DNA of 64,000 nucleotides from Candidatus Marinacidobacterales bacterium. GTDB taxonomy: Bacteria > Acidobacteriota > Vicinamibacteria > Marinacidobacterales > DATDRI01. The stretch spans positions 3,360,001 to 3,424,000 of the forward strand of contig OZ245365.1 in assembly GCA_965226495.1 (NCBI GenBank), given 5' to 3'. How positions within the stretch are numbered: position 1 is the stretch's first letter; the number at the start of each line of letters is the position of its first letter. Made by a program: the position numbers and the translations under genes. Of the stretch, positions 1-64,000 are shown in pieces. The notes beneath the pieces were generated by a model that saw nothing but the letters and a program-made list of their open reading frames with translations, did no database searches and had not been told where the DNA came from.

Positions 1-1
1 G

Positions 2-703
2 GCGGTCGACGCCTACCGGAAGGCTATCGAGCTCTACCCGGACCACAACGCCGCGCGGCACAACTTGGCCGGCATTTACTCAAACCTCGAGCGCTTTGAC
101 GAAGCCATCGAGCAACTCGAGGAGCTCCGGCGCCGGGGAGAAACGTTTCCACTAACTTTCTCCAACCTCGCTTACAACTACTCCTCCCTCGGCGAGCTCG
201 AAAAGGGCCACGGAGCCCTACAGGAACTTCTCAGGCAAACTCCGAATAGCGCGGTCGAGTACTGGGAACTCGGGAACCACCTTACGCGGTCGGGGAGGCT
301 CGACGAGGCGCTCGAGGCGTTGGATAGGGCGGAATCGCTGAGCCCGAGCTCCCTTCGACCCACCGAATACCGCCAGAACGTCTACTTGCTTCGCGAGCAG
401 TGGGATGAGGCGCAACAGGCTAGCGAAAAGATGGCGGCGTCGAGCGATCCCTTCTGGCAATGGATGGGAACGGTGACCGAGGCGACCAACAGCCTGTACC
501 GAGGGAATTCCCGTCAGGCACTCGCTCAGAACGACCAGGCAACGCGTATCTACTCGGAGCCCGCGCCCTTCAGCGCGAGCGCCCGTAACTTCGCCGCCCA
601 GATTCTCATCGACAAGGAGATACGACTCGTGCCCTCTACGAGACGCAAATGGCCGCGCGCGAAGGGCAAGGCCGCGGCTCCGAATGGGTGGCGGTGTTCT
701 TGA
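2..703 (+). CDS. TPR-repeat protein, 5'-partial (probably the C-terminal region of a Ser/Thr kinase-TPR protein); frameshifted near 615
   Basis: Open from the window edge (AVDAYRKAIELYPDHNAARHNLA...) with successive TPR-like helices; the sense is lost after ...QILIDK. Confidence 0.75.
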   Translation, partial: AVDAYRKAIELYPDHNAARHNLAGIYSNLERFDEAIEQLEELRRRGETFPLTFSNLAYNYSSLGELEKGHGALQELLRQTPNSAVEYWELGNHLTRSGRLDEALEALDRAESLSPSSLRPTEYRQNVYLLREQWDEAQQASEKMAASSDPFWQWMGTVTEATNSLYRGNSRQALAQNDQATRIYSEPAPFSASARNFAAQILIDKEIRLVPSTRRKWPRAKGKAAAPNGWRCS

Positions 704-1200
704 CCGCGGTCGCCCAGGCGAGAGGCGGCCAATTGGGAAAGGCGGACGCGACGCGGCAGAAGCTCGCGGAGATGGCGGAAGGGTTACCGTTCGACATCGA
801 AGAGGAAAGACGCCTCCATCAGGTCGACGCCGAGATCGCTCTCGCCCGCGGGGACACGAAGTTAGCCGTGGTGGAGCTGGAACGAGCTGCGTCGAACCTT
901 CCCGCGCGCGGATTTGGCGGCAGCCAACACGTCCCTATTTGGGACTCCTTGGCATCCGCCCAGCTCACGGCGGGCAACGAGAACAAAGCGGCCGATTGGT
1001 ATCAGAAGATTGTGGACAGCAGCACGGAGCGCATGACCTGGCCCATCTACTACGTCCGAAGCTTCTACTTCCTCGGAAAGATTCATGAAAACCGTGGCGA
1101 AATGGACAAAGCCCGCGAGTACTACCAGCGCTTCCTGGACTTCTGGGAAGACGGAGACATGGATCGCGAGCATGTCAAGGAAGCGCTGAGCAAGATCTGA
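649..1200 (+). CDS. TPR-repeat protein, C-terminal part (continuation of 2..703 in another frame)
   Basis: Ends with YFLGKIHENRGEMDKAREYYQRFLDFWEDGD, a typical kinase-TPR C-terminus; this frame is open upstream as GDTTRALYETQMAAREG. Confidence 0.75.
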   Translation: MAAREGQGRGSEWVAVFLTAVAQARGGQLGKADATRQKLAEMAEGLPFDIEEERRLHQVDAEIALARGDTKLAVVELERAASNLPARGFGGSQHVPIWDSLASAQLTAGNENKAADWYQKIVDSSTERMTWPIYYVRSFYFLGKIHENRGEMDKAREYYQRFLDFWEDGDMDREHVKEALSKI

Positions 1201-1201
1201 C

Positions 1202-2254
1202 GTGAGAACTTTCGCCGCTGTCGGCGTGGTCGCATCGATTTACGCCTCTGCAAGCCAGCCTCTCCCAACGGTCGTCATCCTCTCGACGGGCGGTACCATC
1301 GCGAGTCGCTACGATCCCGACAAAGGGGGCCTGGTTCCGGCGTTGAGTGGGAGCGAACTCGTCGAGGCGGTGCCCGAGCTCGCCGCGGTCGCGCACGTCC
1401 AGGTCGAACAGATTTCCAATATCGGTAGCGCCGATATGACCCCCGAAATCTGGTTGAAGCTGGCGCGTAGGGCGAACGAAGTCCTATCCGGCGACGATGT
1501 CACCGGGGTCGTCGTGACGCACGGCACCGACACACTGGAAGAAACCGCCTACTTCCTCGACCTCACCGTGACGAGCTCCAAACCCGCCATCATGGTCGGA
1601 AGCCAGCGTGCAGCGTCTTATCCGGATACCGACGGCCCACGCAATCTACTGAACGCCGTTCGGGTGGCCGTCTCGCCGGAAGCGGTCGACATGGGAACCC
1701 TGGTGGTCATGAACGGGCAAATCAACGCAGCCCGAGAGGTGACGAAGACCAACACCATCGCCCGAGAGACTTTTCGGACGCTGGAGTTTGGTGCCCTCGG
1801 AGTCGCCAACTTAGGAGGGGTGCGTTTCTATAGAGCACCTTTGCGGCGTCAAACGATTCCCCTGGACGCCGACGCGCGCTTGGGTCGCGTGGAGATCGTC
1901 CCCCACTACGCAGGTGCCGATGGCCGACTCGTCCGCGCCTTATTGAACGATGACGAGCCACCTCCGTTGGCCGGACTCGTCATCGCAGCGACGGGGCTGG
2001 GCCACGTCAGCGCCTCGATGCATGACGCGATACAGGAAGCGCGCGAACGCGACATCCCCGTCGTTATTAGCACGCGGGTTTACACGGGGCGATTGATGCC
2101 CCTCTATGCGGGAAAGGGCAAGGGTGTTGATCTTCGCGAGCTCGGCTGCGTCCTCGCGGATAACCTCAGTCCTCAGAAAGCTCGGATTTTGTTGATGGTC
2201 GCTCTGACCAAGACCACCGACCGCGACGAGCTTCAGCGCGTTTTTGATTCGTGA
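1202..2254 (+). CDS. ansB: L-asparaginase (type II-like, signal peptide)
   Basis: TGGTIA and HGTDTLEETA catalytic motifs, plus LSPQKARILL. Confidence 0.9.
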   Translation: MRTFAAVGVVASIYASASQPLPTVVILSTGGTIASRYDPDKGGLVPALSGSELVEAVPELAAVAHVQVEQISNIGSADMTPEIWLKLARRANEVLSGDDVTGVVVTHGTDTLEETAYFLDLTVTSSKPAIMVGSQRAASYPDTDGPRNLLNAVRVAVSPEAVDMGTLVVMNGQINAAREVTKTNTIARETFRTLEFGALGVANLGGVRFYRAPLRRQTIPLDADARLGRVEIVPHYAGADGRLVRALLNDDEPPPLAGLVIAATGLGHVSASMHDAIQEARERDIPVVISTRVYTGRLMPLYAGKGKGVDLRELGCVLADNLSPQKARILLMVALTKTTDRDELQRVFDS

Positions 2255-2367
2255 ATGTAGTCAGACGCCTGACAACGAGAAGAATCCAATTCGAACGCGA
2301 CCTTCGGCAGGCAACCATTGACTTTTCAGGGTGCGAGACCGTATTTTGCACGTCGAGGAGAACCCTA

Positions 2368-2943
2368 ATGAGGTCTTCCCTTTTCGGAACCATCGACGAG
2401 ACGTTCGATGCGGCTATCTTCATCGGGTATCACTCGAGCGCATCGAACCCCAAAGGGGTCGCCGCGCACACGTACACTGGCGTTTGGACCGACGTAAAGT
2501 TAAACGGGGTCTCCGTTCCGGAGGCGGCTCTCAACGCCGCCATCGCGGGTCACTTCGGCGTACCGGTGGCGATGATTTCTGGAGACGACGCCATCATCGA
2601 TGAAGCTCGCTCGCTTCTCAGGGACGTCGAAGGCGCGATCGTGAAGTGGAATTACGGTGAGAGTGCGGCTCGCACGCTGATGCCCGAAGCCGCCTTCAAG
2701 CTCATCCGAGAGAAGGTCGAGAGAGCGCTCGGCCGGATGGGAGACTTCGAACCGTACGTGCTCGAAAAACCCGTGCGCGTCGACATGAGTTTTTCGACCG
2801 CGCTCCCTGCAGAGACACTCGCCTTCCTTCCCTCTATCGAGCGAACCGGCTCCCACAGCATCCGTTTCATCACCGAAGATATGTTCGCCGTCTCCAAATT
2901 TTTAGAGTTCGTGTCGCTTTACCGCCCCGAGTCGGCGTCCTAA
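2368..2943 (+). pseudogene. dppA: M55 D-aminopeptidase (DppA family) with in-frame N-terminal deletion
   Basis: IDETFDAAIFIGYH...AHT...SGDD motifs are present. RBS GAGGAG and ATG 2368 (MRSSLFGT) join directly to the mid-protein; the N-terminal DxEG Zn-ligand segment is missing. Confidence 0.75.
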
Positions 2944-3054
2944 ATACCAAGAAATAGAAGGACTTCCACGTTCCCGTCATGTTCTTGGAACAATGCTTCG
3001 CGACTCGACGTATCAGATCTCAAGCTATGAGAATGCCGAGGAAGGAAAGACAAA

Positions 3055-5517
3055 ATGATTGACGGGCTCCTCCAAGATTCTCGTTACGCGTTTCGCACCT
3101 TGGCGAGCAGCCCGGGTTTCGTGGCGGTGGCCGTTTTGTCCCTCGCCCTCGGCATCGGTGCCAATACCGCCATCTTCAGCATCGTCAACGGAGTCCTGTT
3201 TAAGCCGATGCCGGTCCACAGTCCGGACGAGCTGGTCGCCGTCTATGCCACGACTCCTCGTTTGAACGTTCCGAGCCAGTTCTCCTACCTGGATTACTTG
3301 GACTATCGTGAGCAGAACGATGTCTTCACCGATATCTTCGCGCACTTTGGGGTTCCTCTGAATCTTGCGGACGGTGACCAACCAGAGATGGTTTGGGGAG
3401 AGATAGTGACCGGGAATTATTTCACCGGGCTGGGGGCGGACCCCGTCGTGGGTCGCACTCTTATCCCCGAAGACGATACGACACCGGGTGCCCACCCTGT
3501 CGCCGTCCTTCGACACGGCTACTGGGAGCGCCGCTTCGGCGCCGATCCATCTGTCGTTGGCCGAACCGTCAAGCTGAACGGACGCGAGTTCACGGTGGTG
3601 GGTGTTGCGCCCAAAGGATTCACCGGCACGAAGTTTCTCGGCTACACCCCCGATCTCTGGGTCCCCTTGATGATGCACGCGCAAGTATGGCCGGGAAGCG
3701 AAGGCCAGCTCGACATGCGAGACGCCAACTGGCTCCAGTTTCGGGCTCGGCTGAAGCCGGGCGTGACGCTTGGGCAGGCGGAGACGGCAATGAACACGAT
3801 CGCCAAACGCCTGGAAGCTACCTATCCGGAGACCAACCGCGAGTTCCAAATGCATGTCATCCCCGGCAGTACGAAGACCGAGCCGTTTATAGAACACAAG
3901 GGGGTCATGCCCATCGCGTCTGCGGTTCTCATGGGGGTGGTCGGGCTGGTCCTGCTGGTTGCTTGCGCGAACCTGGCGAACCTTCTGCTCGCACGCGCGC
4001 TCTCGCGAAGCAAAGAAATCGCCGTCCGCCTGGCCATGGGCGCGGGCCGGCTGCGTCTCGTTCGGCAGCTCCTTATCGAAAGTCTACTGCTCTCGCTGCT
4101 CGGCGGATCGGTGGGACTCCTTTTGGGACTTTGGTTTCTGGATGTCATGGCGTTTCAGCCTATCCTGGATTTCCCGATCGACTACGATCTGAGTCTCGAC
4201 GGACGCGTCCTCACGTTCAGCATCCTCTTGTCCCTAGCGACGGGAGTCTTTTTCGGCTTGACGCCGGCACTTCATGCATCGAGACCGAACCTCATCCCCA
4301 TTCTTCGCGGCGACAGCGGCTCACCGAGACCAACCGGCGGTCGGTTCTCCGGCCGAAACCTTCTCGTCGTATTGCAGGTCGCGGTGTCGCTGGTGTTGCT
4401 GATCGCAGCGGGCCTCTTCCTGCGAAGTTTCGAGAACGCGAGAGCTCTCGATCCAGGCTTCGACACCGACGAATTCCTACTCCTCTCGGTAAACCTTGGC
4501 CTCCAGGGTTACGAAGAGGCCGAAGGTAGAAGCTTCTACCGGCAAGCCGTCAAGCGCCTCGAATCGGTGCCCGGATTGCGATCCGCGAGTCTCGCGCGCC
4601 CGCTCCCCCTAGACGCGTCTAGCAATGCCACCGATGTGGTCATCGATGAGCTCCAACGTAAGGCCGGCGAAGACGAGTTTCCTGTCTTTTATACTGTCGC
4701 TGGCGCCGCCTATTTCGCAACGATGGGCACCGAGCTTCTCCAGGGACGCGACTTCAATGAGCACGATACCGAGTCGTCGCCCGGCGTGGTGGTCATCAAC
4801 GAGACCATGGCTCGCCGGTTCTGGCCAAGCCAGAATGCCATCGGGAAGCGGTTCCGAGTCGGGGGGGCCGAAGGCAAGCACGTCGAGGTGGTGGGAGTGG
4901 CCAAGGACGGGAAGTACATGACACTAGGCGAGGATCTCCAACCCTTTCTGTTCCTGCCGCTCGAGCAGAACTACTCCTCGCAGATGACGTTCTTGGTGCG
5001 CACCGAAGGCAACCCTCAAGACATTCGGGCGAGCGTCCGGGAGGAAATCCAGGCCCTCGATGCGGATCTGCCGATCTTCGGCATCAAGTCGATGGACGAG
5101 TATATGAGCCGACACTATGCTGGACCGGAGGCGATCGCTTCCCTGGCCGGTGTGTTTGCGTTGGTGGCCTTGCTGCTCGCTTCTTTGGGCATCTACGGCG
5201 TCATAAGCTACGCCGTCGTCCAGAGAACGCAGGAGATTGGAATCCGAATGGCGCTAGGCGCGAGGCAGCGCGACGTGCTCGGCATGGTTGTGAGACAAGG
5301 TCTGATCATCGTTCTCATCGGCATCGTCGTTGGTGCCGCCGCCGCCATGGCCTCGACACGGGCCATGACGAGTCTCCTATACGAAGTGAGCCCGAGCGAT
5401 CCTGGCATCTTCCTCATCGTATGTTCGGTCCTGGCATCGACGGCACTACTCGCTTGTCTCGTGCCCGCTCGCCGCGCCGCGCGCGTCAACCCACTCGTCG
5501 CACTGAAATACGAGTGA
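3055..5517 (+). CDS. ABC transporter permease, duplicated MacB/FtsX (ADOP family)
   Basis: LQDSRYAFRTL...LALGIGANTAIFS start; ACANLANLLLAR; RTQEIGIRMALGA; PARRAARVNP..ALKYE end. Confidence 0.93.
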   Translation: MIDGLLQDSRYAFRTLASSPGFVAVAVLSLALGIGANTAIFSIVNGVLFKPMPVHSPDELVAVYATTPRLNVPSQFSYLDYLDYREQNDVFTDIFAHFGVPLNLADGDQPEMVWGEIVTGNYFTGLGADPVVGRTLIPEDDTTPGAHPVAVLRHGYWERRFGADPSVVGRTVKLNGREFTVVGVAPKGFTGTKFLGYTPDLWVPLMMHAQVWPGSEGQLDMRDANWLQFRARLKPGVTLGQAETAMNTIAKRLEATYPETNREFQMHVIPGSTKTEPFIEHKGVMPIASAVLMGVVGLVLLVACANLANLLLARALSRSKEIAVRLAMGAGRLRLVRQLLIESLLLSLLGGSVGLLLGLWFLDVMAFQPILDFPIDYDLSLDGRVLTFSILLSLATGVFFGLTPALHASRPNLIPILRGDSGSPRPTGGRFSGRNLLVVLQVAVSLVLLIAAGLFLRSFENARALDPGFDTDEFLLLSVNLGLQGYEEAEGRSFYRQAVKRLESVPGLRSASLARPLPLDASSNATDVVIDELQRKAGEDEFPVFYTVAGAAYFATMGTELLQGRDFNEHDTESSPGVVVINETMARRFWPSQNAIGKRFRVGGAEGKHVEVVGVAKDGKYMTLGEDLQPFLFLPLEQNYSSQMTFLVRTEGNPQDIRASVREEIQALDADLPIFGIKSMDEYMSRHYAGPEAIASLAGVFALVALLLASLGIYGVISYAVVQRTQEIGIRMALGARQRDVLGMVVRQGLIIVLIGIVVGAAAAMASTRAMTSLLYEVSPSDPGIFLIVCSVLASTALLACLVPARRAARVNPLVALKYE

Positions 5518-5602
5518 GCCCGCGCTCGCGAACCTACTCCCACCCCGAACTTGCCTCCACAATGGGCTCTCCAGTACCATGTGTTGACCGCAAAAAAACC
5601 TC

Positions 5603-7378
5603 ATGAATAAAAGGGGCTCGATGGACTTCCGCGCCGGAGCGCTCTTGCGTCTAGCCTTCATCGTCACCTTGGCCTCGATGGTCTCGTGCGTGAAGGAGGA
5701 AGTGCTTCCCGAGAAACCCGCCGACCTCATTTTGACTAACGGTAGAGTCTACACGTTTACGTGGGACGATCCCGGGCGGGATGGAGTGCCGGCCAAGAAC
5801 GCGCCCCACACAGACGCAGGATGGCAGCCGGACGCTGAAGCCATTGCGGTTAAAGACGGCCGCATCCTCCATGTAGGAACAAACGCGGAGGTCCAAGCTT
5901 TCCGAATCGACAAGACGCGGGTGATCGATCTCTACGACGCCACGGCCCTACCCGGGCTCGTCGACGCTCACACACACGTCGCCGAGATGGGTGCCGGCTT
6001 GGAGCAAGTCCGCTTGACGGACTTGGCCACGGAAGAAGCGATGGTCGCCAAGGTGGCCGAACACGCCAGCAAGATTACCCCGGGCCAATGGGTCCTCGGC
6101 TATGGCTGGGACGAAGGCGCGCGGGCGGACGACTACCCGACGATGACTTATCTAAGTAGCCGTGTCCCGAACCATCCGGTCTACCTCAAAGGACTCCACG
6201 GGTTCGCGGTATGGGGCAACCGGCTGGCCTTTCAGAGAGCCGGGATCACGAGCGAGACCGTGGCGCCCGAGGGAGGAGAGATCCTCAAGGACATCAACGG
6301 TGACCCGACCGGCGTGCTATTGAATCGGGCCGGTGCGTTGTTGGAAAACGCGATCCCGGACCCGACACAAGAACCGCTCGAAGCGCGGATTCTCTCCGGG
6401 CTCGAGCGCATGGCGTCCTCCGGCTTCGTCATGGTGCATGAGGCTGGAACCGATAGAGCTACGATGGCTGCCTTCGAGAACCTCGCCAGGCGATACCAGC
6501 TTCCGATTCGAGTTTCGGCGATGGTCTCCAGTCGGGACCAGGAGCTCCTGGACGCGTGGCTGAAGCGAGGCCCGGTGACGCTAGGGGGCGAAAAGTTTTT
6601 CGTGCGATCGGTCAAGGGATACTACGATGGGGCGCTCGGCTCCCGTGGCGCTCTTCTCCTCGAGGGATACTCCGACCAACCGAACCACCAAGGAATTGGA
6701 GGCGCGGGTTACGGCTTCGACGAAACGATGATGGCCTCGGTAATGCGGGCCGGCTTCCAACTCGCCATCCACGCCATCGGTGATGCGGGGAACTGTGAAA
6801 CGCTTAACTTCCTCGAGTGGGCGCTCGAGGAGAATCCCAGAGCGAAAGAGCTCAGGCATCGTATCGAGCACGCCCAAGTGATCCAGCCGGACGACTTCCA
6901 CCGGTTCGCGGAGCTCGGAGTCACCGCCTCGATGCAACCACCCCACGCCGTCGAAGATAAAAGCTGGGCCGAGGATCGACTCGGTCCCGAGCGTATCGAA
7001 GGTGCATACGCCTGGAGAACGCTACGGCAATCTGGTGTGTCGCTGGTGCTGAGCTCCGATCTGCCAGGTTCCGATCACAATATTTTCTATGGTCTCCACG
7101 CAGCCATCACGCGACAGGACAAGAAACTCAGGCCACCCGAAGGGTGGTACGTCGAGCAACGGCTCACTCCCGAGGAGGCCCTGCGCGGTTACACGAGCTG
7201 GGCCGCTCACTCCGCTCTTCTCGAGCTGACGACCGGAACACTCGCCCTCGGCAACTGGGCCGATATCACGGTCATGGACATCGACCCTCTCGTCGTCGGC
7301 TCGAAAGAACCGGAGAAACTCCTCGGCGGCGAGATTCTGATCACGATCGTCGGCGGCCAGCCCGCCTTCATGCGCTGA
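5603..7378 (+). CDS. Amidohydrolase family 3 (YtcJ-like) lipoprotein
   Basis: PGLVDAHTH, HAIGDAG, RHRIEHAQ motifs; lipobox MVSC. Confidence 0.9.
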   Translation: MNKRGSMDFRAGALLRLAFIVTLASMVSCVKEEVLPEKPADLILTNGRVYTFTWDDPGRDGVPAKNAPHTDAGWQPDAEAIAVKDGRILHVGTNAEVQAFRIDKTRVIDLYDATALPGLVDAHTHVAEMGAGLEQVRLTDLATEEAMVAKVAEHASKITPGQWVLGYGWDEGARADDYPTMTYLSSRVPNHPVYLKGLHGFAVWGNRLAFQRAGITSETVAPEGGEILKDINGDPTGVLLNRAGALLENAIPDPTQEPLEARILSGLERMASSGFVMVHEAGTDRATMAAFENLARRYQLPIRVSAMVSSRDQELLDAWLKRGPVTLGGEKFFVRSVKGYYDGALGSRGALLLEGYSDQPNHQGIGGAGYGFDETMMASVMRAGFQLAIHAIGDAGNCETLNFLEWALEENPRAKELRHRIEHAQVIQPDDFHRFAELGVTASMQPPHAVEDKSWAEDRLGPERIEGAYAWRTLRQSGVSLVLSSDLPGSDHNIFYGLHAAITRQDKKLRPPEGWYVEQRLTPEEALRGYTSWAAHSALLELTTGTLALGNWADITVMDIDPLVVGSKEPEKLLGGEILITIVGGQPAFMR

Positions 7379-7393
7379 CCGCTCCCGCCAGTC

Positions 7394-8080
7394 TCACTCC
7401 TCTTTCGGTTGAGCTGACCGTGATGACCGCGCGGAAGTTTTCGTCCAATAGAAGTACGCGGGCACGCCGATGAACATGATTCCGATCCAGAAAAGTGAAT
7501 CTCTCGGGTTGGAGATCAACGTCTCGAGCAAGAGCGCCGATGCAAACGTGGCGAACAATATCGGGATGTAGGGATAGCCGATCACACGGTACGGTCGGGG
7601 GCGGTCCGGCTCCTTCGACCTTAAGACGATGACCGAGTAAGACATCGCGGGGGGAGAAACCTCCCCGGCTCTTTGACCTCGCCCCCAACGAACGTGATGC
7701 TGATCCACCCGTCGTACGCCCAAAGCGCGGCGATCATCGCCGCCCCGAAACCGGCGATGGCTCCCACTGGGACATCGCGTTCTGGGAGAAACTGTTTGAA
7801 CGCCGCGACCCCCTCACCCCCGTACAGAAAACAAAGAACGATGATTGGCCTTTTCGAGATAGACGTACTCCCCGCCGGCGCGCGGGTAGAGAACCGCTAG
7901 CTCGGCGAAGGTCACGGCGCCACACCAAGAAAACAGGCCCGCCAAGATCCAGACGAACCCTGCTAGGAAGGGAGTGCCCACCCCGGCAAGAACGTTTGCG
8001 TGGACGATGAAGGCCGCCGAGGCCAGAGTGGTGCCGACGTTGATGAGGAGCGCGTCGAAGAGGTTGAGCTCCCGTCGCAA
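7394..8080 (-). pseudogene. APC-family amino acid permease, fragmented
   Basis: Three out-of-frame pieces: LRRELNLFDALLINVG...[10 protein letters not shown]; [21 protein letters not shown]; [18 protein letters not shown]. About 690 bp against roughly 1.3 kb expected. Confidence 0.85.
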
Positions 8081-8132
8081 GCCAGCGTCAGCGGGCAGAT
8101 GATAGGTTGGGTCTAGACTCGACCGGCTTTAG

Positions 8133-9032
8133 TTACTCAACATCGCGCAACACAGGACGGGTCAAACAGGTGGGACCGCCTCCTCCGTTTTGGCTGATTT
8201 CCGTGCCGTAGAATGTCCTGACGTCGAACCCTTCCTGACGCAACCGAAGATTCGTCTTCTCGTTTTCTTCGAGTGCGAGGAGTTTTCGCTCACCCAGAGC
8301 GAGGACATTACAAGCCATGGTCTCCCGCTCCGACGGATAGATCTCGATCAGCTTGAAATCCAGGTGACGTAAGAGCTGTACGGTCTGGACCGTAAGCCAA
8401 GGAAGATCAACGAGGGCCGTTCGCTCGTCGACGATGCTGATGAGAGACATGAGATGGAGACAAACCGACGGACCGGGACCGTGAGGAAGCGGTGCCACGA
8501 AGACATCCACTCCCTGCGGCTCAAAGAACGCACGTAGCTGATCGACACCCGCATCGTTTGTGCGGTAGCTATGCCCAACGAGTAACGTGTAGGCATCCAG
8601 CCAAACGATGTCTCCCGATTCCGCTGTTCCCGGGGAGCGGATTTCCCCCAGCATCGGAATTCCTTGCGATTCATAGAACTCGCTGTGAAGAACGGGCTCT
8701 CCACGCCGCGCCGGCTTGCCCATGTGCATACCGAGCGCACCGAAGTCGGTGATGAGAGAAGCATCGTGGACGTACACCGCGTCCAGCGATAGGTCCTCTC
8801 CGGGCGGAAGCAGCAGCACCTCCGCACCAGCAGCCTCCAGCTCCCGCCGCAACTCGGCGTGCTGAGCCTCAGCGGTCGTGAAGTCGGGCTCGCGATAGTA
8901 GCTCAACTCCCGCCACCGGCTCGTCTGCTCGGCATCCATCCATCCCGCGGCCTTGGGGGGACAGATCATCACGCGACGAAGAGCACCGACCATCGAATGG
9001 CCCCCGTAGTTTTTTCCCCCGTTTCCGGTCAA
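8133..9032 (-). CDS. Amidinotransferase / arginine deiminase / DDAH (pentein) family protein
   Basis: DAVYVHD, ESGD, CLHLMS and C-terminal GGGPTCLTRP catalytic Cys motif. Confidence 0.88.
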   Translation of the reverse strand: MTGNGGKNYGGHSMVGALRRVMICPPKAAGWMDAEQTSRWRELSYYREPDFTTAEAQHAELRRELEAAGAEVLLLPPGEDLSLDAVYVHDASLITDFGALGMHMGKPARRGEPVLHSEFYESQGIPMLGEIRSPGTAESGDIVWLDAYTLLVGHSYRTNDAGVDQLRAFFEPQGVDVFVAPLPHGPGPSVCLHLMSLISIVDERTALVDLPWLTVQTVQLLRHLDFKLIEIYPSERETMACNVLALGERKLLALEENEKTNLRLRQEGFDVRTFYGTEISQNGGGGPTCLTRPVLRDVE

Positions 9033-9249
9033 GTCATTACCTTGTTACAAATGAGGGTCGCGAAAACGCGGGCCGCTAGCAGGAGTTCGGGCTCGGCTCG
9101 TCTCGTTCAACGGCGACCCGTTCGTTTGCGGCATGGGCCAATTGGACGTCATCCGGACCGTAGAGCACTGCGGGCACTCTTGCATACCGGGTGAAGAGTC
9201 GCAAATCCGATCCGTAGGGAACGCCGTGAGAATGTAGCTTGCGAAGCGA

Positions 9250-10006
9250 TTAGAGTGGAAGCGCTTTGCCAACGCCTTTTTCAATGGCCTTGTTGTAGAT
9301 CAGAATCGCGGTGGCCATATCATCGAGCGCCAGTCCAAGATTCATGCAGATGATCCGTTCATCATCGGACTCACGGCCGGTTTTTTTCCCGGCGACGATC
9401 TCACCGAGATCGGCATAGGGTTCCGGTGTCTAACGGAAGAATCCTTCCTGCCGGTAATATCGCATTGGGGAGATGTCATCGGTCGCCAATTTGTCGGCTT
9501 CTCTCAGAGCGTCGCCTTGCCAATAAGAATCGAAGTCCAGCGGGCAGGCAAAGGCTCCTTCCGCCAACCACCCCGACGCGATTGCAGGCTCGGGGTCTCT
9601 CAGAATCGGACCACTAGTGACAACGATGTCCACGCCTTGAACAGCCTCCCGAGCGGTCGCGACGGACAGCACATCGACACCAATCTTCTCCTGCATCTCC
9701 TTCGCAAATCGTTGAGCGATCTCGGGAACGATGTCGTAGGCCTTCGCCTCTTGGAGCTGGTACAGACCGGAAAGGGCCTCGAGGTTGCTCCTTCCCTGAA
9801 CCCCGCATGCAATGATCCCGACACGAGTGCTGTCCTTGCGAGCCAGATGCTTCGCTGCGATCGCGGTCGCCCCGCCGGTCCGCATGGCGGTGATCCAAGT
9901 ACAATCCATGACCGCGATCGGAATAATTGTCGATAACCGCGGACATAGGGATCTCGAGAGCCTCTATCGCTTCCCTAGACAGATAGAGAAATTCGCCCGA
10001 TCTCAT
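9250..10006 (-). pseudogene. Ornithine cyclodeaminase / mu-crystallin family, internally deleted with a premature stop
   Basis: N-terminal MRSGEFLYLSREAIE jumps out of frame to MDCTWITAMRTG. In-frame TAG at 9430-9432 is followed by PEPYADLGEIVAGKKTGRE...GLALDDMATA to TAA at 9250. Confidence 0.85.
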
Positions 10007-10151
10007 TGTCTAAGCGTATCCGCAAATCTACGCGGGACGCCAACGGGTGCACAAGTGACGGACAATCACCCGGCGGTACCGACGAAGGGTTCGTCGTTAA
10101 TTTCGAGGGGAATAGACTATGAAGGTTTCACGAGAAGCTCTACGGCTCGAC

Positions 10152-10532
10152 CTAGAATCCGCGCTTGCGACGTCGGATCCCTCGGCGACTACCCTTGTTC
10201 TTGAACGGCTTTCCGCCATCGAACGGAGGAGCCCAACCTCCATCCCCACCACCGCCGGCGCCGCGAGGTGCGAAGGAACGCGCAGGCTTCGCCTGGGCCT
10301 CGTTGACGCGCAGGGGCCTGCCTGCCAGCTCCGAGCCATCTAAAGCCTTGATCGCTTTTGCGGCGTCGTCATCGGACTCGAACTCTACGAAGGCGAAACC
10401 GCGCATTCGACCCGTCATCTTGTCGAGAGGCATGAACACATCCTGGACTGTACCGATGGCGCCGAAGGCCTCTTGGATCTGTTCCTTGGTAATATCGAAA
10501 CTCAAGTTACCGGCAAACACTTTGCGAGAAAT
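10152..10532 (-). CDS. RRM (RNP-1) RNA-binding protein with Gly/Arg-rich tail; probable ATT start
   Basis: RNP2 KVFAGNLSF and RNP1 RGFAFVEF; SD AAGGAGG lies 5 nt before an in-frame ATT at 10532. Confidence 0.9.
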   Translation of the reverse strand: MSRKVFAGNLSFDITKEQIQEAFGAIGTVQDVFMPLDKMTGRMRGFAFVEFESDDDAAKAIKALDGSELAGRPLRVNEAQAKPARSFAPRGAGGGGDGGWAPPFDGGKPFKNKGSRRGIRRRKRGF

Positions 10533-10814
10533 GACATCCTCCTTCTTGTTCGTCCCACGAAAAGCACACGTGTGGACGTGGTTGATGGGGTGACTAAAAC
10601 CCTCCGAAAAGATACTTCGATTGGAGCGGTACGACCTTTGGACCGTTCACGCGTGTCGTGTCTTTAATCGCTGAAATGGCAGGGAAACGGGCAGTTCTAG
10701 CTGTTGGGTGGAGGGAATATCACGCACTCGGTAATTATACTCCTCGACCCGCTAGGGCCGCAAATGCCTTGTTTTCCAGGGTGCTGACGCCCTGGGCCCA
10801 CGTTCCCCGTCTGC

Positions 10815-11171
10815 TCAGTGCCCAGTGGCCGGCTCTCGGAACGCGGTTCGCGCGCGATCGACGTAGGGATAAACCTGGAACAGGTGGCCGAGCCGCGACT
10901 CCGCGACCATGCCCGCAATCGTGCCCTGCACTGCGGCCACCTTCACGTCTCCGCCGTGCCCCGCCAGTTTCTGATGCAACCCGAGGAGAGTCCGAAGTCC
11001 GTGGAGGGAAATGTAGTTGAGTTTGGTGCAGTCGACGATGATCTTGGACGCACCGGCTTCGACGATCTTCTCCAGTTCGCCGACGAATTGGCCCGCCGTC
11101 CCTCTGTCCAAACCGCCGTCGGCGCTCAGGATCAAGACATCCTCATCTACCGTCTTGTAGTAAAACTCCAT
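10815..11171 (-). CDS. STAS-domain anti-sigma factor antagonist
   Basis: GGLD...IIVDCTKLNYISLHGLRTLL...GGDVKV, about 118 aa; ATG at 11171 preferred over 11318. Confidence 0.85.
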   Translation of the reverse strand: MEFYYKTVDEDVLILSADGGLDRGTAGQFVGELEKIVEAGASKIIVDCTKLNYISLHGLRTLLGLHQKLAGHGGDVKVAAVQGTIAGMVAESRLGHLFQVYPYVDRARTAFREPATGH

Positions 11172-11305
11172 CTTTTCGCTCTCTTCTTGATAGACGCCGG
11201 GATTCGCTATGCTATTCGCTTCCCGCCGGGGAGGCAACTCCAACCCGGCTGCAACACGACGATCAAGGTTTGGGGGTGGAAGTAGACGCCGGGTGAGGGA
11301 ATTGA

Positions 11306-11363
11306 TGATGGCTTCCATCCGTTAGTCCCTCTCCCTCTGGGAGAGGGTAGTGTGAGGGCAACG
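11306..11363. repeat. REP-like palindromic element (CCCTCTCCC-GGGAGAGGG family), copy 1
   Basis: 58 bp, nearly identical to the reverse complement of 61528-61585; immediately 3' of the antiporter stop. Confidence 0.85.
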
Positions 11364-11364
11364 C

Positions 11365-12636
11365 TTACTCACGGTACGGGATCCGGACCGGCATCTCCGC
11401 CACCGGCACCAATTCCTTCATGTCGGGCTCGTCCTTCATTTCTTCTGCTCGGGCCGCATACCACTTGCTGGCCGGCCATGCGGTAAGGCCGTGAGCAAAA
11501 ACACTCAAAAACACCGTCACGATGACGACAGTGAAGATCTCGTCACGATGGCTGATGTCGGTTCGGCCCAAAACCAACAACGCGAACAAGATCGAGGCAA
11601 GTCCTCTTGGCCCGAACCAACCGAGAAAAATGACCGTGTCCGGCTGGAAGCCGCCGCGGAACAAGCTGAGAGCAACAGAGATCATCCTTATTGCCGTCAG
11701 GCTCAAGACGCCGTATACGATGACGTTCCAGTTCAGGTGGTCGATCGTAGGCCAGACCAAGGCCACGCCGAAGACCATGAAGGTGAGGAGCGCGAGCAGC
11801 TGCCCCTCCGTCTCCGCGAAGTCATAGAGACATTGGCAGATCGGCCGCGAGGTATTGCCCAGGGTGAGCCCCGCGCAGAAGGCGGAGATGAACCCGTTTC
11901 CGCCGACCGCCTCGGCTAGGAAAAAGGCCAGGAAGGAAATGGCCAACGCCGAAAGCTGCTGAAAGCTGTGGTTCATCCACTTGGTTCGCGTACCGAGATA
12001 GACCAACTTCCCGCCGACGAAGCCGACGGCGATGCCCACCAGCGGGCCCAGAATGACTTGGAACATCGCGAAGCGCACCCAGTAGGATGCCGATTCCGTT
12101 TGCTGACTCATTTCGGCCAGCGCGAGAAAAACCAAGACCACCGGCAAGGCGATGCCATCGTTCAAACCGCTCTCCACGTTCAACGCTTGTCGGATGCGAA
12201 CCGGCACTCGTTCGTTGCTCACGACGGCTTGGCCAAGGGCCGCGTCGGTGGGCGCGAGGATGGCCGCCACGACCGCCGCTTCCCAGAAGGTCAAGTAACC
12301 ACAAACCCAAATCGCCACTAGGGTGCCGAAAAGGATAGTGAGCGGCATTCCGATGGCCAGCAAACGGAGGGGCAAATGGAAGTCGCGGCGAAGGTTCTTG
12401 AGGTTGATCCGCGCTGCATCACTGAAGAGCACAAGAATCAAGGTCAGCTCGGCCAGAGTCTCCTCGATCTCGCCCCGGGCATCGAGCTCCACCAGCCCCA
12501 ACACGTGTCCGCTCATCAGCATGCCGAAGACGACGAAGACCATCGGCGGCGTAATGATGCTTTTCTGAAGGCGCCCCGACACCAAGCCGAAGCCCAGGAT
12601 CAAGACTGCGATGATGATGAAGGTTTGACTTTCCAT
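11365..12636 (-). CDS. Cation:proton antiporter (CPA1/NhaP family)
   Basis: LAPTDAALG, NVESGLNDG, GWFGPRGLAS motifs; about 12 TM segments; start MESQTF. Confidence 0.92.
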   Translation of the reverse strand: MESQTFIIIAVLILGFGLVSGRLQKSIITPPMVFVVFGMLMSGHVLGLVELDARGEIEETLAELTLILVLFSDAARINLKNLRRDFHLPLRLLAIGMPLTILFGTLVAIWVCGYLTFWEAAVVAAILAPTDAALGQAVVSNERVPVRIRQALNVESGLNDGIALPVVLVFLALAEMSQQTESASYWVRFAMFQVILGPLVGIAVGFVGGKLVYLGTRTKWMNHSFQQLSALAISFLAFFLAEAVGGNGFISAFCAGLTLGNTSRPICQCLYDFAETEGQLLALLTFMVFGVALVWPTIDHLNWNVIVYGVLSLTAIRMISVALSLFRGGFQPDTVIFLGWFGPRGLASILFALLVLGRTDISHRDEIFTVVIVTVFLSVFAHGLTAWPASKWYAARAEEMKDEPDMKELVPVAEMPVRIPYRE

Positions 12637-12677
12637 GGCCGTTCCGGAAATCGACGGCGAGTATAGCACTCGCCCCA

Positions 12678-12717
12678 CAGCCTGACGGCGTGACAGCCTG
12701 AAAGCTTGACAGCTTGA
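12678..12717. repeat. Five tandem degenerate 8-mers (CAGCYTGA)
   Basis: cagcctga-cggcgtga-cagcctga-aagcttga-cagcttga between divergent genes. Confidence 0.7.
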
Positions 12718-12790
12718 CCCGCTGGACCCGAGAGCATAGCCTTGCACCCGCGAATCTCTCGCGAATCGCCGAGGCCAACCAGGAGACGCG

Positions 12791-14313
12791 ATGCTCATGC
12801 GCTGTTTATCCGTAGTTTCACTCGGAGTCTTGACCCTCGTCCTTCCTGCAATCTCCCCTGCCATCCCTGCCATTTGGGACGGCGAACCCAGCCTCGAGAC
12901 TATCTATCGCATCAAGCAGGAAGCCTTTCAGGGATCACAGCTCGAAGAAACTCTCTTCTATTTGACGGATGTTCACGGTCCGAGGCTGACTGGCTCGCCG
13001 GGCTATGTGGCGGCCGCGAAGTGGGCGATCGACCCACTCACCGAATGGGGCATCAGCAACCCGAGGCTCGAAGAGTGGGGCGAGTTCGGTCGAGGATGGT
13101 CTTACTCACGGGTCTCCGTCCACATGCTCTCGCCCATTGCGACGACGCTTCACGGAGTGCCCTTGGCTTGGTCCTCCGGGACAGATGGACCGGTGAGTGG
13201 AGATGCAATCCTGGCCACTATTACCACCGGTCAAGACGATCCCGAGGAAATCGCGAACGCGATCAAAGACTACTCGGAAAAATACAAGGGGAAGCTTAAC
13301 GGCAAGATCGTTCTTATCAACCCCGCCCGCGAGTTCGAGCCCCCGACGGAGCCGCCCCTCGACAGGTTGGACTCCGATGAGTTGGACGCGCTGGCCGAGG
13401 CACCCGAACCGATGCGCCTCCCCCCTTTCGAGTGGCCGATGAAGGAGCTTCCAACCGATCCAGAAGTCATCCATCGCCTCTACGAAGATGCGCCGGCGAC
13501 CTTGGCCGACGCCTACTGGCGAACTCTGATCCGAGCACAGGAGAAGCTTATTCAGTTTCTACTCGACGAAGGCGTCGCCGCCGTACTCTCCGTCGATTCG
13601 AGCGGGGACGGCTCCATCATCTTCGCCGATGGCGGCATGTCCTTCCGAACAGGAGCTCCGGTACCTCCGCCTAGCGTCGTACTCGTTCCCGAGCAATACA
13701 ACCGCATCGTGCGGCTATTGAACAAGGAAATTCCAGTGCGCATCGAGGTAGACGTGGCCGCCGCGTTGCATGACGACTCGCTCGACGGCATGAATGTCAT
13801 CGCTGAGATCCCCGGTGGTAATAAGGCGGACGAGGTCGTCATGATGGGTGCCCATCTGGACTCTTGGCACGGTGGCACCGGAGCCGCGGATAATGCCGCC
13901 GGCACGGCCGTCGTCATGGAAGCCGCCCGCATTTTGAAGACGCTAGACCTCGAGATGGATCGCACGATCCGGCTCGCATTGTGGGATGCGGAAGAGCAAG
14001 GACTTTTCGGATCCCGGGGATACGTCAAGAATCACTTCGCCGATCCCATGACGATGGAGCTCAAGCCCGAGCACGCAAAGCTCGCCATCAATCCTTCGAC
14101 GAAGTCGGGCTGCCCGGCTTCCAATTCATCCAGGATCCCCTCGACTACGAAACTCGAACGCACCACTCCAACATCGACGTCTACGACCATTTGGAGATCA
14201 GCGATCTGATGCAAGCGGCGGCCATCCTCGCTTCGTTCGTCTACCACGCGGCCAACCGCGAAGAGATGCTACCCCGGGAACCGTTGCCGAAGCCCTTATC
14301 CGTGATTCCCTAA
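12791..14313 (+). pseudogene. M28 family (carboxypeptidase Q-like) metallopeptidase with internal deletion and frameshift near 14085
   Basis: GPRLTGS, GAHLDSW, DNAAG and AEEQGLFGS are present. After KPEHAKL the sequence jumps to [25 protein letters not shown] in another frame; the NxDNG segment is missing. Confidence 0.85.
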
Positions 14314-14405
14314 CCGGCCTCATTGTGGCAGGCCGATGGTGTTCCGCTGAGAGATCGATGGGGGGATAGAGAAGCTCGCCGGCAGTCAGACGTCCGACTA
14401 CACGG

Positions 14406-15062
14406 TCAACAGCCGGGGAGTGTTTCGACGAGGAGCTTTCCTGCTGCAAGGCTCCGGAGCTCTTCGGCCAGCTCAAGCGTTCTCAAGATGGCCTTTCGCG
14501 CCGACGCTTGATCACTCTCCACCGTGGCGTAGCGGGCCAACAAGGTCTTCCCCCATTCGTGATGGCGCTTTTCGTCCGGCTGGATACGTTTGCGATAGAG
14601 CTCCGCAGTCTCCTTGTCCCCCATGTGCTCGCAGAACGCAATGAAGAGTTGGTTCGCCTTGTAACCGATCGCCTCCCGCGTGAACTGAGCCGCCGCAATC
14701 CGCTCGACCGTCGTCGTCAGAGTCTCCAAGTATTGGAAAAGAGGACCGTACTCGCTGGTCGGCGCGTGCTCACCCGGATCGTCCCCGAGCTCCTTCAACC
14801 GATCGCTAATGAGCTGAAAGTGCCGGGCCTCGTCGCCGGCCTGCTGCGCGAAGGCGAGCTTGACCTCGAGCTCGGGCGTGGAGGGAACCCACCGCGCCGC
14901 GATCTCCGTCGCTTCGATCTCGTTTCGCAGTCCAGCACGTAGAAGCATCAACATATCCGCCTTGGCCGCGGACTCCGAAAGCCGCGATAGCGCCGCGTCC
15001 CGTGTGGAAAGAATCTGACGCAGCGTGGCGTCCATTTCTTTGACGAAGGCTTCGCCGTCCAT
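14406..15062 (-). CDS. Ferritin-like di-iron carboxylate protein
   Basis: Paired NEIEA...DEARH and REA...DEKRH helices; ends PGC. Confidence 0.8.
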   Translation of the reverse strand: MDGEAFVKEMDATLRQILSTRDAALSRLSESAAKADMLMLLRAGLRNEIEATEIAARWVPSTPELEVKLAFAQQAGDEARHFQLISDRLKELGDDPGEHAPTSEYGPLFQYLETLTTTVERIAAAQFTREAIGYKANQLFIAFCEHMGDKETAELYRKRIQPDEKRHHEWGKTLLARYATVESDQASARKAILRTLELAEELRSLAAGKLLVETLPGC

Positions 15063-15076
15063 TTGACTCTAGATTA

Positions 15077-15909
15077 TCACGACTTAGGCGCCTGTTCATT
15101 TGGTCCAGCTGGCTCGGCCGGCTCATCTGGCTCACCTGGCCCCTGAGACCCGTAGACCTCGTGGAGACGGCTCGCCAAGTAATGCCCGGCTTGGACCGGC
15201 GGGTAGCGCGAGGGCCTCTCCGGGCCGCAGCACGTCTCTAGGGATTCGATCACAGCGTCGTAGTTCGTACCGAAAAAGAACGGGATCGAATAGCGCTCCT
15301 GCCCCGTACTATTGATGACGCGCTGAGGCGTGGCGGTGAACACATTCGATCTTGTCCTGGAAAGTGAGCGGCGAGAGTCCCAGGCTTTCCGCAAAGACTT
15401 CAAAAAGCGTCTGGCCCAGCCCAATCATCTCTTGGAAGTACGCTTCGATGGTGTGGCGGAACCCTGGTAGGGAGCGCGGCCAGAGGTTCGGGCCGACCAT
15501 GCGATAGGCCGCCGCATCGTTGACGTCTTTGGGAAGGGTGGGGGCGGAGTGGGAAACGTGAAGTCCAGGGCTTCCTTGACGTCCCCCCGTAGCACCGGGG
15601 TCGGAGCTTTCCGCTCTCAGGGGAATATAACCTCGCTGCTTGCGCGCCTTGGTGAAGTGGACGGCTGCCTTTCTTTCCTCCGGAAGGGCGAAAAACCGCC
15701 GTGCGGCTTGGAACGTATCGGCGATCCCCTGCTGCGAGACGCCGTGGTTTCTCACATAGAAGAAACCCACGTTCTGGCAGATGTCGCCTAGGCGACGCGC
15801 CAGGCCCCGGCGAGCGTTTTCATCCCCCTCGAACCAGGGTTCCCAGATCCACAACCGGGATCGCGTCAAAGGAAGCTCGCCTTGCGCGAACGGCCGTGTC
15901 GTTTGGCAT
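15077..15909 (-). pseudogene. Isopenicillin N synthase-like 2OG-Fe(II) oxygenase, degraded
   Basis: MPNDTAVRARRASFDAIPVVDLG, frameshift, GFFYVRNHGV, GPNLWP, then a deletion removing HxD, then TPQRV..RYSIPFF. Confidence 0.85.
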
Positions 15910-16044
15910 CCTGCCACGATCATAGTTGCGGCTGCTCACGAGTCAAGAAATCATCGTCTCGGAGACGATCTCCGGAGTCCTGTCGGTCTAACGCCGAAGG
16001 ACGTCCAGCCCCGGCAAAAAAGGGTGGCGGCGCGATTCAAGGAA

Positions 16045-16440
16045 TTACAGAAAGGTCTCCCAAACCCAGTAAGCCAAGTAGACCAACACTGCCAATCTGA
16101 GGATGGAGCTGACCGCCGAATACTTTATCTTGATCGTCTCGGTTCGAAACTCGAAGGGGAGGTGCCGATCCACACCTGCCCATGGATTGAAACCAAACTG
16201 GTATGTCGTGTCAGCCGTGGCAACTCGCAACACCTTTACCGGAATCAGTCCCTGCCGAGACTTGAACAGCACCGCTTCCTTGATATCGGATTTCCCTACT
16301 GTCCAATCACCACACTCGATTCGATCGGCAAACACCTTGAACCAAGCACGACGTGAGTTGATCCAGTGCAACCCGTATCGAGGCTCTCCCTCGCCTTGAA
16401 TGGTCCCCTTGGTCCAGGCCCGATAGATTGGTTTTTCCAT
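16045..16440 (-). CDS. Hypothetical protein with C-terminal TM helix
   Basis: GGAGG RBS, 131 aa, hydrophobic C-terminus. Confidence 0.65.
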   Translation of the reverse strand: MEKPIYRAWTKGTIQGEGEPRYGLHWINSRRAWFKVFADRIECGDWTVGKSDIKEAVLFKSRQGLIPVKVLRVATADTTYQFGFNPWAGVDRHLPFEFRTETIKIKYSAVSSILRLAVLVYLAYWVWETFL

Positions 16441-16574
16441 TTGCGGCCTCCGTGATCTAGTTCCCGTAGCGCATCACCGGCGAGAGACTCGTTCCGCCAG
16501 ATCGAGATGCTCGCGCAACGGGAGCCGACGGGCGACGTGCATTGCAAGTAAATAAATACAAAGCCCGCGCCTTT

Positions 16575-17135
16575 CTAGAAGAACCCTCGGTCGATCCTCA
16601 ACCCCGCCCGCTGCCAACGGCCATCCGGAGCACGAACCACGACTCCCCACAATCGGACCCCGGCAAGCGACCGCGGACCCGGAACGATGACTTCAACACG
16701 ACAGACCTCCAGCTTCCGGAACTTGTAGACGCGGCGGAGGTCCGGATCCACACCTATCTGATCGAGATCTGCTTCCGTCGCTTCGATTCCCTCGAGGATG
16801 CGGCCTTCGAGGCTCAAGACGGCGTCGGCCTCCCGACTCACTTTCACTCGCACGTCGTGCCCTTCGATTCCCTCCAGTTGAAACTCGGTCGACTCATCGA
16901 GGCCGAGCTTTACCTGGTCCATGCCCAACCGCTTGAACGCATCTTCGAAGCCGGCGCGCGCCACGTACTCCTGCACGACGAAGCTCGTGAACTGAGCCGC
17001 TCGGCTCTGCCAGTGCATCACCAGCCGTCCCAGAATGAGACTCAGCGGCAGGACCAAGAGCAACATCAGCAGCACCACGACCAGCGCGCTGCCCCGCTCC
17101 CCCGCCGTCAACTTCCGAGACGATTCTTTCGCCAT
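16575..17135 (-). CDS. PilX-like N-terminal (minor pilin-like) protein
   Basis: ERGSALVVVLLMLLLV prepilin-type N-terminus; overlaps the upstream prepilin gene. Confidence 0.65.
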   Translation of the reverse strand: MAKESSRKLTAGERGSALVVVLLMLLLVLPLSLILGRLVMHWQSRAAQFTSFVVQEYVARAGFEDAFKRLGMDQVKLGLDESTEFQLEGIEGHDVRVKVSREADAVLSLEGRILEGIEATEADLDQIGVDPDLRRVYKFRKLEVCRVEVIVPGPRSLAGVRLWGVVVRAPDGRWQRAGLRIDRGFF

Positions 17136-19072
17136 GCGTGCAGCCTTGCCTTCCGTGACTCCGCTTCCGCAGCGGCGGCGATGTTCACAATGTGCCGGGA
17201 GCTTCCCAAACGATCCAGATCGAACTTCAAGACCAAATCTTTCTCTCGCGCCCCAAGATAAAGAAACCCGAGGTTATCGAAAGCAAGGAAGTCCAATGTG
17301 TCGGGCAAGAGGCTCGTCGCAAGGGGCGTCGACGTGAGGCTCGTCGCGGCACGCTTCTCTTCTGTCTCGCGGTCTTGCGATCGCCCCTCCGTGCTTTCCT
17401 CGCTAAAATCATCCAGGCTGAAAACAAAAACCGGCGCCTCCGACGAGCCCGCGATCCAGGCCGAGTCGAGCTCCAGCACGACGGTGTCTCCTAGTCGCTC
17501 GCGGACGAGGGCAAAAAGACTTCCAGAGAGTGAGTCGGCCGCGAGGGAGATCCCTTGTCCATCTAGCTCTCCAATCGTGGTCGGCGCTCCCGGATCACCG
17601 GACTCATCGAACGGCAACCTCCATAAAGACGTCTCGTTCGCCTGATCCAGCAAGAAGTACAACTCCCCGTCGAATCCCGTCACGATCGCCCGCGGGCTTC
17701 CTTCGACCTCGGTAATCTTCTTCGGTGCCAGAGGGTTTCCGTCTCGATCGAAACGAAAGCGGAAGATGGCGCCTCTTTCCTGACTCGTGACGTAGAGCGC
17801 TCCGTCCAGTCCGAACGCGATCCCCCCGATCTGTGCCAGAGCCTCCGTCCCCTCGAACGTATCGACTTTGGAATCGGCCGAGAACACTCCGTGCTCATCG
17901 GGATGAACCCGAGCCAAATGCCCGATCCGGAGTCCCGACGCGGCGACGAACAGAGACCCGGCGAGAGAAGTCTTTTCCGGGCCGAAACACAGGGCGACCG
18001 GACCTCGAACGTCCTCGAGCCAAGTCACGGTGTCCTGCCGGGCCTCGAGAAAACGTGTCTCGGATAGGAATGTATAGATAAAAGATCGATCCTGCGAGGG
18101 ATCGTTCCCCGAAGAAAGGATCACACCCCAATCCGCAATCGCCCGCGTCGCAACGCCGGCTGGTTTAGCAATGGGATAAAAGAAACGCGCCAGCCTCAAG
18201 CCGTACCCCGGCTCGGCGAAGTCAACGCTGGCCGATTGCTGGTCGAGAGTAATTGCCGTCGCGAGGGTCCGCTCATCGAGTGCCGCATCTCCGATCGAGT
18301 ACGTCATCGTGATGCGTACCGTCGTCAACAAGCTCGTCCGCTCCAGACTGTCATCCGAGAGACGACCTCCTTGATCGTCGAGGTATTCGAAACGGAGCTC
18401 TTGCACGTTGCGGGCGAGAACGCGGGGCGATCGGTCGAAGGCCGTCTTGGTGAGTAAGTTCCCGCGTCCTTCGGGCGCCGGCTCGAGTGAAAAGCCAATC
18501 TCCTGAAGCCGCACCACCCGGCCTCCGTTCTCCGGCAAGTACTCGTAGACCAACTCGCCGTCGTCGCTGTCGAGCGAGCGAAAGGCCAACGCGCTTTCCC
18601 CTACGGCCGTGACCTCCGCACGCTCGGAGAAACCACCCACCTGGGTCAGCAACACCCTGTCGCCTTCTTGAAAAAGCTCCGCATGACGCACAACCACGAC
18701 TTCACCGGCCGCCAAGAGCTCGCCCTCGAGGTTCGTCGCGAGGCCCGCGGCATTCGACCGAATCGTAATCTCACCGGGAGAGCCGTTTCCGCCTACGACA
18801 AACGGCAGCACGGCTTGAGGTCCGTCGCCCAAGCCGTAACCGGCCCGTGCGACCTCCACCGCGATGTCATCGAACGCCCGGATGGCGGCCGCACTCTTTT
18901 CGGCTGTTTTCGATTCCGTGCGATAGATCGCGACCAACATCTGCGCGGTGCGGTACACCATTCCGAGCACCACGAGGGTGATGAAGAGGCTGACCAGAAC
19001 TTCGACGAGCGAAAAGCCTCGCTCTCTCGAGCCGGCAACGCAAGTTCTTCTATTGCAATAGGTTACAGTCAC
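17108..19072 (-). CDS. Prepilin N-methylation domain (PilW-like) protein with C-terminal beta-propeller-like repeats
   Basis: RERG/FSLVEVLVSL cleavage motif; EVARAGY; GIAFGLDGALYVT-type repeats. Start uncertain (GTG 19072; the ORF is open to 19135). Confidence 0.75.
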   Translation of the reverse strand: MTVTYCNRRTCVAGSRERGFSLVEVLVSLFITLVVLGMVYRTAQMLVAIYRTESKTAEKSAAAIRAFDDIAVEVARAGYGLGDGPQAVLPFVVGGNGSPGEITIRSNAAGLATNLEGELLAAGEVVVVRHAELFQEGDRVLLTQVGGFSERAEVTAVGESALAFRSLDSDDGELVYEYLPENGGRVVRLQEIGFSLEPAPEGRGNLLTKTAFDRSPRVLARNVQELRFEYLDDQGGRLSDDSLERTSLLTTVRITMTYSIGDAALDERTLATAITLDQQSASVDFAEPGYGLRLARFFYPIAKPAGVATRAIADWGVILSSGNDPSQDRSFIYTFLSETRFLEARQDTVTWLEDVRGPVALCFGPEKTSLAGSLFVAASGLRIGHLARVHPDEHGVFSADSKVDTFEGTEALAQIGGIAFGLDGALYVTSQERGAIFRFRFDRDGNPLAPKKITEVEGSPRAIVTGFDGELYFLLDQANETSLWRLPFDESGDPGAPTTIGELDGQGISLAADSLSGSLFALVRERLGDTVVLELDSAWIAGSSEAPVFVFSLDDFSEESTEGRSQDRETEEKRAATSLTSTPLATSLLPDTLDFLAFDNLGFLYLGAREKDLVLKFDLDRLGSSRHIVNIAAAAEAESRKARLHAWRKNRLGS

Positions 19073-19133
19073 AGATTTTGTACTCCGGAGTTCTCCGTGA
19101 TCTATAGTAGCAGGCGGTAGAATATGCTCGCCC

Positions 19134-20636
19134 ATGTCACGATTCGTCGGAGCCGTCGATCAAGGAACCACCAGCACCCGCTTCATGATCTTCGATCGCG
19201 AAGCCAATAGCGTCGCTTCCCATCAGCTCGAGCACCGGCAGATATTCCCCAAGCCCGGCTGGGTCGAGCATGATCCGATGGAGATCTGGGAGCGCACCCA
19301 AGACGTCATCCGGGGCGCCATGGAAAAGGGCAACGTTCAAGCCAAAGACCTCGCCGCCATCGGAATTACCAACCAACGCGAGACGACGCTCGTTTGGAAC
19401 AAGACGAACGGCAAGCCCTACCACAATGCCGTCGTCTGGCAAGACACCCGCACCAGCCGCATCTGTCACGAGCTCGCCCAAGAAGAAGGTGGCCAAGATC
19501 GCTTTCGCGGAAAGACCGGCCTCCCCCTCAGCACCTACTTCTCTGGCCCCAAGCTCAAGTGGCTCCTCGAGCATGTCGACGGCCTCCGAGCCGCAGCAGA
19601 AAAAGGAGACGCCGTCTTCGGCACCATCGACACATGGCTCATCTGGCAACTCACCGGTGCTTCGCATTTCACCGACGTCACCAACGCCAGCCGAACGCTT
19701 CTCATGGACCTCGAGACACTCGGCTGGGACGAAGACATTCTCGAAGTCTTAGGCATTCCGCGCCAAATGCTTCCCGAGATCCGCCCCTCCAGCGATCCCA
19801 GCTTCTACGGAAAGACCGCTGCCGACGGCCCGGTCGGTGGCGAGGTTCCGGTTTGCGGCAACCTCGGCGACCAACAAGCAGCGCTCTATGGTCAGACTTG
19901 CTACGACGTTGGGGAGGCCAAAAACACATACGGAACCGGCTGCTTCATGCTCCTCAACACCGGCACCGACATCGTCCCCTCGAAGAGCGGCCTACTCACC
20001 ACTGTCGCCTATCAAATCGACCAGCAACCTGCCCGCTACGCCCTCGAAGGCTCCGTCGCCATCACAGGGGCATTGATCCAGTGGCTCCGCGACAACCTCG
20101 GCCTCATCGAACACTCAGCGGATATCGAGGACCTCGCAGCAACCGTCGAAGACAGTGGCGGCATCTACTTCGTCCCCGCATTCTCCGGACTCTTCGCTCC
20201 CTATTGGAGGACCGACGCCCGCGGCGCCATCGTCGGCCTCACCCGCTACGTCAACAAGGGACACTTTGCGCGCGCCGCCCTCGAAGCCAGCGCTTACCAA
20301 ACTCGAGAGGTGCTCGAGGCCATGCACAAGGATTCAGGTGTCGAGCTCAAGGAGCTCAAAGTCGACGGCGGCATGGTCGTCAACGAGATGCTCATGCAGT
20401 TCCAGGCCGACATCCTCGGCGTTCCCGTCGTTCGCCCCAAAGTGAGCGAGACCACAGCGCTCGGCGCCGCCTACGCAGCCGGACTCGCAGTGGGATTCTG
20501 GAAGGACGAGTCCGAGCTCCGCGCCAACTGGGCCATGGACAAAACCTGGCAACCCGACATGGACGAAGCCAAACGCGACAAGTTGTACAAGGGTTGGCTC
20601 AAGGCCGTGGAAAGGACTTTCGACTGGGTGGAGTAG
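19134..20636 (+). CDS. glpK: Glycerol kinase
   Basis: [43 protein letters not shown]. Confidence 0.97.
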
Positions 20637-20684
20637 GTTGTAGCCCGGTCCGCTTCCGGGGTCTCAAACGCCTATAATCGGACC

Positions 20685-23351
20685 ATGTCCGACCCGCATC
20701 AGCGACTTCGCGACGACGTCCGACTACTGGGAGATCTCCTCGGAGACGTGTTGAAGTCTCAAGAGGGTCTACCGCTGTTCGAGACGGTCGAGCGCGTGCG
20801 CGCATTGGCGAAAGAACTGCGTGCCTCCGGTGCAGAGGACCTCGCCGAGCTGAGCCAGGTGTTGGCCAGTCTTCGTTTAAAGGATGCCGTCCCGGTGGCA
20901 CGGGCCTTTGCTCACTTTCTCACTTTGGCGAACATCGCCGAGCAACATCATCGCATTCGAAGGCGCCGTGATTACCAGCACGATGCCGAGCCCACGCCGC
21001 AACCCGGCTCCTGCATGGATGTGTTTCCCCGCTTGGTCGCCGCCGGAGTCTCGCCCGATGATCTTTTCAACAAGGTTGGTGCCCTCTCGATCGAGCTCGT
21101 CCTGACCTCCCACCCCACGGAGGTCGTTCGCCGCACACTGCGGCGCAAGCACCGTGAGATCGCACAGTGCTTGGAACGTCTGGATCGGCCCGACCTAACA
21201 GCTCACGAGCGTAATGGGATCGTGGACTCCCTTCGGCGCGAGATTTCAGCCTCGTGGACCACCGACGAGATCTACCGTCACCGTCCGACACCGCTCGACG
21301 AAGTGCGATGGGGCCTCGTGGTGTTCGAGCAAACACTCTGGGACGCCGTCCCTGCTTACCTGCGTGAAGTTGACGCGGCACTCGTCGAAGTCGCCGGCAA
21401 ACCGCTACCGCGGGCCGCGGTTCCAATTCGATTCGGCTCATGGATCGGCGGAGACCGCGACGGCAACCCCAACGTGACGCCCGAAGTCACCGAAAAGGCA
21501 TGCCTCCTGGCTCGTTGGATGGCCGCGGAGCTCTACGAGAAAGAGCTAGCCTTGCTGCGTGATGAACTATCCATGCGGTCGGGCAGCACGGAGCTGCGCG
21601 CCCGGGTCGGCAGAGTACCGGAGCCATACCGGGCCCTTCTGAAACAGGCGATCGCGAAGCTCCAAGCGACCCGGAAGTACGTCGAGGCGCGGCTCGAAGG
21701 TGATGCATCGCACGATGTCGACATCTATGACGATGCCTCCGGGCTCGCGGAAGTCTTAGCCCTTTGTCGGCGTTCGCTCGACGCCACCAACCTCTCACTT
21801 CTGGCTCGAGGACGGCTTCTGGATCTCGAACGCCGCTTGGCGTGCTTTGGACTCACACTCGTCCGGCTCGACATCCGCCAAGAGGCAGGACGACACGACG
21901 AGGCCTTGGATGTTGTCACCAACTACTTAGGGCTCGGCTCCTATTCGGAATGGGACGAGGAGGGGCGACAAGCCTTTCTCATCCGCGAAATTGCGAATAG
22001 ACGATCGTTGATCCCTCCCGAGCTCATGAGGGATCCGAAGCTCTCCAAGACGGTCCGCGATACGTTCGAAACATTCCGTATGATCGCGCGCCTACATCCC
22101 GACTCCTTGGGTGCTTATGTGATCTCGATGACGCGAGGCCCCTCGGACGTCCTCGCCGTCGAGCTCCTTCAGAGAATCGCGGCGGTTCGAAAACCGTTGC
22201 GTGTGGTGCCACTCTTCGAGACGGTCGCGGATCTACGGTCGGCGGGCGCGACGATGCGAACCCTTTTGTTAGTTTCGAGCTACCGAGAAGAGCTCTTCGA
22301 GGCGCACGGCCGACAAGAAGTCATGATCGGCTACTCCGACTCCGCGAAGGACGGAGGACGACTCGCCGCCGCGTGGGAGCTCTACCAGGCACAGGAGCAG
22401 ATCGTCGACGCTGCAAGAAGCCAAGGAGTTCCGCTAACCATCTTCCACGGGCGGGGCGGGACGGTGGGACGAGGCGGCGGGCCCACCGTGTTGGCCATCC
22501 AGTCTCAACCTCCCGGTTCGGTGGATGGCACGCTGAGAGTGACCGAGCAGGGAGAAATGATCGACGCCAAGTTCGGGCTTCCGGGCATCGCCCTTCGAAC
22601 CCTCGAGATCTACACCACTGCCACCTTGGAAGCGACCGTCGCTCCTGCTTCTGCTCCGAAACCTGAATGGCGTGAGCTCATGACGGAGCTCTCCGAGCTG
22701 GCACGCGAATCGTATCGGTACCTCGTCTACGAACATGCCCAGTTCCCCGAGTATCTCGTGGCCGCAACGCCCATCACTGAGCTCGAATCGTTACTGAAGA
22801 TCGGGAGTCGGCCGGCGAGACGCCGGCCCGGTGCGGGGCTCGAATCCTTGCGCGCGATCCCTTGGGTCTTCGCCTGGACCCAGAACCGCTTGCTCCTGCC
22901 GGCTTGGCTCGGCATCGGAGAGGCTCTCGTCAAGACGATGGAGGACCGAGGCGAGAAGGAACTCATGCGAATGTACCAAGACTGGCCGTTTTTTCGGTCG
23001 ACACTCGACCTCATGGAAATGGTCTTGGCGAAGGCGGACTCCGCTATCGCCGCCCAGTACGATCGAACGCTAGTACCGAAGGATGTTCAACCGTTTGGTG
23101 AAGCGCTGCGCAAGAAACTCGAGAAGACGCGGGAGTCGGTTCTGAAGACGACCAGCCATCAGGAACTGTTGGAGCAGAACCCCGTCTTACGCAGATCCAT
23201 TGCGACGCGGAACCCGTACGTGGACCCCATCAACCTCGTGCAGGTCGAGGTGCTCCGGCGTCTGCGTGAGGCGGGCGAAGACGAGCGGCTTCAATACGCG
23301 CTCTTGCTGACAATCAATGGAATCGCTGCCGGCATGCGCAACACCGGTTAG
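20685..23351 (+). CDS. ppc: Phosphoenolpyruvate carboxylase
   Basis: VLTSHPTE, QEVMIGYSDSAKDGG, FHGRGGTVGRGGGP, LRAIPWVF, AAGMRNTG C-terminus. Confidence 0.97.
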   Translation: MSDPHQRLRDDVRLLGDLLGDVLKSQEGLPLFETVERVRALAKELRASGAEDLAELSQVLASLRLKDAVPVARAFAHFLTLANIAEQHHRIRRRRDYQHDAEPTPQPGSCMDVFPRLVAAGVSPDDLFNKVGALSIELVLTSHPTEVVRRTLRRKHREIAQCLERLDRPDLTAHERNGIVDSLRREISASWTTDEIYRHRPTPLDEVRWGLVVFEQTLWDAVPAYLREVDAALVEVAGKPLPRAAVPIRFGSWIGGDRDGNPNVTPEVTEKACLLARWMAAELYEKELALLRDELSMRSGSTELRARVGRVPEPYRALLKQAIAKLQATRKYVEARLEGDASHDVDIYDDASGLAEVLALCRRSLDATNLSLLARGRLLDLERRLACFGLTLVRLDIRQEAGRHDEALDVVTNYLGLGSYSEWDEEGRQAFLIREIANRRSLIPPELMRDPKLSKTVRDTFETFRMIARLHPDSLGAYVISMTRGPSDVLAVELLQRIAAVRKPLRVVPLFETVADLRSAGATMRTLLLVSSYREELFEAHGRQEVMIGYSDSAKDGGRLAAAWELYQAQEQIVDAARSQGVPLTIFHGRGGTVGRGGGPTVLAIQSQPPGSVDGTLRVTEQGEMIDAKFGLPGIALRTLEIYTTATLEATVAPASAPKPEWRELMTELSELARESYRYLVYEHAQFPEYLVAATPITELESLLKIGSRPARRRPGAGLESLRAIPWVFAWTQNRLLLPAWLGIGEALVKTMEDRGEKELMRMYQDWPFFRSTLDLMEMVLAKADSAIAAQYDRTLVPKDVQPFGEALRKKLEKTRESVLKTTSHQELLEQNPVLRRSIATRNPYVDPINLVQVEVLRRLREAGEDERLQYALLLTINGIAAGMRNTG

Positions 23352-23365
23352 GCACTAGGCCGCAG

Positions 23366-25141
23366 TCAAGCTTCCTTTCCGCGATTGGCACGGACCACGA
23401 CGTAAACAGCCGCGAGCGCGATGAGGAAGGCTATCGCTGACCCGGCGTTCAGAATTCCCTTCTCTCCGTACCAAACGATGAAGTAACCGACCGAGCCTGC
23501 CAGCAGCGCATAGTAAAAGAAGGGAACGAGCGTCATTCGAATAACGGCGCCCTCTCTTCCCCTTAGGCCCACGACGGCGGACGCCGCAACCACGTTGTGG
23601 ACGCAGATCATGTTTCCGGCCGCACCCCCGACTGCCTGTAGGGCCACCACCCACGTCGGGTCCACGCCGATGCGCTCGCCGACTTCGAACTGGAAGAGCG
23701 AGAACATCATATTGCTGACAGTGTTGCTACCCGCGACAAAAGCTCCGAGTCCTCCAATGAACGGGGCAAAAAGCGGCCAAGCCGCGCCCGTCAACGTGGC
23801 GATGCCATCCGCGAGCACGATGGGCATCCTCTCGAAACCGGCCTCCCCTCCCCCGCTGTTGATGAACACCTGCACCATGGGCACCGTGAAAATCAAAGCC
23901 AGGGAGGCATATCCCATGGTCCGAATCGACGTTCCCCACGCCAACCGGTAGGCGTCGCCTTTCATGCGGTGCAGCAGGAAGGTGATCAGAGAAACGGTGA
24001 CGAAGACGGTGCCAGGAAGATAAAGCGGCTGCGCTTCCGTCGTGATGTCGGTGCCGAAAAGGTTCGGAGCACTCAGCTTCCAGGATTGAAGCCAACCGAG
24101 AAACGGCAGATCGCGAAGGCGAGTCAGAACGAGAAAACACCCCACCAGGAAATATGGGGACCATGCCTTGAAGGCTCCCATGTCTGGTCCGGACGGCGCC
24201 TCGTCCTTTATCGCGATAGATCCCGTCCACTCCGGCTCCCATTTTTCTTTACTTTCGAAATCCCATGCGTCCTCTTCCCGTGGAACGAGAAATCCTTTGC
24301 GGGCGGCCGGAACGACGATCGCAAGCCCCACCAGTCCCCCGAACATCGCCGGAAACTCGGGACCCAGGAACCACGCGACCATCAAGTACGGAACGGTCAT
24401 GGCAAAGGCGGCAAAGAGCGCGAATTTCCAAACCCTCAGCCCTTCAACGAAGGACCGGTTCGCCCCGAAAAATCGAGTCATGAACGCGATCACCAACAAA
24501 GGCACGAGGGTCCCGGCGATGGTGTGCAAGAAGGCGACTTTGACACCGATCATCGCGAGGAACTGGCCCCAGTCCGCATAGCCCCGTTGTGCAGCGAACA
24601 GGACGATCTCGGGGTCGCTGGATAGGCCTTTGCTCACACCGACCAAGATGGGAGTTCCTACCGCACCGAAAGATACCGGAGTGCTCTGGATGATCATTCC
24701 CGCCATGACCGCGGCCATCGCGGGAAACCCGAGGCCGACCAGCAGAGGCACCGCCACCGCCGCAGGAGTGCCAAACCCTGCCGAACCCTCGATAAAGGAT
24801 CCGAACAACCACGCGACGATAATCACCTGAATGCGTCGGTCGGGAGTGATGCCGGTGAAGCCCCGCCGGATCGCCCTCAAAGCTCCGCTCGCTTGCAGGG
24901 TATTTAGAAGGAGGATCGCACCGAATACGATGTAGATGAGTGTGACCGCGATAACCAATCCGTTTACGGTGGCCGCGGCAATCTGTACCGGGGCAACCTT
25001 CCACACCCAAAGGGCCAGGCTCGCCGCGACGAGATACGAGAGAGGCATGGCTCGGCTCGCGGGCCACCTTAGGACCACGAGGAAGATTCCCACCGCCGCG
25101 ATGGGCATGAGGGACAAGACGGCGAGGGTTCCTACCCCCAC
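23366..25141 (-). CDS. lctP: L-lactate permease
   Basis: [38 protein letters not shown]. Confidence 0.92.
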
Positions 25142-25157
25142 CTAAACTCCTTCGGCT

Positions 25158-25931
25158 TCATCCCCAGAGCATCCTGGCGCCGGTGGCCAGGAGCAACAGG
25201 ATCAAGATCCGCTGCAACCAACCCACCGGAAGATAAGCACCGAGTCGCACGCCCAGAAGAGAACCGGGCAGTGAGCCAACGAGCAAGAGTCCCACCAAAG
25301 GCAAGTCCACTGTTCCAATTCCCAGATGAAAAAGACCGGCCACTCCCGTCAAGATCACCGCGTGCGTGATATCCGTTCCGACCAGGACCTTGGGAGGACG
25401 ACGTGAGAACAACAATAGCAACATCAGAATGATGCTTCCCGAGCCCACTGAGGTGAGGCCGACCAGGAAGCCACCGACGAGTCCAGTGATGGCACCTCCG
25501 TTGCGACGGTTCACCCACCCCGGAAGCAGCGATCGGAGATCGTTGCCCGTTTGCCGCTGGAGCCTGGCTTCCACTAACAACAAAAGGGGGATGACGATCA
25601 GAAGAATGCCGATCATGCGGGTCAGGACGTCATTCACACCATCACTGTAGATAGTACGTAGGTAGGCGAGGAACCCCACTCCGGCCAGTGCCCCGGGTAT
25701 GCTGCCCGCGGCCAAGTAGCCAACGAGTCCCCAGTCGAGCGTGCCTTGGCGCCAATGGAGAAGACCGGCACCGGTCTTGGTGATCGAAGAGAAAACCGCC
25801 CCCGAGCCGACCGCCACGATGGGCGGAACATGCAGCGCATAAATGAGAAGCGGGAGCAAAATCACCCCGCCCCCGAGGCCGCTCAATCCAACGAGCAGGC
25901 CGACCGCAAAACCGATAAGTATGGTTAGCAT
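25158..25931 (-). CDS. Sulfite exporter TauE/SafE family
   Basis: GLLVGLSGLGGG, LVGLTSVGSGS, LVGTDI motifs. Confidence 0.9.
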   Translation of the reverse strand: MLTILIGFAVGLLVGLSGLGGGVILLPLLIYALHVPPIVAVGSGAVFSSITKTGAGLLHWRQGTLDWGLVGYLAAGSIPGALAGVGFLAYLRTIYSDGVNDVLTRMIGILLIVIPLLLLVEARLQRQTGNDLRSLLPGWVNRRNGGAITGLVGGFLVGLTSVGSGSIILMLLLLFSRRPPKVLVGTDITHAVILTGVAGLFHLGIGTVDLPLVGLLLVGSLPGSLLGVRLGAYLPVGWLQRILILLLLATGARMLWG

Positions 25932-26072
25932 TTGGGTGAGCGGTTAGTAGAGGACCTAGTTATCATATGCAAAAGTGGAGCTTCCACCTACTAGTTTCGA
26001 CACAGCTTGGCGCTCGGCGGACGATCGGAATCCGCGTCCCGGTGTGGCCAACAACCCTGTGGGAATTTCAAC

Positions 26073-26101
26073 TTGACATTCTTGCAATGCGGGTGTACAC
26101 T
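26073..26101 (+). promoter_or_regulatory. Sigma70-type promoter for the LamG gene
   Basis: TTGACA-17 nt-TACACT. Confidence 0.6.
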
Positions 26102-26194
26102 GATTTCACAACTAAAAATTAGGTCCCCCCCGACCGCCGCTTTGCCGGCTGGATACCCCAAAACCAGACCTCGGCTCGACAGAGGAAGTGTGCC

Positions 26195-27478
26195 ATGAGT
26201 AAAACGCTCGGGCTCTTTGGGGTTTTACTGGCGCTCCTCCTTTCGCTTGCGCTCGCAAGTCCTGTCGATGCCGGCTCGAAGGGACGTCACCACGACGACG
26301 ATAGCAGCGATCATCGTAGCCGCGACGACGACAGCAGCGATCATCGTAGCCGCGACGACGACAGCAGCGACGACAGCCGAGACCAAGGACCTCCTGACAA
26401 CTGCGCCGCACCGTCCAGCTTGGTGAGTTGGTGGCCGGGTGAAGGGAATGCCGACGACGCTTGGGGCGACAATGACGGCACCGTGGTCGGCGCGACATTC
26501 AGCCAGGGCAAAGTCGGAGACGCCTTCGATTTCAGCGGCACCCTAGACTTCGTACAAGTTCCACACAGCGCCAGCCTAGACTTCAGCGCCTCCGACTCCT
26601 ACACCGTGGACTTCTGGGTGCAGACCGAAGGGATGATCGAGGGACACCCCGCGTTGGTCGAGAAATGGGCGAACTCGAGCACTTTTGCCTATCCATTCGC
26701 GGTACGACTCAACACGGGTGACCCGAATTTCCCCACCACGGTAGGCCCAAAGGGAACCATTTTTTGCGGCGTTTTCGATGGCACGAACTTTCCCTTCGTG
26801 TGGAGCAGCATGGCTGTGGACGACAACGAGTTCCATCACGTCGCCTGCGTCTTCGACGGTGCTGCCAAATCCATCGAGGTCTATATCGACGGCCATCTCG
26901 ACGGCTTCCAGGACTACACGACATTGAACGACGTCACTAGCGGGGAGGACCTGTTCTTCGGGATTCGCGGTAATCTCAATCCTCTTTTCGACTTCAATCG
27001 TCTCTTGGACGAGATCTCGATCTACTCCACCGCCCTTTCCGCGACGGAAGTAAATGACATTTTCGAAGGCGGAGATGCCGGCAAGTGCCGATCCGCTAGT
27101 GTCGACATCGACGTGAAGCCGCGTAGCGAGAACAATACCTTCAGCCGCCGAGGTCCCGGCTTCGTCCCGGTGGCGATCAACGGGAGCGCCGACTTTTCGC
27201 CGCTCGACATCGACTTCGGTACGTTAGTATTCGAGGCTCCCGAGCTCGGAATACATCCCAGACAGGGTCCGCACTGCGAAATCGTGGATTGGAACCGCGA
27301 TGACTTCCTCGATGCGGTCTGTTTCTTTAAGGACAAACCTCGCCATTGGGAAATCGGCGAAGCGACGGGCACGCTGGCCGGCGAGCTCTTCGACGGGACG
27401 GCGATCGAAGGTACCGACTCGATTCGAGTCGTGGCGCACTACAAGAAAGCCCACCGAAGGCATAGAAAAAAGAAGTAG
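26195..27478 (+). CDS. Secreted LamG/concanavalin-like domain protein
   Basis: Signal peptide; LVSWWPGEGNADD...GKVGDAFDF...HHVACVFD...LDEISIY LamG pattern; C-terminal IDVKP...VAI..D.DFGTL domain. Confidence 0.85.
   Translation: MSKTLGLFGVLLALLLSLALASPVDAGSKGRHHDDDSSDHRSRDDDSSDHRSRDDDSSDDSRDQGPPDNCAAPSSLVSWWPGEGNADDAWGDNDGTVVGATFSQGKVGDAFDFSGTLDFVQVPHSASLDFSASDSYTVDFWVQTEGMIEGHPALVEKWANSSTFAYPFAVRLNTGDPNFPTTVGPKGTIFCGVFDGTNFPFVWSSMAVDDNEFHHVACVFDGAAKSIEVYIDGHLDGFQDYTTLNDVTSGEDLFFGIRGNLNPLFDFNRLLDEISIYSTALSATEVNDIFEGGDAGKCRSASVDIDVKPRSENNTFSRRGPGFVPVAINGSADFSPLDIDFGTLVFEAPELGIHPRQGPHCEIVDWNRDDFLDAVCFFKDKPRHWEIGEATGTLAGELFDGTAIEGTDSIRVVAHYKKAHRRHRKKK
26291..26378 (+). repeat. 30-bp tandem repeat (about 3 units) encoding RDDDSSDHRS
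   Basis: cgcgacgacgacagcagcgatcatcgtagc units in frame. Confidence 0.9.
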
Positions 27479-27498
27479 AGGTAAGACCCCTGTACAGC

Positions 27499-27530
27499 GG
27501 GGACTCACCCAGCGGGTGAGTCCCCCTTCT
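27499..27530 (+). terminator. Hairpin, probable terminator
   Basis: GGGGACTCACCC-agc-GGGTGAGTCCCC followed by a pyrimidine tract, after the LamG stop. Confidence 0.65.
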
Positions 27531-27710
27531 TCATCTGATTGTCCCGACCCCCCACCTTCAAGGTTGGGCCCGGCACCCCTCCCTACGTCGACGGATACCT
27601 GACCCGAACCGCCGGTCGCGTTGTAAACGCTAGTAGATTTGGCGGCGGTTCTGACTACCGGAGCGAAGCATGTCGCGTCATTTTGACACGCAGGAACACT
27701 CCATGGCATC

Positions 27711-28721
27711 ATGGCTGATATCAACACTTCCACACTGCGATTCCCAACGTTTTCTTTCTTGCGAACCGGAGTCAGGTTGCCATTGGTGCAAGCAATAAGA
27801 CTGCCTCGCCGGGCGGTGCTAGTACTGTTCTCGATAGCGGTCACTCTTCAAATGGGTTGCGACCGAGCGAGCCGAGTGGATTCCTCCCCTACCCCACACA
27901 AAGGAGCGCGCGCTTCTCTCGATGGACGCCCGCTCATTAACGTCTCGTTCACGCATCCCATCGATAATGTCGTGACCACTAGGTACCGCCAACCCTTGAT
28001 GGACTACCTGACGGCAAACACTCCTTATCGCTTTCGCGCTCTATTGAGAATCGATTCCGAAAAGACGGTCGGTATGCTAGAGCAACGGTTGGCGGACATC
28101 GCCCACTTGGGAGTCGTGAGCTACCTGGAAGCCCATAGCCAACTAGGAGCGGTTCTGTTAGTTAGACCTCTGAACCGAGACGGCGAGCCCTACTCTCGGT
28201 CTGTCTTCGTGACAGAGCGAGGCAGCACCCTACGGAAGCTCGGTCAACTCCGTGGTCGCTCCTTGGCCCTGGGTTCTTTCCACTCCACGCTGAGCAATCT
28301 CATCCCCCGCCATGAGCTCATTCAAGCCGGAGTAACGCCCGAGACCCTCGCGAGCATCGAACACTTTGCAAACGACGAAGAAGTCATCACCGCGGTCTTG
28401 GAAGGCCGCTTCGACGCCGGTGCGGTCGAGGACGTCGTCGCCTATCGGTATCAGGAAAAGGGCCTCACGATCCTTCACGTTTCCGGTCCCGTTCCCTCTG
28501 CACCCCTCGTGATCCATTCTGAGATCCCCGATCGGGTGACCGTGGCGATACGAGACGCCCTGTTGAAGCTCGACGTCCTCGGCGCGAATGAACGCCAACA
28601 ATGGGACGAGCAGATTCGTTACGGTTTCGGTCCCGCAACCGATGCCGACTACGAGCCCATCCGCAGAATCATCAAAACGTCGTCGACCGGATGCGAGCAG
28701 GCATGCCACGGAAGTCTATGA
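27711..28721 (+). CDS. Phosphate/phosphite/phosphonate-binding protein (PhnD-like), orphan, with C-terminal CxxxCH
   Basis: YRQPLMDYL, LRGRSLALGSFHSTLSNLIP, VLEGRFDAGAV, DADYEPIR. Start uncertain; MGC lipobox-like site near 27852. Confidence 0.85.
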   Translation: MADINTSTLRFPTFSFLRTGVRLPLVQAIRLPRRAVLVLFSIAVTLQMGCDRASRVDSSPTPHKGARASLDGRPLINVSFTHPIDNVVTTRYRQPLMDYLTANTPYRFRALLRIDSEKTVGMLEQRLADIAHLGVVSYLEAHSQLGAVLLVRPLNRDGEPYSRSVFVTERGSTLRKLGQLRGRSLALGSFHSTLSNLIPRHELIQAGVTPETLASIEHFANDEEVITAVLEGRFDAGAVEDVVAYRYQEKGLTILHVSGPVPSAPLVIHSEIPDRVTVAIRDALLKLDVLGANERQQWDEQIRYGFGPATDADYEPIRRIIKTSSTGCEQACHGSL

Positions 28722-30727
28722 CGCACGCCGTGGCACCGAGGGATGGGAGGAATGGGAACGGTGGCATGAGTCAGTACGTCATCATCGTTCTATCGTTATT
28801 GCCGACACCGCTGTTGTTGTTTGCCTCCTCCTCTATCGACGCCTACCTCCGAAACCAAACCCTGCTGCATCATCAATACGAAGTCCTAGCACCATTCGCC
28901 AAGATTTCACTCGCGACTCTTTTAGTCGGTATTCTCTTGAGCGGACTGTCCCGGTGGCCGCGATACGGTGCGATTTTCCGCTTCTTCCTCGGGGCCTATT
29001 ACTTGACCGGCCTGCTTTTTCTTGTTTTCGCCTTCGGTCGAGGACTTCAAGACAAGTTGCCCGGGGTGAGCGCCTTGTCCTGGATGTACGGGACAATAGC
29101 GGGCCTCGCCTTCTGGCCGGTGCTACTCGTCGTTGCGACGGCCGTCCTCGGCAAACGCGTGACGCCCCCGGTGGTGCGAGCCTTCGCGGTCTTCGGAGCC
29201 GCCTTGCTTGCCTACGAAGGCGGTAGGCTGCTCTACAGTGTCTCGACCCAACAAAGCCCCGCGGCTGCAACCATCGCGAACCGAAGCGACACTTCAGATG
29301 GCAACTCCTCCCTCCCCAACATCTACCACCTGGTCTTCGACGCCTACCAAACCGATTTGTTTGAGCACTCACTTTCCGACGAGGCTAGGAAAGCCTTGGG
29401 AGGGTTCGTCTATTTCCCCAACAACAAAGCCCTCTGGGCACAAACACCGATGTCTCTCGCCTCCGTCTTTTCCGGCCGTCAATACTCTTATGACAGAACT
29501 CGAGCGAACTACATCGACGAAGCGTTCAATTCCAGGTCATCCATCCTTTACTGGCTCCGGTCACAGACGTACCAGAACGTAGCCTACGCCACCAGGAATT
29601 GGAGCAGGCGTGATGCGTACTTCGATTGGATGAGTTTCCATGGAGACGCCGCCATCGACGATCTCCGCGCTCTCAATACCGAGGCTTTCTGGAACCTTTG
29701 GGCCTACAGTAATACGCCGGCGCCCCTGAGAAATACTGTAGTGCGAACGGCATTTTTTGCCCAGCTCAACGACAAGGACATGACCCTGCTCGACGAAGGG
29801 AGACTGCTACCCGCCTCCGCACCAGTCAGATCTTATCTGAGCTTCGAGAAAATGATGGCGCAGGAAGGAAGGCTCTCCGCGACTGGCCGCTACACGATGG
29901 TACATGTACTGGTGCCGCACGCCCCACATAGACTATCAGCCGATTGCAACTACACCCTTGGGTCGACGCCGACCGGGCCGATGGAACAGACTCACTGCGC
30001 CCTCAAGATGATTCGAGAGTTCATTACTCTTCTCAAGGACCTGGGCCGATTCAACGACTCCTTGATACTCATCCACGGCGATCATGGAGGCCCGTATCGC
30101 TCCACGAACGATACTTCCACGGTGAGGGTGACGGAGGGCCGTTCCCGATCTCTGAATACGGTGCTGCTGGTGAAACCGATCGGGAGTCAGGGTGGTGGTG
30201 AGCTGGAAGCGCTTGATTCGAAAATGACCCTCTTGGACATCTCGAACATTATCTTGAGCTCGGTTGCCGGCCGGGCGCCGGGTCAAACCGGTCCTGCACC
30301 TTGGGACCCTCAACGCGTGGTCGTCCCTCTTGTCGAAGGCGAAATGATCGACTCGGCGGTGCCTATCTTGAAACGCCAGGGGTTCGAGCTGGCCGAAGTG
30401 AAACAGATCTACAGCTTCGATCACCCGGAGGGTACGGTCATCTCTCAAGCCCCCCCCGCTTACGAGAGGCACCTGGAAAAAACCCAAGTTGCCGTCGTCG
30501 TCTCCCTGGGGCATGTGGACGGGTCGGACGTCCTGCCTGATTTCTTGGGACGCGATGTTTCCGAAGTGTCCGCCTGGCTCCGAGAGAAGCAACTGCCGGA
30601 GTCCGCCATTCGCCACGTGGAGCATGCCCTTGCTCCTAGGGGGATCGTCGTGGGCCAGACGCCGCCGGCGGGTTCTCGCGCCGACGGGAGCGAGGAGATC
30701 GTTTTCTACGTGGGCAAAGGCAACTGA
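28718..30727 (+). CDS. Membrane alkaline phosphatase/sulfatase-superfamily (LTA synthase-like) protein with two C-terminal PASTA domains
   Basis: About 5 TM helices; PNIYHLVFD, AQTPMS, HVLVPH.PH, IHGDHG; two units of VP/LP..G...G.V..Q.P.A...S/K.G; ATGA overlap with the upstream gene. Confidence 0.75.
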   Translation: MTHAVAPRDGRNGNGGMSQYVIIVLSLLPTPLLLFASSSIDAYLRNQTLLHHQYEVLAPFAKISLATLLVGILLSGLSRWPRYGAIFRFFLGAYYLTGLLFLVFAFGRGLQDKLPGVSALSWMYGTIAGLAFWPVLLVVATAVLGKRVTPPVVRAFAVFGAALLAYEGGRLLYSVSTQQSPAAATIANRSDTSDGNSSLPNIYHLVFDAYQTDLFEHSLSDEARKALGGFVYFPNNKALWAQTPMSLASVFSGRQYSYDRTRANYIDEAFNSRSSILYWLRSQTYQNVAYATRNWSRRDAYFDWMSFHGDAAIDDLRALNTEAFWNLWAYSNTPAPLRNTVVRTAFFAQLNDKDMTLLDEGRLLPASAPVRSYLSFEKMMAQEGRLSATGRYTMVHVLVPHAPHRLSADCNYTLGSTPTGPMEQTHCALKMIREFITLLKDLGRFNDSLILIHGDHGGPYRSTNDTSTVRVTEGRSRSLNTVLLVKPIGSQGGGELEALDSKMTLLDISNIILSSVAGRAPGQTGPAPWDPQRVVVPLVEGEMIDSAVPILKRQGFELAEVKQIYSFDHPEGTVISQAPPAYERHLEKTQVAVVVSLGHVDGSDVLPDFLGRDVSEVSAWLREKQLPESAIRHVEHALAPRGIVVGQTPPAGSRADGSEEIVFYVGKGN

Positions 30728-30846
30728 ACCGGCGCCGTAGTTCCTTCTCCCTCAGTGCTGTCGATCTGGAACTGGCCGAGGAGAAAGAAGCGTGGATTGC
30801 TGCCGCTAGCCAACCAAAACTGCCCAGCAGCAGCAACCCCTCGTCG

Positions 30847-31596
30847 TCAGAGAGTTTCGCTATCGCGTAAGGGGTCGTAAACGCTGCGAATGACGACGGG
30901 CTGTTTGAAGCGGTCGTTCTCCAAGCGAACAGTCACCACCATCACACTGCCGTCGGGCGCGAGTGCGAACGTTCGGGTGAACTTGGCCGAGTCGGCCTCC
31001 TCTTCGATGATGATCTGATCACCCCTCTTATGAGCGACGGTCTCCAGATCGACACCGCCAGGGGTCTGTCGCTTATGCTTTTTTCCATCCAAGTAGTAGA
31101 TGTGTACGTTCTCTGATCCGTCGACGACGCGGATCTCGGTGTCACTCAGGCTGATCTCCAACGTCTGCGCGGCGTGCATAGCCTGGCTCATCGTCTCTCG
31201 CATGGCCTCCATCTTCTCGGAGCCGCCTCCGCGGCCGCCGCCACGACCGCCCTTGCCACCTTGAGGTCGGCCGCCACCACCACCAAATCCTCCACCGCCT
31301 TGACGACCGCCTTCCCCACCGCCCATGCCGCCCTGCTGTCCGGTCCGCCCCCCTTGGCCTCTTAAGGCCCCTTGCATCTTCTCTCGGGGGTCATCGCTCT
31401 CATCCGGGTTGCGTTCCCAAATGCCGCCCCAAATGCTATTGTCGCTCGGCGATTCTTCGCTAGCCTCGGTTTCCTGAGCGGCGGTAAGAGAAACGCTCAT
31501 CGCCAAGGCGAACAACACGAATAGCACGGCGACGACGAGGTAATCGAGTACCCTGTTTCGCTTCCGCTCGTTGGGTTGTCTCGTGTCACGTTTCAT
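30847..31596 (-). CDS. Secreted hypothetical protein with Gly-rich insert
   Basis: Signal-like helix, G.W.RNPD.SDDP, Gly-rich stretch, beta-rich C-terminus. Confidence 0.7.
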   Translation of the reverse strand: MKRDTRQPNERKRNRVLDYLVVAVLFVLFALAMSVSLTAAQETEASEESPSDNSIWGGIWERNPDESDDPREKMQGALRGQGGRTGQQGGMGGGEGGRQGGGGFGGGGGRPQGGKGGRGGGRGGGSEKMEAMRETMSQAMHAAQTLEISLSDTEIRVVDGSENVHIYYLDGKKHKRQTPGGVDLETVAHKRGDQIIIEEEADSAKFTRTFALAPDGSVMVVTVRLENDRFKQPVVIRSVYDPLRDSETL

Positions 31597-31610
31597 CTCG
31601 ACTCTCCGAT

Positions 31611-32198
31611 CTAGAGCTCTTTATCCTGCTTGCGCTGTAGGCGTTCCTCGCGGAATTGCTCGCGATTCTCCTTGAATTCTTCGTGGTGCTGCTCGGCCTC
31701 TGCATGCAGTTGCTCGAGCTTCGCTCTCTGATCGGAATCGAGCACCTTGACCACCGCCGAAAGCTGTCGCGCCTTGAGAAACGCCGCGTGCGCCTCTGAC
31801 TTTCCTACCGCCTCCGCGGTCTGTCGGAGAATGGCCTCATCCTCTCCCCTTAGCGACGCTTCCTGCAGCAAGTTCTTTGCGGCGTAGAGCTGCTCATGCG
31901 CGTCTTTGAACAACTCGAAATGCCCCTGCATCCCCTCTCGAATGGCGTCCTTCTGCTCCGGGCGTAGATCGAGCTCTCGGAGCATCCTCATGAAATCCAT
32001 GCCGCCACGAGGACCGTGCCCCGGTCCGCCGCGACCGCGACGACCGCGCCAATGTTCCTCAGACGGTTCTTTTGATTCTTGTGAACCAGCTTCGAGTGCC
32101 TCGCTGTTGGCAGGGACGGCGGCGACCGAACCTGCGCCCACTATGATGGTAGCCAACGCGAGGAGGCTCATCCAACTAACCAGTTTCTTTGTGTTCAT
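31611..32198 (-). CDS. Spy/CpxP family periplasmic chaperone
   Basis: Signal peptide, LDLRPEQK and VLDSDQRAKL (LTxxQ-like) motifs; RBS before MNTKK. Confidence 0.8.
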   Translation of the reverse strand: MNTKKLVSWMSLLALATIIVGAGSVAAVPANSEALEAGSQESKEPSEEHWRGRRGRGGPGHGPRGGMDFMRMLRELDLRPEQKDAIREGMQGHFELFKDAHEQLYAAKNLLQEASLRGEDEAILRQTAEAVGKSEAHAAFLKARQLSAVVKVLDSDQRAKLEQLHAEAEQHHEEFKENREQFREERLQRKQDKEL

Positions 32199-32286
32199 CG
32201 CTTGTTGCTCCTTTCCTCCACCTGTCGGGGCGGATTCGAATCTGTTTTCCATCAAACCTAGCCTAGCGCGGCGAAACGAAAAAGTG

Positions 32287-32323
32287 GTTAAGTCTTGGAT
32301 AAGAATTTGTAAAGAATGTAAAA
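32287..32323. promoter_or_regulatory. Tandem direct repeats, candidate OmpR/CpxR-type binding site
   Basis: GTTAAG, GATAAG and GTAAAG at 11-bp spacing, then GTAAAA, in an AT-rich divergent promoter. Confidence 0.5.
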
Positions 32324-32364
32324 TCTCGATGCGCTGCAACGCACTGTAAACGCAGGATGTTAGA

Positions 32365-34173
32365 ATGTCAGTGATGTCATCCTACCGCCCGAGCGTACCC
32401 GTCAACTTGAAGACCGCGGTGGGGCTCCTCGCCCTGCTTACGCTCCTTGCGATCCTCCAGTATCGATGGCTCGGCCAGGTGAGCGAGGCCGAGCACGAGA
32501 GGATGAGCGCCAACCTCCGCACCGCGATCACGAACTTCGCAAATGACTTCGACCGAGAAATCGCGCGCGCTTTCCTCTATTTCCATCTGAATCCGAGAGT
32601 GGACATGACATCGCGCACCGATCACCTCGCGGAGCGATACCGCCTTTGGCAGGACGAATCCCCGGACCCGGAGCTGGTCAAGGGCCTCTTCCTGGCCGAG
32701 CGCAACAACGAGGGTCGCCTAGAGCTGATGCGCCTCGATCCGGCGCGAGGTCGGTTCGAGTCGACGTCCTGGACCGGCGAGCTCGATCCGCTGCGGCAGC
32801 GACTCCAGGATCGGCGTGTCTCAGGTCCTCTTCAACGAGAACCGATGCCGCTTCTTGTCCGCGACGACATTCCGGCACTCGTGATCCCCGCCCCCCCATC
32901 CGGATCACGAAGCCGATTCGGTGACCGACGAGAGCGATTCACCAAACCCCAACTGGACGCTTTCGTCATCGTTCAGCTCGCGCTCCCGTATATCGAAGAC
33001 ACGTTTCTGCCCGAGCTAGCGAGTCGCTATTTCGAAACGCGAGGGAGGCTCGACTACGAGCTGGTCGTTTTCCGCGTCGACGGCTTACGGACGATCCTCT
33101 TTCAGTCTGACGCGGGTCATTCTTTCGTGGAAGGCGATGCTAGCGCGGAACTACTCGGCCCCGTCCGCTTCGAAGATCTTCGTCGTCTATGGCTCGAGAC
33201 AGGATTCGGAATGGAAGGTCGCCCACCGGGAGGACAACCGTTCGGACGAGGCCGATCCCGCGGCTCGCGGTTTCCCGACACCGAGGTTGAGGAGGTCGGC
33301 GCTTGGCGGCTAGTAGTGCGCCATCGGGCCGGATCTCTCGAGGCCGCGGTCTCCCAAGCGCGCCGCCGCAATCTCGCCGTCAGTCTCGGTATCCTCGCTC
33401 TTCTGGCTGTGAGTGTCGCCATGATCGTTCTCTCCACGCAGCGTGCTCAGCGATTGGCGAAGCAACAAGTTGAGTTCGTGGCCGGTGTCACTCACGAGCT
33501 CCAGACTCCGCTCGCCGTGATTCGTTCCGCCGGCCAGAATCTCGCCGATGGGGTCGTAGATGGGCCGAAACAAACCAGAGAGTACGGTTCTCTCGTCGAA
33601 AAGGAGGGGCGGCGTCTCTCAGGCATGGTCGATCAGGTGTTGGAGTTCGCGGGACTGCAATCGCAAGGGAGGGCTCTCGCCATCGAGGCGGTTCCGATCG
33701 ATCGCGTCATCGAGTCCGCCCTTTCCGACTGTGGAGCCGCGATAGAGGAATCGGGGGTCCGAGTGGACAAAGAGGTCGTGCCCCACCTCGCCGCTATGGC
33801 CGATGCGCCTGCCTTGCGACGCGCGATTCAAAACCTAGTCGATAACGCGATCAAGTACGGCGGAGATGAAAAATGGGTCGGCATTCGTGCGAAGGCTAGC
33901 AGGGAAGGCAGAAAACGCGAAGTCCTGATCACGATAGCCGACAACGGGCCCGGCATCCCGGCAGAGGATCTGCCTCACGTTTTCGAGCCTTTCTATCGCG
34001 GGAAAAAGGCCCAGGCCGGACGAGCGCGTGGGAGCGGCCTAGGGCTCGCACTGGTTCGCCAAATCATCGAGGGACACGGTGGGAGAATCACCGTCAAGAG
34101 CGCCAAGGGACAAGGTGCGACTTTCCACATTCACCTCCCTCACATCCCTGCAGGCACCGAGCCAAACAAATAG
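32365..34173 (+). CDS. Sensor histidine kinase
   Basis: Two TM helices, H-box VTHELQTPL, NLVDNAIKY, DNGPG, GSGLGL; start may be 32374. Confidence 0.93.
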   Translation: MSVMSSYRPSVPVNLKTAVGLLALLTLLAILQYRWLGQVSEAEHERMSANLRTAITNFANDFDREIARAFLYFHLNPRVDMTSRTDHLAERYRLWQDESPDPELVKGLFLAERNNEGRLELMRLDPARGRFESTSWTGELDPLRQRLQDRRVSGPLQREPMPLLVRDDIPALVIPAPPSGSRSRFGDRRERFTKPQLDAFVIVQLALPYIEDTFLPELASRYFETRGRLDYELVVFRVDGLRTILFQSDAGHSFVEGDASAELLGPVRFEDLRRLWLETGFGMEGRPPGGQPFGRGRSRGSRFPDTEVEEVGAWRLVVRHRAGSLEAAVSQARRRNLAVSLGILALLAVSVAMIVLSTQRAQRLAKQQVEFVAGVTHELQTPLAVIRSAGQNLADGVVDGPKQTREYGSLVEKEGRRLSGMVDQVLEFAGLQSQGRALAIEAVPIDRVIESALSDCGAAIEESGVRVDKEVVPHLAAMADAPALRRAIQNLVDNAIKYGGDEKWVGIRAKASREGRKREVLITIADNGPGIPAEDLPHVFEPFYRGKKAQAGRARGSGLGLALVRQIIEGHGGRITVKSAKGQGATFHIHLPHIPAGTEPNK

Positions 34174-34185
34174 AAGCCAGTCAAA

Positions 34186-34872
34186 ATGAAATCCAGAGTC
34201 TTGCTGGTCGAGGACGAGCCCGGTCTCGTGTTGACCTTGAGTGATCGACTCGCCAAAGAGGGATACGCGGTGGCGGCGGCCGCCGACGGCGAGGAAGGCT
34301 TGAGGCAGGCGACTTCGGAGTCGTTTGATCTCGTTATCTTGGACGTGATGCTTCCAGGCAAGAGTGGTTTCGATGTGTGTCGCGATCTACGCCAAAAGGG
34401 GTTTCAGAAGCCGATCCTCATGCTGACGGCCCGGGGACAGGTCACCGACAAGGTCGTGGGTCTGAAGCTGGGAGCAGACGACTACCTTACGAAGCCCTTC
34501 GAAATGATGGAGCTCTTGGCGCGCATCGAGGCCTTGCTACGCCGCACCCCTACCGGAGAAGCCGCTCCCACCGGAACGTATCGATTCGGCAACGTCGAGA
34601 TCGACTTCCGACGCGCCGAAGTATCGCGCGACGGAAAACCGATAGAGCTCTCTGCCCTCGAGCTCAAGCTCCTTCGTTACTTTATCGAGCACCGCGGGGC
34701 GACCATCTCGAGGGACGAGCTTCTCAACGAGGTCTGGGGTTACGATTCGATGCCGCACTCACGGACGGTGGACGTCCACGTCTCCTGGCTACGCCAAAAA
34801 ATAGAAACGAATCCCTCTCATCCCGAGTTCATCGTGACGATTCATGGGCTAGGATATAAGTTCGTCGGCTAG
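34186..34872 (+). CDS. OmpR/PhoB-family response regulator
   Basis: LVEDE, LDVMLP, GADDYLTKPF, winged helix RTVDVHV..LRQKIE, GLGYKF. Confidence 0.95.
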   Translation: MKSRVLLVEDEPGLVLTLSDRLAKEGYAVAAAADGEEGLRQATSESFDLVILDVMLPGKSGFDVCRDLRQKGFQKPILMLTARGQVTDKVVGLKLGADDYLTKPFEMMELLARIEALLRRTPTGEAAPTGTYRFGNVEIDFRRAEVSRDGKPIELSALELKLLRYFIEHRGATISRDELLNEVWGYDSMPHSRTVDVHVSWLRQKIETNPSHPEFIVTIHGLGYKFVG

Positions 34873-34895
34873 TGCCCCCGACTGTAATGGGGCAC
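34872..34895. terminator. Hairpin between convergent genes
   Basis: GTGCCCC-10 nt-GGGGCAC. Confidence 0.45.
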
Positions 34896-34905
34896 CGGGT
34901 GTGCC

Positions 34906-36381
34906 TCAAATCATCCGTGCGGTGCCCGGTTCGCGGGCGATGAACTTTCCTTGCCCCACTCTTCCGGTGAACTTCTGATCCTCGACGACGACTTGTCCAC
35001 GAAGCAAGACCTTGGCCGGCACTCCCGTCACTTCCCTTCCTTCGTAAGGGTTGTAGTCGACCTTCATACGGTGGGTCTTAGCGCTAGTTCGTCGGACCTT
35101 GGCCGGCACTCCCGTCACTTCCCTTCCTTCGTAAGGGTTGTAGTCGACCTTCATACGGTGGGTCTTAGCGCTAATGGTCCATTTTGCATTCGGATCCCAT
35201 ATCAATAGGTCAGCGTCGGCACCTACGGTTATGGAACCCTTGCGCGGATAGAGTCCGAAGATCTTCGCCGGCTTCGTGCTGACGAGCTCGACGAAACGGT
35301 TGAGAGAAATCCGACCCGTTCGCACCCCACCATCGTGTAGGAGCATCAGACGAGTCTCGATACCGGGTGCGCCGTTGGGGATCTTGGAAAAGTCGTCCTT
35401 ACCGATCTCCTTCTGTTCCTTCATGCAGAAGCTGCAATGGTCGGTAGAGACCGCCTGAAGAGCGTCCGTCTTGATGCCGTTCCATAGTCGCTCCTCGTTG
35501 CCCTTTGGACGTAGTGGAGGAGACATCACGAACTTAGCGCCCTCGAATCCGGGTCGCTCGTAATCTTCGTCCGAAAGAAATAGATACTGAGGACACGTTT
35601 CGGCGTAGGCTGGAAATCCGCGTTCTCGGGCACGCCGGACCTCTTCCATGGCGTCGCCCGCAGACAGGTGGACGATATAGACAGGCACGTCGGCCATTTC
35701 GGCGAGTGCAATGGCGCGGCGCGTCGCTTCGGCCTCGGCACCCATCGGGCGCGTCAACGCGTGCCATTTCGGCTCGGTATGCCCCTCGGCCAGGGCGCGT
35801 TGCACGAGAGTATCGATGACTCCGCCATTCTCGGCGTGCATACAGACCAACCCACCGTTATCCTTGGTGCGGAGCAAGGCGCGAAAGATCGTCGCATCGT
35901 CCACCATGAAGACGCCGGGGTAGGCCATGAAGAGCTTGAAGCTGGTGATGCCCTCGCGAACCAATTCATCCATCTCCTTCAGGTGGGATTCCTTGAGCTC
36001 CCGCACGATGGTGTGAAAGGCGTAATCCATGGCCGCCTTTCCCTCGGCGCGACCGAACCAAGCGTCCACCCCGGCGCGCAGAGACTTTCCGAAATCTTGA
36101 ATTGCGAAATCGATAAGCGTCGTCGTACCACCGCAAACCGCCGCCGTCGTTCCGCTCTCCCAATCGTCTGCGGTCACCGTACCGCCAAATGGCATCTCTA
36201 GATGAGTATGGACGTCGATTCCGCCAGGCATCACGTACTTGCCGCTAGCGTCGATCGTCTCGTGCGCTTTCAGCTCCGTTCCTATGGTGGCGATCCTTTC
36301 GCCGCGGATACCGACGTCGGCGGTGTAGGTGTCGTCTGCGGTAACCACCGTGCCACCTTTTATGACCTTGTCCAGTGTCAT
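34906..36381 (-). CDS. hydA: Dihydropyrimidinase (D-hydantoinase) with a 29-aa internal duplication
   Basis: PGGIDVHTH, SFKLFMAY, HAENG, MSPPLR, TDHCSF, IPNGAPG. Confidence 0.93.
   Translation of the reverse strand: MTLDKVIKGGTVVTADDTYTADVGIRGERIATIGTELKAHETIDASGKYVMPGGIDVHTHLEMPFGGTVTADDWESGTTAAVCGGTTTLIDFAIQDFGKSLRAGVDAWFGRAEGKAAMDYAFHTIVRELKESHLKEMDELVREGITSFKLFMAYPGVFMVDDATIFRALLRTKDNGGLVCMHAENGGVIDTLVQRALAEGHTEPKWHALTRPMGAEAEATRRAIALAEMADVPVYIVHLSAGDAMEEVRRARERGFPAYAETCPQYLFLSDEDYERPGFEGAKFVMSPPLRPKGNEERLWNGIKTDALQAVSTDHCSFCMKEQKEIGKDDFSKIPNGAPGIETRLMLLHDGGVRTGRISLNRFVELVSTKPAKIFGLYPRKGSITVGADADLLIWDPNAKWTISAKTHRMKVDYNPYEGREVTGVPAKVRRTSAKTHRMKVDYNPYEGREVTGVPAKVLLRGQVVVEDQKFTGRVGQGKFIAREPGTARMI
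35008..35173. repeat. Exact 79-bp direct repeat with 8-bp spacer inside hydA
   Basis: 35008-35086 is identical to 35095-35173; period 87 bp, so in frame. Confidence 0.92.
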
Positions 36382-36522
36382 GGGATCCCCCCCTTATGAG
36401 GAAATTCGGAAGTTGAAGTTCAGAAAAAGAGAATACTGAGCTAGTTGCGCGAAAGCAAGCCTCCCGTAGCGTTTACACCCATGGTCGTAGCCCAATGATT
36501 CCCCAATAAGACAAGTAGAGCA

Positions 36523-36972
36523 TCACTGTGACGTTGGCGATTGAAACCAGCAAGGAATGAATGCGGACGCTTCCCAGCGATTTTCGAACTCGATCTCGGG
36601 GGCGAGATCGCTGAGCTTGTCATTCAAATCGAGCTTGCCCTGCTCTTGCAGCATCAGGACGGCAAGTCCCACGAAGCTCTTCGAGATGGAACCGATTCGG
36701 AAGAGCGTGTCCGGAGTGACCTTTCGCCCGGTGGCGAGGTCGACCCTGCCGATCCCCTCGAGCCATAGCACCTCGTCGCGCGACACCAACGCCACGCCCG
36801 CACCCACCGTCTTGCTCTCGTCCAAGATCTTTCGGAGGGCTTGCTCGAGCTCTGCCAGGTCTTTCGGTGACGCCGACTCGTTTTCTTATCCCGCCATAGA
36901 GAGCCGAGATATACCAAGACAGGAGCTGAGGAGGATGGTTGCCCAGAACCAACGCGGGCCCATGCGGCTCAT
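36523..36972 (-). pseudogene. Serine hydrolase (beta-lactamase family), truncated
   Basis: Signal peptide, in-frame TAA at 36886-36888, then TLFRIGSISKSF (SxxK); homology stops after FENRWE. Confidence 0.85.
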
Positions 36973-37170
36973 GCAGCCTACCCTACCATGAGGGCCCGTC
37001 TTGCGTTCGAGCCCCCCCCGCCCGCGGTGTTAGCCCATCCGCGCGCGGTGATAGTATGTTCGCCCCATGGGCGACCAGAAGGACGGCGCTCGTTACGGGA
37101 GAGGTCTCAGGCAGAGAACTGTTCGCTTTCGCACCCTCGCCGCTCGCAAGGGCGGGGGTTGGAGGACCGC

Positions 37171-39873
37171 ATGAATCCGAGAAACCGCCGTCTCGTCTTT
37201 CTCCTTCCCTTCCTGATCGGCCTGGCCACGATTGGCCATCCAGCCACCGCAGGAGAAGACTTCGAGTTCTGGCACGGTGCTCAGTACGACCCCGCGGTAC
37301 CCACGATGAATGCGGTCTTGGGCCACGCCCCCGGCGAGCGCATCGTCTCTCACGCCGAGCTCATGACCTACCTCCGCGCACTCGAGGCCGCCCAACCAGA
37401 TCGTATGAGAGTCGTGGAGTACGCCCGAAGCTGGGAGGGCCGTGAGCTAGTCAATGCGTTCATCGGATCGAAGCAAAACATCGCGAGAATGGATGAAATC
37501 AGTGACGGGATGAAGCGCCTGGCGGACCCACGCAAGACCTCCGAAAGTGAGGCACGTGATCTCATCGATTCCCTACCAGCGATCACCTGGCTGGCGTACG
37601 GAGTTCACGGAAACGAGATCTCCTCGCCCGACGCCAGCCTCTTGACCGCCTATCACCTTCTCGCAAGCCGGGGCGACGAGGTCGTAGACAGGATCCTGGC
37701 GAACACGCTGGTGGTGCTCGATCCCACCCAAAACCCCGACGGCCGGGACCGCTTCGTTCACAACTACCGCATCGCCGAGGGACTCGTCCCGCAAGCACAT
37801 CCTTTGGCGGCTGAGCACAACGAACCATGGCCTGGCGGACGGACCAATCATTACTACTTCGATTTGAACCGAGACTGGTTGGCTCTTACCCAACCGGAAA
37901 CGCGGGGGCGGGTTCGCACCCTGCAGGATTGGTTTCCGACCATCTTCGTCGATCTCCACGAGATGGGATCGAACTCGACGTACTACTTCTCGCCGGAGGC
38001 GCTCCCGTACAGTCCCCACATCACGTCGCGGCAACGTGCGAACCTCGAGACCTATGGTCGGAACAACGCCAAGTGGTTCGATCGCTTTGGCTTCGATTAC
38101 TTCACGCGCGAAGTCTTCGATGCCTTCTATCCTGGCTACGGAGCGAGCTGGCCCCTCTACCACGGGAGCATCGCAACGACCTATGAACAGGCCTCGGCGC
38201 GTGGGCTCGTGACGCGGCGGGCGGACAGTGTCGACCTCACCTTCCGGGAAACCGTGCGGCATCACTTCGTGAGCTCCATCTCGACGGCGGAGACCACCGC
38301 GCGCCATCGTTCTGAGCTCTTGGCCGATTTCTACCACTATCGTGCGACCGCCATCGAGGAAGGTCGGAGCGAGGCAATCCGTGAGTATATCCTCCCCAAT
38401 CGCGGCGACCGTTCGACCGTTCTCAAGCTAGCCAGCCTGATGGCCGAGCATGGAGTCGAGGTCCGCCGTTCCAACTCGACGCTTCGAGCCTGCGGCCGTG
38501 AGTACGCGGAGGGTAGCTACGCGATCTCGATGGCGCAGCCGACGAACCGGCTCATCCGAATGCTGCTCGATCCGGAAGTTCCCATGGAAGCGGACTTTCT
38601 CGAGGAACAGGAGCGACGACGACGGCGGCGCGAACCGGATGAAATCTACGACGTCACCGGTTGGTCTTTGCCCTTGATGTTCAACGTGGAATGCGTCCCT
38701 TGCGGCGAAGAGGCTCAGGGGGATTTCGAGAACGTGAAGCCTCCGCGTATCCTTCCGGGAGAACTGAAGGGTGACAAGGCGACGGTGGCGTACCTCGCGC
38801 CCTGGGGAACCGCGGCCGCAGCCAGGCTTCTCTCGGCGGCACTTCGCGAAGGGCTTAGGGTCTTCAGCACCGACAAGCCTTTCACTCAGAGCGGCAGGCG
38901 GTTCCCTTCTGGGACACTCATCTTTAAGGTGAGCCAGAACCCGGCGAACCTGCACGACATTCTTACATCGCTCTCCTATTCGACCGGCGCAGAGATTCAC
39001 AGCACCGATACCGGCTGGGTCGAGGAAGGCGTCAACTTCGGCAGTCGCAACGTCGTCCACGTCCGACGACCGAGAGTGGCTCTGGCTTGGGATCGGCCCA
39101 CCCGCGCCTACTCCGCCGGCTCGACGCGCTTCGTCCTCGAGCGGCAGTTCGATTACCCGGTTACACCGATCCGCACTCGGCAGCTCGTCGACGCTGACTT
39201 GAGTCTCTTCGACGTCTTGATCCTCCCGGATGGAACGTACGACTCGGCCTTCCCTTCGGCTACTGCGGAGCGACTCGAAGCCTGGGTTCGAGCCGGTGGC
39301 ACGCTCATCGGTGTGGCAGGCGCCGTCGACTACCTAGCAGACGACGATGTGGGACTACTGAGCCTCCAGCGGGAGAGAAGGGCTGGCAAAGCCGCCGAGG
39401 AAAAGATCAAGCCGAACGATTCCAACGGCAGCACCGAAGGAAGTCTCCTCGCTAGCGAAAGTGACTACCTAGAGGCCATCGAGCCGGAGTCGGAACAACC
39501 CGACAGCGTCCCGGGAGTGCTGGTGCGGGCACGACTCGATCCCGATAGCTGGGTGACCGCCGGCCTCGAAGGCTCGGTCAACGCCCTTGTCAATGGACGA
39601 CGGATCTTCTCGCCCATCACTCTCGACCATGGACTGAACGCGGCGACGTTCGCCGGAGCAGACGAGCTGGTGGCGAGCGGCTACATGTGGGAGGAGAATC
39701 GACGACAACTCGCCTATAAGCCTTTCGTCGTCGTCGAGAGTCACGGTCGCGGTGTGGTCGTAGGATTCACGACGGATCCAACATTCCGCGCCTATCTGGA
39801 TGGCTTGAATGTCTTGTTTCTGAACGCCGTCTTCCGCGCTCCGGCACGAGCCCGCCCAGCGGTCGCCCCCTAA
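37171..39873 (+). CDS. M14 family zinc carboxypeptidase (secreted, with C-terminal GATase-like domain)
   Basis: GVHGNE, NPDGRDR, DLNRDW, DLHEMG; GGAGG RBS before MNPRN. Confidence 0.9.
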   Translation: MNPRNRRLVFLLPFLIGLATIGHPATAGEDFEFWHGAQYDPAVPTMNAVLGHAPGERIVSHAELMTYLRALEAAQPDRMRVVEYARSWEGRELVNAFIGSKQNIARMDEISDGMKRLADPRKTSESEARDLIDSLPAITWLAYGVHGNEISSPDASLLTAYHLLASRGDEVVDRILANTLVVLDPTQNPDGRDRFVHNYRIAEGLVPQAHPLAAEHNEPWPGGRTNHYYFDLNRDWLALTQPETRGRVRTLQDWFPTIFVDLHEMGSNSTYYFSPEALPYSPHITSRQRANLETYGRNNAKWFDRFGFDYFTREVFDAFYPGYGASWPLYHGSIATTYEQASARGLVTRRADSVDLTFRETVRHHFVSSISTAETTARHRSELLADFYHYRATAIEEGRSEAIREYILPNRGDRSTVLKLASLMAEHGVEVRRSNSTLRACGREYAEGSYAISMAQPTNRLIRMLLDPEVPMEADFLEEQERRRRRREPDEIYDVTGWSLPLMFNVECVPCGEEAQGDFENVKPPRILPGELKGDKATVAYLAPWGTAAAARLLSAALREGLRVFSTDKPFTQSGRRFPSGTLIFKVSQNPANLHDILTSLSYSTGAEIHSTDTGWVEEGVNFGSRNVVHVRRPRVALAWDRPTRAYSAGSTRFVLERQFDYPVTPIRTRQLVDADLSLFDVLILPDGTYDSAFPSATAERLEAWVRAGGTLIGVAGAVDYLADDDVGLLSLQRERRAGKAAEEKIKPNDSNGSTEGSLLASESDYLEAIEPESEQPDSVPGVLVRARLDPDSWVTAGLEGSVNALVNGRRIFSPITLDHGLNAATFAGADELVASGYMWEENRRQLAYKPFVVVESHGRGVVVGFTTDPTFRAYLDGLNVLFLNAVFRAPARARPAVAP

Positions 39874-39895
39874 CTTAGTGCCGTTCTTCCCTTAC

Positions 39896-39938
39896 TCCCT
39901 CTCCCCTCTCCGGCACGGGAGAGGGCCGGGGTGAGGGG
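39896..39938. repeat. REP-like palindromic element (same family), divergent copy
   Basis: tccctctccc...gggagagggccggggtgagggg between convergent stops. Confidence 0.75.
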
Positions 39939-40730
39939 TTACGGCTCCGCCCAAATCAGTATACGTTTGAAAGTGAAAAGGAACGGGCGCGCGTCGCTTA
40001 GTCGAGGTAGCAGCCGATCCCGATACCGCCCGAGAAAATCTCGGAACTCTTCATCGGACAATAGGCGCTCGTAAGCTGTAAGCAGGGAGCCCTTCAGCCA
40101 CTCCACGACCTCTTCCTTCAAAGCCAGGCGGTGCGGGTATACCTGTAATCGAACGTGTTGCTCCCGGTAGCCCAGTTCCTCGAGGAGCGAGGAATAGTCT
40201 TCGGGCTCGAGGACGAAGAGCGGATGGGTATACCCCCCGAGTGCTTCGCGAAAAGGCGATTCCTCAGCAATTTCTCGTGCGGTCTCGTGAAAGACGTGAT
40301 CGAAGTTCGCGGGAACCTGTATGGCAAGTTGCCCGTCGTCGGCGAGTGTCGTCGTGAGCCGGGTGAGAAGCCGTCGATGATCCGGGACCCAGTGTAAGGC
40401 GGCGTTCGAGAAAACGAGGTCGTACTCGGCTTGTGCGTCAATGTTAGCCGGGTCGGCGAAATCAGCAATGTCTTCGTGGCGAAAGCTCAGTCTCTCGTCG
40501 GCCCACGTGCCTGCCTTTTCGAGCATGGCTTCGGAGCTATCGATGCCAACGGTCTTCAGCGCCCCCAAACGGCGATGGAGCTCATCGGTCAGCTCTCCAG
40601 GCCCGCATCCTAGATCCACGACTCGCATCTGCGACTTCGAGCGCACCAGTGCCAAAAGATCGAAGAAGGGCTGTTTGCGCTCCACCCGAAACTGCCCGTA
40701 CTGCATCGGGTCCCAGGGATCTCTTTTCAT
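39939..40730 (-). CDS. tam: Trans-aconitate 2-methyltransferase
   Basis: WDP.QY..F..ER..PF.DLL, VDLGCGPG, SNAALHWVPDH, LAIQVP.N. Confidence 0.9.
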   Translation of the reverse strand: MKRDPWDPMQYGQFRVERKQPFFDLLALVRSKSQMRVVDLGCGPGELTDELHRRLGALKTVGIDSSEAMLEKAGTWADERLSFRHEDIADFADPANIDAQAEYDLVFSNAALHWVPDHRRLLTRLTTTLADDGQLAIQVPANFDHVFHETAREIAEESPFREALGGYTHPLFVLEPEDYSSLLEELGYREQHVRLQVYPHRLALKEEVVEWLKGSLLTAYERLLSDEEFRDFLGRYRDRLLPRLSDARPFLFTFKRILIWAEP

Positions 40731-41276
40731 CTCTCTATATATACAACTCTACTCGGGAGAAAAACGAGCGCACTGAGAAAACGTAGATTCTTTCCAAATG
40801 TCGGCTGACTTTTTTTCAATTGTCTATTCCCCCCCACCGTGCGGTTGTGATAGGAGTCACTTTATCTACATCCGTGCACTAGGCACTGTGGCCGCCTCGC
40901 AAGGTCGGCCACCCAGGTTCCACCCAACTCGGTTTCTAGCATTATGGAAGCAGGGGGCACTAATGTGGGCATCTGTCTCCCCGATGGGGGGGAATCCACA
41001 CGGCGTACGCGATGCATCCGCGCCAAAAGGCCTCTATCCACCCGGACTGAGGGGGTTTCCCGTTACGCTCCATGGAGTTGAGGCCGGCGCGCCGTGGCCC
41101 GCTTATTGCATTTAGGGGGGGTGTGCCGAATAGCACGAACACCATTCTCTGATCTTCAAAGCGAGAACCGACCCATCAGACTCTCGATCTGAAAAAGTAA
41201 GAAGATGGCGATCCAACGGAAAGGCGAGACCGGCAACAATATCCCTACGTCGGCGTTCACCCTGAAGCGCCCGGCC

Positions 41277-42878
41277 ATGGACATCCGCGCCAAGGTTCTT
41301 TCCGTCGTGGTCCTCTCGGCGCTCGCGCCGGCGATGTTGATAGGAGCCGCCTCCTACTTCACGTCGCGGGAGATCCTCATCGAGAAGGTCACCGACCAGC
41401 TCACTACCCGCGCGGGCTCCTCGTCGGAACAGGTGAGTCAGTGGTTCAAGGAACGCTCCCAAGACACCGAAGTATTCGCCAACTCGTTCATCGTCTCCGA
41501 GAACCTAAGACGTTGGGAAATCGCAAAGGGAACGTCGGACAAGTTAGCTGCGCAAGAATCGAGGAGACGGCTCCAGGCGTATTTGGCGCAAGTTCAAAAT
41601 CGCTACCCGCTCTACCGTGAGCTCTTCATCATCGACGGACAAGGAACCCTGGTGGCCAAGACGCAGCCATTCATGGAGGACGTAGAAACGGAGCTCGCAC
41701 CGGAGCTGCTCGGTTCGGAGGGAGACACAGAGCTGCAACGCCTCGGAGGGGAGCTCGTCTTCCACGCACGACGAGAGGTTCGGGACAGCACGGACCAACA
41801 GGTGGGGACCTTGATCACCGTCAGCGGGTTGTCAGAAATGTGGCGGCGCCTTGGCGGCGAAATGCATTCCGATTTCGGCACGCTGCGGATTATCAATGAG
41901 AACGGAAGGCCACTGTTCGATGGTCGCGCAACTTCTCCTGATTTGGCGAGTGACATCGCTTCCGAAGGAGTCCAGCGTTGCCTTCGGGGCGAGAACGGTA
42001 TTGCCGAGTACCAGGACGGTCGAGGGATGGCAGTGCTCGGAGCCTATCGATTCATTCTGCCCCACCGGCTCGGCTTGATCGTGGAGATGGACAGCGAGAG
42101 GGCTTTCGCCGCCGTGCATCGCCTCCGGAATATGAATCTGATCATCAGCGCTCTTGCGGTGTTCCTGGTCACGGGAATCGGTTACGGACTGGTGGTGAGC
42201 CTCACGCGACCGATCGAAGCCCTCATCGAAGGCGCCAAAGCCGTGGCCAGGGGAGATCTCGGCCGTGAGATTCCTATCGTCACCACCGATGAAATCGGCT
42301 ATCTTACGAAGGTCTTCAATCGAATGACCCGCGCCCTCAAGGAAACCCATACCGATCTGCAACAAAAATCCAGCACCGACGAGCTCACGGGACTCTTCAA
42401 CCGTCGTTTCCTGGCCAAAGCCTTCGGCATGGAGTTGAGTCGGGCGGAGCGAAGCAGTAAGCCCCTATCGGTGCTCATGATCGACATCGATCACTTCAAG
42501 GCCTTCAACGATCGGTTCGGTCATCCGGAGGGAGACACCGTGCTGCGTAACACCGGCGCCTTCCTCACCAAACACTTGCGCTCGACGGACGTTGCGGCGC
42601 GCTACGGTGGCGAAGAGTTCATCGTGCTGCTCCCATCTACCGGGAAACGCGAGGCGGGGAAAAAAGCCGACAACCTGCGAAAGGCTTTCGCCGAGGCGGG
42701 CCTCAGCGGCGAAAGCAAAGCCAAGGTCACCGTTAGCGTCGGAGTGGCCTCGATGCCCGACGATGGACTGACCGAGCATGAGCTAGTGGGTGCCGCCGAC
42801 GCGGCGCTATACGTGGCGAAGCGCCAGGGTCGTAATCGGGTAGCGATCTTCGAAGTAGCGCAGCCGGCCGCCGGCTAG
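41277..42878 (+). CDS. Diguanylate cyclase (Cache-HAMP-GGDEF)
   Basis: TDELTGLFNRR, DIDHFK, RSTD I-site, RYGGEEF, ADAALYVAK; alternative start 41205. Confidence 0.93.
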   Translation: MDIRAKVLSVVVLSALAPAMLIGAASYFTSREILIEKVTDQLTTRAGSSSEQVSQWFKERSQDTEVFANSFIVSENLRRWEIAKGTSDKLAAQESRRRLQAYLAQVQNRYPLYRELFIIDGQGTLVAKTQPFMEDVETELAPELLGSEGDTELQRLGGELVFHARREVRDSTDQQVGTLITVSGLSEMWRRLGGEMHSDFGTLRIINENGRPLFDGRATSPDLASDIASEGVQRCLRGENGIAEYQDGRGMAVLGAYRFILPHRLGLIVEMDSERAFAAVHRLRNMNLIISALAVFLVTGIGYGLVVSLTRPIEALIEGAKAVARGDLGREIPIVTTDEIGYLTKVFNRMTRALKETHTDLQQKSSTDELTGLFNRRFLAKAFGMELSRAERSSKPLSVLMIDIDHFKAFNDRFGHPEGDTVLRNTGAFLTKHLRSTDVAARYGGEEFIVLLPSTGKREAGKKADNLRKAFAEAGLSGESKAKVTVSVGVASMPDDGLTEHELVGAADAALYVAKRQGRNRVAIFEVAQPAAG

Positions 42879-42888
42879 GCACTAGGCA

Positions 42889-43704
42889 TTAGCGAACCAC
42901 GCTGGTGTGAATCCAAGCCCTCAGACCATCGCCGGTCTCCACTTGAAACCAATCCCCCCAACGCGCGACGGCGAGGATCTGCGTGCCCTTGGCTACCTGG
43001 CCGACGGGGCTCTTGTCCTTGCCAGGCGCTTCGCGCAGGTTGGCGTTCACCACAGCCTCCAGGTTGCGGGCCGGTACGATCGGAATGATATCGTCCGACG
43101 CGCTGAGCGAGGACGTGCGGATGTCGGCGACCATGCGTGCTTGACGTACTAACTCGCCCGCCCGTTCGCTTAGATAAGACGAGCCTCCGAAGTTCCCTTC
43201 CACGAGTGCCTTGTCGGCACGGCTGAGGAACTCGTTCGCCCGCTTCAGTCGAGCCGCCACCTCAGGGTCGTTAGCCCGCGGAGCGGATTGGAGCTGCACA
43301 CGTACTTCAGCAATCCGAGAGATCGCCAAGGCGCGGTTGTGGACGCTCCTAAGACTCGCTTTGGAGCGAAGTACTTCCTCGACGGAGCTCGCGAGCTCGA
43401 TCTCGAGCGCCACGTAGCGTTCTTCAAGGGAGGCCCGAGCCGCTTCTTCGTCTTCCAGCTGTCGCCGGAGCTTCCGGTTCTCTGTCTTCGCTGCCGCGAG
43501 CTTGAGCTCCACGGATTTTATCGGGTCAACTTCTGCGGGCTCTGCCGACTCCGCCGGCGGGCTGGCTTCTGTCTCGTTCGCGGTCGCCGAGGCTGGCTTG
43601 GACCCGGCCGGTTGAGCAGAGGGGGTCGCGACCTTCTTGAGTCCACAGCTGATGGCAAGCAGGCCGCTGATGGCAAGTAAGAGCGCCGTCCGTTTCGTCG
43701 CCAC
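42889..43704 (-). CDS. Lipoprotein with coiled coil and C-terminal SH3 domain
   Basis: Lipobox LAISC; ANLREAPG...GDWFQVE...AWI bacterial SH3 pattern. Confidence 0.78.
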   Translation of the reverse strand: MATKRTALLLAISGLLAISCGLKKVATPSAQPAGSKPASATANETEASPPAESAEPAEVDPIKSVELKLAAAKTENRKLRRQLEDEEAARASLEERYVALEIELASSVEEVLRSKASLRSVHNRALAISRIAEVRVQLQSAPRANDPEVAARLKRANEFLSRADKALVEGNFGGSSYLSERAGELVRQARMVADIRTSSLSASDDIIPIVPARNLEAVVNANLREAPGKDKSPVGQVAKGTQILAVARWGDWFQVETGDGLRAWIHTSVVR

Positions 43705-43808
43705 GGTAATCTCCCCTTTCGAGGCGGTTTTTGATTTTCTTATATGGAGTTCCGGAGACCGGACGCTAATTAGTTTAACGTAGCCATGTCGTTAAAAGCA
43801 AACGGCTT

Positions 43809-44744
43809 GTGGCTCACGCGTCGATCCCCCCGCTCTCGTGTTCAGCGGTGGTGTACCATGGTCTGGTTGAGGACCGTGTTGGACAATCTGTGGGGGAAGA
43901 GTTGAAGGGGTTGAGCGGGCTGCGGGTCGTCAGTTTCGAGAGCCGGCGTTCGAAGGAGATGGCGAATCTCATCCGGAGCCACGGAGGCGAGCCTATCCAA
44001 ACACCATCCATGCAAGAGATTCCCCTCACCGAGCAGAGCGAAGCGCTCGAGTTCGGAGAGGCGCTTACGGGTGGCGCCTGTGATGTGCTGATTCTTCTGA
44101 CCGGTGTCGGCACCCGTATGTTAGTGGACACGCTAGCCACCCGGCGGCCACGTGAGGTGGTCCTCGAGGCCTTGGGAAAAACCTCTCTAGTCTGTCGCGG
44201 GCCCAAACCCGTTAGCGCGCTCAAGAAGATGGGCCTCCGCGCCACGCTTACGGTCGGTGAGCCCAACACCTGGCGTGATCTATTGCAGGCCCTCGATGAC
44301 GAGCTGCCCGTTTCGGGGAAGCGAGTCGCTGTCCAAGAGTACGGAGCCCGCAATCAGGAGCTCCTCGATGGCCTCCAAGAGAGAGATGCCGTCGTCACTC
44401 CCGTCCCGGTCTACGGATGGGCACTCCCTGACGACACAGAGCCTCTCAAGAACGCCATTGAGCGCGCAGTGGCGGGCGAGATCGACGCTGCCGTGTTCAC
44501 GAGCGCCACCCAGGCGGACCATCTTTTTCAAGTAGCTGAACAGCAGGCACGAGCAGAGGAGATTCGGGCGGCCTTTCGCAGCCGAATCTTGGTCGCCTCC
44601 ATTGGCCCCATTACGAGCGAAGCCCTCACGCGTTTGGGTGTCGAGGCGGATATCGTTCCCGAGCATCCCAAGATGGGACACTTGGTCATGGCGTTGGCGG
44701 AAGAGGCTGCGCCGGGGCTCAAACGCAAGCGCAGTCGAGGCTAG
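43809..44744 (+). CDS. hemD: Uroporphyrinogen-III synthase
   Basis: LRVVSFESRR, LTGVG, RGPKP, VQEYG, FTSA, SIGP; true start may be GTG 43890. Confidence 0.88.
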   Translation: MAHASIPPLSCSAVVYHGLVEDRVGQSVGEELKGLSGLRVVSFESRRSKEMANLIRSHGGEPIQTPSMQEIPLTEQSEALEFGEALTGGACDVLILLTGVGTRMLVDTLATRRPREVVLEALGKTSLVCRGPKPVSALKKMGLRATLTVGEPNTWRDLLQALDDELPVSGKRVAVQEYGARNQELLDGLQERDAVVTPVPVYGWALPDDTEPLKNAIERAVAGEIDAAVFTSATQADHLFQVAEQQARAEEIRAAFRSRILVASIGPITSEALTRLGVEADIVPEHPKMGHLVMALAEEAAPGLKRKRSRG

Positions 44745-45379
44745 TTTTCCAGTCGAGAGACGAGGTCGGCAAGGTCAGACACGTCACTGATGGGTGGGTC
44801 TTGGGAGACCGCGATACGCACCGCAAACGGTTCTTTCGGCTCCCCCACAGCCTCGACTTGGATGTCGTCCGCCTCGGGATAAAGCTCACCGAGGAACGGA
44901 AGCAGCCCTTCCTTTACCGCGTCGAATGCCTCCGGCGTTCGCGGTGCGAGAAGGCGGTTTTGGATCTTGAAAAGCGCCTCGTCATAACGAAAGTGGAGCT
45001 TTCCTTCGAACGCCGGCTCCGCCTGGAGAAGCATGCAAGCCTTCAAAGCGGCGCCGAAGGCTCGACGGAGCCGCGAGCGCACGTCACCTTCGGCCCTCCG
45101 TTTGCGACTATAAAGAAGGCCAAGCCGTCCCTCAGCCTGATCCAAGCTGTACTGGCCTTCATGACACATGAGTAAGACGCCCGGGCCATGATGGACGTGG
45201 GAATAATCGGCAACGTCGATCATCACTTCGTTCTCCAAGCGGTGGGACTGTATCCACTCATGGAAGATCGGGACGAAGTCCCTTGGTCCCAACTCGACGG
45301 AGTCAACCGCGTAGAACTTGATCGCGAGCTCGTGCGCTTCCAGCGGGCTCACGACGCGGGCGCTAGACGGCGGCGGCAT
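44741..45379 (-). CDS. Hypothetical protein cotranscribed with sulfite reductase
   Basis: Overlaps the reductase stop; FH.WIQ...IDVADYSHVHHGPGVLL. Confidence 0.75.
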   Translation of the reverse strand: MPPPSSARVVSPLEAHELAIKFYAVDSVELGPRDFVPIFHEWIQSHRLENEVMIDVADYSHVHHGPGVLLMCHEGQYSLDQAEGRLGLLYSRKRRAEGDVRSRLRRAFGAALKACMLLQAEPAFEGKLHFRYDEALFKIQNRLLAPRTPEAFDAVKEGLLPFLGELYPEADDIQVEAVGEPKEPFAVRIAVSQDPPISDVSDLADLVSRLEN

Positions 45380-47750
45380 CCAGTTGCTCCAACGAACGCC
45401 CGTGGCAAGCGTACACCGCCTCGATAAACAATTGAGCTTCTTCGATGCGATGGTGAGCGGCGTCCGCAGTCAAGTCGCGGTTACCGTCTAGCTCTTCGCG
45501 GTGGATGCGGAACAAGTAGTTGCCAAATTTCCCTCCCGCATACGGGTCGAAGAAGAGTTTGGTGTCGTAGAAGCGGGACCGGAACTCACGGACAATCTTG
45601 TCAGCACTGTCAGGCCTGTCAGGCCTGACAGCCTCGCCCGGCTGGCCGACGGCTAAATCGATCTCAGCATTTTGGGAGCGCACCAGCGCCGCAGCGGCGT
45701 CGAGCATCGCCCGAAAGGCCGTCTTTGCCGAATCGCGCGGATTCCCAGCGTCCAACTGCACTTGCGCCTCGAAGACTTGACGCTCGCTGGCGGCAAGGGA
45801 GAAATCGAAGCGCGATACCACCTCGCCCGCACACTCACCCTTTCCCATGTCCCCTAGTGTGAACTCTCGCGGATCCCCCCAATCGGAGTAGAGCGTTCGG
45901 TCCTGGTCGTAACTCGGAATCTCGGTCAAGTCATCGAGCATCGAGCGGACCTTGAGCTTACCCATTCGGCCGATGAAGTCTTGAAACTTCTCGCTACGCT
46001 TTCCGTCGCGCCGAAACCAATCGGTGATCCGGGTTACCACATCGGGAATTCGCTTCGACGGCACCGCACCCACTGCTAACCCAAAAGACTTCCCATTCTC
46101 CGTCCACTGTCCACCCAGAACGACCTGAAAGTGCGGGACGGTGCGGCCTCCACTCCTGCGACTCACTCCGTAGAAACCGAGGTCGGCAACCGAGTGTTGA
46201 CCACAAGAATTGAAGCACCCGCTGACTTTGATACGTAGACCGTTGAGCGAAGCGTCGAAGGCGAGGTTCTTCTCCAGGAGACGCGTCCGGAGCTCCTCGG
46301 CAAGACCGCGCGAAGAGGCGATACCCAACTTGCAGGTGTCGGTGCCCGGGCAGGTGGTGACGTCTACGATGGAGCCCGCACCCGGCTCGCCCAGCCCTAC
46401 TTCTTTGAGTGCGGAGTAGAGGTCGGGCAAGTCGGCTTCGGCAACCCACCGAAGGACGATGTTCTGGTCGACGGTCGTGCGAACCGAATCGCCGCTGAAC
46501 CGCCGTGCCAAACCGGCGAGCCGTTGCATTTGATGAGAAGACAGATCCCCCAGGGGAAGGGTGATGGCTGCCACCGAGTAGCCCGGCTGACTTTGCTGGT
46601 AGACGTTGGTGGCCGTCCACGCTGCGAAACCTTCGGGGTAAGGGCCCGGTCCCAGACGCGCCGATCGATGAGCCGGCTGGTCGGTGGCCGCCGTCAAGAA
46701 GACTTCCGGAACCGACCGACCGGCCTCGAACGCGGAGACAAGCCCGGTCCATCGCGCATCGGCCGGAAGCTTTTGTCGTTCCTCCAATACCAGGCGCCGA
46801 AACTCGTCGATTCCCAGACTCGCGACCACGAATTTGAGACGGGCGCGAGCCCGATTCTTCTTTTCTCCCAAGCGCGCGAAGACCCGGCACACGGCTTGCG
46901 CAATGGGCAACATTTCTTCCACCGGCAGGAAAGCATCGAAAAGCTTCGCCTGGTAGGGTACGGCACCCAGACCACCCCCCACGTAAAGCTCGAACCCAGG
47001 ACGGCTGCTACCATTTACGGTCTCGGTCTTCGCGATGAAACCGAGGTCATGAAAAGCCGTGAGGCCGCAGGACTCTTGCTTGCAGCCGGAGAACGCGATC
47101 TTGAACTTCCGACCGAAGTCCTGCGCGTCGGGGTGACCGAGCAAGAAGTAGGTCAGAGCCTTGGCATAAGGCGTCACGTCGAACGTTTCCCCGCGACACA
47201 CGCCGGACAAGGGGCAGGCGGTGACGTTCCGCACTGAATTGCCGCAGGCTTCTTGAGTGGTAATGCCGACCGCGGCGAGGCGTCTCATCATGTCCGGAGT
47301 GTCGTCGATGTGGACGAAATGTAGCTGGAAATCCTGCCGGGTCGTGACGTGCAGGATGCCGTCGGAATAATCGTCGGCCAGCTCGGCCAGAACATCCATC
47401 TGCTCCGGCGTCACGCTACCGAATGGGATCTTGATGCGTTGCATGCCGGGAGCATCCCAGAGCGTGTTGGGGCCCTTCATCACCGACCCGGAGGGGTACT
47501 CGAGCTTTTGACTTCGCCGACCGTCGTGTCGCTGACCGTTGTCGTACCGCTGTCCGTAGACACCCCGGCGGAGCCGTGTCTCGTTGAAAAGCTTCTCCTC
47601 CAGCTTGCCCTGGCGGCGAAGCTCGACCTCTGTCTCGAAGATGTCGATCTCGCGACCCAGCTCGGCCGGCATCTTGTCGGCGAGCTCCTGCTTCCAGCTG
47701 AGCTCCGAAAGTGACGTGGTCGAAACCATAGGCCCGGTAGGCGTGCTCAT
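45363..47750 (-). CDS. Ferredoxin-dependent sulfite/nitrite reductase (siroheme) with C-terminal helical (HEPN-like) extension
   Basis: TTRQD, RKFKIAFSGC, CPGTDTC...SGCFNSCGQH 4Fe-4S/siroheme ligands. Confidence 0.9.
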   Translation of the reverse strand: MSTPTGPMVSTTSLSELSWKQELADKMPAELGREIDIFETEVELRRQGKLEEKLFNETRLRRGVYGQRYDNGQRHDGRRSQKLEYPSGSVMKGPNTLWDAPGMQRIKIPFGSVTPEQMDVLAELADDYSDGILHVTTRQDFQLHFVHIDDTPDMMRRLAAVGITTQEACGNSVRNVTACPLSGVCRGETFDVTPYAKALTYFLLGHPDAQDFGRKFKIAFSGCKQESCGLTAFHDLGFIAKTETVNGSSRPGFELYVGGGLGAVPYQAKLFDAFLPVEEMLPIAQAVCRVFARLGEKKNRARARLKFVVASLGIDEFRRLVLEERQKLPADARWTGLVSAFEAGRSVPEVFLTAATDQPAHRSARLGPGPYPEGFAAWTATNVYQQSQPGYSVAAITLPLGDLSSHQMQRLAGLARRFSGDSVRTTVDQNIVLRWVAEADLPDLYSALKEVGLGEPGAGSIVDVTTCPGTDTCKLGIASSRGLAEELRTRLLEKNLAFDASLNGLRIKVSGCFNSCGQHSVADLGFYGVSRRSGGRTVPHFQVVLGGQWTENGKSFGLAVGAVPSKRIPDVVTRITDWFRRDGKRSEKFQDFIGRMGKLKVRSMLDDLTEIPSYDQDRTLYSDWGDPREFTLGDMGKGECAGEVVSRFDFSLAASERQVFEAQVQLDAGNPRDSAKTAFRAMLDAAAALVRSQNAEIDLAVGQPGEAVRPDRPDSADKIVREFRSRFYDTKLFFDPYAGGKFGNYLFRIHREELDGNRDLTADAAHHRIEEAQLFIEAVYACHGRSLEQLDAAAV

Positions 47751-48553
47751 GCCGGGACTCCTTTCTCTAAGGCAAGGAAAAGCGGGTCTTCGATGGCAAC
47801 GCGATCGGCGATAGCAATGCGATCGGCGAGCGAAACGACTTCGCCAATGACCAGCGTGCCGGGAACGTCGCCAGGAGCGTGGTCGAACTCGTTGCTTGCC
47901 GGAAGCGGAATCTGCCCCAACTCCGCGAGGTCGCTCACCCAGGTCGCGGCCTGTGGCGTCGACGCTCCCAAAATGAGGGCGGCCGGCGTATCAGGCCTCC
48001 AACCTTGAAGCATCAGGAACTCCGAAAGATCGCCGCGATTGGCGACTCCCATCAGCACCACCAATGTGATCGAATTGGGTGTGACGGTCTCGAGTAAGGG
48101 ACGGTAAGACGCCGCGGCGTGTCCCGATACCACCATGAACCCGGCGGTCAGACCACGGTGCGTCACTGGGATACCGGCGAGAGCAGGAGCCGCCACTGCG
48201 GAGCTGATTCCCGGAATGACCTCGAAGGGGATCCCCGCTGCGGCAAGGGCGAGAGCTTCTTCCCCGCCCCGACCCAAAACAAAAGGATCGCCGCCCTTGA
48301 GCCGCACCACACGCTGGCCCCGGCGCGCGGCGTTTATCATGATGCGATGGATCGTGTCCTGGGGAGTCGACTTTCTCCGCGCCCGCTTGCCGACGTCGAA
48401 GGCTCGCGCCTTGGGTGCAAGGGCCAAAATTTCCGGTGATACCAAGGCGTCGTGCAAAACGAGGTCGGCCTCGCTCAAGCGCCGCGCCGCCTTCATCGTC
48501 AAGAGCTCCGGGTCACCGGGCCCCGCGCCGACCAGCGAGACGAACCCGGTCAT
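47747..48553 (-). CDS. cobA: Uroporphyrinogen-III C-methyltransferase
   Basis: LVGAGPGDPELLT, RLKGGDPFVLGRGGEE, PGISS. Confidence 0.95.
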   Translation of the reverse strand: MTGFVSLVGAGPGDPELLTMKAARRLSEADLVLHDALVSPEILALAPKARAFDVGKRARRKSTPQDTIHRIMINAARRGQRVVRLKGGDPFVLGRGGEEALALAAAGIPFEVIPGISSAVAAPALAGIPVTHRGLTAGFMVVSGHAAASYRPLLETVTPNSITLVVLMGVANRGDLSEFLMLQGWRPDTPAALILGASTPQAATWVSDLAELGQIPLPASNEFDHAPGDVPGTLVIGEVVSLADRIAIADRVAIEDPLFLALEKGVPA

Positions 48554-49119
48554 GGCTCACGCTCCTCGTAGATCTCGTTCAGGGCCTGGAGTAGCCGCGG
48601 GCGACGCTCGGCAATCGGAACACCTTCTTGACGCCATAGGCTGCGCGCTTCACGGGCGACGCTCGTCCACTGATCCAAATCGCTGGGCAGCAGATGATCC
48701 AGGGCTTCCCGCATCAGGCCGGATAAGGCAGGGGCAGCTCCGTTCGTGGAAATGCCGAGCGTAACCCCCGAGCGACGCACGACACCCGCCCCGTAAGCGG
48801 TTGCACTCGCAAGATCGTCCACCGCAATAACGAAGAGGCGGCGTTCCGTTGCAGCCTCAGAGACCTCTCGGTTCACCTCGGGCGGCGCGGCCGACACCAC
48901 GAACCAGCAATCGTCGAGATCGCTGGGCCGAAAGGAACGGCGGTGAAGACTCAGATTCGGGTGAACCATCTCGAACTTGATCTCCGGAGCCACCAATGTG
49001 ACACGAGCGCCGGCCTCTAAAAGGCTCTTGGTCTTTGCTTCCGCGACCGGACCGCCCCCTGCGACGAGTACACGGCGACCGGCGAGCTTGAGGAAGATCG
49101 GAAAAAGAGGCGTTGACAT
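48550..49119 (-). CDS. Precorrin-2 dehydrogenase / sirohydrochlorin ferrochelatase (CysG N-terminal / SirC)
   Basis: LFPIFLKLAGRRVLVAGGG.VA, ISTNG.AP; start MSTPL. Confidence 0.9.
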   Translation of the reverse strand: MSTPLFPIFLKLAGRRVLVAGGGPVAEAKTKSLLEAGARVTLVAPEIKFEMVHPNLSLHRRSFRPSDLDDCWFVVSAAPPEVNREVSEAATERRLFVIAVDDLASATAYGAGVVRRSGVTLGISTNGAAPALSGLMREALDHLLPSDLDQWTSVAREARSLWRQEGVPIAERRPRLLQALNEIYEEREP

Positions 49120-49121
49120 AG

Positions 49122-49868
49122 TTATGACCCCGTCGGCTGCAAAACCGGCAATAACACGAGGCGCGATGCCCGGTTGTGAATGCCGCATTCGGTCTTGGTG
49201 CTGCCACGCCATCTACCGGCGCGTGGATCTTCTCCGAGTCGCACCGGGGTGGTGCAAGGCATGCAGCCAATACTCGGATAGCCTCGCTCGTGGAGCGGGT
49301 TGAAGGGGACGTCGTGCTCCCGTACGTATTCCCGCACGTCGCGGGTCGTCCACTCGACCAGCGGGTTGATCTTGACGAGCCCGAACTTCTCATCGAACCC
49401 GACTAGTGGTGCGCTGGCCCGTTCTGGAGTCTGGTCCCGCCGCAGAGCGCTGATCCAAGCCTCCGCTCCTTCGAGCGCGGCCCGCAGCGGCAGGACTTTC
49501 CTCAACTCGCAGCAGCGGTCCGGCTCTCGTTCCCACAAACCCTCACCGAAGCGACTCGCCTGCTCAGAAAGGGAAAGCTCCGGTCGTGCGGCGCGAACGC
49601 GAAGCCCGTAGCGTTCTTCGAGCTTGCTCCAAAGGGAATAGGTCTCTTCGAAAAACAAACCGGTGTCGAGAGTGAAAATGTCGACTGGCAACTGATTCCT
49701 GCCAATGATGTCGATGAGCACACACCCTTCGACCCCGAAGGCGGTTGCCATCACGAGCCGGGGCGCGAAACGCTCCGACGCCACGCGGAGAATGTCGGTG
49801 GTCGCACGGACCTTGAGAAGACGGTCCATGTCACGAATCTGCTGTTCTCGCTCTAGCTGCTGCATCAT
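49122..49868 (-). CDS. cysH: APS/PAPS reductase (4Fe-4S APS-reductase type)
   Basis: LDTG, RCCELRK, GYPSIGCMPCT, RAGRW, ECGIH. Confidence 0.93.
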   Translation of the reverse strand: MMQQLEREQQIRDMDRLLKVRATTDILRVASERFAPRLVMATAFGVEGCVLIDIIGRNQLPVDIFTLDTGLFFEETYSLWSKLEERYGLRVRAARPELSLSEQASRFGEGLWEREPDRCCELRKVLPLRAALEGAEAWISALRRDQTPERASAPLVGFDEKFGLVKINPLVEWTTRDVREYVREHDVPFNPLHERGYPSIGCMPCTTPVRLGEDPRAGRWRGSTKTECGIHNRASRLVLLPVLQPTGS

Positions 49869-49902
49869 TTCCTCAACCCCAGTGCCCTAGAGGTCCCGGC
49901 CC

Positions 49903-49940
49903 AAAAAACAAAAGGCCCAGGTCCTTTGGACCTGGGCCTT
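49903..49940 (-). terminator. Intrinsic terminator (attenuator) in the cys operon leader
   Basis: Perfect 13-bp stem AAGGCCCAGGTCC-aaa-GGACCTGGGCCTT followed by TTGTTTTTT, about 35 nt before the cysH ATG. Confidence 0.85.
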
Positions 49941-49966
49941 GTGCCGCTTGGCTACGGTTAGCTTGT

Positions 49967-50128
49967 CTACATTAAGCGAGGCCGCTGAAAATCCGAATCC
50001 GAAACAGAAACCGAAATAATCAATCGGCCGACAAACATACTGGGTGCTCCTCCAAGTGACACACGGCCCGGTCCCCCGGGCCAACTACACTTGCAGGACC
50101 TCCGAATCAGCATGTGGCTAAATCTCAT
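49967..50128 (-). CDS. Putative leader peptide of the cys operon (MRFSHMLIRRSCKC...RPRLM)
   Basis: Starts just after the predicted promoter, contains SCKC and four Met, and stops inside the antiterminator. Confidence 0.45.
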   Translation of the reverse strand: MRFSHMLIRRSCKCSWPGGPGRVSLGGAPSMFVGRLIISVSVSDSDFQRPRLM

Positions 50129-50138
50129 CTCTTGAACC

Positions 50139-50167
50139 ATTCTGCCCCGGCCGCTGGCCCGTGTCAA
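50139..50167 (-). promoter_or_regulatory. Sigma70-type promoter of the cys leader
   Basis: TTGACA-17 nt-CAGAAT on the minus strand. Confidence 0.6.
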
Positions 50168-50330
50168 ACGAAAATATGACTTTTTTGGTCTTAATCTAAC
50201 ATCTTTATAATCAGTTGTTTACTAGGTCACATCCTGTATACAGTCGTCATTCCGCCATGGCGATTCCGGAGCCCGTCAGACGCCGTGATTCTCGTGCAGG
50301 ATGGGTTATCATCGGTTATGGAATTCTATA

Positions 50331-50564
50331 ATGGATAAGAAAGAGCGCACTCGACTCGTAGAGCGGTTTGCCTCTGGACTCAAGTATCCTTACCTCTTCC
50401 TGCTCATCGCGGTCGTCTTCGCCCTAGACCTCATCGTGCCCGACGCGATCCCCTTCATCGACGAAATTCTCCTGGGGCTGGTGGCCGTTCTATTGGGAAC
50501 ATGGAAAGAGCGCAAGGGGGTGGAGTCGAAACCCCCGATGAAGAATGTTACTCCCGACCGGTAG
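50331..50564 (+). CDS. Small membrane protein (DUF6116-like)
   Basis: L.YP.LF...PD.IPFIDEILLGL...LL..WK pattern. Confidence 0.7.
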   Translation: MDKKERTRLVERFASGLKYPYLFLLIAVVFALDLIVPDAIPFIDEILLGLVAVLLGTWKERKGVESKPPMKNVTPDR

Positions 50565-50781
50565 GGCTACTTCCTCTTCGCTTCACCAAAAGCATTCGAG
50601 TTCTTTCCGATCCACTTCTCAATCGCCTCCACGAGTCCGCTCCCCTTTGACTTTTCGGGTACCGGGGGACTATTTTCCCTCCCGATGGCCGGCCCTGTCC
50701 TCGACTCCTATTTCCCAGTGGTTCGGTGCGACAACCTCTCTTAGATGGAGCTTTGTCACGGTGACTCGAAAAGGCTCGTCG

Positions 50782-52740
50782 GTGTCCCGGAGCCCCACCG
50801 CGCTCAGCCGATCTCTGTCGAAATACCCGCTACTCACGCTGGCCACCCTCGGCTTCGGAGGGGCGGGTGTTCTACTCTGGCATTTCTCACAGCTGTCTTC
50901 CGAACTGAAAGAGGCAGCCGCGATAGAAAGCGCCGCCCGGTACTCCGAAGTGCTCGCAGAGTTTCGGACGCTCTATACGTCGGAGGTCGTGTCTCGGCTA
51001 CGGCCTCACGGCATCGAAGTCACTCACGACTACCAGTCGAAAGAAGGTGCCATACCACTGCCCGCCACGCTGAGTATGCTCCTTGGCGAGCGAATCGGGA
51101 GAAAAGGCTCCTCCGTTCAAGTACATCTATATAGCGACTACCCTTTTCCCTGGCGGGAAGACGGAGGTCCGAGAAACGATTTCGAACGGGCCGCCCTCGG
51201 CCAGTTGAGGCGAACTCCGAATGAGCCCTTCTTTCAATTCGCCGAGATCCAGGGTCAGCCCGCACTGCATTACGCAACGGCAGATCTCATGAGACCCCAG
51301 TGCGTCGGTTGTCACAACTCCCACCCCGACAGCCCCAAAACGGACTGGGGTGTGGGAGACGTGCGCGGCGTCCTGGAGGTTATCTTACCGATGCACAACG
51401 TGGAGGCGGTGGCCCGGACTGGGCTCAGAGGCACGTTGCTCCTGACGTTGACCCTGATTCTGACCGGTCTTGGACTACTGGCCGTGGTGATCACCGGACT
51501 CCGGCGCTCGTGGGAGACGGAGGAAAGACTACAAGCACAACTACGCCATTCCCACAAGATGGAAACCATCGGGACGTTGGCGGGCGGCATCGCCCACGAC
51601 TTCAATAACGTCCTGACGCCCATCCTCGGATACACGAACATGGCCCTCGAGGACACCCCTCCCAAAAGCCGCACCCATTCCGACCTCCAGCACATCCTCG
51701 CCGCCGGCAAACGCGCGAAAGAGCTCGTGAATCAGATTCTGACTTTCAGTCGACGGAGTGAGCCGGAGCGAAAACCCGTCCAGATTGCATTCATCGTCAC
51801 CGAGGCGCTGAAACTGCTGCGTTCTTCCCTGCCGTCCACGATCGAGTTCCGCCAAGAGATCGACCAGGATTGCGGTACGGTGCTCGCCGATGCGACCCAG
51901 ATTCATCAGGTCATCATGAATCTGTGCACGAATGCGTTCCACGCGATGAGAGAAAGCGGAGGGATGCTCGAAGTGAACCTCGGTGTCGTGGAGGTAGACG
52001 ACGAGCTCGCGCGACCACATCCCAAACTCGCTCTCGGGCCCTACGTGAGGCTGACGTTCAGCGACTCCGGTCATGGAATGGATCCCGAGACCCGAGACCG
52101 CATCTTCGAACCGTTCTTTACGACAAAGGGCGTCGGCAAAGGGACCGGTCTCGGCCTCTCCGTTGTCCATGGAATCGTAGTGAGCCACGGCGGCGAAATC
52201 ACGGTCTACAGCGAGCCCGGCCTGGGAACTACTTTCCACGTCTACCTGCCCCGCTCAGAGGCCCCGGCAGACGGGCGCCAACCGGCCCGCTCCGACGCCG
52301 AGCCCGCCGTCACTGGAAGTGAGCGAGTGTTGGTCGTAGATGACGACGAAGAGGTCGCCCAAGTGGCAGAGCAAATGCTGAAACGACTCGGTTACCAGGT
52401 GACGGTGCGCACGAACAGCGCCGAAGCCCGGGATATATTCCTCGCCCATCCCGAGCGATTCGATATCGTCATCACCGATCAGACCATGCCCCAGCTGACG
52501 GGCGTCGAATTGGCCAAGGAGCTTCTTGGCGCCCGGCCCGACTTACCCATTATCCTTATTAGTGGCTTCAGCGAGCTCATCACCAGGGCGAAGATCAAGA
52601 AAATCGGGATTCGGCATTACCTTATGAAACCCCTGGTCGGGAGCGAGCTAGGGGCGGCGATCAGACAAGTCCTCGATAAGAATGATAAAAATGTTGAGAG
52701 TGACGAAAATGACAAGAACGAGAAACGAGAGGAGGGATGA
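50782..52740 (+). CDS. Hybrid sensor histidine kinase with heme-c (Tll0287/DUF3365-like) sensor and receiver domain
   Basis: IPLPAT, YSDYPFP.R, CVGCH, GDVRG; GIAHDFNN, GKGTGLGL; REC VDDD..TDQTMP. Start approximate. Confidence 0.9.
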   Translation: MSRSPTALSRSLSKYPLLTLATLGFGGAGVLLWHFSQLSSELKEAAAIESAARYSEVLAEFRTLYTSEVVSRLRPHGIEVTHDYQSKEGAIPLPATLSMLLGERIGRKGSSVQVHLYSDYPFPWREDGGPRNDFERAALGQLRRTPNEPFFQFAEIQGQPALHYATADLMRPQCVGCHNSHPDSPKTDWGVGDVRGVLEVILPMHNVEAVARTGLRGTLLLTLTLILTGLGLLAVVITGLRRSWETEERLQAQLRHSHKMETIGTLAGGIAHDFNNVLTPILGYTNMALEDTPPKSRTHSDLQHILAAGKRAKELVNQILTFSRRSEPERKPVQIAFIVTEALKLLRSSLPSTIEFRQEIDQDCGTVLADATQIHQVIMNLCTNAFHAMRESGGMLEVNLGVVEVDDELARPHPKLALGPYVRLTFSDSGHGMDPETRDRIFEPFFTTKGVGKGTGLGLSVVHGIVVSHGGEITVYSEPGLGTTFHVYLPRSEAPADGRQPARSDAEPAVTGSERVLVVDDDEEVAQVAEQMLKRLGYQVTVRTNSAEARDIFLAHPERFDIVITDQTMPQLTGVELAKELLGARPDLPIILISGFSELITRAKIKKIGIRHYLMKPLVGSELGAAIRQVLDKNDKNVESDENDKNEKREEG

Positions 52741-52743
52741 GCG

Positions 52744-53100
52744 ATGGCCCGAATCCTTGTTGTAGACGACAACGACGACATACGGCAAATGCTCCGGGAA
52801 CTACTGGAACGCGCCGGGCATGAGGTCACCGACAGCCACAATGCGGACGAGGCGTTACGGAGCTACCGCGAAAAACCATCGGATCTCTGCATCCTGGATC
52901 TACTGATGCCGGAAAAACAGGGCATGACCAGCATCCCGGAGTTCTTACGGGAGTTCCCAGACGTTAAGATCATTGCGATTTCGGGGGCCGGCCGGGAGTT
53001 TCTCGCCCTCGCCAAGAAGCTCGGCGCCCAACGCGCGTACACCAAGCCATTGGAACTGGATGAGTTAATGCAAGGTGTCAAGGAACTTCTTGACAACTAA
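52744..53100 (+). CDS. Single-domain response regulator
   Basis: ILVVDD, LDLLMP, IIAISG, KP. Confidence 0.9.
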   Translation: MARILVVDDNDDIRQMLRELLERAGHEVTDSHNADEALRSYREKPSDLCILDLLMPEKQGMTSIPEFLREFPDVKIIAISGAGREFLALAKKLGAQRAYTKPLELDELMQGVKELLDN

Positions 53101-53110
53101 GGAGGGAGGG

Positions 53111-53569
53111 ATGCAACGAATGATTCTACTCGTTTCGCTCGTAGTCTTCGCAGGTCTTGCGGTCACCGCAGAAGAGGCCGACCAACAGGTGGCCGAAGAG
53201 ATCATCGCTATCACCAAGGCGCAGTGGGCGGCCGAAAAAGAGAAGAACCTAGCGGAAGCGATGAAGAACGTCGCCGACGAGTACACCGAGTTCAATCCCA
53301 ACTCCCCGGTCCGCGTCGACGGCAAGGCGCTGGCTGTGCACATCCAAGAGGTCCTCGCCACCGGAAACAGCAAGTCGGTCTTGGCCGAGATGGCTAATGA
53401 GAAGGTCCAGGTCTATGGGGACGTCGCCATTCTGACCTACAACTATTTCGGCGCGGTCAAGGACGAGAACGGCAACATTGAGCAAACACCCGCCAAGTCA
53501 ACCCGTGTCTACGCGAAGAAAAACGGCAAGTGGATGCTGGTCCACGCCAACTTTGCGGTCGCTAATTGA
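53111..53569 (+). CDS. Secreted NTF2-like (DUF4440) protein
   Basis: Strong RBS, signal peptide, VQVYGDVAILTY...STRVY.K.NGKW.LVH. Confidence 0.85.
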   Translation: MQRMILLVSLVVFAGLAVTAEEADQQVAEEIIAITKAQWAAEKEKNLAEAMKNVADEYTEFNPNSPVRVDGKALAVHIQEVLATGNSKSVLAEMANEKVQVYGDVAILTYNYFGAVKDENGNIEQTPAKSTRVYAKKNGKWMLVHANFAVAN

Positions 53570-53654
53570 TTTAGCGGGAGTTGGCTCTTGAAATCGTGTC
53601 CGGGCTTGATTTTTCCTGCGGACGCTCGCCGCTGGTCTCGTCACCATCGATACG

Positions 53655-54140
53655 TTACGAGCAGGATCGGGAAACAAGCATTCCCAAGACCCCGAACACC
53701 ACACCGAAAAAAAGCGTAATCACCGTCCTGGTCCACGACCGGCCCGCTTGGCCCTGGGTTGAGACCATCTCGCCGAAGGATGCCTCTTTGACTTGCTCAT
53801 CCAACTGTTCGACAACCGCTATCGCCTTCTCCGTGGGCTTGACGTACCTCTTGACTCCACCCGGAACGTCCCACATCTGGACCTGGGCGTACTGCCGACG
53901 AGTTAAGGAAGACAAAATGTCGTGAAACTCGGTCCCCAGGACCCTGCCGGCTGCAACGTCGTAACCGACATCCGCCGCCAATTGCGGCTCCTGGACCCAT
54001 CCGTGTTTTTCGATCTTCCTCCCTCCCGGACTCTCGAGGCGAGAGCCGTCCGCGCCTTTGGGGCTGGTGCCGGTGGGACGGTGAAAGTTGACGAGAATCG
54101 TCAGGACTCTTTTCTCGTCCGGAGTCAAGTTGTCAGTCAC
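53655..54140 (-). CDS. Hypothetical protein (possible winged-helix N-terminus, C-terminal TM)
   Basis: 161-aa ORF, LTPDEKRVL start, hydrophobic C-terminal helix. Confidence 0.55.
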   Translation of the reverse strand: MTDNLTPDEKRVLTILVNFHRPTGTSPKGADGSRLESPGGRKIEKHGWVQEPQLAADVGYDVAAGRVLGTEFHDILSSLTRRQYAQVQMWDVPGGVKRYVKPTEKAIAVVEQLDEQVKEASFGEMVSTQGQAGRSWTRTVITLFFGVVFGVLGMLVSRSCS

Positions 54141-54197
54141 GACGTTCTCTCTGGCCGAAACCGGTAGGTCATAACGGGAGCGTGCGAGGGATGTGAA

Positions 54198-54686
54198 TCA
54201 CTGAATGGGCACGCCGAGCCCTGTTTCCACCGGATGGCCCCCCGTCTCCCATGCACGGAAACCACCTTGCAGCGCCGAGACGTTCGCGAATCCTGCCATC
54301 TTGAGCACAAGCGCCGCACCGGCGCTAACCTCCTCGGCCTGTCACGTGCAGTAGGTGACAATCGTAGCATCGCGGCTAATCTCTAGAACACGTTTGCCGA
54401 GATTGTTCAGGGGAATGGAGACCGCTCCGGGAATGTGTCCTCGCAAAAAATTCTCTCGGCTACGCACATCGATGACGATCACGTTGGACTCTTCTGGCCT
54501 TTCGAGGAGAGACACGAAATCTTCGAGCGAGATTCGTGGAACCCCCGCCCTGGCGGCCTCCTCGCTGCGTTCGACCGTTCGCGGTTCTTCAGAAACAGGG
54601 GGAACGCCAACATCGGCGGGTGGGGTCTCGCAAGACGTGACCAGCAGAAGTGGCGCAAGAATCACAAGCGATCCGTGGGCTTTCAC
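54198..54686 (-). CDS. Rhodanese-domain lipoprotein, probable selenoprotein (C-T-U)
   Basis: Lipobox VTSC; IDVR...GHIPGA; IVTYCT-TGA(54342-54344), then in-frame QAEEVSAGAALVLKMAGFANVSALQGGFRAWETGGHPVE completing the rhodanese fold. Confidence 0.85.
54303..54335 (-). promoter_or_regulatory. Candidate bacterial SECIS element
   Basis: AGCGCC-GGTGC-GGCGCT hairpin starting 16 nt after the UGA, with a G-initiated apical loop and an outer GAG/CTC pairing. Confidence 0.7.
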
Positions 54687-54784
54687 TTTATCCTTCCATG
54701 TGTTGTGGAGGTGGGGAAGCGCGGGGCTTCCCCTCAAGAAATTATACGCGAATCGCGCGCGTAGGGCGATCCGGAGATCTCTGA

Positions 54785-54813
54785 TTGACATTGGAAAGCG
54801 GTAGGTCTAGCCT
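54785..54813 (+). promoter_or_regulatory. Sigma70-type promoter
   Basis: TTGACA-17 nt-TAGCCT upstream of 54902. Confidence 0.5.
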
Positions 54814-54901
54814 AGCGGCCAGCGTTCTGCAAGCCTCTCTCATTCCAGCCCGGTTAAAAGAGGCACCTTATAAAAAGTACCCTTTTCATATGGAGGTAAT
54901 C

Positions 54902-55396
54902 ATGACGAAACACCCTTTATTACTGACCACCACGGCGGTGCTGCTCACCGTTATTGCGTGCGCGCCGCCACCCGAACCCCCACCCGAGATCGACATCGAA
55001 GCAGAAAGAGCAGCACTCACACAGGCAGCCAACCGCTATAGCGAGGGCGGCCATTCGATGGATATCGACGCCATTGCATCCCTTTATGCAAGCGACGCTT
55101 TGGTGATGGGCTCCAATATGGAGACGAAGGAAGGCGCGGCTGGAGTCCGCGAGTTCCTCGCCGCCTTCAAGGAGACCCCCGGTTTTGAGGTGAGTTTCGG
55201 AGCGCCGACCGTCGTAGTCTCCAAGGGAGCCGACATGGGCTACACGCTCGCCGATATCGAGATCTCGTTCGACGGCCCGGACGGGAAGCCGGTGAACTCA
55301 CGGGAACGTGATTTCCATCTCTGGAAGAAGCAGGCAGATGGTTCCTGGAAGATCGTCATTGATATATGGAACTCACCGGCTCCCGCCAGCGAGTAA
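54902..55396 (+). CDS. NTF2-like (DUF4440/YybH) lipoprotein
   Basis: GGAGG RBS, lipobox VIAC, DMGYT...WKKQADGSWKIVIDIWNS. Confidence 0.88.
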   Translation: MTKHPLLLTTTAVLLTVIACAPPPEPPPEIDIEAERAALTQAANRYSEGGHSMDIDAIASLYASDALVMGSNMETKEGAAGVREFLAAFKETPGFEVSFGAPTVVVSKGADMGYTLADIEISFDGPDGKPVNSRERDFHLWKKQADGSWKIVIDIWNSPAPASE

Positions 55397-55450
55397 ACCG
55401 AGTCGTGAATCGGTAATGTGTGTTAACTACCAAATTGGAGGGAGAAAATC

Positions 55451-55558
55451 ATGAAATCACTACTGTCGAAAACATTATTGATAGGCGTTACGCTAGGCAT
55501 CTGCCTCGCGGCCAATGCGGGCACTCGTGTCACTGAAGTATGGCAGTGCACTCTTTAG
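55451..55558 (+). pseudogene. Truncated secreted protein gene (signal peptide plus about 12 aa)
   Basis: Strong RBS; MKSLLSKTLLIGVTLGICLAANA-GTRVTEVWQCTL then TAG. Confidence 0.5.
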
Positions 55559-55702
55559 GGACAGGAGATCGAAGCCGCGCTCAACGAGGCTGCGACCTGC
55601 TCATCGAACAGCCTGCACCTGTCAACCGAAACCGAGAGTAAGTAAAGGGTCGACATCTCCTCGCCGCGTGTGCTCAGGGGTAGTGTGTTCGTACGGAGAT
55701 CC

Positions 55703-56200
55703 ATGGCGAAATCCCGTCCCTTGCTGACCTACCTGCCGCTGTTGCTGGTGTGCTCGTGCTCGCCCCTGCCAGAGGCCTCGGTCGACCTCGAAGCCGAAAG
55801 GGCGGTGCTCCACGAAACGGCCGACGCTTTTCATGAGGCAGCCCCGTCCATGGATGTGGAGAAGCTCGTATCTCACTATGCGAGCGACGTACTGCTGCTG
55901 CCGCCTGGTGGCAAGAGGCTGCAGGGAACGGAAGCGGCCCGCGACTTTCTGGCCGGCTTCGCAGCGATGCCGGGTGCCAAGGCCCGCTTCGAAGAGCCTC
56001 GACTCATCGAGGTCGCCCGCGGCGGTGACCTTGGCTACACGTTGGGCGATGCGGTGTTCTCATTCGATAGCCCCCACGGGAATACTCTGGTCCAACGCGT
56101 CCGAGAATTCCACCTGTGGAAGAAGCAGGATGACGGCTCGTGGAAGATCGTTATCGATATCTGGAACTCGGGGACTCCCCCACCAACACAGGGCCAATGA
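55703..56200 (+). CDS. NTF2-like (DUF4440/YybH) lipoprotein, paralog of 54902..55396
   Basis: DLEAERA.L, DLGYT, REFHLWKKQDDGSWKIVIDIWNS. Confidence 0.88.
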   Translation: MAKSRPLLTYLPLLLVCSCSPLPEASVDLEAERAVLHETADAFHEAAPSMDVEKLVSHYASDVLLLPPGGKRLQGTEAARDFLAGFAAMPGAKARFEEPRLIEVARGGDLGYTLGDAVFSFDSPHGNTLVQRVREFHLWKKQDDGSWKIVIDIWNSGTPPPTQGQ

Positions 56201-56224
56201 AAATCACAGATCAACGGAGATGTC

Positions 56225-57883
56225 GTGTCTATGACCAACAAAGTGGGAAGCCTGATCATGCTGGCGGCGGTGTTCGCCGCTGGAATTAGTAGAGCGGAGG
56301 AAAGCCCTGTGGCGAGCAGCTACGACGACCTGGTGGCACTCTTTGAAGACTGGCGGCAGTTCGAAGAACCGCCCATGCTCGACGGTGCGCCCGACTACAC
56401 TGCCGAACGATTCGCCGCCGCCCATGCCAAGCTTGCGGATTACCAGGCTCGCCTGAACGCGATCGACACCAGTGGTTGGCCCGTCGAGCAACAGGTCGAC
56501 TGGCACATCGTGCGCGCCGAAATAAACGGATTCGACTTCAACCACCGCGTGTTGAAGCCTTGGGTTCGTGATCCTGCGTATTACCAATCGGTATGGACCG
56601 AAAAGAGTGACGTGCCCGCACACGAAGGGCCGACCCATCACGCGGTGCTCGAGCTCTGGACCTATGATTTCCCGTTGTCTGCTGAAGAGGGGCAGCGCAT
56701 GATCCGCGATCTGCAGGTGATTCCGCCGCTCATGAAGCAAGCAAGAGGCAATTTGACCGGCAATGCCCGCGATCTTTGGGTGGCCGGCATCAGAAACATT
56801 GAGGGCCAACGAGCGAATCTCGACCTGATCGTCGGGAAAGTAGGTGAGGATGCGAGCGATGAGCTAGCCCAAGCGCTAAAAGCCGCGAAGGCGGCGACCG
56901 ACGAGCTCGTCGCCTGGCTCGAAGAACAGGCACCCTCCAAGACCGGGCCCTCCGGCATCGGCAAGGCCAACTACACTTGGTATCAGCAGAACGTGCATCT
57001 CGTGCCGCTGACCTGGGAAGATGAAGTCCGCTTGCTCAAACGTGAACTAGACCGCGCCTGGTCGTCCCTGCGTCTCGAAGAGCAGCGCAACCGTGAGTTG
57101 CCGCAATTGGTCGCCGCTTCGACGCGCGAGGAATACGATCGCCGGGCCGATGAAGCGGCGACGAAGTTCATCCAGTTTCTAGGAGAACAAGAAATTTTAA
57201 CCGTGAAAGACTATATGGATCCGGCTCTGCGGGAACACCTCGGCCATTTTGTTCCTGAGGGAGAGCGGAATTTCTTCTTCATCGCGATGCACTACGATCC
57301 CCTGACCCTTTATACGCATTTTTATCACTGGTTTGATTTGGCACAGATGCGCGACGAACCGCACAAGAGCCTGATTCGACGAGACCCTTTGCTCTACAAT
57401 ATTTTCGACAGCCGAAACGAGGGTACCGCGACCGGAGTCGAAGAAATGTTCATGCACGCCGGGCTCTACGACGACAACCCGCGCTCCCGCGAAATCGTCT
57501 GGATTCTGCTCGCACAGCGTGCCGCCCGCGGTCTGGGCTCTCTCTACGCCCACGCCAACGAGATGACCATGGCGGAGGCGGGGACGGTCCATGTCGAATG
57601 GACACCGCGGGGCTGGATGAGCGCGGAGCTCGACCTACTCAAGTTTGAACAACAGCTCTATCTACGTCAGCCGGGTTACGGCACGAGCTACATCACAGGG
57701 AAGTATCTGCTCGAGCGCCTCATGGGCGAGTACAGCAAAGGACTCGAAGAGCGGGGCGAAGTGTTCGTCATGGCGGATTTCTTCGACAAGTTTAACGACG
57801 CGGGCAGCATCCCGATCTCGCTGGTGCGCTGGCAGATGACCGGCCGCGACGACGAGATCAAGATGATGATGGGTGAGAACTAA
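56225..57883 (+). CDS. Secreted DUF885-like protein (possible metallopeptidase fold)
   Basis: Signal peptide; [35 protein letters not shown]. Confidence 0.7.
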
Positions 57884-57907
57884 CTCTAGAGAGAGCCCGA
57901 CACTCTG

Positions 57908-58891
57908 GTGCGTGATTTTCCTGTCGTCGATCTCTCCGCACTGAATGGCACCAGCGTCGCTCGTACCGCCCTGACCCACCAAATCGATGCCGTCTGTTGC
58001 GACATCGGTTTTCTGGCCGTGACCGGCCACGCGGTGCCCGACGACATTCTCCAGGACATGCAGGCGGTGACACGAGCCTTCTTCGACTTGCCGGTGGAGA
58101 AGAAGCTCGAAGTCAAGATGCCGTATGCGGGATACCCGTACGGCTACGCCCCCTTGCAAGCAGAGGCGCTCGCACAGTCGCGAGGCAACCAGACGCCGCC
58201 CGACCTCAAGGAGACGTTCAGTATTGGCCCGATTCATCTCCCCCACGGCGAGATCCAGAGCGACGAAGATGCGTTTCGCTACGCACCCACCCAATGGCCC
58301 CGCGAGCCCGAGGCGTTTCGGATGATCTGGACACGCTACTTCGATGCCCTGGCGGAGTTGTCCCGAGTCGTCATGAGGGCGTTTTCTCTAGCACTCGAGC
58401 TTCCAGAGGATTTCTTCGAGGACAAGATCGACCGTCACGGAAGCGCCGTCAGGGCTCTCAACTACCCGCCGCTTCTCGACGCGCCGCTGCCCGGCCAGTT
58501 CCGAGCCGGCGCGCATTCCGACTACGGGAGCCTCACCATCTTGCTGCCCGAGGACGGCTCGAGCGGACTCGAGATTCAAACCGCCGATGGCACCTGGCTT
58601 AAAGTGCCTCCGGTTCCTGGAGCATTTATCGTTAACATCGGCGACTTGATGGCGCGATGGACGAACGATCGTTGGGTGTCGACGATGCACCGGGTGGTAG
58701 GCTCCGCCGAAGGGGGTTCGCGCCGCCGGCAGTCGATCGCTTTCTTTCACCTCCCGAACTGGGATGCACCGATCGCCTGCCTGCCCAGCTGCGTAGCCGA
58801 GGACGAAGACCCCAAGTATCCGCCCGTTGTTTCAGGCCCTTACCTGATGCAGAAGTTTCGAAGTACGGTGAAGCCCAGCCGCGAGGTTTAG
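57908..58891 (+). CDS. Isopenicillin N synthase family 2OG-Fe(II) oxygenase (intact)
   Basis: PVVDL, GFLAVTGH, GAHSDYGSLTIL, NIGD...WTNDRW.ST.HRV, RQSIAFF. Confidence 0.92.
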   Translation: MRDFPVVDLSALNGTSVARTALTHQIDAVCCDIGFLAVTGHAVPDDILQDMQAVTRAFFDLPVEKKLEVKMPYAGYPYGYAPLQAEALAQSRGNQTPPDLKETFSIGPIHLPHGEIQSDEDAFRYAPTQWPREPEAFRMIWTRYFDALAELSRVVMRAFSLALELPEDFFEDKIDRHGSAVRALNYPPLLDAPLPGQFRAGAHSDYGSLTILLPEDGSSGLEIQTADGTWLKVPPVPGAFIVNIGDLMARWTNDRWVSTMHRVVGSAEGGSRRRQSIAFFHLPNWDAPIACLPSCVAEDEDPKYPPVVSGPYLMQKFRSTVKPSREV

Positions 58892-58965
58892 GCCGGCCGC
58901 CTGTCCCCTGGAGCTGTAAATCTTCGGAACCCTCTGCGACAATGGGGTATCGCACCCCATTACTC

Positions 58966-59766
58966 ATGGCTTTCAAAGGACGACTCGAGAATGCACCGCT
59001 CCTGGAGCTGATCCAGATCCTTGCCTATTCGCGAAAGAGCGGCCTCTTGACGGTGAAGTCCGGAGAAACGAGAGGCCTAGTAATCTTCCAAGAGGGAAAC
59101 GTCGTTTGTGCCTATAGCCCGAAGACCGTCGACCTTCTGGTCAAAGCCGCCCAGGAGGCTGACCCGGACCGTCGTTTATCGCTGCGACGGATCCAAGCCT
59201 TAACTTCCTTGCGGGAGCTCTTCGATCTGGCGGAGGGGGACTATCGCTTTGTCCGGGGGTCGAAACCGGTGCCCGAACTACAAGGCCTCAGCATCAAGCC
59301 TTTCTACGACGACGGGGCGTTGGAAACCGGAGACTTGTTGGTGGCGTTGGAGATGTCGATGGCCGAAGAGCCACAAGTGGCCCGGGCCGCAACGTTGCCC
59401 GAAAAGGATTATTCCGATGAACGGCGCCACGCTCGCTACGCCCCGATTATCATCAAGGGTGATCTCGTGATGTCGGGCAAAACCCTGAGCGGACTCCTAA
59501 CCAACTTGAGCTTGGGCGGCACGTTCTTTCATGCCGATGAGCTTCCTCCTAAGGACAGCCTCTGTGAGCTCCACTTCACTCTGCCCGAGGACCTCGGCCC
59601 GTGTAAGGCTCAGGCTAAGGTCGTGTGGGTGCGATCCGAGGGAGCGAACACGAGGAGAGGAGCCGGTCTTGCCTTCGAGGCGCTCGCCGTCGGTTGCCAG
59701 GAGAGGATCACGGCTTACCTGAAGCGATTCCAAGAGCTCGCCAGTGACGTCGACGCAAAGGCCTGA
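58966..59766 (+). CDS. DUF4388 plus PilZ domain protein
   Basis: FKG.L....L.ELIQ.L..SRKSG.L; PilZ motifs ERRHAR and NLSLGG. Confidence 0.82.
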   Translation: MAFKGRLENAPLLELIQILAYSRKSGLLTVKSGETRGLVIFQEGNVVCAYSPKTVDLLVKAAQEADPDRRLSLRRIQALTSLRELFDLAEGDYRFVRGSKPVPELQGLSIKPFYDDGALETGDLLVALEMSMAEEPQVARAATLPEKDYSDERRHARYAPIIIKGDLVMSGKTLSGLLTNLSLGGTFFHADELPPKDSLCELHFTLPEDLGPCKAQAKVVWVRSEGANTRRGAGLAFEALAVGCQERITAYLKRFQELASDVDAKA

Positions 59767-59784
59767 CCCGAGCCTCTCGAAGAA

Positions 59785-60360
59785 TTACTGAGCCCGTTCT
59801 AGCACCGCCGCCAACTCGCTGGCTTGCGCGATGTCAACGAGGATGAAACCCTCTTCCTCGACCGCGACCAGCTCATCCTCCATCTTACTCGTCCTGGACG
59901 TTCCGAGGACGCGATACTCGCATCGTCTCGACAACTCCGATCCACGTTCCACGAACGCAACGAGCTCGGGCAGACCAAAGGAGCGCTCTCGCCTTGTCAT
60001 CGTACCGGGAAGGAGACAGTACCCGGCGGCCGCGGCCTCGTTCAACTCTTTCTGCATCGTGTCGATCTTGGTCGTCCCAATGACACGATACCCAAAATCC
60101 TCACCCTTAGAAGCGGTCCTTTTCATCAGGGCCACTTGCCCGCCGCCCCTGGACGCGGTTGCCACGATGCGGAATCCCAAAGCCGCCGCTTCGTCAATCT
60201 CTTTTTGCAGGGTCGTCGTTTTGGACGTGGAAAGTACGAGGTAGATCTTGTTGGGATCAATCTCGGCCATCGCGGCTGAGCCCAGGAGCAACGTGGCGAC
60301 AGCCACTGAAAGGAGCCGAACGAGATGCGAGCTCGATTCTTGTACGCACTCTTTTCTCAT
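59785..60360 (-). CDS. Secreted hypothetical protein with three internal repeats
   Basis: GGAGG RBS, signal peptide, three units of Y.V(L/I).T.(K/R)...(L/M)(Q/E).E......G(F/Y). Confidence 0.75.
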   Translation of the reverse strand: MRKECVQESSSHLVRLLSVAVATLLLGSAAMAEIDPNKIYLVLSTSKTTTLQKEIDEAAALGFRIVATASRGGGQVALMKRTASKGEDFGYRVIGTTKIDTMQKELNEAAAAGYCLLPGTMTRRERSFGLPELVAFVERGSELSRRCEYRVLGTSRTSKMEDELVAVEEEGFILVDIAQASELAAVLERAQ

Positions 60361-60502
60361 TTCCAACCTCCTCCATGCGGATCTTGTTGAAGTGAATAGC
60401 ACTACACAGGCTGAAAAGTCAAAAGAGGACAACAGCTCCCCCAACAGGTCTTCTTGAACTCCCAGATCTCTTTTTGTTCGGCGGACCAGTCCGCGGACAG
60501 GT

Positions 60503-60588
60503 TCAATCGGGGAAGTTCATGCGCCGCAGCAGGTCCTGGAAGCGGGGGTCGTCGCGGATGGGGTCGAACCATGGAGCGGCATTCGGAC
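60503..60588 (-). pseudogene. C-terminal remnant of a kinase/TPR (TolB-like) protein
   Basis: Encodes PWFDPIRDDPRFQDLLRRMNFPD*, the characteristic terminal motif of these proteins. Confidence 0.75.
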
Positions 60589-61521
60589 CTACCGTGTCTC
60601 CAAGTGACGCCGAAACCACTCGAGCATCGCCTGTCTGGCCTGCTCGGCGGCATCGCCTAGGAAACCGTGTCCCGCTCCAGGGATGAGAACGAACTGTGTT
60701 TCCACCCCATGCGCTCCAAGAGCCTCTGACATGGAGCGCCCTTCGACCGCGGAGACCTTCTCATCTGCGTCTCCAGTCACGATGAGCGTCGGGGCATCAT
60801 CGGAAGAAGCATGGTGCAGTGGCGACAGGGCGTGATAGTCCTCCTTGTCCACGAGCGCATGGTACAGCGGGAGTTGCTCCGGAGGGCGTGCAGCAATGTG
60901 ACGTTCCAGGTCAGACGGAGGGAAGTAGGCCACGACGGCGGCCACGCGGCTCGACATCCGGCCGAGGGACGTGGGGGCGTCCGCATCCCCCTCATCAGCC
61001 GTCGCGCCCAGGAGCAAGCCAAGAATGCCGCCGCCGCTCCCACCCCAGACTCCGAGTCGTTCCGGATCGACGCCGTACTCCAAGGCGTGGAGACGAATGA
61101 ATCGAACGGCTTGCCGGAGATCCGCCAGATGCTCGGGCATCTTGAACTGGGGTGCCGACCCGTGGTGCGCCTCGAAGACGGTGAATCCCTCGGCGAGCAA
61201 CGGAACGAAGCTAAACATGGGCAGCGGCGCCATCACCGTTCGAAGTTCGTCGTCGGTCGCCAATCGCAGGCTGCCGTTCGGTTCCTCCCGAAACTGATCC
61301 CACGCCCACGATGATCGGCCGCCACCGCTCCACAGGAAGATGATCGCCGCCCCGTTCTGGTCGGCTGGTTGATACACGTTCAACGTCAGCGCCAAGCCTG
61401 CCTTATTCCCGTAAACGACATGCGGGGTGATCTCGACCTCTTGGGCGTTCACTCGACCGCTCGAGACCAGGAGACAGCTCGCCAAGACAAGACCTAGTTT
61501 GGTACCCGCGTCGAGTGCCAT
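60589..61521 (-). CDS. Alpha/beta hydrolase (BD-FAE/HSL-like esterase), N-terminus chimeric with a kinase start
   Basis: GVDPERLGVWGGSGGG nucleophile elbow, PTLIVTGDAD, GAGHGF. Confidence 0.88.
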   Translation of the reverse strand: MALDAGTKLGLVLASCLLVSSGRVNAQEVEITPHVVYGNKAGLALTLNVYQPADQNGAAIIFLWSGGGRSSWAWDQFREEPNGSLRLATDDELRTVMAPLPMFSFVPLLAEGFTVFEAHHGSAPQFKMPEHLADLRQAVRFIRLHALEYGVDPERLGVWGGSGGGILGLLLGATADEGDADAPTSLGRMSSRVAAVVAYFPPSDLERHIAARPPEQLPLYHALVDKEDYHALSPLHHASSDDAPTLIVTGDADEKVSAVEGRSMSEALGAHGVETQFVLIPGAGHGFLGDAAEQARQAMLEWFRRHLETR

Positions 61522-61527
61522 TGGGTT

Positions 61528-61585
61528 CGTTGCCCTCACCCTACCCTCTCCCAAAGGGAGAGGGAATAACGGTAGGAAGCCATCA
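61528..61585. repeat. REP-like palindromic element, copy 2
   Basis: Reverse complement matches 11306-11363 with about 5 mismatches; overlaps the kinase stop codon. Confidence 0.85.
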
Positions 61586-64000
61586 TTTTGTAGGAGCGAG
61601 TTCTTTCAGCTCCTCGAACCAGTTGAGGACGAGGTTGATTTGGACTGATGCTGACTCCTGCTCGCTCTCTTTAATCATCACGAAACGCCTGCCGTCTGGA
61701 GCCACATCGTAGTGTGCATCGCCATTGCTCGAGGCAAAATACCTTCCTTCAAACAGGATCCGAGGCGTTCCGGGCCGAAACCAGGGCTCGAGCTCGACCG
61801 GAACGACCATCATTCGGGTTGCGTCAGGGCTGCGATAGAAGAGCTCATCGCCTTTTCCGGACCAAGTCGGTGCCCGCCCCCCCTCGGTGGAGATCGGATA
61901 TTTGCGGCCAGGTCCGGGGTAGGGTTGCACGTACACTTCTTGCCGACCCGACTCATTGGAAGTGTAGGCAAGCCAGCGTCCATCAGGGGAAAACATCGGC
62001 CCGTCTTCGGTGAACGAAGTGGCAAGAAACACCGAGGGCTCACCGTCTCTCGGTAGCACCCAGATGTCTCGTCCGGACGCGGAGCCTCTAATGGCGGAGA
62101 AGGTCAGCAACTCACCGTCTGGCGACCAAGAGTCAGGCAGTCCCGCGCCGTGTTCGCTCGTCAACAGGGGTTCCGCTTCACCGCTCCCGTCGGCCGGTAT
62201 CCAATAGAGGCCAGATCCGGTGTCAAACGCAACCCGCGTGCCGTCGGGTGTCCAGACCAAATGGCCTCCTCCGTCCGCGGCCAGTCGGGTGCGTCTGCCC
62301 TCTCCTCCAGCTTCATAGATCCAGACAGTGTTGGGCCCGGTTGATGACGCCATGCTCACGGCCACCTTGGTGCTATCAGGACTAATGCGGACGTCCACGT
62401 AGTGGCCCGCCTCGTCAATCAGCGGCTCCTCCCGCCCTTCACGGTCCACCCACACCAACCTGTTGGTCTGAACAACTCCGGGGACATAGACGAGCGATCC
62501 GTTTTCCGAAAAGGCGTAGTCGCTGGCACCACCGACTACGCGAGGGTTGACGCCTGCGATGACAGGTCTGGTCTCTCCCGTCGGCTCGATTCGGTCGGGA
62601 TCGAACGGGATGGCGAAGAGCGTGGCCTCGCGGGCATAGAGCAAGTGACCCGAGGACGCGTAGCGCGGATAGGTCCCGCCCCGGTGAACCACTTTCCTTT
62701 CGCCCGTCTCGAGGAGAACCGCCTCGATGGTCGCTTCCTCCATCGAATCGACCTCGAAAAGCACCGCCTCCCCGTTCGGTAGAAACCACGGCCAGCGGTG
62801 GCTTTGCTCGCCCTCTCTCAAGGTCGTGTGTTCCACCGGGGTTCCACCGGAAGCGGGCACGCGGTAGAGCCCGGTCCTACTGGTCCCATAAACGATCGTA
62901 TCGTCGGGTCCCCAGGTGCCGCCGCGGACGGCTAGCGCATCGGTAATGGTCAGCGCCGCGCCACCACTGACCGACACCTTCTTCAGGGCACCGGCGGCGA
63001 CAAACGCCAGCCAGCTACCGTCGGGCGAGAAGAAAGGACTGAAGGCGCCTTCGGTACCGGCCAGTGGCGTGGCTTCCAGATTGTCCAGCGACCGGAGGTA
63101 GATTTGAGAATTCCCGCCGGGCCTCTGGCCCACGAAAGCCAGCGTCTTCCCGTCCGGAGAAAGCACCGCCCTCGCGCCATTGTACGCGTGCGGGATCAAA
63201 TGTTCACCGCTGGACCCAAGGTTCATTGAAAGCCGCATCGGGAACGTTTCCGATGGCCACAAGATCCACAGTGTTGCCAACAAGGCAGCGGCAAGAAGGC
63301 CGGCGATGACCCACGATAGCGTGGGAGTTGGAGCCTTAGCCGCCTCCGATCGCACTGCAGCAGCCGGCTCGGCGAGGATGTCCTGAATCTCGACACGGAC
63401 GTCACCGATGGACTGGCGACGGTCTTTGCGATCCTTCCTGAGACATCGGCGCAGGAGGTTCTGGATACGTGGATCGAGTTCAGAAACCTCACTCCAGTCC
63501 GGCTCCATCTTCATGATGCTCGCCAAAACGTCCGAGACATCCTCACCGGCAAACGCCTTCTTTCCCGTCAACATCTCGTATAGCACGATGCCAAAAGAGA
63601 AAATGTCGGTGCGTTTATCAACCGTCTTGCCCTTGGCTTGCTCGGGGCTCATGTAGGCGGCGGTGCCGAGAATGACTCCCGCTCGCGTCGAGTCCCGCGT
63701 GAGTGTGGGGGACGAGGAGGAATCGGCCTCGGGCGTCTCTTCCGCGAACGCCTTGGCGAGCCCGAAGTCGAGGACCTTCACCTTGCCTTCGGAACTGACC
63801 TTGATGTTGGCTGGCTTCAGGTCGCGGTGGATGATTCCTTTTTCGTGAGCGGCTTCCATTGCTTCTGCAATCTGTAGGCAAAGCGGAAGTGCCTCATCGA
63901 CCGCAATCGGGCCGCGGGCAATCCGCTCGGCGAGAGTCTCACCGTCAACAAGCTCCATCGCCAGGTAATCGACGCCTTCCGACCGCTCGAGTCCATACAG
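61583..64000 (-). CDS. Ser/Thr protein kinase with C-terminal TolB/PD40-like propeller, 5'-partial
   Basis: HRDLKPAN, KVLDFGLAK, GTAAYMSPEQ, SPDG repeats, VLNWFEELK end. Confidence 0.95.
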   Translation of the reverse strand: MYGLERSEGVDYLAMELVDGETLAERIARGPIAVDEALPLCLQIAEAMEAAHEKGIIHRDLKPANIKVSSEGKVKVLDFGLAKAFAEETPEADSSSSPTLTRDSTRAGVILGTAAYMSPEQAKGKTVDKRTDIFSFGIVLYEMLTGKKAFAGEDVSDVLASIMKMEPDWSEVSELDPRIQNLLRRCLRKDRKDRRQSIGDVRVEIQDILAEPAAAVRSEAAKAPTPTLSWVIAGLLAAALLATLWILWPSETFPMRLSMNLGSSGEHLIPHAYNGARAVLSPDGKTLAFVGQRPGGNSQIYLRSLDNLEATPLAGTEGAFSPFFSPDGSWLAFVAAGALKKVSVSGGAALTITDALAVRGGTWGPDDTIVYGTSRTGLYRVPASGGTPVEHTTLREGEQSHRWPWFLPNGEAVLFEVDSMEEATIEAVLLETGERKVVHRGGTYPRYASSGHLLYAREATLFAIPFDPDRIEPTGETRPVIAGVNPRVVGGASDYAFSENGSLVYVPGVVQTNRLVWVDREGREEPLIDEAGHYVDVRISPDSTKVAVSMASSTGPNTVWIYEAGGEGRRTRLAADGGGHLVWTPDGTRVAFDTGSGLYWIPADGSGEAEPLLTSEHGAGLPDSWSPDGELLTFSAIRGSASGRDIWVLPRDGEPSVFLATSFTEDGPMFSPDGRWLAYTSNESGRQEVYVQPYPGPGRKYPISTEGGRAPTWSGKGDELFYRSPDATRMMVVPVELEPWFRPGTPRILFEGRYFASSNGDAHYDVAPDGRRFVMIKESEQESASVQINLVLNWFEELKELAPTK

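Follow-up and report, generated by a model that had tools for sequence, protein, structure and literature searches.

A probable cysteine-responsive attenuator in the leader of the cysH operon in Vicinamibacteria

Layout and spread of the cysH leader

The window analysed here, a stretch of 64,000 nucleotides, belongs to a genome of the class Vicinamibacteria that consists of a single contig of 6.3 Mb (G000), and contains a cysH operon preceded by a structured leader, with all leader and operon features on the minus strand (Table 1). The operon genes make sulfide for cysteine, which counts in favour of cysteine as the sensed compound; they include a 795-aa hemoprotein of the NirA family of sulfite/nitrite reductases, which scores under the NCBIfam equivalog cut-offs, and end with a 212-aa ORF for which no family match was obtained. 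An earlier note on this DNA had described the promoter, the 53-codon leader ORF with its SCKC motif and four Met, the 13-bp terminator and the cysH operon, all of which were recovered at the same positions.

Table 1. Features of the cysH leader and operon (positions in the window)
Feature	Position	Strand	Remarks
-35 hexamer TTGACA	50162..50167	minus	invariant in 14/14 family members with promoter sequence
-10 hexamer CAGAAT	50139..50144	minus	17-nt spacer; CAAAAT in some relatives
Leader ORF	49967..50128	minus	ATG at 50128, 53 codons, TAG at 49969-49967
P1 5' strand ACAUGCUG	50108..50115	minus	pairs with 50042-50035; 95.8% paired; one U-A to A-U swap in 5 sequences
Segment 1	50076..50098	minus	P2 5' strand and 5' arm of invariant GC hairpin; helices 85.6% and 100% paired
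Predicted regulatory codons UGC-AAG-UGU	50087..50095	minus	Cys12-Lys13-Cys14; UGC 50095-50093, UGU 50089-50087
Segment 2	50048..50071	minus	hairpin 3' arm and P2 3' strand; 50069-50052 is the antiterminator 5' strand
P1 3' strand CAGUAUGU	50035..50042	minus	partner of 50108..50115
P3	49980..50029	minus	GGCC 50029-50026 with GGCC 49983-49980; encloses a variable-length hexamer-repeat spacer inside the ORF
Segment 3 CCAAGCGGCACAAGGCCC	49934..49951	minus	antiterminator 3' strand; overlaps first 7 nt of terminator 5' arm
Intrinsic terminator	49903..49940	minus	13-bp stem, AAA loop, U-tract; 89.7% of cells paired
cysH, first operon gene	49122..49868	minus	phosphoadenylyl-sulfate reductase; NF002537, 260 bits against a cut-off of 154
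Genes after cysH	down to 44741	minus	siroheme synthase N-terminal domain protein; uroporphyrinogen-III C-methyltransferase; reductase; 212-aa ORF

The promoter TTGACA-17-CAGAAT agrees with the consensus at 10 of 12 positions and is the sole promoter-like (sigma-70-like) site between 49500 and 50600 (shuffle mean 0.5); its spacer is free to vary among relatives, as against an identity of 70-81% over the whole region. The ATG of the leader ORF lies 9-10 nt past the -10 hexamer in all 14 family members with promoter sequence (10 nt in G000), and the 5' UTR is predicted from the sequence to comprise only about 1-4 nt, with transcription starting a few bases before the AUG. This AUG is without a Shine-Dalgarno sequence, and its distance from the -10 hexamer differs from the 6-7 nt expected of a strictly leaderless start; both points were counted against reading the leader as an attenuator. 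The predicted peptide starts MRFSHMLIRRSCKCSW... (also given as MRFSHMLIRRSCKCSWPGGPGRVSLGG...). The terminator has the sequence AAGGCCCAGGTCC-AAA-GGACCTGGGCCTT at 49940-49912, a perfect stem of 13 pairs (9 of them G-C), and continues as TTGTTTTTT to 49903. From the stop codon of the leader ORF it is 15 nt to segment 3 and 26 nt to the terminator stem. Contigs of 211, 178, 152 and 155 nt from four metatranscriptome runs lie wholly inside 49899-50122 with 0 differences, and no identical contig on cysH was present in the same RNA libraries; such contigs show presence in RNA libraries, neither ends nor levels, and since all four runs come from a single study they are a hint at most.

The leader is conserved in relatives. 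A BLAST search with its 302 nt against 41 related genomes returned the whole leader, 70-81% identical, in G001, G002, G008, G022 and G006, separate pieces of it in G007 and G003, and only 35-62 nt around the terminator in G018 and G034. Altogether, 7 related genomes of the Vicinamibacteria carry the leader, once each, and so do 9 metagenome contigs. A covariance model of the leader minus the terminator (R1) matched 7 of 151 class genomes including G000, once each and in the same clade only, so that no distant homologue was found by RNA similarity over these 151 genomes. A pattern scan of genome contigs yielded only 7 records, the relatives already found by BLAST, and a scan of metagenomes yielded 10 loci, of which 9 are family members, all near the G006, G003 or G007 types; the tenth (L031) was rejected, as it matched the hairpin only. 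Within the order, cysH is itself present in only 10 of 46 genomes (E up to 1e-30), and the leader accompanies it in all 8 of those whose cysH is at least 72% identical, always directly upstream and on the same strand. G007, an unpublished genome, contributes one row to the alignments and is never the sole basis of a claim, two metagenome contigs (L032 and L036) being of its type. Conserved sequence that is unpaired and unexplained is abundant, including the ATGAG start and a AUGUAGACAAG block, and was counted against the attenuator reading.

Alternative RNA structures of the leader

The leader folds with -110.1 kcal/mol (z = -6.58 against 200 shuffles). In an alignment of 15 distinct leader sequences (A4), which is the basis of the pairing counts, the structure of the terminator state comprises P1, P2, an invariant 7-bp GC hairpin, P3 round a variable spacer, a small hairpin P4 and the terminator; 91.9% of its 720 cells are paired, as against 28-47% with partners slid by 1-3 columns, and five pairs change on both sides. 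Both Cys codons of the leader ORF lie inside the 5' strand of P2, in segment 1. The large indels in the P3 spacer measure 15 and 24 nt in the G000-like group; for the other group the difference is 25 or 34 nt at this place and a further 2 nt outside it.

So strongly structured a fold, a GC hairpin that is invariant at all codon positions, and the conservation of several unpaired stretches speak for a riboswitch or a protein- or tRNA-binding leader, in which the P1-P2-hairpin region would bind a sulfur-related ligand, stabilise the pairing of segments 1 and 2 and favour the terminator, the ORF and its Cys codons being incidental. A riboswitch, which the earlier note had wished to exclude by way of Rfam, received no match: Rfam 15, with its riboswitch and T-box models, gave 0 matches at gathering score over the whole window, and between 49700 and 50400 only chance-level matches at E up to 10 (E 1.1-6.2). 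The occurrence of the leader once per genome, in a narrow clade, likewise argues against such an element, which, together with the evidence from the coding sequence and from other cysH loci given below, makes it improbable.

The predicted antiterminator joins GGGCCGUGUGUCACUUGG (50069-50052) to CCAAGCGGCACAAGGCCC (49951-49934), to which it is complementary at 16 of 18 positions. Over the 15 sequences, 87.6% of the cells of its 18 pairs are paired (23-49% in slid controls), both positions have changed in column pairs 71-201 and 72-200, and column pair 78-194, which reads A.C in 13 sequences, has become G.U through changes at both positions in the other 2. The antiterminator duplex is worth -27.2 kcal/mol in G000 and -21.3 to -30.1 kcal/mol over the 15 sequences, the terminator hairpin -18.9 to -25.8 kcal/mol over the same 15, and the pairing of the adjacent segments 1 and 2 -24 to -35 kcal/mol. 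In all 15 sequences 50069-50052 is the best upstream partner of segment 3, and the observed antiterminator energy was reached by 0 of 300 shuffled partners for 14 sequences and by 1 of 300 for one.

In unconstrained folds the terminator forms in 15 of 15 sequences, with 0 antiterminator pairs. When the 5' end is hidden as by a ribosome whose A site holds the first Cys codon, the fold of lowest energy switches from the terminator to the antiterminator (15-16 pairs) in 10 of 15 sequences; with the second Cys codon in the A site, it does so in 9 of 15. Masked equilibrium folds keep the terminator in G000, G008, G022, G007 and G003, which was counted against the attenuator reading; in G000 the forced antiterminator and forced terminator states lie 1 kcal/mol apart (-65.5 and -66.5), so that the order of synthesis would decide between them. 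A switch between terminator and antiterminator would suit a riboswitch equally.

A different antiterminator had been proposed in the earlier note, in which GGCCTCGCTT (49983-49974; also written GGCCUCGCUU) pairs with AAGCG..AAGGCC (49949-49935) and is blocked only by a ribosome on the stop codon. This stop codon does start 4 nt after 49974, and the pairing does exist, its 10 pairs being kept in 80% of cells; moreover, the segment ranks second in G000 among the upstream partners of segment 3 (-13.7 kcal/mol for the stretch scored), and would be covered by a ribosome at the stop codon, which would reach within a few nt of segment 3. It is not the best antiterminator, with -11.8 against -27.2 kcal/mol: over the sequences its duplex is worth -2.4 to -12.9 kcal/mol, as against -21 to -30 for 50069-50052 and -19 to -26 for the terminator, 10 of 15 sequences fail to form two of its pairs, and it is absent from all masked folds. 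It also leaves unexplained the Cys codons, 100 nt upstream within another helix, whereas the helix of 50069-50052 with 49951-49934 ties stalling at Cys codons directly to antitermination. As the working switch, the pairing proposed earlier is therefore unlikely; blocking of antitermination by a ribosome at the stop codon is compatible with the leader as a secondary effect, but not as the main switch, the 50069-50052 helix being stronger.

Cysteine codons in the leader ORF and at other cysH loci

The start codon of the leader ORF is invariant, and all 8 genomes keep the frame open (53, 48, 48, 45, 45, 44, 41 and 41 codons), as do the metagenome variants inspected by eye. The motif TGC-NNN-TGT (Cys-x-Cys) is invariant in 15 of 15 sequences, with AAG, GCG or GCA as the middle codon. 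Conservation is fair over the N-terminal 21 residues, which include CxC and PG(G/T)PG, and poor over the rest of the peptide besides Cys, the latter in keeping with a riboswitch-type leader. By contrast, the invariance of the start codon at a fixed distance from the -10 hexamer argues against such a leader, as does the synonymous change of the middle codon from GCG to GCA, which breaks a P2 pair (columns 45-79, unpaired in 2 of 15 sequences). The proposal in the earlier note that both Cys and Met are sensed is supported for Cys, by the Cys-x-Cys motif, but not for Met, since the Met codons vary: Val replaces the Met of codon 6 in G022 and G007 and that of codon 31 in G008 and G022, and only 5 of 8 genomes have the last Met. 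A second frame (..CVTWRSTQYVCRP..), considered there as the possible true leader, can be discarded, as it contains in-frame stops, has no start near the promoter, and its first Cys is unconserved (Pro in G006).

The leader ORF has just two Cys codons, which are not adjacent, and their count alone is not enriched, since about 1.6 are expected by chance per 53 codons in a random frame of the same composition. In the group of G006, G003 and G007 none of the three frames meets a stop in the 3' half until a stop-rich block closes them all, so that openness of the ORF is weak and non-independent evidence in this group. Frame-preserving indels were considered as strong coding evidence and dropped, because the region past the hairpin is open in three frames in the same group. 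The 3' part is read in other frames in G007 (-1, +1) and L029 (+5, with the stop 5 nt earlier), and the spacer of G000 carries hexamer repeats, which could alone favour indels in multiples of 3. No third-position bias was seen by eye in codons other than Cys, which was counted against the attenuator reading. Counted in favour of cysteine sensing were the rarity of Cys codons in G000 (0.56% of the 785,344 codons counted in long frames; 32% of these Cys codons are TGT) and the presence of a single tRNA-Cys(GCA) gene.

The ORF could also encode a functional small protein (CxC..PGGPG), the terminator merely ending its own transcript. The open frame in all members and the fair conservation of the N-terminal 21 residues would fit such a protein; set against this, it is the invariant RNA hairpin that encodes PGGPG, the C-terminal half shifts in frame and length between lineages (G007, L029), the peptide has no Pfam match, and the ORF always stands immediately upstream of cysH on the same strand, so that a small protein is the least probable of the alternatives, and very improbable in itself.

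Orthologous cysH genes elsewhere in the class provide a comparison with the leader. Matches to cysH at E up to 1e-40 are present in 136 of 401 class genomes, and the upstream regions of 23 loci outside the leader family were examined. At 9 of these 23 loci, a short ORF with a Cys cluster (up to CCCCCC) lies between a promoter-like site and cysH. Two belong to the same order as G000: L046 (genome G151), with the leader peptide VIRRPASCCCCCCRWCRSL..., and L045 (G034), with MSLLACTNCACSGPAR..., which is alignable with the G000 leader. L053 (G041), with VSPRTPMAMRCMCPRPEG..., belongs to another family, and the remaining six to a third family: L048 (..MCCCCQTRVAP..), L052 (..MMCCCCQTRVAP..), L056 (MSVERAMCCCCTS..), L063 (MAQRLMCCCCTV..), L064 (MRGACCCRARVAPG..) and L066 (..CACCCCCMARVAPGP..). 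Examples of Cys-cluster peptides among the nine loci are VIRRPASCCCCCCRWC.., MRGACCCRARV.., ..CACCCCCMARV.., MSLLACTNCACSG.. and ..MAMRCMCPRPEG... The start codon lies 6-10 nt past the -10 hexamer in L045, L046, L053, L056 and L063 by promoter scan, while the promoters of L048, L052, L064 and L066 were assigned by eye only. A GC hairpin with a T-rich run was seen by eye between the ORF and cysH in 8 of the 9 loci, the exception being L053, where no terminator was identified in this way; a strict terminator scan flagged only L045 and L063.

Runs of 3-6 consecutive Cys codons are present in 7 of the 23 loci (L046, L048, L052, L056, L063, L064 and L066), as against about 0.27 runs of at least 3 Cys codons expected in 10.4 kb from their frequency in G000 (328 on both strands of 6.34 Mb, i.e. 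12.7 Mb), a rough control, as the rate is taken from another genome and six of the seven loci fall in one family. Genome-wide Cys-codon runs of G000 were also tried as a finder of further leaders and proved too noisy, being kept only as this background rate. Of the 14 loci left, L061 offered no more than 110 nt upstream of the gene, and apparent coding sequence runs right up to cysH in L049, L050, L051 and L054; the remaining nine were judged from their frames, the cysH frames being open over 392-746 aa and the upstream frames looking coding. Masking of 8 of the distant leaders removed the terminator in 1 of 8 (L052), which was counted against the attenuator reading, and L063 behaved in the opposite manner, having no local terminator in the free fold and gaining one when masked; with one of eight switched and one reversed, equilibrium masking of the distant leaders was not used as support. 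No Cys leader with a terminator was found upstream of cysK (3 loci) or cysS in G000.

Leaders that cannot be aligned with one another thus share runs of Cys codons rather than the sequence of an RNA domain, as expected of a coding sensor and not of a riboswitch. The elements of the leader, their conservation, the alternative pairings with their energies and the Cys-rich ORFs at orthologous cysH loci are shown directly by the analysis, and the comparison with these ORFs is the decisive evidence.

Predicted mechanism and comparison with known systems

The element is thus in all likelihood a real and conserved cis-regulatory one, representing a reduced, two-codon variant, with a long ORF and long-range pairing, of a family spread across the class. 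It is probably a ribosome-mediated, near-leaderless cysteine attenuator that senses charged tRNA-Cys, in agreement with the earlier proposal of ribosome-mediated attenuation by a Cys-containing leader ORF before cysH, to which the invariant Cys-x-Cys, the conserved terminator and the polycysteine ORFs at orthologous loci lend support.

Where transcription begins, that the ORF is translated, that ribosomes stall in it and how the operon responds are deduced from this layout, and events would take the following course. With ample Cys-tRNA, the ribosome would pass the Cys codons and segment 2 and proceed towards the stop codon; segments 1 and 2 would re-pair behind it, segments 3 and 4 would form the terminator, and the cysH operon would be silent. 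The outcome would be the same without translation, and as the terminator then forms, the default state would be off. With scarce Cys-tRNA, the ribosome would stall on UGC or UGU (codon 12 or 14), covering 50098 to about 50076, and segment 2 would be left single-stranded and would capture segment 3 before the 3' arm of the terminator is made. RNA polymerase would then proceed by antitermination into cysH, the siroheme genes and the sulfite reductase. The same scheme underlies classical attenuation in response to Trp, His, Leu and further amino acids.

A more tentative suggestion concerns the small number of Cys codons. The invariant GC hairpin, 5 nt past the second Cys codon, and the helix in which the Cys codons are buried might act as a brake that slows the ribosome during Cys decoding, so that a two-codon sensor could be as sharp as one with CCCC-CCCCCC; Vicinamibacteria would then present a series from polycysteine to a structure-assisted minimal sensor, all acting by intrinsic termination. 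If this speculative reading were true, the series would be the first family of transcriptional cysteine attenuators.

The whole acidobacterial class appears to control sulfate reduction by a ribosome that gauges the supply of Cys-tRNA, and G000 shows how small the sensor may become: two codons within a helix. For Acidobacteriota of sea and soil, which are abundant but uncultured, the proposed attenuator offers a concrete and testable model of the regulation of sulfur assimilation, and it supplies a compact natural part for cysteine-responsive gene control. Cysteine is among the few amino acids for which a terminator-based leader-peptide attenuator is not described in the searchable literature, the known cases being translational or predictions without terminators. 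In the full-text literature searched, which largely excludes subscription journals, no published cysteine leader-peptide attenuator with an intrinsic terminator was found, nor any in Acidobacteria, and attenuators are almost unannotated in Acidobacteriota according to the available part of one source (PMC2965389).

Several related leaders have been reported in other phyla. Cys-containing leader peptides without terminators were predicted in Actinobacteria by Seliverstov et al. 2005 (PMC1262725), and a leaderless leader peptide with two Cys codons was predicted before cysS of Deinococcus deserti by de Groot et al. 2014 (PMC4007540), as described in the accessible portions of these papers. Like the leader described here, these are short upstream ORFs with Cys codons before cysteine-related genes, and the Deinococcus prediction likewise has two Cys codons, with a start at the 5' end of the transcript, near which the start codon is also predicted to lie here; in the portions of text available, neither is on a cysH-sulfite reductase operon or in Acidobacteriota.

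The mycobacterial polycysteine ORFs studied by Canestrari et al. 2020 (10.1101/834739) are leaderless and act at the level of translation, the Cys tract pairing with the Shine-Dalgarno sequence of the next gene; in the available part of that study, two consecutive Cys codons suffice, and attenuation by an upstream ORF for cysteine is stated to be previously undescribed. The mycobacterial case is also cited as translational in the consulted part of Eckartt et al. 2026 (PMC13236596). On the same partial view of 10.1101/834739, the two systems are alike in having a Cys-codon ORF at the mRNA 5' end of cysteine-related operons and in sensing by stalling, both of which are predicted for the leader described here. 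The mycobacterial ORFs have consecutive Cys codons and no intrinsic terminator, whereas the G000 family has the non-consecutive Cys-x-Cys together with a conserved terminator and antiterminator. No complement of the Cys-codon stretch was seen by eye between the terminator and cysH, including near the cysH Shine-Dalgarno sequence.

The closest parallel in architecture is with attenuators of the E. coli trpL type, as far as these are described in the accessible parts of 10.1101/834739 and PMC4007540. Both have a promoter-proximal short ORF with codons for the end product, the 1:2, 2:3 and 3:4 pairing logic, two regulatory codons and, immediately upstream of the first structural gene, an intrinsic terminator with its U-tract. 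The leader described here differs from the trpL type in that cysteine would be sensed, the ORF is without a Shine-Dalgarno sequence and begins about 1-4 nt from the predicted transcription start, the regulatory codons are one codon apart, segments 2 and 3 lie about 100 nt apart, with an ORF of 41-53 codons that spans segment 2 and the variable spacer, and the system belongs to the phylum Acidobacteriota.

Leader spacer and stop-codon block

Between segments 2 and 3, which hold the 5' and 3' strands of the proposed antiterminator, the leader ORF of G000 (the source genome) contains a hexamer-repeat spacer that would encode SVSVSDSD. In relatives this spacer is shorter than in G000 by 15, 24, 25 or 34 nt, and it looks like slippage-prone filler separating the two segments. 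The block spanning the leader stop codon is kept among relatives despite having no pairing in the proposed leader structure model, and in the group of G003 and G007, related genomes with the same leader, it carries stops in all three frames. RNAalifold predicts pairing of the AGACAA of this block with the terminator U-tract.

Features of the leader, the cysH operon, the divergent neighbours and the cysteine tRNA locus in G000 (window positions unless marked)
Feature	Position	Strand	Remarks
Conserved block spanning leader stop codon	49957-49973	minus	AUGUAGACAAG / AUAUAAGUAG, then UAA
Variable spacer of leader ORF	49984-50025	minus	hexamer repeats TTTCGG/TTTCTG/ATTCGG
Last operon ORF, 212 aa	44741-45379	minus	overlaps sulfite reductase gene end
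DUF6116 protein, 87 aa	50301-50564	plus	divergent from leader promoter region
Hybrid histidine kinase, 731 aa	50545-52740	plus	Tll0287-like sensor domain and receiver domain; divergent from leader promoter region
tRNA-Cys(GCA), single gene	genome 4916456-4916531		outside window
cysS	genome 4918277-4919662	same as tRNA-Cys(GCA)	outside window

Operon end and sulfate reduction across the order

The last operon ORF had no match in Pfam or NCBIfam. Roughly 1.7 kb separates cysS from the tRNA-Cys(GCA) gene. Of the 46 genomes of the order, 36 lack a cysH match with an E-value of at most 1e-30, and every one of the 19 genomes in the small-genome family f3 is among them, so assimilatory sulfate reduction seems to be patchy within the order.

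A putative split cysteine sensor in another family

The cysH locus L053 of G041, a genome from another family of the class Vicinamibacteria, has a leader about 340-130 nt upstream of cysH. This leader has its start at GTGAGT, 10 nt downstream of a CATAAT -10 hexamer, contains a split Cys-Met-Cys sensor and is directly followed by a GAGGCCC..GGGCCUC hairpin. The two-codon form, present as Cys-x-Cys in G000, is therefore not confined to the G000 clade.

Follow-up and report, generated by a model that had tools for sequence, protein, structure and literature searches.

Introduction

Classical thiosulfate sulfurtransferases of the GlpE/PspE type have a basic active-site loop of six residues, C-R-x-G-x-R-[ST], and one of them, PspE, is periplasmic. 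Rhodaneses that contain selenocysteine (Sec, U) were first reported from Sargasso Sea data (PMC1088965). The form with a Cys-x-Sec (CxU) loop appears as 'COG0607 form 2' and as 'form 3, NF041203' in two reviews (PMC9312934, PMC13188914), which, in the text available, count it as a predicted selenoprotein; the first of them calls the functions of these proteins unclear. The other catalogued forms are UxxS, UxxG, UxU and TsoB UxxxxU (PMC13188914, PMC1976440), of which the UxU form is described in PMC1976440. The 2026 review, one of the two cited above, nowhere uses the terms lipoprotein, signal peptide or periplasm, and a full-text literature search for rhodanese selenoproteins as periplasmic lipoproteins found, within the partial texts it covered, no paper on such a protein type.

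Here a rhodanese gene is described from a window (the whole stretch of DNA analysed, 64,000 nucleotides) in which the reading frame is interrupted by TGA within the active-site loop. The analysis indicates, with a probability of about 0.87, that this is an intact selenoprotein gene that has been mis-called as truncated. The initial annotation had recognised a CxU rhodanese selenoprotein at this locus. That identity stands, but the protein does not represent a new type, as the CxU form is already catalogued (NF041203, form 3); what is chiefly gained is a better model of the gene.

Gene model

The open reading frame as called (54342..54791, minus strand) ends ...IVTYCT-TGA. When the minus strand was re-read, the same frame was found to run on past this TGA for 47 sense codons (QAEEVSAGAALVLKMAGFANVSALQGGFRAWETGGHPVETGLGVPIQ) and to close with a second TGA, which is exactly the reading given in the initial annotation. 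The continued frame had there been taken for a single rhodanese, and the Pfam Rhodanese match does extend across the first TGA, which falls in the active-site loop, Cys113-Thr114-TGA115. Alignments of the orthologs cover residues 1-162 and so also run across it. The coordinates of the gene, its parts and its neighbours are collected in Table 1.

Table 1. Features of the rhodanese locus (positions are those of the window)
Feature	Position	Strand	Details
Full Sec-rhodanese gene (predicted)	54198..54686	minus	162 codons, GTG start, Sec codon 115, stop TGA 54200-54198
Start codon GTG	54686-54684	minus	opens the 162-codon frame
Shine-Dalgarno-like GGAAGGA	54691..54697	minus	4 nt before GTG; from direct reading of the sequence
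Predicted signal peptide, residues 1-18, and lipobox Cys19 (54632-54630)	54630..54686	minus	lipobox pattern
Rhodanese domain, PF00581	54246..54509	minus	Pfam 67.8 bits, gathering cut-off 22.2, E 1.2e-18; spans the TGA
Catalytic Cys113 (TGC)	54348..54350	minus	invariant column in both protein alignments
In-frame TGA, predicted selenocysteine, residue 115	54342..54344	minus	ortholog conservation, Sec/Cys alternation, Sec machinery
SECIS-type hairpin	54310..54326	minus	AGCGCC (54326-54321) / loop GGTGC (54320-54316) / GGCGCT (54315-54310)
ORF161, downstream gene	53655..54140	minus	57 nt after the rhodanese stop; winged-helix-like domain, then a long helix and a membrane helix at the C-terminus
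Sulfite reductase, uroporphyrinogen methylase, sirohaem-synthase-like NAD-binding protein, PAPS reductase	45363-49868	minus	in a row

The expectation that standard gene callers would truncate the gene was borne out by a search of a collection of 5.8 billion proteins. It gave ten matches of at least 68% identity, all of which end at the TGA and cover 70% of the query. The current gene models for the gene and for these ten close database entries are 111-149 residues long, and the last third of the rhodanese domain is missing from them.

A promoter scan found no sigma-70 consensus promoter at the rhodanese gene, and the terminator-like matches from the scan are not placed so as to flank the gene sensibly. 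A TATAAT at 54747-54742 was seen by reading of the sequence only.

The rhodanese domain and its active-site loop

An AlphaFold2 model of the protein had a mean pLDDT of 81.6, with means of 81-97 for blocks of 10 residues over residues 41-160, and with residues 1-30 disordered. Two rhodanese structures, 3nhv and 3tp9, were the top Foldseek matches to the model, and for 3tp9 the rmsd was 1.2 over 106 columns. Cys113 is invariant in both protein alignments (A1, 19 sequences; A2, 14 sequences), in which classical rhodaneses were included. It is therefore taken as the canonical catalytic cysteine, with Sec115 as an additional residue of the loop.

The loop reads Cys113-Thr114-Sec115-Gln-Ala-Glu-Glu (C-T-U-Q-A-E-E); it is acidic, contains no basic residues and does not fit the basic pattern of the GlpE/PspE type. 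GlpE and PspE of E. coli share the fold, the domain size and the position of the catalytic cysteine with the protein, but the latter falls far below the cut-offs of both family models (GlpE, NF001195, 35.8 against 102; PspE, NF007627, 29.4 against 102) and differs from both enzymes in having selenocysteine, and with it a second chalcogen in the loop, and in lacking basic loop residues. The UxxS, UxxG, UxU and TsoB forms likewise share the rhodanese fold with selenocysteine in the active-site loop. In those forms, however, it replaces the catalytic cysteine, whereas here the catalytic cysteine is kept and the predicted selenocysteine is an additional residue of the loop. Against the TsoB model the protein scored 34.5 bits, the cut-off being 805.

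The best NCBIfam model was NF041203 (rhodanese_LYCAU, 'rhodanese-related (seleno)protein'). The protein has the C-x-U (or C-x-C) loop of this family, but its score of 75.2 bits (69.5 in the genome search) lies below the cut-off of 115. Other CxU and CxC proteins tested against the model gave 69-101.5 bits, also below the cut-off, which was reached in only two of 301 genomes of the phylum. The gene is a relative of this narrowly drawn family and, by the family's own criterion, not a member of it. With form 3 it has in common a single rhodanese domain, selenocysteine two residues after the catalytic cysteine, the offset of the hairpin described below, and alternation with cysteine forms. It differs in its motif, TYCTU-Q in place of LYCAU-P, in its lipoprotein-type signal and linker, and in belonging to a separate clade.

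This clade was seen in a tree of 43 rhodanese domains, from which the partial sequence L060 was left out. Five orthologs, the gene studied here among them, formed a clade of their own (support 99/99) beside two database proteins, P0013 and P0162, and apart from the other 35 rows. Cysteine forms were scattered among the selenocysteine forms; as the tree was midpoint-rooted and the classical outgroup rows were long and misplaced, the direction of the Sec/Cys changes is not readable from it. The group stands as a sister to the CxU rhodanese selenoproteins already catalogued, which are themselves predictions. A search of protein representatives was dominated by multi-domain rhodaneses, and the only useful matches from it were P0012 and P0162.

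The in-frame TGA

The TGA is one step from a cysteine codon and gene callers stop at it, as would be expected if the locus were a pseudogene, that is, a CxC rhodanese in which TGC or TGT had mutated to TGA and in which the downstream frame was a decaying remnant. The orthologs speak against this. Among 61 related genomes searched, matches over the full length with a single internal TGA were present in G001 and G002, which are the remaining genomes of the genus (76% and 72% amino-acid identity), and two further orthologs were found on metagenome contigs (83% and 74%). All five orthologs, counting the gene itself, have TGA in the same column, at identities of 72-83%. A search of further genome contigs for related loci gave only three distant relatives.

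After the TGA, dN/dS is 0.23-0.43 in nine of the ten ortholog pairs, at dS up to 0.76; the tenth pair has only three differing sites in this part. Before the TGA the ratio is 0.28-0.72, so that the downstream part is as low or lower. There is neither a frameshift nor a further stop in the 47 codons after the TGA. The tail of a dead gene would behave otherwise, and this pattern indicates that purifying selection acts on the sequence beyond the TGA.

The same column was then compared over more distant relatives. The closest full-length database homolog with cysteine at this position is P0013, which has the sequence IVTYCTCPAEE there and is 41% identical in the alignment. When the 301 phylum genomes were searched with NF041203, 99 matched at E ≤ 1e-15, a tally that includes one genome flagged as unpublished (G083). 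Among the 30 loci returned by this search the column holds TGA in 22 and TGC or TGT in eight, three incidental pattern matches elsewhere in L092, L093 and L107 having been dropped from the count. P0162 was also used as the query against 401 genomes of the phylum, where 43 of the 48 matches listed had one TGA and five had none; one relative, L117, has cysteine at the column. The alternation of cysteine and UGA codons that the initial annotation had named as the check on its reading was thus found, both in P0013 and in the phylum sample. Given the TGA shared by all orthologs, the constraint on the frame beyond it and its prevalence in these more distant relatives, the pseudogene explanation is exceedingly improbable.

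P0162 itself (45% identity) is printed with tryptophan at the column, IVTYCTWPAEE. Its nearest genomic relative, L116 (46% identity, full length), has TGA there and not TGG, in a near-identical local context, and for this reason the tryptophan in P0162 is probably a TGA that was translated by the gene caller.

The genome, a single contig of 6.34 Mb, was searched for the selenocysteine machinery that the initial annotation had proposed to look for, and all of it was present: selA (570.1 bits), selB (377.7), selD (332.6) and tRNA-Sec (70.9) all scored above their curated cut-offs. ARAGORN also reported a tRNA-SeC with the anticodon tca. The selD gene lies outside the window (G000:C1:5697778-5698710, plus strand) and has an in-frame TGA of its own, in the motif TSAG-U-ASK, from which selenophosphate synthetase is itself a predicted selenoprotein in this genome. 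The selenocysteine system therefore appears to be in use.

A SECIS-type hairpin after the TGA

The hairpin that the initial annotation had placed 16 nt past the UGA was confirmed. Its stem has 6 bp and begins at the 16th nucleotide after the TGA, with 15 nt between. The feature common to bacterial SECIS elements is, according to the available text of PMC1088965, a small apical loop that holds a guanosine. With such a loop, containing G, just 3' of the UGA, the hairpin qualifies by sequence as a putative bacterial SECIS element. In E. coli fdhF the stem starts 11 nt after the UGA; at 15 nt the stem found here is further away than that of fdhF.

Taken singly the hairpin is not remarkable. When 60,000 TGA triplets were drawn at random from the genome, 727 of them (1.2%) were followed by a perfect 6-bp hairpin that has G early in its loop, and the folding energy of the 71 nt around the TGA has a z of -0.94, with 30 of 200 shuffles folding at least as well. 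As the signal from the single sequence is unremarkable, the case was built on comparison with other genes.

Among the five orthologs the 17-nt hairpin is identical except for one loop base, a change that is non-synonymous (Gly/Arg), and no synonymous change is seen in the stem codons AGC GCC.GT GCG GCG. A wider set of 32 CxU sequences, 30 of them distinct, was aligned for analysis of covariation. The hairpin is at the same offset in every one of these genes, with a stem of 5-6 bp and a loop of 5 nt, and loop position 2 (G26) is G in 32/32. In the alignment 89.4% of the hairpin cells are paired; sliding the 3' partner lowers this to 18-53%. Compensatory changes occur in three of the six pairs, a level reached by 0-1 of 500 shuffles of the 32 sequences, with the caveat that the covariation amounts to only four cells in these three pairs and that the stem encodes a conserved Ser-Ala-x-x-Ala, which may be a partial source of its conservation. 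For the first ten sequences by themselves the support was weak: they held a single compensatory change, and the covariation seen in them was equalled in 56 of 500 shuffles.

These comparisons also bear on the possibility that near-cognate or suppressor decoding inserts a different residue (Trp, Cys or Gly) at the UGA. The tryptophan printed in P0162 would fit such a reading, and so would the UGA-C context, which is leaky and is present in 10/10 genes of the first set and in 30/32 of the aligned genes. Against it, plain read-through gives no role to a hairpin whose position is fixed, whose loop G does not vary and whose stem shows compensatory changes, and the genome encodes the complete selenocysteine machinery. 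The nearest genomic relative of P0162 has TGA, as noted above. The rhodanese gene also ends in TGA, which argues that TGA is no general sense codon here. Read-through as a residue other than selenocysteine is accordingly judged very unlikely, and the UGA at 54344-54342 is, with high probability, decoded as selenocysteine. SelB and tRNA-Sec would be directed to it by the hairpin 16 nt downstream, and the product would be a single-domain rhodanese of 162 residues with a Cys113-Thr114-Sec115 loop.

Predicted export and membrane attachment

The initial annotation had noted a lipobox, LLLVTS-C, and had described the protein as an exported CxU rhodanese. The N-terminus was compared with a lipobox pattern of the PROSITE type. 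Residues 1-19 (MKAHGSLVILAPLLLVTS-C) fit this pattern, with ILAPLLLVTSC, the cysteine at 19 and a lysine at position 2 (K2). The strict pattern was matched by the protein and by two orthologs and failed in the two others, which have Pro at -2. Cys19 itself is kept in 5/5 orthologs, where it follows a hydrophobic stretch of 12 residues and precedes a linker rich in Pro and Glu. The genome encodes Lgt (129 bits) and LspA (122.6 bits) side by side, both above their cut-offs.

A membrane helix is found at the N-terminus of both nearest relatives, P0013 and P0162, and in P0013 it is preceded by 8 K/R. Of ten loci from the P0162 search, the gene studied here included, seven have a lipobox-type N-terminus, two a membrane anchor and one a plain signal-like sequence; one match to the lipobox pattern, in L117, was judged spurious. 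In the phylum, CxU rhodaneses that are exported or tethered to a membrane occur often, with 43 of 401 genomes matching at E ≤ 1e-18; they are known only from prediction. The lipoprotein-type export signal of the initial annotation was thus upheld, while the distinctiveness that it implied was not, exported forms being common.

It seems likely from the sequence that the domain is extracytoplasmic and tethered to the membrane. A selenoprotein that is real but cytoplasmic, or held by an uncleaved helix, was considered as well. The hydrophobic stretch at the N-terminus would then act either as a signal anchor or as a type I signal, for which the Pro at -2 in two of the five orthologs could be cited, together with the plain N-terminal membrane helices of the close relatives P0013, P0162, L116 and L117 and the type I-like signal of L124. 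This is the less probable alternative, to be given perhaps a one-in-five weight, since the strict lipobox is present in the protein, Cys19 is retained in all five orthologs between the hydrophobic stretch and the Pro/Glu-rich linker, Lgt and LspA are both encoded, and six other relatives in the phylum have clear lipoboxes; in all the variants, moreover, the domain is outside the cytoplasm. An extracytoplasmic lipoprotein is probably, therefore, what the gene encodes. On this pattern-based reading the lipoprotein-type signal peptide would lead to export, Cys19 would be lipidated, and a flexible linker of about 30 residues would tether the domain to the membrane outside the cytoplasm.

Possible chemistry

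The loop is acidic and without the basic residues of CRxGxR, and for this reason a non-classical chemistry is proposed. Cys113 would take up sulfane sulfur (or selenium) as a persulfide, and Sec115 could then attack the Cys113 persulfide to give an intramolecular S-Se bond. The enzyme might thus be a two-chalcogen redox or sulfur-transfer catalyst and not a classical thiosulfate:cyanide rhodanese. This Cys/Sec relay, suggested by the composition of the loop, is a tentative proposal and is considered possible rather than probable. The protein is small, has a single domain and should be soluble after cleavage, which makes it a convenient first biochemical subject for the Cys-x-Sec rhodanese loop.

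Neighbouring genes

The gene downstream, ORF161, directly follows the rhodanese gene in 4/4 ortholog loci, at 83-86% identity, and is more conserved than the rhodanese. It was found in three of the 61 related genomes, all of the same genus, with one weak match in addition, which is the same narrow range as that of the rhodanese orthologs. In the collection of 5.8 billion proteins it has only six relatives, at 76-96% identity. Neither Pfam nor NCBIfam yielded a usable match for ORF161, and no Pfam family is assigned to it. Its structural model has a pLDDT of 72.8, low after residue 124, and weakly resembles winged-helix regulators of the MarR/PadR type (best E 9e-4, TM 0.4-0.5); an Atlas look-up gave unnamed clusters and, at 0.78, a lead to a winged-helix family. 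A hydrophobic helix at residues 139-156 is followed by a tail of 4-5 residues, in which Ser-Cys is invariant (SRSCS in the window) though the helix varies. The fixed pairing with this tail-anchored winged-helix gene is the only unusual feature of the rhodanese gene.

A two-part envelope sensor made up of the Sec-rhodanese lipoprotein and ORF161 can be imagined, and is put forward as a long shot. The tail of ORF161, with its invariant Ser-Cys, would lie past the membrane helix and outside the cytoplasm, where the Cys113/Sec115 centre might persulfidate or oxidise the single tail cysteine. The DNA-binding domain inside the cell could in this way be kept informed of the envelope's sulfane-sulfur or redox state. 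To our knowledge no chalcogen-based signalling relay across a membrane has been described.

Three DUF4440/SnoaL-like genes, all on the plus strand, lie around the rhodanese gene (53075-53569, 54893-55396 and 55670-56200). At least the second of them has a lipoprotein-like N-terminus (…LLTVIAC), and the first two are kept beside the rhodanese gene in the ortholog loci.

The initial annotation had also pointed to a sulfate-assimilation operon about 4 kb away. The distance is correct, the sulfate-assimilation genes being 4.3 kb from the rhodanese gene on the same strand, but the functional significance attached to it is not maintained. Between them, in the opposite orientation on the plus strand, lie two-component genes, for a histidine kinase and for a response regulator, and a DUF4440 gene. 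The sulfate-assimilation genes and the rhodanese gene therefore do not share an operon, and the functional link was dropped. Within the sulfate-assimilation genes, the frames of the sirohaem-synthase-like NAD-binding protein and of PAPS reductase overlap by about 90 nt as listed.

Other rhodaneses with predicted selenocysteine codons

The rhodanese-like ExtH of Geobacter, from a selenoprotein cluster, was rejected as a close comparator: it is a 49-kDa protein and, in the text available, is not described as containing selenocysteine (PMC5877670).

Several loci, L040, L056, L063 and several of L086-L115, encode DedA-family membrane proteins fused to a C-terminal CT-U-P rhodanese, and the offset of their hairpin equals that in the gene studied here. 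The first three of these fusions share with that gene the CT-U loop motif and NF041203 as best family. They differ from it in that their rhodanese sits behind a multi-pass membrane domain of the DedA type, whereas the gene in the window has a lipoprotein signal, and the identity is about 37%.

In L037 (G057:C117, about 1453-2697, plus strand) the TGA is five residues after the catalytic cysteine (CGSPT-U-P), and the rhodanese is fused to a C-terminal domain with a potassium-channel-like TATSVGFGD motif. Judged by its sequence, this may be a selenocysteine form and a fusion outside the five rhodanese forms of the 2026 review.

Relatives of the same order (L039, L048, L064, L066, L068, L069 and L071-L081) have two further Sec-rhodanese types, in both of which TGA replaces the catalytic cysteine. 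The first reads VVY-U-AVGGRS (U-x-x-G) and continues into a fused domain of about 206 residues; the second is a small protein of about 116 residues with the motif PVLTT-U-MVGPRAARA.
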